Assembly (NCBI GenBank): GCA_951406725.2
Contig: OX597824.1
Span: 80,352,001 to 80,416,000 of the forward strand
Length of the DNA stretch: 64,000 bases
Direction of reading: 5' to 3'
Source of the DNA: Octopus vulgaris
Taxonomy: Eukaryota
Both the position numbers and the translations under genes were made by a program. This document shows, piece after piece, positions 1 through 64,000 of the stretch; the first letter of the stretch is position 1; every line of letters starts with the position of its first letter. The notes under the pieces were generated by a model. That model made no database searches. It was not told the origin of the DNA and saw nothing but the letters and a program-made list of their open reading frames with translations.

Positions 1-430
1 TTCGTGCAAAAGTTGGTTTAATCTCTTCTCATCGCACTCAATTGGAAGGCCAGAACGAGGTGCGTCTTTCAGGTCAAAATTTCCATTTTTGAACTTGACA
101 TATCAACCACGAGCAGTTCTTTTTCAGCTATGGCACTCTCTCCATACACAGCAGAAATGTCGAGAACAGCTTTTGCGGCCTTAGAACCTTGATTAAAATC
201 AAAAAGGAGGAGGTATCGAAAATGCTCATTTTTCTTAACTTGGCATTCCATTTTAATTATCTGAAAATAAACAAAAATTAACTAAAATTAACTAGAAATA
301 AAACAAAAACAAAATAGATTCCAAAATGATTCAAAAATAGAATTCTCGAAGAAAGTAGATTCCAAAATTTAAAAGCGCAATAAACTCTAAAATCTAAAAA
401 TGACGGCGGGAACTTAGTTACCAACCCAAT
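1..430 (-). mobile_element. Mariner (Mos1/SETMAR-like) transposon, 5' part, frameshifted, with terminal inverted repeat
   Basis: ORF 69..251 MECQVKKNEHFRYLLLFDFNQGSKAAKA..ISAVYGESAIAE matches the mariner N-terminal HTH. A shifted frame continues KFKNGNFDLKDAPRSG. A TIR-like sequence (minus: attgggttggtaactaagttcccgccgtcattt) lies at ~398-430. Confidence 0.85.
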
Positions 431-497
431 GGTGCCCCAGCATGGCCGCAGTCTAATGGGTGAAACAAGTATGTCTGCCTGTATAAGTGCTGAGTCA

Positions 498-731
498 GTG
501 TGTGTGTGTGTGTGTGTGCGTGTTTGTGTGTGCGTGTGTGCGTGCGTGTGTTTGCGTGTAGGTACAAATGTATATCAGTGTGTACACGTTGCGTTTAGTG
601 TGAGTATACGTCATATGAATACTTGCTTGTATATGAGCCTGAGTGTGCATATGTATGTGCGTGTATTGTGTAAGTAGTATGTGTGTGTATGTGTGTGTGT
701 ATGTGTGTGTGCATGTGTGTATGTGTATGGG

Positions 732-775
<44 letters not shown>

Positions 776-807
776 TGTGTGTGTGTGTGTGTGTATGTGT
801 GTAAGTA

Positions 808-838
<31 letters not shown>

Positions 839-993
839 GTGTATGTGTGTAAGTAGTATGTGTGTGTGTGTGTATGTGTATGTGTGTTTGTGTATGTGTG
901 TGTGTATGTGTGTATGTGTGTGTGTATGTGTGTATGTGTATGTGTGTGTGTATGTGTGTGTGTGTATGTGTGTGTATGTGTATGTGTGTGTGT

Positions 994-1038
<45 letters not shown>

Positions 1039-1066
1039 GTATGTGTGTGTATGTGTGTGTGTGTGT

Positions 1067-1104
<38 letters not shown>

Positions 1105-1164
1105 GTAGTATGTGTGTTTGTGTATGTGTGTGCGTATGTGTGTATGTGTGTATGTGTGTATGTG

Positions 1165-1197
<33 letters not shown>
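498..1197. repeat. (TG)n/(TGTA)n microsatellite
   Basis: Seen directly; explains the HT/CV ORFs. Confidence 0.95.
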
Positions 1198-1509
1198 AAC
1201 TGGGAGATGAAACTGGAAGATGAACGAGCGAAAGGTGTTAAACTTTTCACCTAACATGAAAGACTGAACAATGCCGACTTACGTGTCCTATCGAGACCGG
1301 TTTACTGTTACTGAAAGGTCCACAGGGAATTAGAAGCATCAATACGGCTAATGAATATGTCACATGTGAATAGGAACACATCAAGCCAGCGTTGGCACTA
1401 CGGATTTGGAAACAACAACAAAAACAACAACAACAACAACTACTACTACTACTACTAAAAATTATTAATACAATCATTATCAATAATAATAATAATAATA
1501 ATAATAATC

Positions 1510-1727
1510 GTTTCTACTTAAAGGCACAAGGCCTGAAATTTTGCGGACGGGGGACAGACAGTCGATGACGTCGACCCTAAAACCGGTACTTAATTTATGG
1601 ACCCCGTAAGGTTGAAAGGCAAAGTCGACCTCGGCGGAATTTGAACTCATAACGAGCGTGCTAACGATTCTGTAAGCTCGCCAACTTAATAATAATAATG
1701 ATGATGATAATAATAGTAATAATAATG

Positions 1728-1821
<94 letters not shown>

Positions 1822-2020
1822 TTTCAAATTTTACCACAAGGGTAGCCATTTTGGGAGATGGAATGAGTCGATTACATCGGCCCCAGTGTTACACTGGTAC
1901 TAAATTTATCGACCCCAGATTTATCGACCTCAGCGGAATTTGAACTTAGAATGTAGCGTCGGGCGAAATGACGCTGAGCATTTCATCCAGTGTGCTAAAT
2001 CCTGCCAGTTCGCCACCTTA
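1510..2020 (-). mobile_element. Two degenerate SINE family C copies separated by (AAT)n
   Basis: gaaaggcaaagtcgacctcggcggaatttgaactc motif at ~1615 and a related motif at ~1925. Confidence 0.7.
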
Positions 2021-2044
2021 AAAATAATAATGGTAATAATAATG

Positions 2045-2072
<28 letters not shown>

Positions 2073-2076
<4 letters not shown>

Positions 2077-2625
2077 GATGCAGTACCAGGCAGTGGCTCT
2101 CATGGCTTCTGATCTTAACTGATTGGAAGTGTTATCATGTACATTGTTTTGTCTTGGTATAAAAGATGGGCTACAGCAAATATTCTGCTCAATACCACAG
2201 ATTTGCTTGTCAGTTGTTTGACCTTAACCAGTTGAGCATGTCCCTTAGTGGCTGACGATATGTGCATCTCTGACCATGAGCAGAAATAGTGGGGGAGCAT
2301 CATAGCCATGTGTTGAGAGGGATTCTTTGAGGTTTGAATAATTCACCTCTGGAAACATGGGTGGTTCTTTCAACATCCTTAAACAACCCTTATTCAGGGA
2401 CCGTTTGAGCGGGATGGGCTACTCAACCTGAAGAAAATTCTAAGTGGGCCCCACCTGCAAGGTCATGTGCTGTTTATCTTGATATGAGATCACCATGTCG
2501 CGCACATATGGTTGTGATGCATGTGCCTGGTGTACCTTTATCAGACGGGTAGTCATGATGGGTATATTGGGCTTCGTATATTTTTCCCCAGTGTCACTTT
2601 GATGGCATGAACTGCTCTCTCACTC
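2073..2625 (+). mobile_element. ~550-bp non-coding repeat embedded in (AAT)n (family D, copy 1)
   Basis: Flanked by (AAT)n on both sides; a second diverged copy starts at ~2731. Confidence 0.65.
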
Positions 2626-2707
<82 letters not shown>

Positions 2708-2730
2708 GTAATAATAATGATAATAATAAT

Positions 2731-3440
2731 CGGTATTGGCTCTCATGACTTCCGATCTTAACTGATTTGAAGTGTTATCATGTATATTGTTCTGCTCAAT
2801 ACCTATTTCTTTACTACCCACAAGGGGCTAAACACAGAGGGGACAAACAAGGACAGACAAACGCATTAAGTCGATCACATCGACCCCAGTGCGTAACTGG
2901 TACTTAATTTATCAACCCCGAAAGGATGAAAGGCAAAGTCGACCTCGGCGGAATTTGAACTCAGAACGTAACGACAGACGAAATACGGCTACGCATTTCG
3001 CCCGGCGTGCTAATGTTTCTGCCAGGTCAGTTGCTTGACCATAACCAGCTGAACATGACCATTAGTCGCTGACCATTTGTGCATCTCTGATCGCGAGCAG
3101 AAGTAGTTTAGGGAGCATCATAGCCATGTATCAAAAGGAATTCTTTGGGGTTTGAATATTTCACCTCTGGAAACAAGGGTGTTTCATTCAACATACTTAA
3201 ACAATCCTTATTTAGAGACCTTTTGAGAGAGATGTGCTACTCGACATGAAGAAAAAAATTGTAACAGGGCTGAAGGTCATGCACTGTTTATCTTGATATG
3301 AGATCACCATGTCGCGCACATATGGTTGTGATGCATGTGCCTGGTGTACCTTTATCAGACGGGTAGTCATGATGGGTTTACTGGGCTTCGTATATTTTAC
3401 CCCAGTGTCACTTTGATGGCATGCACTGCTCTCTCACTCA
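2731..3440 (+). mobile_element. Family D copy 2, interrupted by a SINE C
   Basis: tggctctcatg..gatcttaactgatt start; the 3' part gtttatcttgatatgagatcaccatgtcgcgc..ctctctcactc(aat)n is shared with copy 1. Confidence 0.65.
2800..3025 (-). mobile_element. SINE family C
   Basis: Matches the other C copies; minus-strand B-box gagttcaaattcc. Confidence 0.85.
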
Positions 3441-3525
3441 ATAATAATGATGATAATAATAATAATAATAACAACAACAACAACAACAACAACAATAATC
3501 TCTTCTAGTTTAGGCACAAGACCTA

Positions 3526-3581
<56 letters not shown>

Positions 3582-3828
3582 GAAGGACAGTTGGGCTGGT
3601 AGAATCGTTAGCAGACTGGACGAAATGCTTAGCGGTATTTCGACCGCAACTACGTTCTGAGTTCAGATTCCGTCGAGATTCACTTTGCCTTTCATCTTTT
3701 TGGGGTCGATAAAGTAAGTACCAGTTGAAAATTTGGGTCGATGTAATCGCCTAAGTCCCTGCCCCCTCCAATTTCAGGACTTGTGCCTATAATAGAAAAA
3801 TTTATTATTATTATTTTCATTATATAAT

Positions 3829-3969
3829 GCTTACGAACCTCATGGTTCCGGGTTCAGTCCCACTGCGTGGCACCTTAGGCAAGAGTCTTCTACTATAGCC
3901 TCGGTCCGGCCAAAGCTTTGTGAGTGGATTTGGTAGACGGAAACTGAAAGAAGCCCGTCTAACAAATGC

Positions 3970-4056
<87 letters not shown>

Positions 4057-4290
4057 CGCGCTTGTGTGTGTGTATGTGTGTGTGTGTGTTTGTGTGTCTG
4101 TGTTTGTCTCCCCAACCGATGCTGGTGTGTTTGCGTATCGCGTAACTTAGCGGTTCGGCAAAAGGTAGCGATAGAATAAGTACTAGGCTTACAAAGAATA
4201 AATCCTGTGGTTGATTTTGCTCGACTAAAGGCGGTGCTCTAGCATGGCCACAGTCAAATGAAATGAAACAAGTAAAAGAATAAAAGAATA
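3829..4290 (+). mobile_element. SINE family B (tRNA head, CORE-like box, internal microsatellite)
   Basis: gggttcagtccc B-box, gtggcacctt(g/a)ggcaag CORE-like motif, internal (TA)/(TG), gtaaaaga tail. Confidence 0.85.
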
Positions 4291-4334
4291 TTGCATTCAA
4301 AAGATGCCTGAAAATATTTTTTATTAGATACTCT

Positions 4335-4559
4335 CTTGTTTTACTCTTTTACTTGTTTCAGTCATTTGACTGCGGCCATGCTGGAGCACCGCCTTTAGTC
4401 GAGCAAATCGACCCCGGAACTTATTCTTTGTAAGCCCAGTACTTATTCTATCGGTCTCTTTTGCCGAACCGCTAAGTGACGGGGACGTAAACACACCAGC
4501 ATCGGTTGTCAAGCAATGCTAGGGGGACAAACACAGACACACAGACATATACACACACA

Positions 4560-4616
<57 letters not shown>

Positions 4617-4783
4617 ACATATATACGACAGGCTTCTTTCAGTTTCCGTCTACCAAATCCACTCACAAGGCATTGGTCGGCCCGGGGCTATAGCAGAAGA
4701 CACTTGCCCAAGATGCCACGCAGTGGGACTGAACCCGGAACCATGTGGTTGGTTAGCAAGCTACTTACCACACAGCCACTCCT
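4335..4783 (-). mobile_element. SINE family B, full length
   Basis: Reverse complement of the family B consensus seen at 59184-59635. Confidence 0.9.
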
Positions 4784-5183
4784 AAGTTCGCTGTAAATTA
4801 CGATAGAACTATTTCTTCAGAACTGATGTAAGAAGTTCTGAAAATACGGATATAAGCTGCTATTTCTAACAAATGACGGGCGACGAGGCGTTGTTCTTCA
4901 GTGTTTCGATAAGAACGTTATTTTGTCAACGTTTGCAAGTTTACTGATGTAAGGGAGATAACTCTCACAGATTGTTATAAGCGCATCGTCTGTGTTTGGC
5001 AATGCGTGTGTGCTTGGTTGTGTTTGTGTGTTTGTGTTTATGTGTGTGTGTGTGTATGTGTGTGTGTCTTTTTGTATGCGTGTGTTATGTGTATGCGTGT
5101 GTCATGTGTAAGCGTATATGTATGTGTATGTATGTAAACGGAGGCTGCAGCCTTATGAGTGTGAATAGTTCTAAAAAGAAACG

Positions 5184-5263
<80 letters not shown>

Positions 5264-5434
5264 GAGGATGGGATGGGTGACGTGCGAGAAAGATAAAAAT
5301 GAAATTATTGAAGATAGGAAACAAGAAAGAGCGATGGTTTATCAAGTGGTATAGAGATAGCAACTGGAATATAATTGCTGAATACAACTCTCCCCTCACA
5401 CACACACACTTACTCGTGATACCCACAATTACAA

Positions 5435-5569
<135 letters not shown>

Positions 5570-5617
5570 TGTATGTATGTATATATGTAGGTAAGTATAT
5601 AAATGTATATGTATATA

Positions 5618-5820
5618 TATTTCTTTACTGCCCACAAGGGGCTAAACATAGAGGGGACAAACAAGGACAGACAATGGTATTAAGTCGATTACATCGACCC
5701 CAGTTGGAAACTGGTACTTTATTTATCGACCCCGAAAGGATGAAAGGCAAAGTCGACCTCGGCGGAATTTGAACTCAGAACGTAACGACAGACGAAATAC
5801 GGCTACGCATTTCGCCCGGC
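5618..5820 (-). mobile_element. SINE family C (head truncated)
   Basis: Shared sequence with other C copies. Confidence 0.85.
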
Positions 5821-5864
5821 GAAATATATATGTATGTATGTAGGTAGGTAGGTATATATATACG

Positions 5865-5923
<59 letters not shown>

Positions 5924-5961
5924 ATATGTATATATATATATTTATATATATATACATATAT

Positions 5962-6130
5962 ATACGACGGGTTTCTTTCAGCTTCCGTCTACCAAATCCA
6001 TTCACAAGGGTTTGGTCAGTCCGAGACTATAGTAGGAGACACTTGCCCAAGGTCCTGCGCAGTGGAACTGAATCCGGAATCACGTGTTCCGGTAGCAAGC
6101 TACTTACCACACAGCCACACCTACACCTAT
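5962..6130 (-). mobile_element. SINE family B head fragment
   Basis: ccgtctaccaaatcca..acttgcccaagg..ctacttaccacacagccac. Confidence 0.8.
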
Positions 6131-6146
6131 GTATACATACATACAT

Positions 6147-6214
<68 letters not shown>

Positions 6215-6411
6215 TGTTGTATTTCGGAACTGTTGTACTGTTGACACAAGAATGCGCATATCTGTCATTTTGCAAGTTTAGCCAATAAAAACACACGCAC
6301 TATATACTTGGTGTTACTTTGCTTCAGCGTTATTTTTTTTTTACATTAATCTTAATCTTATTTCGGCTAGAGTTTCAAAACACGATTTCGCATAAAAAAT
6401 CTTGCAAAAGA

Positions 6412-6448
<37 letters not shown>

Positions 6449-6599
6449 GTATATAAATATATCCATACATGCATATATGTATATTTATGCATATATAAAC
6501 GCACGCGTGCGTGCACACACATACGCAGATATACATACATGTATGAAGTGTATTTGTGTATGTGTGTATCTAAATTTATGCCATGTCTATGTGTATATG

Positions 6600-7080
6600 T
6601 AACCAGATTGGTCCGCTAATGGACCAAAATGGATTATACACTAATGATTCTTCACAGATATGCGCATTCTTGTGTCAACAGTACAACAGTGCGATCTCTC
6701 AACCTATGATTGACAAAATTGTGCATAATCCAAAGGATTCAACACCATAGACATGTCTACAGATTTTAGATATTATGGAGGAAAACAGTTACAGCTATTA
6801 ATGATCTAGATTCAAATGCCGCACCAAGACCAGCCATACTATTGAAAACTTACAAAAAAAAGCCTCGCCAAGCCATTAAATTTGTTATTTCACACGTCGC
6901 TTCAAACCGACAGATTCCCCGAACTATCAAAAGGAGCAACAGTGATATCTATCCATAAAGAAGGAAGCAGGGCTGAAGCTAAAAATTACAGACGTGTTTC
7001 TCTCACATCTCACACATCGAAAATTGTAGAACGCATTGTCCGAAAAAGAATAACTGCATACTTTGAGGAAAACAATCACA
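6600..7080 (+). mobile_element. Decayed LINE ORF2 fragment (N-terminal RT region, CR1/L2/jockey group)
   Basis: LLFHTSLQTDRFPELSKGATVISIHKEGSRAEAKNYRRVSLTSHTSKIVERIVRKRI resembles the conserved P..WK.A.V.PI.K.G......NYRPISLTS...K..E motif. Confidence 0.85.
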
Positions 7081-7149
7081 GGGAAGAATATCGATTTGCA
7101 ACATCGATATACTTCCCTGTGTTTGTGAAATTTATGTATCTCTGCCGTA

Positions 7150-7525
7150 AGGCTTCATTTCTACACACGCCAGCTTAATTCAATTCGTCCCCAGTCGAAA
7201 GACACCTGTTGTTATGTCCTGTTATTATTAATTTTTTGTAATTAAATTTGTGTAACATCGTCTGTTTTTCCGCCCTTGTTTTTGTATACATTCGATGCTT
7301 TCTTCCAAGGAATCTAATGCTCTTAGCTTAGTTTTTCCTTGGGGATGGCCAGATTGGAGCAATCTCAAGATTAATCAGCCGAAATTGCGAGGATGATCAG
7401 GTTCTTGACTGAGGATAGAAAGCTTCAAACGACCCGTCCTTGTGTTTTCATGCCCCATTTTGTATCGTCTAACTGTCAGGATGTTTTGTTGCCTGTTGCG
7501 TTGTTGTCCTATTTTTGTATTCTTA
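7150..7525 (+). repeat. Dispersed repeat; homologous inverted copy at 49503-49703
   Basis: ttccttggggatggccagattggagcaatctc..gaaattgcgaggatgatcagg matches the reverse complement of 49635-49703. Confidence 0.7.
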
Positions 7526-7528
7526 TAT

Positions 7529-7624
<96 letters not shown>

Positions 7625-7625
7625 C

Positions 7626-7686
<61 letters not shown>

Positions 7687-7775
7687 CACACATATATTAT
7701 ATTTTGTGAAATTTGATTTAGTATTTCTAAATTGAATTTTTCCCTGTAAGTTTGGAATAATGTTAACTCTTATTA

Positions 7776-7873
<98 letters not shown>

Positions 7874-7874
7874 C

Positions 7875-7923
<49 letters not shown>

Positions 7924-8537
7924 GTCTATTTATATATATATATATATATATATCTGTATTAGTGTGCTTACGCGTATAAATATGTATACACGCCTATATA
8001 TATTGAAACATATATACATACATATATAGATACAGACATACATACATACACTGAGCCACACATACTTGCTCATATCTGAAAACTTTATAATTCCAGTACA
8101 ACTATACCGCAAGAATAAGTGACGCAACAATATCCAGAGGTGAATGTATTCTATTTAAAATGATTCTTTTCGTCTGGGGCCTCTTCTTAGCTAATGTTCG
8201 ACTTTACTACAATAATGATTCCCCAAAACAATAACACAAAGAATTACTTGAGAACTAATACGTTCAACAGAAAGTGTTTAGAAAAAATAATTCTTCGTGT
8301 GAGAGATAAGACAAGAATGAAAGCGATTATCTACCTGCGGGTTATTTCGATATATGGTTTCTGGCTGAGATTTTTATTAACGATGATTCTTATAAGTTAA
8401 AATTATAATTTTTTTTCTTCTTTTCGGTTACCGTCATAATCAAGTGGTAACATTGAATCGGGTGATCATGATATAAACGCATCTCTCTCTCTCTATTTTT
8501 CTCTCTCTCTGTCTCCTCTTTATCTGCCTATCTTTCT

Positions 8538-8603
<66 letters not shown>

Positions 8604-8604
8604 A

Positions 8605-8666
<62 letters not shown>

Positions 8667-8668
8667 TA

Positions 8669-8716
<48 letters not shown>

Positions 8717-8854
8717 TAAATTAGAGATAAAACCACTATTAGGCAAATCATACAATGAAAAACTTAAGCCAATACATAGGATTAATTTATATTATTTTAA
8801 ATATATATCAAAATTATTAAAAAAAGATAATTAGTATAACACTACGATCGTTTC

Positions 8855-8896
<42 letters not shown>

Positions 8897-9119
8897 AGTA
8901 AATACATATGGGAGTTTACTTTTATATATACATAGACACATACATATATGTTAATGTATATATCCTTGAGACATATATGAACAGACACACGCACACACAT
9001 ACACTCATATATAATGAAAAACAGAAGCGCAGGAAGAGAGAGAGAGAAAGAGAAGGAAAGATTGGGATGGGAACGAAATCGACAGAGAGAGATCGACAAA
9101 TTTGCATATATATATATAT

Positions 9120-9168
<49 letters not shown>

Positions 9169-9970
9169 CATATATATACATATATATATACATACATATA
9201 TATGCATAGATATATGTGTGTATGTATGTATGCATACATACATATATGTGCGTGTATATATACATATGTATATATATATATATACACATATATATATGCA
9301 CATATGTATGTTTATATTTATATATAGATATATATTTATTTATACACGTGCATATATATACATATATAATTATACACAGATAATGCACACACACACACAC
9401 ATACACGCATACACACACATACAAGACAGAGGTAGGCGTTTTGTTTACGCGGCGTGTGCGTTGCTCTTTAAGGGCATGTAAATATAATGTCAACTATCGT
9501 TGTCTTCATAAGTCTGAGACTTGTTGCCAGAAGCAACAGACAGGAGACGCTCAAACGAAATATGTAGATTCAAAGAATATACAATGACAAACCAACTATA
9601 AAAATGTAACAGACAAAACTACGCGAAGCATGAGAGGGTGAGAAAGAAGGAAGAAAAAAAAGAAAGAAACAAAGAAAGAAACAAAGAGAGGATGGAATGG
9701 GCGCAGCATTCAAAGACGTTCACATTAGAAGTTGGTGGCTTGAACAACATCGATGGCGTCGACAAGGATGAAACCAAGAACAACAGCGAAATAATGGTTA
9801 CTGATTTGGCCAGAACTTGTGTGGTACTTATTTTATCAGCACCACCGAAATGATTTAAAGCCAAGTGAACCTTGATTTACTTAGAACTGAGAACGTATTT
9901 AATCGGAAGAAACGACGTTAAACATGTTGTCCAATGCTCTAACGATTCTGCTAAGTTATCGTCTTCAGCA

Positions 9971-10128
9971 AGAGTGGCTGTGTGGTAAGTAGCTTGTTTA
10001 GCAACCACATGGTTCCGGGTTCAGTCCCACTGCGTGGCACCTGGGCAAGTGTCTTCTACTATAGCCTCGGGCCGACCAAAGCCTTGTGAGTGGATTTGGT
10101 AGACGGAAACTGAAAGAAGCCCGTCGTA

Positions 10129-10193
<65 letters not shown>

Positions 10194-10420
10194 GTATGTG
10201 TGCGTGTATGTTTGTATGTCTGTGTTTGTCCCATCCAAGATCGCTTGACAACCGATGCTGGTGTGTTTATGTCCCCGTCACTTAGCGGTTCGGCAAAATA
10301 GACCGATAGAATAAGTACTGGGCTAACAACGAATAAGTTCCGGGGTCGAGTTGCTCGGCTAAAGGCCGTGCTCCAGCATGACCGCAGTCAGATAACTGAA
10401 ACAAGTAAAAGAGAAGAGAG
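9971..10420 (+). mobile_element. SINE family B, full length
   Basis: gagtggctgtgtggtaag A-box, B-box, CORE-like box, internal (TA)n. Confidence 0.9.
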
Positions 10421-10804
10421 CAGCGAAATAATGGTTTCTAACTTTTGGCGCAATGCCAGCACTTTTCAGGGAATGAGAAAGGTGATAGTATCGACTTCAG
10501 TACTTGATTGGTACTTTATTTTATTGACACTGAAATGATGAAGGACAGAATTGACATGAATAGGAAATGAGTTCAGCAAGAAAGAGTCGGAAGAAATGTC
10601 GCAAATATTTTGTAGAAGGCGCTGGCTATGTTGCTAGCTCGCCAGCTTCTGCAGCGATATTATATTGATGTGAAATTTGGCACAAGCCCAGTAATTTCAG
10701 GGAAGGGGGTTAAGTCCACTAAATCGATTCCAATACTCAAACGGTACTTATTTTATCGACCCCGAAGTGATAGAAAGCAAAATCTCTCTCTCTTTCTCTC
10801 TCTC

Positions 10805-11190
10805 TCTGTTACTTGTTTCAGACATTTGACTGTGGCCATGCTGGAGCACCGCCTTTAGTTAAGCAAATCGAACTCAGGACTTATTCCTTGTAAGCCTAGT
10901 ACTTATTCTATCGGTCTTTTTTGCCGAACCGCTAAGTTATGGGGATGTAAACACACCAGGATCGGTTGTCAAGTGATGTTGGGAGGACAAACACACACAT
11001 ACACATACATATATACATATATACGACGGACTTCTTTCAGTTTCCATCTACCAAATCCACTACCAAGGCTTTGGTCGGCCCAAGGCTATAGTAGAAGACA
11101 CTTGACCAAGGTGGCACGCAGTGGTAATGAACCCGGAACCATGTGGTTCGTAAGCAAGCTACTTATCACACAGCCACTCCTACGCCTATG
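10805..11190 (-). mobile_element. SINE family B
   Basis: Reverse complement of the consensus. Confidence 0.9.
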
Positions 11191-11254
11191 TGTATTTTAA
11201 ACTCAAAACATAAAGACGAACAAAATGCCGCTTAGCAAACAAACTACGTATTTC

Positions 11255-11659
11255 TATTTCTTTACTACCCACAAGGGGCTAAACACAGAGAGGACAAACA
11301 AGAACAGACAAACGGATTAAGTCGATTACATCGACTCCAGTGCATAACTAGTACTTATTTAATCGACCCCGAAAGGATGAAACCTCGGCGGAATTTGAAC
11401 TCAGAACGTAACGGCAAACGAAATACCTATTTCTTTACTACCCACAAGGGACTAAACACAGAGAGGACAAACAAGGACAGACAAACGGATTAAGTCAATT
11501 ACATCGATTCCAGTGCGTAACTGGTACTTATTTAATCGACCCCGAAAGGATGAAAGGCAAAGTCGACCTCAGCGGAATTAGAACTTAGAATGTAACGGCA
11601 GACGAAATACCGCTAAGCTTTCGCCCGGCGTGCTAACGTTTCTGCCAGCTCGCCGCCTT
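11255..11659 (-). mobile_element. SINE family C, tandem dimer
   Basis: ~175-bp body twice, single head (gccagctcgccgcctt). Confidence 0.9.
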
Positions 11660-12107
11660 TGTGGCTGAACTTTCTAGCGATCTATGTGCGTGTGTCTTTG
11701 TGTCTCTGTTTGTCCATCCATCACCACTTGAAAACCGGTGTTGGTGTGTCTACGACCCCGTAACTTTGCGATTCGGCAAGAGAGATTGATAGCTTCAATA
11801 TAATAGCTTCGGTCATTGAGGTGCAGCCATACTGGAGTATTACATTGAAGGGATTTTGTCGAATAGATCGATCCTCCAATACCTATATGTTTTAAAAACC
11901 TGGTACTTATTCAAACGGCTTCTTTTGCCTCACCGCCAAATTATGGGGATGTAAACAAACCAACACCAGTTGTCCAGCGCAACAAATATGGACACAAAAA
12001 CAACACACAGACACACATAAACTCTCTCACACACATACACGAGGGATTCCACACAGTTTCTGTCTACCAAATTCGCTCACTAGACATTGGTCGGCCGGAC
12101 GCTGTAA

Positions 12108-12533
12108 TAAGGCGGCAAGCTGGCAGAAACGTTAGCACGCCGGGCGAAGTGCTTCGCGGTATTTCGTCTGCCGCAACCTTCTGAGTTCAAATTCCGCCAG
12201 GGTCGACTTTGCCTTTCATCCTTTCGGAGTCGATTAAATAAGTACCAGTTACGCACTGGAGTTGATGTAATCGACTTAATCCATTTATGTGTCCTTGTTT
12301 GTCCTCTCTGTGTTTAGCCCCTTGTGGGTAGTAAAGAAATAGAAATAGGTATTTCGTCTGCCGTTACGGTCTGAGTTCAAATTCCACCGAGGTCGACTTT
12401 GCCTTTCATCCTTTCGGGGTCGATTAAATAAGTACTAGTTACGCACTGGAGTCGATATAATCGACTTCATCCGTTTGCCTGTCTTTGTTTGTCCTCTCTG
12501 TGTTTAGCCTCTTGTGGGCAATAAAGAAATAAG
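12108..12533 (+). mobile_element. SINE family C, tandem dimer
   Basis: aaggcggcaagctggcagaaacgttag head followed by two bodies. Confidence 0.9.
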
Positions 12534-13471
12534 AAGGTACTTGCACAAAGCTTTGCACAGTGGGATTAAATTCAAAATCACATGGCTGTAAAGAGAGCTT
12601 CTTAACCATTCAGCTACGTCCAAGCGTGCAAAGCATATGTAACTCGTCTTAATTAAAGAAAGATTGCTGTGAAAATACGGGATGGTCACGGCTGGTATTG
12701 CCTTCGCTGTTAGATCAATTTGGTCATGGTTAACCTTGAGCTAAATAATAATGAAACAACGACAATAACATGAAAAACATTATCACGATAGAAACAGCAT
12801 CAGTAAATGATGGTGGAATGCAACAGACACACGTTTACACCCCAGGACAACAGCCGAGAAAATGAACAGAAATAGCAACAACAGCAATCATAGCAGTAAC
12901 AAAATAAACACCGATAGCAACAAGAAAGAATAGCAACGACAGTCGATGATATAAGCAATTTGTAACATTAACAACGACACAACGAAACAATTGCAACCGT
13001 GTAGAAACAAGATCAAGGAAAAATAGCAACAATAGAGACATCAACACCTTCAACGAACAATAGCAACAACAGTGTTAGCAACTGAAGGAAGATTAAAAAC
13101 ATAAAGTGCGGCAATCTATCTATCAATCTATCTACCTGCCTGCCTGCCTATCTGTCTGTCTGTCTGTCCAGCTCCTTGTTTATTAAAACTGTTTTTTCCC
13201 TATCAAAGAAAAGAGAAGACAATTTTAAGAAGGCGCTGCTTAGCACCCCATTTTGATAGGAGTGTACAATCTGTTAATCTATCCCCCACAATCTGTTGTG
13301 GCTCAGTTCCTCCCTATCTTTCTTTTCTTAGTTTCACTGTTGGAAGTAATTTCTGGGGTTTTCTTTTTTTCTTTTATTCGGCAATTAAATCGTTTTTACT
13401 TTTCATATTTTTCTCTCTTTTCTTCCTAGAAACATATATTGCCAAATAAAGATGTATACTCATAATTAAAA

Positions 13472-13603
<132 letters not shown>

Positions 13604-14249
13604 AGAATTAAATTCATACAAAATTAAATTTTTATAGCCTAAGTAAAACTTGATAGTTATTAGCAGGAAACCGTGACCATCAACAATGATAATGATGAGG
13701 GTGAGGACGACGATTATGATGATGATGAGAGCTGGAGGTGAAAGATGAGAACAAAAATGATGAGCATGTGACGACAATTCCAAAATGACAGAAGAACAAG
13801 AGAATAAAGCACTAGCATGACTGTATGTTGGTGAAGCATTTTTTTTATTCCCCGTATCGTATTGCATAAGTCAAATACGTTTCATACAAAAGAGAAATAT
13901 TTGAAGAGCGTTTAAGGCCTTCAGTCAGAGCTAAAGGTTAGAGCAGGTCAACAGATAGTGAAATTATATATCATGCTGGATGAACAATAAATTACTTCGA
14001 AGACTCTCTTGAGGACCAGGAGGTAGCAACATATATCATTATACCTGGATGTATGTGTGTTATATAGGTGTCTACAAATGTATGTATGTATGTATATATA
14101 TTGTGTATGCATATATACATACATCTAGTTCTGTCAAGGCTCTCATATTCTATACACATTATATTTTTAAATATACATATGTATTCTTTTATTCTTTTAC
14201 AGGTTTCAGCCTTGAGGCTTTGGCCACGTTGGGGCACCGCATGTATATA

Positions 14250-14641
14250 CTCTTTTACTCTTTTACTTGTTTCAGTCATTTGACTGCGGCCATGCTGGAG
14301 CACCGCTTTTAGTCGAGCAAATCGACCCGAGACTTATTCTTTGTAAGCCCAGTACTATTCTATCGGTCTCTTTTGCCGAACCGCTAAGTTACGGGGACGT
14401 AAACACACCAGCATCGGTTGTCAAGCAATGCTAGGGGGACAAACACACACACATACACACACACATATATATATACATATATACGACAGGCTTCTTTCAG
14501 TTTCCGTCTACCAAATCCACTCACAAGGCATTGGTCGGCCCGAGGCTATAGCAGAAGACACTTGCCCAAGATGCCACGCAGTGGGACTGAACCCGGAACC
14601 ATGTGGTTGGTTAGCAAGCTACTTACCACACAGCCACTCCT
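14250..14641 (-). mobile_element. SINE family B, full length
   Basis: Reverse complement of the consensus. Confidence 0.9.
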
Positions 14642-14809
14642 ATATATACATACATGTTATGGCCGGATAACTGAAGAGATAGAGTTTACACCAATAGCGT
14701 TTCCCTTCTGCAAGCTCACCATAAATTAGCTGTTTCGGCATGCGTTCATCTGCCATTCGAACAATATGGCCTTACCATCTCAAATGGTTCCTCAAAATCA
14801 TAGCCTTAA

Positions 14810-15406
14810 TTTTCTTTACTATCCACAAGGGGCTAAACACAGAGAGGACAAACAAGGACAGAAAAACGGATTAAGTCGATTATATCAACCCCAGTGCGTA
14901 ACTGGTCCTTAATTTATCGATCCCGAAAGGATGAAAGGCAAAGTCGACCTCGCGGAGTTTGAACTCAGAACGTAGCGGCAGACGAAATACCTATTTCTTT
15001 ATTATCCACAAGGGGCTAAACACAGAGGGGACAAACAAGGACAGACATAGGTATTAAGTCGATTACATCGACACCAGTGCGTAACTGATACTTAATTTAT
15101 CGACCCCGAAAGGATGAAAGGCAAAGTCGACCTCGGCGGAATTTGAACTCACAACGTAACGGCAGACGAAATACCTATTTCTTTATTACCCACAAGGGGC
15201 TAAAGACAGAGGGGACAAACAAGGACAGACAAACGGATTAAGTCGATTATATCGATCCCAGTGCGTAACTGGTCCTTAATTTATCGACCCCGAAAGGATG
15301 AAAGGCAAAGTCGACCTCGCGGAATTTGAACTCAGAACGTAGCGGCAGACGAAATACCGCTAAGCATTTCGCCCGGCGTGCTAACGTTTTTGCCAGCTCG
15401 CCGCCC
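14810..15406 (-). mobile_element. SINE family C, tandem trimer
   Basis: Three ~183-bp bodies, one head. Confidence 0.9.
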
Positions 15407-15783
15407 TTCACCAGCGAAATACCATGTCAGTGATTGGTACACCACAAAGAGTGTGGAAGCTCGTATGTATATGTGCGTGGTGTGTGGGTGTGTGCGTTTG
15501 TGCGTGTGCGAGTACGTGTTTGTTTTTGCACTTGTGTTTATCTCGCAACAGAGATATTGGCAGCCGGTGTTCTAAATAGCGGCTCTGCAATTAAAAAATG
15601 TATAAGTACCAGGTTTAGACTTTAGAACAACGATTGATTTCAAAAACCTTCCTAGATGGAGCTCCAGCAAGGCCGCAGCTCAATACCTGAAATATAAGCC
15701 AAGAGGTAAAAAATAACAATCATTGGGGATTTTTTTTCTATATTTACATCCTGTTAGATTGCTCGCTGTATTATTTTTACCTT

Positions 15784-16167
15784 GTGTGGAGGCGCAATGG
15801 CCCAGTAGTTAGGGCAGCGGACTCGCGGTCATAGGATCGCGGTTTCGATTCCCAGACCGGGCGTTGTGAGTGTTTATTGAGCGAAAACACCTAAAGCTCC
15901 ACGAGGCTCCGGCAGGGGATGGTGGTGATCACTGCTGTACTCTTTCACCACAACTTTCACTCTTACTTCCTGTTTCTGTTGTACCTGTATTTCAAAGGGC
16001 CGGTCTTGTCACTCTCTGTGTCACGCTGAATATCCCCGAGAACTACGTTAAGGGTATACGTGTCTGTGGAGTGCTCAGCCACTTACACGTTAATTTCACG
16101 AGCAGGCTGTTCCGTTGATTCGGATCAACCGGAACCCTCGTCGTCGTAACCGAGGGAGTGCTTCCAC
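15784..16167 (+). mobile_element. SINE family A (tRNA-derived, Arg-like anticodon arm) with 11-bp TSD
   Basis: tggcccagtagttagg A-box, ggtttcgattccc B-box; TSD atttttacctt at 15773-15783 and 16168-16178. Confidence 0.9.
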
Positions 16168-16599
16168 ATTTTTACCTTAAAGATATTCAAAGGGTAAGTT
16201 GGCTACCCTTTCTAGTAGGTTTTGCAGGGGCTTATTAGATACTTCTCAAAAGTTTATCAGAAAATAGATAAATATTGGGGGAATAAACCGCCAAGAGAAA
16301 AAAAAAACTGCAAAGCAATAAAGTCAAAGGTTTGCTTATATCAGAAAGTAAGAAAAAAATAGGGGCTGGCAGAAATTATGATAACAAGGGTGTAAAAGGC
16401 AGCATAAAAACAATGAGGTGGGGTTAGGGTGTAAGAAATATATGATGATGAGGAGGATGGTGAGGATGGTGACGGTGAGAAATAAAAAGTGTTAGATGAG
16501 GAAGAAAGCTGGTGTTTGAAGATAATGTCGTAGCAAGAGACAAAATAAACAAAATGATACGCCTGCCATAATTTTGCTTGCGCGCGCGATTGTGTGTTT

Positions 16600-16860
16600 A
16601 TGTATGTATGCATGTATCAATGTATGTGTGTATGTATGTATGTATGTATGTATGTATGTATGTATGTATGTATGTATGTATGTATATGTGTGTATGTATG
16701 TATGTATGTATGTATGTATGTATGTATGTATGTATTTATGTATGTATGTATGTATGTATGTATGTATGTATGTATGTATGCATGCATGCATGTATGTATG
16801 TATGTATGTATGTATGTATGTATGTATGTATGTATGTATGTATGTATGTATGTATGTATG

Positions 16861-16891
<31 letters not shown>

Positions 16892-17032
16892 GTATGTATG
16901 TATGTATGTATGTATGTATGTATGCATGCATGTATGTATGTATGTATGTATGTATGTATGTATGTATGTATGCATGCATGCATGTATGTATGTATGTATG
17001 TATGTATGTATGTATGTATGTATGTATGTATG

Positions 17033-17063
<31 letters not shown>

Positions 17064-17900
17064 GTATGTATGTATGTATGTATGTATGTATGTATGTACG
17101 TATGTATGTATGTATCAATGTATGTATGTATGCATGTATGTAAGTATGTATGTATGTATAAATGTATGTATGTATACATGCATGTATGTAAGTATGTATG
17201 TATGTATGTATAAATGTATGTATGTATGTGTATGTATGTATGTATGTATGTATGTATGTATGTATGTATGTATGTATGTATGTATGTATGTATGCATGCA
17301 TGTATGTATGTATGTATGTATGTATGTATGTATGTATGTATGTATGTATGTATGCATGTATGTATGTATGTACGTACGTATGTATGTATGCATGTATGTA
17401 TGTACGTACGTATGTATGTATGTATGTATGTATGTATGTATGTATGTATAAATGTATGTATGTATGTATGTATGTATGTATGTATGTATGCATGCATGTA
17501 TGTATGTATGTATGTATGTATGTATGTATGTATGTATGTATGTATGTATGTATGTATGTATGTATGTATGTACGTACGTATGTATGTATGCATGTATGTA
17601 TGTACGTACGTATGTATGTATGTATGTATGTATGTATGTATGTATAAATGTATGTATGTATGTATGTATGTATGTATGTATGTATGTATGTATGTATGTA
17701 TGTATGTATGTATGTATGTATGTATGTATGTATGTATGTATGTATGTATGTATGTATGTATGTATGTATGTACGTACGTATGTATGTATGCATGTATGTA
17801 TGTACGTACGTATGTATGTATGTATGTATGTATGTATGTATGTATGTATGCATGCATGTATGTATGTATGTATGTATGTATGTATGTATGTATGCATGTA
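16600..17900. repeat. 1.3-kb (TATG)n microsatellite with variant units
   Basis: Seen directly; explains the 528-aa HTYI ORF. Confidence 0.95.
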
Positions 17901-18032
17901 TGTCTATCTGTGTGAGTAACTTTTTAAACTTTATACTGTACATGCATATGTATGTAGTTGTATGTATATATATATATATTTGATATATACATATATATCT
18001 ATTTATACACACACAGATGCAGACAGATAGAT

Positions 18033-18069
<37 letters not shown>

Positions 18070-18171
18070 CACACACATGCATATTTCTTTTAAATGGAAA
18101 CATTTAAATAAGTATTACCCTACCCAAAATTAGAATCTCTATGAAGTAAACTCAGCAATACCAATGTATAG

Positions 18172-18252
<81 letters not shown>

Positions 18253-18318
18253 TATATATATGTTTGTGTGTGTGTGTATGTATATATATATATGCATATA
18301 TAATATATATAATATATA

Positions 18319-18395
<77 letters not shown>

Positions 18396-18422
18396 AATAA
18401 GCAACAAGGATATCCAGAGGTA

Positions 18423-18512
18423 ATGCAGTCCGATCGTTTCATGCGACTCCATTTAATTGACCAATGCAAATATTACATCAGTTTTAAAATGTAGAGCAAT
18501 CTTCAGCTGCAT
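18423..18512 (-). ncRNA. Type I hammerhead ribozyme, mutated cleavage triplet
   Basis: Minus: atgcag CTGAAGA [stem II, long loop] GAAAC gatc GGA ctgcat. Stem I is 6 perfect bp, but the triplet is GGA instead of GUH. Confidence 0.65.
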
Positions 18513-18642
18513 AAAAATATAGAATTTAGTTAAATTCAAAGGATTCATTTGTATCGTTATTCTATAGAATAACTATTCTGGTGCCTTTAACTTAAGTACC
18601 ATATTCAACTGAATCTAAATTTTTAATTTTACTGAACTTATA

Positions 18643-18696
<54 letters not shown>

Positions 18697-18833
18697 TATA
18701 CTTATATATAATGGATGTATATGTTTAACAGATCATCAAAGATGATCTGAGACTAAGTTACATCAACTACTATTACTACTACTACTACTACTACCACTAC
18801 TACTACTACAACTACTACTACTACTACTACAAT

Positions 18834-18883
<50 letters not shown>

Positions 18884-19172
18884 TTACTACTACTACTACA
18901 TGGTTAGTTTACCTGCCAAATATGATAACCTAAATTCTATCAAATCATGCCTCACCGTTTCAATAAATGGAATGGCACATTGGATAATATATTCCTAGAT
19001 ATGCATAACGTTTGAAAACGAAAACTATCTATCTAGCTAGCTAGCTATGTATATATATATATGTGAAAACATATATACCGGAGGAAGCACATAAATGTGA
19101 AACAAGGTGGAAAAAAGAGTACTCAAATACCAGAGGTAGAGTAATATGTTTTATTTAAAAGCACCAGAAATA

Positions 19173-19227
19173 TAACAAAAGCTCTTACTCAGAGTTTCAC
19201 GTTCCCGTTCGTCGGAGAGTTTTGTTA
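19173..19227 (-). ncRNA. Minimal Type I hammerhead-like motif (CCGACGA core variant)
   Basis: Minus: taacaaaa ctct CCGACGA acg ggaa cgt GAAAC tctga GTA agag c ttttgtta. Confidence 0.6.
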
Positions 19228-19325
19228 AAATAGAACAGAAATAACATATATCTATATATGTATATATATATATTTACACGCACACACTTAACTATATGCA
19301 TACATATGCATATACTTATACACAC

Positions 19326-19380
<55 letters not shown>

Positions 19381-19384
<4 letters not shown>

Positions 19385-20026
19385 ATAAAGGGTGGAATAT
19401 AATTAATTTAAAAAAATTAATCAATTTCACCTAGTAGATTTGTCGGTATGGAAAAGACCATGTTTGGTAAGGGTTATAATAATTATAATTAAGGGTTAAA
19501 TGCAACAAGTTGCTCAAAACCACATACCGAAAATATTAGAAATAGCAGCCGAAATTGGTCATTATTTCCTCTACTAGTAAAAAGTCTCCACAAACAAACA
19601 GAATTTGTAAGCTGTATATGGCAAAAAAGGCAGAAAATAACGAAAACCCAGTCTATGGATTAATTATAGACGAATCGTTTCTGGATTAGAACCGAAGGTT
19701 CATTTCTTTGTCAATATAATATTTCCTATAAATCTAGAAATGCTAGGGGAAAAAACTTACCCGTTACACCAGTACGATCTGCGACATCGGACGGCTTAAC
19801 GGAACTGCTAGCATTCGTACATCTATGCCGACATGCGAATTCATATTTCCCTCCAAAATCTACCACGTGAGCCACAAAAACATTACCAACGAAACGAAAA
19901 ATTCGGAGATAACTTGTAAGGGAGCAAAAGTATTCAATATGCAATAAAGGGTGGAATATAATTAATTTAATAAAATTAATCAATTTCACCTAGTAGAATT
20001 GTCGGTATGGAAAAGACCATATTTGG

Positions 20027-20029
<3 letters not shown>
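19381..20029 (-). mobile_element. 559-bp unit plus 90-bp terminal direct repeat, inserted in (TA)n; retrozyme-like
   Basis: 19381-19470 is repeated at 19940-20029 (3 mismatches). Motif order is shared with the 485-bp unit. A decayed HHR lies at 19663-19720. Confidence 0.7.
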
Positions 20030-20056
<27 letters not shown>

Positions 20057-20057
<1 letters not shown>

Positions 20058-20219
20058 ACTTATAAAATAAGGGCAAGAGAAAATTTAATGCCTAATATGC
20101 CGAAAAAAAGACAAAATTGTCAATAACCATTATAAATTATAATGGTTATTGACAATTTTGTCTTTTTTTCGGCATATTTGGCATTAGAATTTTTTCTCTT
20201 GCCCTTATTTTATAAGTTA
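20057..20219. repeat. ~80-bp-arm palindrome next to (TA)n
   Basis: taacttataaaataagggcaagag..ccattata / tataatgg..ctcttgcccttattttataagtta. Confidence 0.9.
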
Positions 20220-20307
20220 GTTATAAATTTAACCTTTAAAGGTATTTTTTGATATGTTGGCCATTGATAAATTTTTTTCTTTCGAAAAAAATCTTATCCT
20301 ATATTAG

Positions 20308-20371
<64 letters not shown>

Positions 20372-21243
20372 TTGATTTATTGAAATCATCTCCACTTCTA
20401 TATGAAGTATTTAAATACCAAATACCAATTGAGACCAGCTTCCCACGAGAAGGTGTATTACTTTCTGGCCTCAGAAAGTAATTCCACAAAGTTGACTTGC
20501 CTTCCAGGAAAATAATAGTTTTATCATCTGCAGAGTTGTGACCAGTTGTTGCAGCCAGCCGCTTGTTTGTCAAAAGGTGATATCAGCTTGATAATCCTCT
20601 TAATTGAGGCACTTTTTCACTTATAATTCAGCATTTAACGCCTAGGTAATTTGCATAGTTTAAACAAAAATGAATTAAGAAAATTATCTCAGAGTCGCCA
20701 GTAGCATGTATTTGAAGAACATGGACAAATAGATCAATACATCAAAAGTTATTGGATAAATAAGGGTATATCCGTGAAATACAGACAGTGACTCAAGCAC
20801 TCATGAAATCTTTCGGGTAACATTTTTTGATAGAAGGGGAAATAATCCAGTAAATCTCAAATATTTCACACGAATTAAAAATCCAGGAAATGTCCATAAT
20901 CATCAATCACAGTCTAACGTAAATAAATAAATGAATGATGATATTGATATCACATTTATTATCCGGTTACGATCGTTTCAATAACAGGTGAGATAGTTAT
21001 ATCATTTGAAACACTGGAACGTATATACGCAATATTTATGCAAGAACATGCGATTTTACGATATTAGAGCAAAACTCGAGCCTACGTTTGCGATGGAGAG
21101 GGTTACACGATTAGATCGACCTCTGCAACCAGCTTGAGTTTTATTTTTTCGAACCCTGTATATTAAAAGACAGCACAAATACCACAAAGCACTTTTCTAC
21201 ACCACTGTGTGCCCGCCAATTTAATCCACCTGCCCTCCTACTT

Positions 21244-21418
21244 ACCTACCTACCTACCTACCTACCTACCTACCTACCTACCTACCTACCTACCTACCTA
21301 CCTACCTACCTACCTACCTACCTACCTACCTACCTACCTACCTACCTACCTACCTACCTACCTACCTTCATACCTACCTACCTACCTACCTACCTACCTA
21401 CCTACCTACCTACCTACT
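21244..21418. repeat. (CCTA)n microsatellite
   Basis: Seen directly. Confidence 0.95.
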
Positions 21419-22039
21419 TACATACATACATGCTTGTATACATCCATGTATGTATGTATCAGCGTAAAATATGATATACACGCATACACACACACAGACA
21501 CACACATATATACATATACTGATGTCTATCTATCAATCTCATTCTATATATACGTGCATGGTTGTATATACGTATGCGTGTATATATAATCTACTTATAT
21601 GAATATATATGTGTGTGTATATACATGCATATATAATTACATATATATGTATGTATATATATATATATATATACACACCCCACCACACATATATATTTAC
21701 ATAAACACATACATTTACATACACACACACTCACATACACTCACACGTGTGTGTGTTGCTGTTTGTGCGTGTAAGAGTGCGCACATATAATCCCTTAGGG
21801 AAATGAAAGGGACTAAAAAAAATAGGGGGGAAAGCCATAAATAGTGGTTCATTTGATGTCCTTCATAAGTTCCGACATTCCCTCTTAACTCACTGATTGC
21901 TGATAACAATTCCATATGTTATAACTAACACATGTTCCTCTCCCCACCTCCCTGTCCATCTCTCTCTGTCTCTCTCTTTCTCTCTCTCTTACACATACAG
22001 ACATAGACACACTCACGCGCGCGCACACTATAATCTCTT

Positions 22040-22071
<32 letters not shown>

Positions 22072-22899
22072 GCACACGCACTATATTCTCTTCATCTCTC
22101 TCATACACGAACAGTCACATTACACGCACACTCATGCACTACGCACACACGCATACACACACACACACACACACGACACACTGCATATGCATATACATAC
22201 ACACGAACATACGCACACGCAGAGGTACACTAGACTCACTCACACACACACACCTACACACACACACTACACACACTACATACATTACAGACACACGCAC
22301 TACACACACATACACACAAACTAGACACTCTCACACACACAAACTAGACACACACACACACACAAACACACAAACTAGACACACACACACAAACTAGACA
22401 CGCACACACACACAACTACATACACACACATACACAAACTAGACACTCTCTCTCAAACACACACACACACACACACACACAAACTAGACACACACACAAA
22501 CTAGACACACACACGCACAAACTAGACACACACACACACACACGCACAAAATACTCACGCACAAAGCACACGCATAAGAACCTCTCTCCCCCTCTCTCTC
22601 TCTCTCTCTCATTATGTATCTCCTATTCTTTTCCCTTTCTCACTTTTCTCTCTCTCTATTTTTTCCCATTCTCCTCGTCATCATCTCTCTCTCTCTCTGT
22701 CTGTCTCTCTCTCTGTCTTTTTGTCATTCCTCTCTCTCTTATTCACCTCCAACCTTTGTCTTGTCTACCTCTCACTACATTCATCTCTTCGCTCCCCACC
22801 CCACCATCGTTATCTTCTCTTCTCTTCCCTCACTTTCTCTATTACAACGACCAGATATTTGACTCGAATGATTTGTTGCTGGGCTTAGCATGCTGTCTA

Positions 22900-24025
22900 T
22901 CCGTGTGACGGTCTCACTGCCCGCCTGAGTCTGTCTGTTTGACTGTCTGTCTATCTGTCTGTCTGTCTCTGTCTGCAAGTCTCTCCGTCTGTCTGTCTGA
23001 CAGGCTGACCGTGTCTGTCCGTCCATCCGTTTGTGTCGGTTTGTCTGTCAGAGTGACTATCTACCTGACAGTCTGTCTGTCTGTCTGCCAGTCCCTTCTG
23101 TCTGTCTGTCTGTTTGTCTGTCTGCCAGTCTGACTGACTATCTAAGTGTCTGTCTGTGTCTGTCTACCAGTCTGTTTGTCAGGCTGTCTGTCTTCGTCTG
23201 TCAGGTCTGTCTGTTTTGTGTCTGTGTCTCTCCGTCTGAGTGGCTGTCCGTCTGTCTGTCTGTCTGTCTGCCTGTCTGTCTATCTGTCTGTATGTCTGTC
23301 TGGGTGACTGTCTGCCTATCTGTCAGGCGGCTGTCTGTCTTCGTTCTTCGTCTGTCAGGTCTGTCTGTTTTGTGTCTGTGTCTCTCCGTCTGAGTGGCTG
23401 TCCGTCTGTCTGTCTGTCTGTCTGTCTGCCTGTCTGTCTATCTGTCTGTATGTCTGTCTGGGTGACTGTCTGCCTATCTGTCAGGCGGCTGTCTGTCTTC
23501 GTCTGTCAGGTCTGTCTGTTTGTGTCTGTGTCTCTCTGTCTGAGTGGCTGTCCGTCTGTCTGTCTGTCTGACTGTCTGTCTGTCTGGGTGACTGTCTGCC
23601 TATCCGTCAGGCGGTAAGTCTATTTTGGTAGCGGTCTGCTGAGTGTCCTTGTGCCTGTGTGCCCTGGTGTTTGTGTGTCTGTGTGTCTATATTTATGTTT
23701 ATCTGGGTATCAGTCTGTCCGTCTAGGCATCTGTCTGTCTGTCAGTCAGTCTGTCTCTTTGTCTGCCTGACTGCCTGCCGAACTGCCTGCCTGACTCCCT
23801 GCCTGTCTGTCTTTCGTATGTCTGACTCTTTGTCTGTGTATCTGTCTATATTTATGTTTGCTTGGGCATCAGTCTATCCGTCTAGGCATCGGTCTGCCTG
23901 TCTGTCTGTCAGTCTATCTGTCTGTCAGTCTGTCTGTTTGCCTGCGTGCCTTTCCGACTGTTTGACTCCTTGTCTGTGTGTCTGTCTATATTTATGTTCG
24001 TCTGGGTATCAGTCTGTCTGTCTAT
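22900..24025. repeat. Degenerate (TCTG)n tract containing ~3 copies of a ~150-bp higher-order unit (23178-23613)
   Basis: ctgagtggctgtccgtctg..gggtgactgtctgcctatc occurs three times. Confidence 0.85.
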
Positions 24026-24059
24026 CGTGGTAGCTGTCATAGTGGTTGTCTGCTCAGGA

Positions 24060-24442
24060 GGAGGCGCAATGGCCCAGTGGTTAGGACAGCGGACTCGCGG
24101 TCGTAGGATCGCGGTTTCGATTCCCAAACCGGGCGTTGTGAGTGTTTATTGAGCGAAAACACCTAAAGCTCCACGAGGCTCCGGCAGGGATGGTGGTGAT
24201 CCCTGCTGTACTCATTCACCACAACTTCCTCTCATTCTTACTTCCAGTTTCTGTTGTACCTGTATTTCAAAGGGCCGGCATTGTCACTCTCTGTGTCACG
24301 CTGAATATCCCCGAGAACTACGTTAAGGGTACACGTGTCTGTGGAGTGCTCAGCCACTTACACGTTAATTTCACGAGCAGGCTGTTCCGTTGATCGGATC
24401 AACCGGAACCCTCGTCGTCGTAACCAACGGAGTGCTTCCACC
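24060..24442 (+). mobile_element. SINE family A (part of an inverted duplication)
   Basis: Same sequence as 15784-16167; lacks its own 5' TSD. Confidence 0.9.
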
Positions 24443-25240
24443 ATTAGTCATGTAGCTTTTGAATTACAGTTGTTCAAGGCATCTATCTATTATTTCGACC
24501 TTACTGGTTTTGTTGAGGCAGGGTCAGTAAAGTCGCTAAGCACCTTCACTATCGGAGGACCTGTGAAACCCATAGACACATCCCATCTTTAGCGGAGTGT
24601 CTTTAGAAGTTCAGACACATAACCTGTTCCCAACTGAGAGCGCGCAAAGTCCATGACTACAGGCGTATCTTACTTTAGGGGCCTGCAAAGAACACGAGCA
24701 CTGCCATTTTCCATTGGATGACCGGCACAGCGCCTGAATAGGATCCCTTTTCAGTTGGAGAACCTGCCAATTTGATAATATCAGGCAGTCTCTTCTTTTA
24801 TGTTAGGGCCTGCGAAGAGTATGAGCGTAGCCCGATCTTCCAAGCCAGACTATTGAATAAACATAATGCGCCATATCCATCTTTTTACGTCCCACGAGGG
24901 CCTGAAAAATATCTCGCAGCTTTAATCACGAAACGAGCCAATGAGGAAGTGAGAACGTGACCACTCAACTTGATAGATATAGCAGCGAAACCTACCTCAA
25001 ATTACACCATAGATAATTTAGAATAACATACTGTAGATAATGTGGTTCGGAGTACATAATGAATGTAAATAAAATACGAGATGGGCATGGATGGAATGAT
25101 TTCGATTATAGAAACAGTGCAGTAGAGAGAGCTTCAGATTAAGAAATAGGAAATATGAAACAATAATGAAACAACAGCAACTAACAGCTAAACAACTAAT
25201 CAAGAAGTTTGTGGAGGCGCAATCGGTTGACTTCTTGATT

Positions 25241-25630
25241 GGTGGAAGCACTCCGTCGGTTACGACGACGAGGGTTCCGGTTGATCCGAATCAACGGAAC
25301 AGCCTGCTCGTGAAATTAACGTGTAAGTGGCTGAGCACTCCACAGACACGTGTACCCTTAACGTAGTTCTCGGGGATATTCAGCGTGACACAGAGAGTGA
25401 CAAGGCCGGCCCTTTGAAATACAGGTACAACAGAAACAGGAAGTAAGAGTGAGAGAAAGTTGTGGTGAAAGAGTACAGCAGGGACCACCACCATCCCTGC
25501 CGGAGCCTCGTGGAGCTTTTAGGTGCTTTCGCTCAATAAACACTCACAACGCCCGGTCTGGGAATCGAAACCGCGATCCTACGACCGCGAGTCCGCTGCC
25601 CTAACCACTGGGCCATTGCGCCTCCACAAA
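25241..25630 (-). mobile_element. SINE family A with 10-bp TSD
   Basis: cttcttgatt at 25231-25240 and 25631-25640. Confidence 0.9.
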
Positions 25631-26400
25631 CTTCTTGATTAGTTGTTTAGCTGTTAGTTGCTGTTGTTTCATTATTGTTTCATATTTCCTATTTCTTAAT
25701 CTGAAGCTCTCTCTACTGCACTGTTTCTATAATCGAAATCATTCCATCCATGCCCATCTCGTATTTTATTTACATTCATTATGTACTCCGAACCACATTA
25801 TCTACAGTATGTTATTCTAAATTATCTATGGTGTAATTTGAGGTAGGTTTCGCTGCTATATCTATCAAGTTGAGTGGTCACGTTCTCACTTCCTCATTGG
25901 CTCGTTTCGTGATTAAAACTGCGAGATATTTTTCAGGCCCTCGTGGGACGTAAAAAGATGGATATGGCGCATTATGTTTATTCAATAGTCTGGCTTGGAA
26001 GAGCGGGCTACGCTCATACTCTTCGCAGGCCCTAACATAAAAGAAGAGACTGCCTGATATTATCAAATTGGCAGGTTCTCCAACTGAAAAGGGATCCTAT
26101 CCAGGCGCTGTGCCGGTCATCCAATGGAAAATGGCAGTGCTCGTGTTCTTTGCAGGCCCCTAAAGTAAGATGCGCCTGTAGTCATGGACTTTGCGCGCTC
26201 TCAGTTGGGAACAGGTTATGTGTCTGAACTTCTAAAGACACTGCGCTAAAGAAGGGATGTGTCTATGGGTTTCACAGGTCCTCCGATAGTGAAGGAACGG
26301 TGCTTAGCGACTTTACTGACCCTGCCTCAACAAAACCAGTAAGGTAGAAATAATAGATAGATGACTTGAACAACTGTAATTCAAAAGCTACATGACTAAT

Positions 26401-26787
26401 GGTGGAAGCACTCCGTCGGTTACGACGACGAGGGTTCCGGTTGATCCGATCAACGGAACAGCCTGCTCGTGAAATTAACGTGTAAGTGGCTGAGCACTCC
26501 ACAGACACGTGTACCCTTAACGTAGTTCTCGGGGATATTCAGCGTGACACAGAGAGTGACAAGGCCGGCCCTTTGAAATACAGGTACAACAGAAACTGGA
26601 AGTAAGAGTGAGAGAAAGTTGTGGTGAAAGAGTACAGCAGGGATCACCACCATCCCTGCAGGAGCCTCGTGGAGCTTTTAGGTGTTTTCGCTCAATAAAC
26701 ACTCACAACGCCCGGTCTGGGAATCGAAACCGCGATCCTACGACCGCGAGTCCGCTGCCATAACCACTGGGCCATTGCGCCTCCACA
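26401..26787 (-). mobile_element. SINE family A with ~11-bp TSD
   Basis: acatgactaat on both sides. Confidence 0.9.
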
Positions 26788-27009
26788 CATGACTAATACG
26801 GGTAGGCATAAAAGGAATTCTTAACATATGTCCTCTGTTTGTTGTTGTTGCTGTTGTTTCGGTAATAACAATAGTGATTGCTTTGGGAGTAGTTCTAATG
26901 TTAGCTACTACAGAGGATGCTGCTGCAGTAGAAGATGAGGCTGCTGTTGATTAGCCACGAGAGGAATTATCATAAAAGGCGTCCCAGGAATGACATTCTC
27001 CAGTATTCT

Positions 27010-27470
27010 TAATTCTTTATTTCCCACAAGGGACTAAACATAGAGGGAGTCAAACAAGGACAGACAAAGGGATTAAGTCGATTACATCGACTCCAGGGCG
27101 TAACTGGTACTTAATTTATCGACCCCTAAAGGATGAAAGGCAAAGTCGAATTTGAACTCAGAACGTAACGGCAGACGAAATACCGCTAAGCATTTCGTCC
27201 GACGTGCTAACGTTTCTGCCAGCTCGCCTCCTTAATTCTCCAGTATTCTTACGGACAGGTGAACAAGTTCCTCAACACGCTTTCCTGTTGTAAGCTATTC
27301 GCTTTCACAAGCTTAGCGGCATTTCGTTTGTTTTTACGTTCTGAGTTCAAATTCTGCCGGGATCGACTTTGCATTTCGTACTTTCGGTGTCGATAAATTA
27401 ACTACCAGTTGCGTACTGGCGTTGATCTAACCGACTGGCCCCCTCCATCAAAATTTCGGACCTTGTGTAG
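27010..27470. mobile_element. Two SINE C copies, head-to-head (27010-27233 minus; 27310-27470 plus, degenerate)
   Basis: Family C motifs on both strands. Confidence 0.75.

Positions 27471-64000: not shown

Follow-up and report, generated by a model that had tools for sequence, protein, structure and literature searches.

Non-LTR retrozymes of animals have been described as non-coding, low-GC tandem units with one type I hammerhead each and a short palindromic helix III, dispersed as monomers to multimers in genomes which also carry autonomous Penelope-like elements (PLEs) (PMC7229834; bioRxiv 10.64898/2026.07.22.740005; available text of both). They have been published as non-autonomous derivatives of PLEs (bioRxiv 10.64898/2026.07.22.740005). 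Their circles and their cleavage have been demonstrated, and circular RNA was shown in the cases of coral, mussel and axolotl (PMC7229834). The insertions of PLEs themselves are reported to be partial tandems with an inverted arm and often a tail of 30–40 bp at one end, and microsatellites are favoured as targets (PMC8557442; PMC3846280). The purified anole PLE nicks both strands of AT-rich DNA, and its reverse transcriptase (RT) starts in vitro at two internal RNA sites which bound the tail. The anole enzyme is a predicted dimer, and hammerhead cleavage was dispensable for its insertion in vitro (PMC11167929). In the available parts of this literature, the enzyme that copies animal retrozymes and the way in which tandem and inverted PLE insertions are made are both named as open questions.

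The analysed window comprised 64,000 nt of Octopus vulgaris DNA (contig OX597824.1, positions 80,352,001 to 80,416,000). The coordinates of the features are presented in Table 1. The element at 19381–20029 lies within (TA)n and consists of a 559-bp unit followed by a 90-bp direct repeat of its start, in agreement with the first-pass annotation. The repeat differs from the start of the unit at 3 of the 90 positions. Judged from its sequence, the stretch is a single-arm insertion and probably represents a non-LTR retrozyme, a non-autonomous retroelement for which a Penelope-like enzyme with RT and GIY-YIG domains would do the copying in trans. No ORF of at least 120 aa and no RT or GIY-YIG frame was found in the 559-bp unit, and no LTR-like architecture was detected in the insertions of the 559 family. 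Because both flanks of the insertion are (TA)n, no target-site duplication was readable. All the retrozyme traits given above, from the low-GC tandem units to the co-resident autonomous PLEs, were found here as well. The unit lengths of 485–594 nt compare with approximately 170–400 nt in PMC7229834 and fall within the range of 51–972 nt in bioRxiv 10.64898/2026.07.22.740005. The 559 family differs from the metazoan retrozymes in its U3-A8 core. As far as the available text of the two sources goes, inverted two-arm insertions which arise from two fixed sites are described for the octopus units only.

Table 1. Features of the 559-bp element and of the related 485-bp array (positions of the window)
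Feature	Position	Strand	Basis or remark
(TA)n target run, S1 (initiation) end	19328..19380	.	window repeat layout
559-bp unit in cDNA order	19381..19939	+	alignment; minus strand inferred as the RNA
Second round, first 90 bases of the unit	19940..20029	+	ends at the truncation joined to (TA)n
(TA)n run, truncated end of the window copy	20030..20057	.	
Start site S1 motif	19383..19395	+	most family arms begin 0–3 bases before the motif
Predicted long hairpin directly 5' of S1 on the RNA	19391..19431	-	fold of the linear unit
Start site S2	19475..19495	+	unit positions 95–102 and the following AATTAAGGG motif
Conserved structured terminal module, ~180 nt	19379..19560	-	profile, consensus fold, covariance model
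TAGAAATA motif of the terminal module	19537-19550	-	
Type I hammerhead motif	19663..19720	-	alignment and covariation
Hammerhead stem I	19720-19715 with 19668-19663	-	
Hammerhead core U3-A9	19714-19708	-	
Predicted hammerhead cut	between 19669 and 19668	-	stem III palindromic
G10.1 substitution, private to the window copy	19707	-	1 of the family loci compared
Related 485-bp array, two inverted arms	51428..54828	.	left end at S2, right end at S1
Terminal module in the 485 array	51812-51977 and repeats		C3-G8 hammerhead in the array

The genome searched amounted to 2.8 Gb in 227 contigs. The 559 unit proved to be a dispersed repeat, with 101 matches obtained from the best 40 of 2,516 candidates, and the copies were 87–97% identical and spread over many contigs. 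The longer S1 motif gave 135 exact genome matches and the 559-type hammerhead 100. As the copies of 79 loci, one of which was counted twice, differed from the majority base by a median of only 2.8%, the 559 family was determined to be young. It is a genome-wide, non-coding family, the window copy being a slightly damaged member. The motif from unit positions ~133–170 gave 5,644 genome matches and its reversed control none. Sister families, with 70–95% identity in the terminal region and periods of about 584 and 594 bp, were recognized when 81 of the 100 listed places were read. The family had previously been called old and diversified; the comparison indicates that the diversification lies in this wider set of sister families and not in the 559 family, for which the description did not hold. 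Parts of the 559 unit were also present in sequencing runs labelled as three other organisms. Three sequencing runs, guessed to be RNA, covered the multicopy repeat (as contigs) but not the unique flank 20389–20628, which was covered by a DNA-like run. A description of the family was not found in the listed literature on octopus or cephalopod PLEs, retrozymes, PLE twin priming or Neptune tails, the supplements of which may name it.

The starts of the arms were determined in two samples. The first one consisted of 84 distinct insertions, with 125 arms, from the first 100 of the 135 places with the S1 motif. The arms started at unit position ~1–3 (S1) or ~95–102 (S2) and had variable opposite ends; 116 of the 125 S1/S2 starts adjoined (TA)n. 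Two-arm inverted insertions accounted for 47 of the 84, resulting in 40 S1+S2 pairs, 7 pairs of S1 with an unclassified start and no S1+S1 pair. Single arms were found in 34 cases (31 S1, 3 S2), and two insertions were complex. In the second sample, 73 loci selected with a motif that both types of arm contain, S1+S2 was determined for 22 of 24 called pairs with no same-site pair, and 45 S2 and 43 S1 ends were counted. The combination S2+S2 was detected in one copy (L255) among 15 extra loci. The arms and rounds of one insertion shared their haplotype, with 291 shared non-majority against 68 discordant polymorphic sites, and the private discordances within insertions amounted to 173 in 11,422 sites. 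S2, which starts the opposite arm of the two-arm copies, was not used by the window copy. The permutation point of the window copy is the fixed start site S1, the same site that ends the 485 array, and not a random opening of a circle. S2 may bear a weak resemblance to a TTAGGG telomere template.

Since the starts of the copies fall on two fixed points within TA repeats, Penelope-type enzymes likely inserted them. The partial tandems, the inverted truncated arm, the one-ended extension, the AT-rich or (TA)n targets, the hammerhead in the terminal repeat and the two internal start sites are all shared with endonuclease-bearing PLEs and their pLTR tail (PMC11167929; PMC8557442; PMC3846280; available text). 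The two-arm footprints fit the behaviour of the anole PLE but with a longer tail: the S1–S2 distance was about 95–105 nt in comparison with 30–40 bp, a 2–3-fold greater length. The 559 family further differs from these PLEs in having no ORF, in a start module which is common to families that no longer align pairwise, and in the lack of a partner among the sampled PLEs. Chlamys non-autonomous PLEs such as MRC1 (PMC8557442) are similar in their pLTRs and multicopy head-to-tail insertions. According to the available text, their 3' ends are similar to those of their autonomous partners, and their clade is reported to be without canonical hammerheads, whereas the 559 family has the hammerhead motif and, among the sampled PLEs, no such partner.

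The hammerhead on the minus strand had been regarded as decayed, with a family consensus expected to restore CTGACGA. In the present analysis, TTGACAA was found in 41 of 41 aligned regions from 24 loci. The cores of the 100 genome-wide matches, scored by eye, were 97 TTGACAA and one each of TTGATAA, TTGACGA and CTGACAA, with no CTGACGA. TTGACAA is therefore the family-wide state and a decayed core was ruled out. The U3-A8 pair was present in 98 of the 100 genomic copies. By comparison of the sequences, it corresponds to a compensatory swap of C3-G8 (C3-to-U with G8-to-A) in which the 3-8 pair is kept, and the absence of CTGACGA from the 559 majority is due to this compensation. In the sister families, the same stem II scaffold was combined with CTGACGA, CTGATGA or TTGATAA cores. 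The same U3-A8 covariation is reported for about 1,300 Schistosoma motifs, which are PLE hammerheads (PMC4209133). With the Cercyon PLE hammerheads of Schistosoma described there, the 559 hammerhead shares U3-A8 for C3-G8, a long helix II, the G10.1-C11.1 pair and a palindromic helix III. In comparison with the Cercyon motifs, as far as the available text describes them, the 559 family has an unpaired base 3' of stem II (on both sides in five sister sequences) and the octopus stem II a conserved 3x3 internal loop.

As Rfam gave no match at the gathering score for the hammerhead, its assignment rests on alignment and covariation. In nine sister-family sequences, 94.6% of the cells paired and 10 of 17 pairs had two-sided changes, a result reached by 0 of 500 shuffles, which is not to be read as a probability for these related sequences; slid controls paired at 30–39%. 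The gap placement in the nine-row alignment leaves the 3-8 pair uncounted in 4 of the 9 rows. The G10.1 substitution of the window copy resulted in predicted pair probabilities of 0–0.19 for the outer stem II, compared with 0.80–0.84 in the modal copy, and probably weakens this part of the stem. In the 559 hammerhead, stem II and G12 are also separated by an unpaired A, while the usual extra base of minimal hammerheads lies between 9 and 10.1 (PMC4209133). Because this A sits before G12, the cleavage activity of the predicted 559 hammerhead is not assured. One hammerhead is present per 559 unit and thus a single one in the window copy; at least two complete tandem hammerheads were found at some family loci, including L252.

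The relation of the 559 unit to the 485-bp unit of the same window was evaluated at several levels. The shared motifs occur in the circular order that had been noticed in the first pass, with exact matches at 559/485 positions 9/9, 75/80, 107/106, 157/141 and 517/471, and in each unit the minus-strand hammerhead is located between the last two of these. The proposed alignment of the 559-mer with a doubled 485-mer was not significant (z 0.7–1.7; 200 shuffles, four scoring schemes). A colinear word chain was reached by 4% of 500 shuffles, and the terminal module alone by 1.5–10% of 2000 shuffles. A profile of the terminal ~190 nt, built from eight 559-like sequences with the 485 unit left out, matched the 485 unit end to end and in the expected register with z values of 4.4, 5.9 and 3.1 at three gap settings; 0, 0 and 3 of 300 shuffles per setting scored as high. 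On the reverse strand, z was about 0. With a covariance model of ten 559-like sister-family sequences, the 485 unit again left out, all seven complete 485 modules were matched over the full length with 26.8 bits (rough E 0.016); only the 559 copy and one sister fragment scored higher in the window. With default nhmmer, the match to the 485 unit was confined to the TAGAAATA block, at 2.9 bits, a score which 7 of 1000 shuffles also reached.

The kinship of the two units consequently stands for the terminal module and the start sites and falls for whole-unit colinearity and pairwise alignment. From these comparisons, the relation is real but limited to the module, and the 485 family appears to use the same module and the same two sites as the 559 family. 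The RNAalifold consensus predicted a long-range stem around S2 and two small hairpins; only one pair had a two-sided change within the sequence set. The hairpin at 19391..19431 was absent from this consensus, and the 485 unit has a hairpin of different sequence at the equivalent position. The minus strand of the 559-bp unit gave a folding z of -2.7 when the linear window unit was folded. In the search with the S1 motif, only 485- and 559-type sequences were found among 100 listed of 1,980, and six variant matches were all of the 485 type. In the 485 unit, 11 bases of the strand directly 3' of the predicted cut are complementary to the TAGAAATA motif, which could represent a switch between ribozyme stem I and the module.

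Other insertions were detected in parallel. The (TA)n of the 559 copy also contains, directly beside it, a small inverted insertion with two arms, from another family, at 20058–20310. It has S2-like and S1-like ends, a module profile z of 3–5.4 and 24.8 bits with the covariance model; default nhmmer gave no match in it, and a longer relative at L128 has a C3-G8 hammerhead. A single S2 arm of a sister family lies in (TA)n at 33217–33308. The two-arm inverted insertion at 36320–36720, also in (TA)n, carries a hammerhead-like motif (CTGATGA) in each arm and, on one side, a tail of about 120 nt; it reached only 14.8 bits with the module model. At L253:994-3321 (G000:C10:27048500-27052500), six repeats of a 266–276-nt sub-unit (positions 246–521) are accompanied by one interleaved full unit. 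The sub-unit keeps the hammerhead, is without the start module and is joined at short microhomology; the array could be the product of a mini-circle, of template jumping or of local duplication. The region 24165–26678 has long inverted repeats (681 and 380 nt, 98–99%) and a recurring GC-richer SINE-like repeat, with no ORF of at least 120 aa. The open frame of 183 aa at 55140–55691 presumably resembles the C-terminal end of a LINE (CR1/L2-type) ORF2.

Intact PLEs were found in the genome. The young autonomous family represented by L127:906-5670 encodes a 781-aa RT and GIY-YIG frame with a Neptune/Nematis-type cysteine finger. Of 81 listed copies, 28 have this frame open, and the copies end in (TA)n. 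An upstream open frame of 359 aa was not clearly assignable to a Pfam family. A U3-A8 hammerhead-like core was seen by eye about 80 nt from the 3' end. The terminal module was not found at the 3' end of the 781-aa PLE, and no autonomous PLE with the module was detected among 50 GIY-YIG loci, dominated by one family. Five inspected module matches near GIY-YIG loci were separate small insertions in the flanking (TA)n (two weak matches left out).

The window element had been interpreted as the signature of a circular or multimeric template around which the RT ran more than once. Reverse transcription past one unit was supported, as 16 of the 125 arms were longer than 559 nt and one arm, at L252, amounted to 7.2 units. 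A 1.16-mer by itself does not distinguish between circular and multimeric templates. The predicted cut site was passed in 46 cases, of which 40 continued beyond it, which means that the template was uncut or religated. The same passages are also expected if the same element and enzyme used an uncut linear multimer, transcribed from a tandem array with a weak or incidental hammerhead. Homogeneous tandem arrays are available as possible sources (the 7.2 units at L252, the 485 arrays), unprocessed RNA was the dominant substrate of the anole PLE in vitro (PMC11167929), and 8 of 9 Xenopus retrozyme dimers were left uncleaved in vitro in one published study, according to its available text. A linear template, however, cannot give daughters that exceed the parent in length, whereas young arrays of several units are common, and the hammerhead helices are kept by compensatory change. 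The arrays were near-identical inside and differed between loci (edit distance mostly 0 within and 0–47 between, units partly read twice), and one private variant was common to all the L252 units, both pointing to repeated amplification of single monomers. A circular template is for these reasons modestly favoured, and the uncut multimer is regarded as the weaker explanation, although one to be taken seriously. Some arms end near the hammerhead cut site, 6 of 46 at a distance of up to 5 nt and 4 of up to 1 nt. These ends were set aside as a trace of cleavage because the site ends in ATTATA, offering TA microhomology, and a larger cluster of ends lies at 270–279.

The inverted architecture could in principle arise without a second start on the RNA, from fold-back self-priming of one cDNA or from amplification of satellite or fold-back type at the DNA level; S2 would then be determined by endonuclease resolution. 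Published proposals attribute the head-to-head junctions of PLEs to self-priming (PMC3846280) and their tail to endonuclease resolution (PMC8557442). The near-symmetric junctions, 8 of 40 against 2.8 expected (p 0.004), were in excess, so a minority of the copies is compatible with fold-back. In 23 of the 40 two-arm copies, neither arm contained the other, which indicates that both arms were read from a template and not folded back from one cDNA. Together with the existence of single S2 arms and the dispersal of copies whose every arm has one fixed and one variable end, this makes fold-back or DNA-level amplification an improbable general origin. Still slightly less probable is that the copies are 5'-truncated terminal repeats (pLTRs) of an autonomous PLE and form no separate family. 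PLE insertions are mostly truncated and inverted, with minimal hammerheads (PMC8557442; PMC4209133; available text), and the places examined were only 81 listed ones of the 5,644 module matches. The long arms, on the other hand, returned to S1 after 559 nt and did not proceed into an ORF, the sister families returned likewise at their own periods, and the module was contiguous with RT sequence at 0 of the 73 module loci.

In the favoured reading, that of a retrozyme copied in trans, tandem copies would be transcribed on the minus strand and the hammerhead, probably as a dimer formed via the palindromic stem III, would cut out monomers which may be ligated into circles. A PLE protein, probably dimeric, would bind the structured module of ~180 nt and nick both (TA)n strands. 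Two cDNAs would be primed on one RNA species, at S1 and S2 respectively; they would stop at variable points and then be joined head to head. In the window copy, only the S1 cDNA would have been fixed, extending over 649 nt through the hammerhead and beyond its own start. The retrozyme class, the U3-A8 core and the one-ended tail are already published; the longer tail, the S1+S2 pairing counted in two samples and the module common to families that no longer align are added here.

More tentatively, the 485–594-nt units may form a superfamily of ribozyme circles with more than 5,600 module copies, in which the folded module makes a dimeric Penelope enzyme prime exactly one cDNA per site, the two sites being ~95 nt apart on one circle, and roll round this circle. 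By the same tentative reading, the module would be kept in its fold between families without alignment and without a counterpart in the sampled autonomous PLEs. The short young copies give countable footprints, namely one start site per arm, arms which are not copies of each other and read-through at the ribozyme site. They also define an RNA of ~180 nt and two exact positions which are directly testable in vitro. If the superfamily reading is true, the module would act as a cis signal that is portable and directs two-strand insertion into (TA)n, and it would provide a direct handle on the inversion mechanism of PLEs and on the enzyme that moves animal retrozymes.
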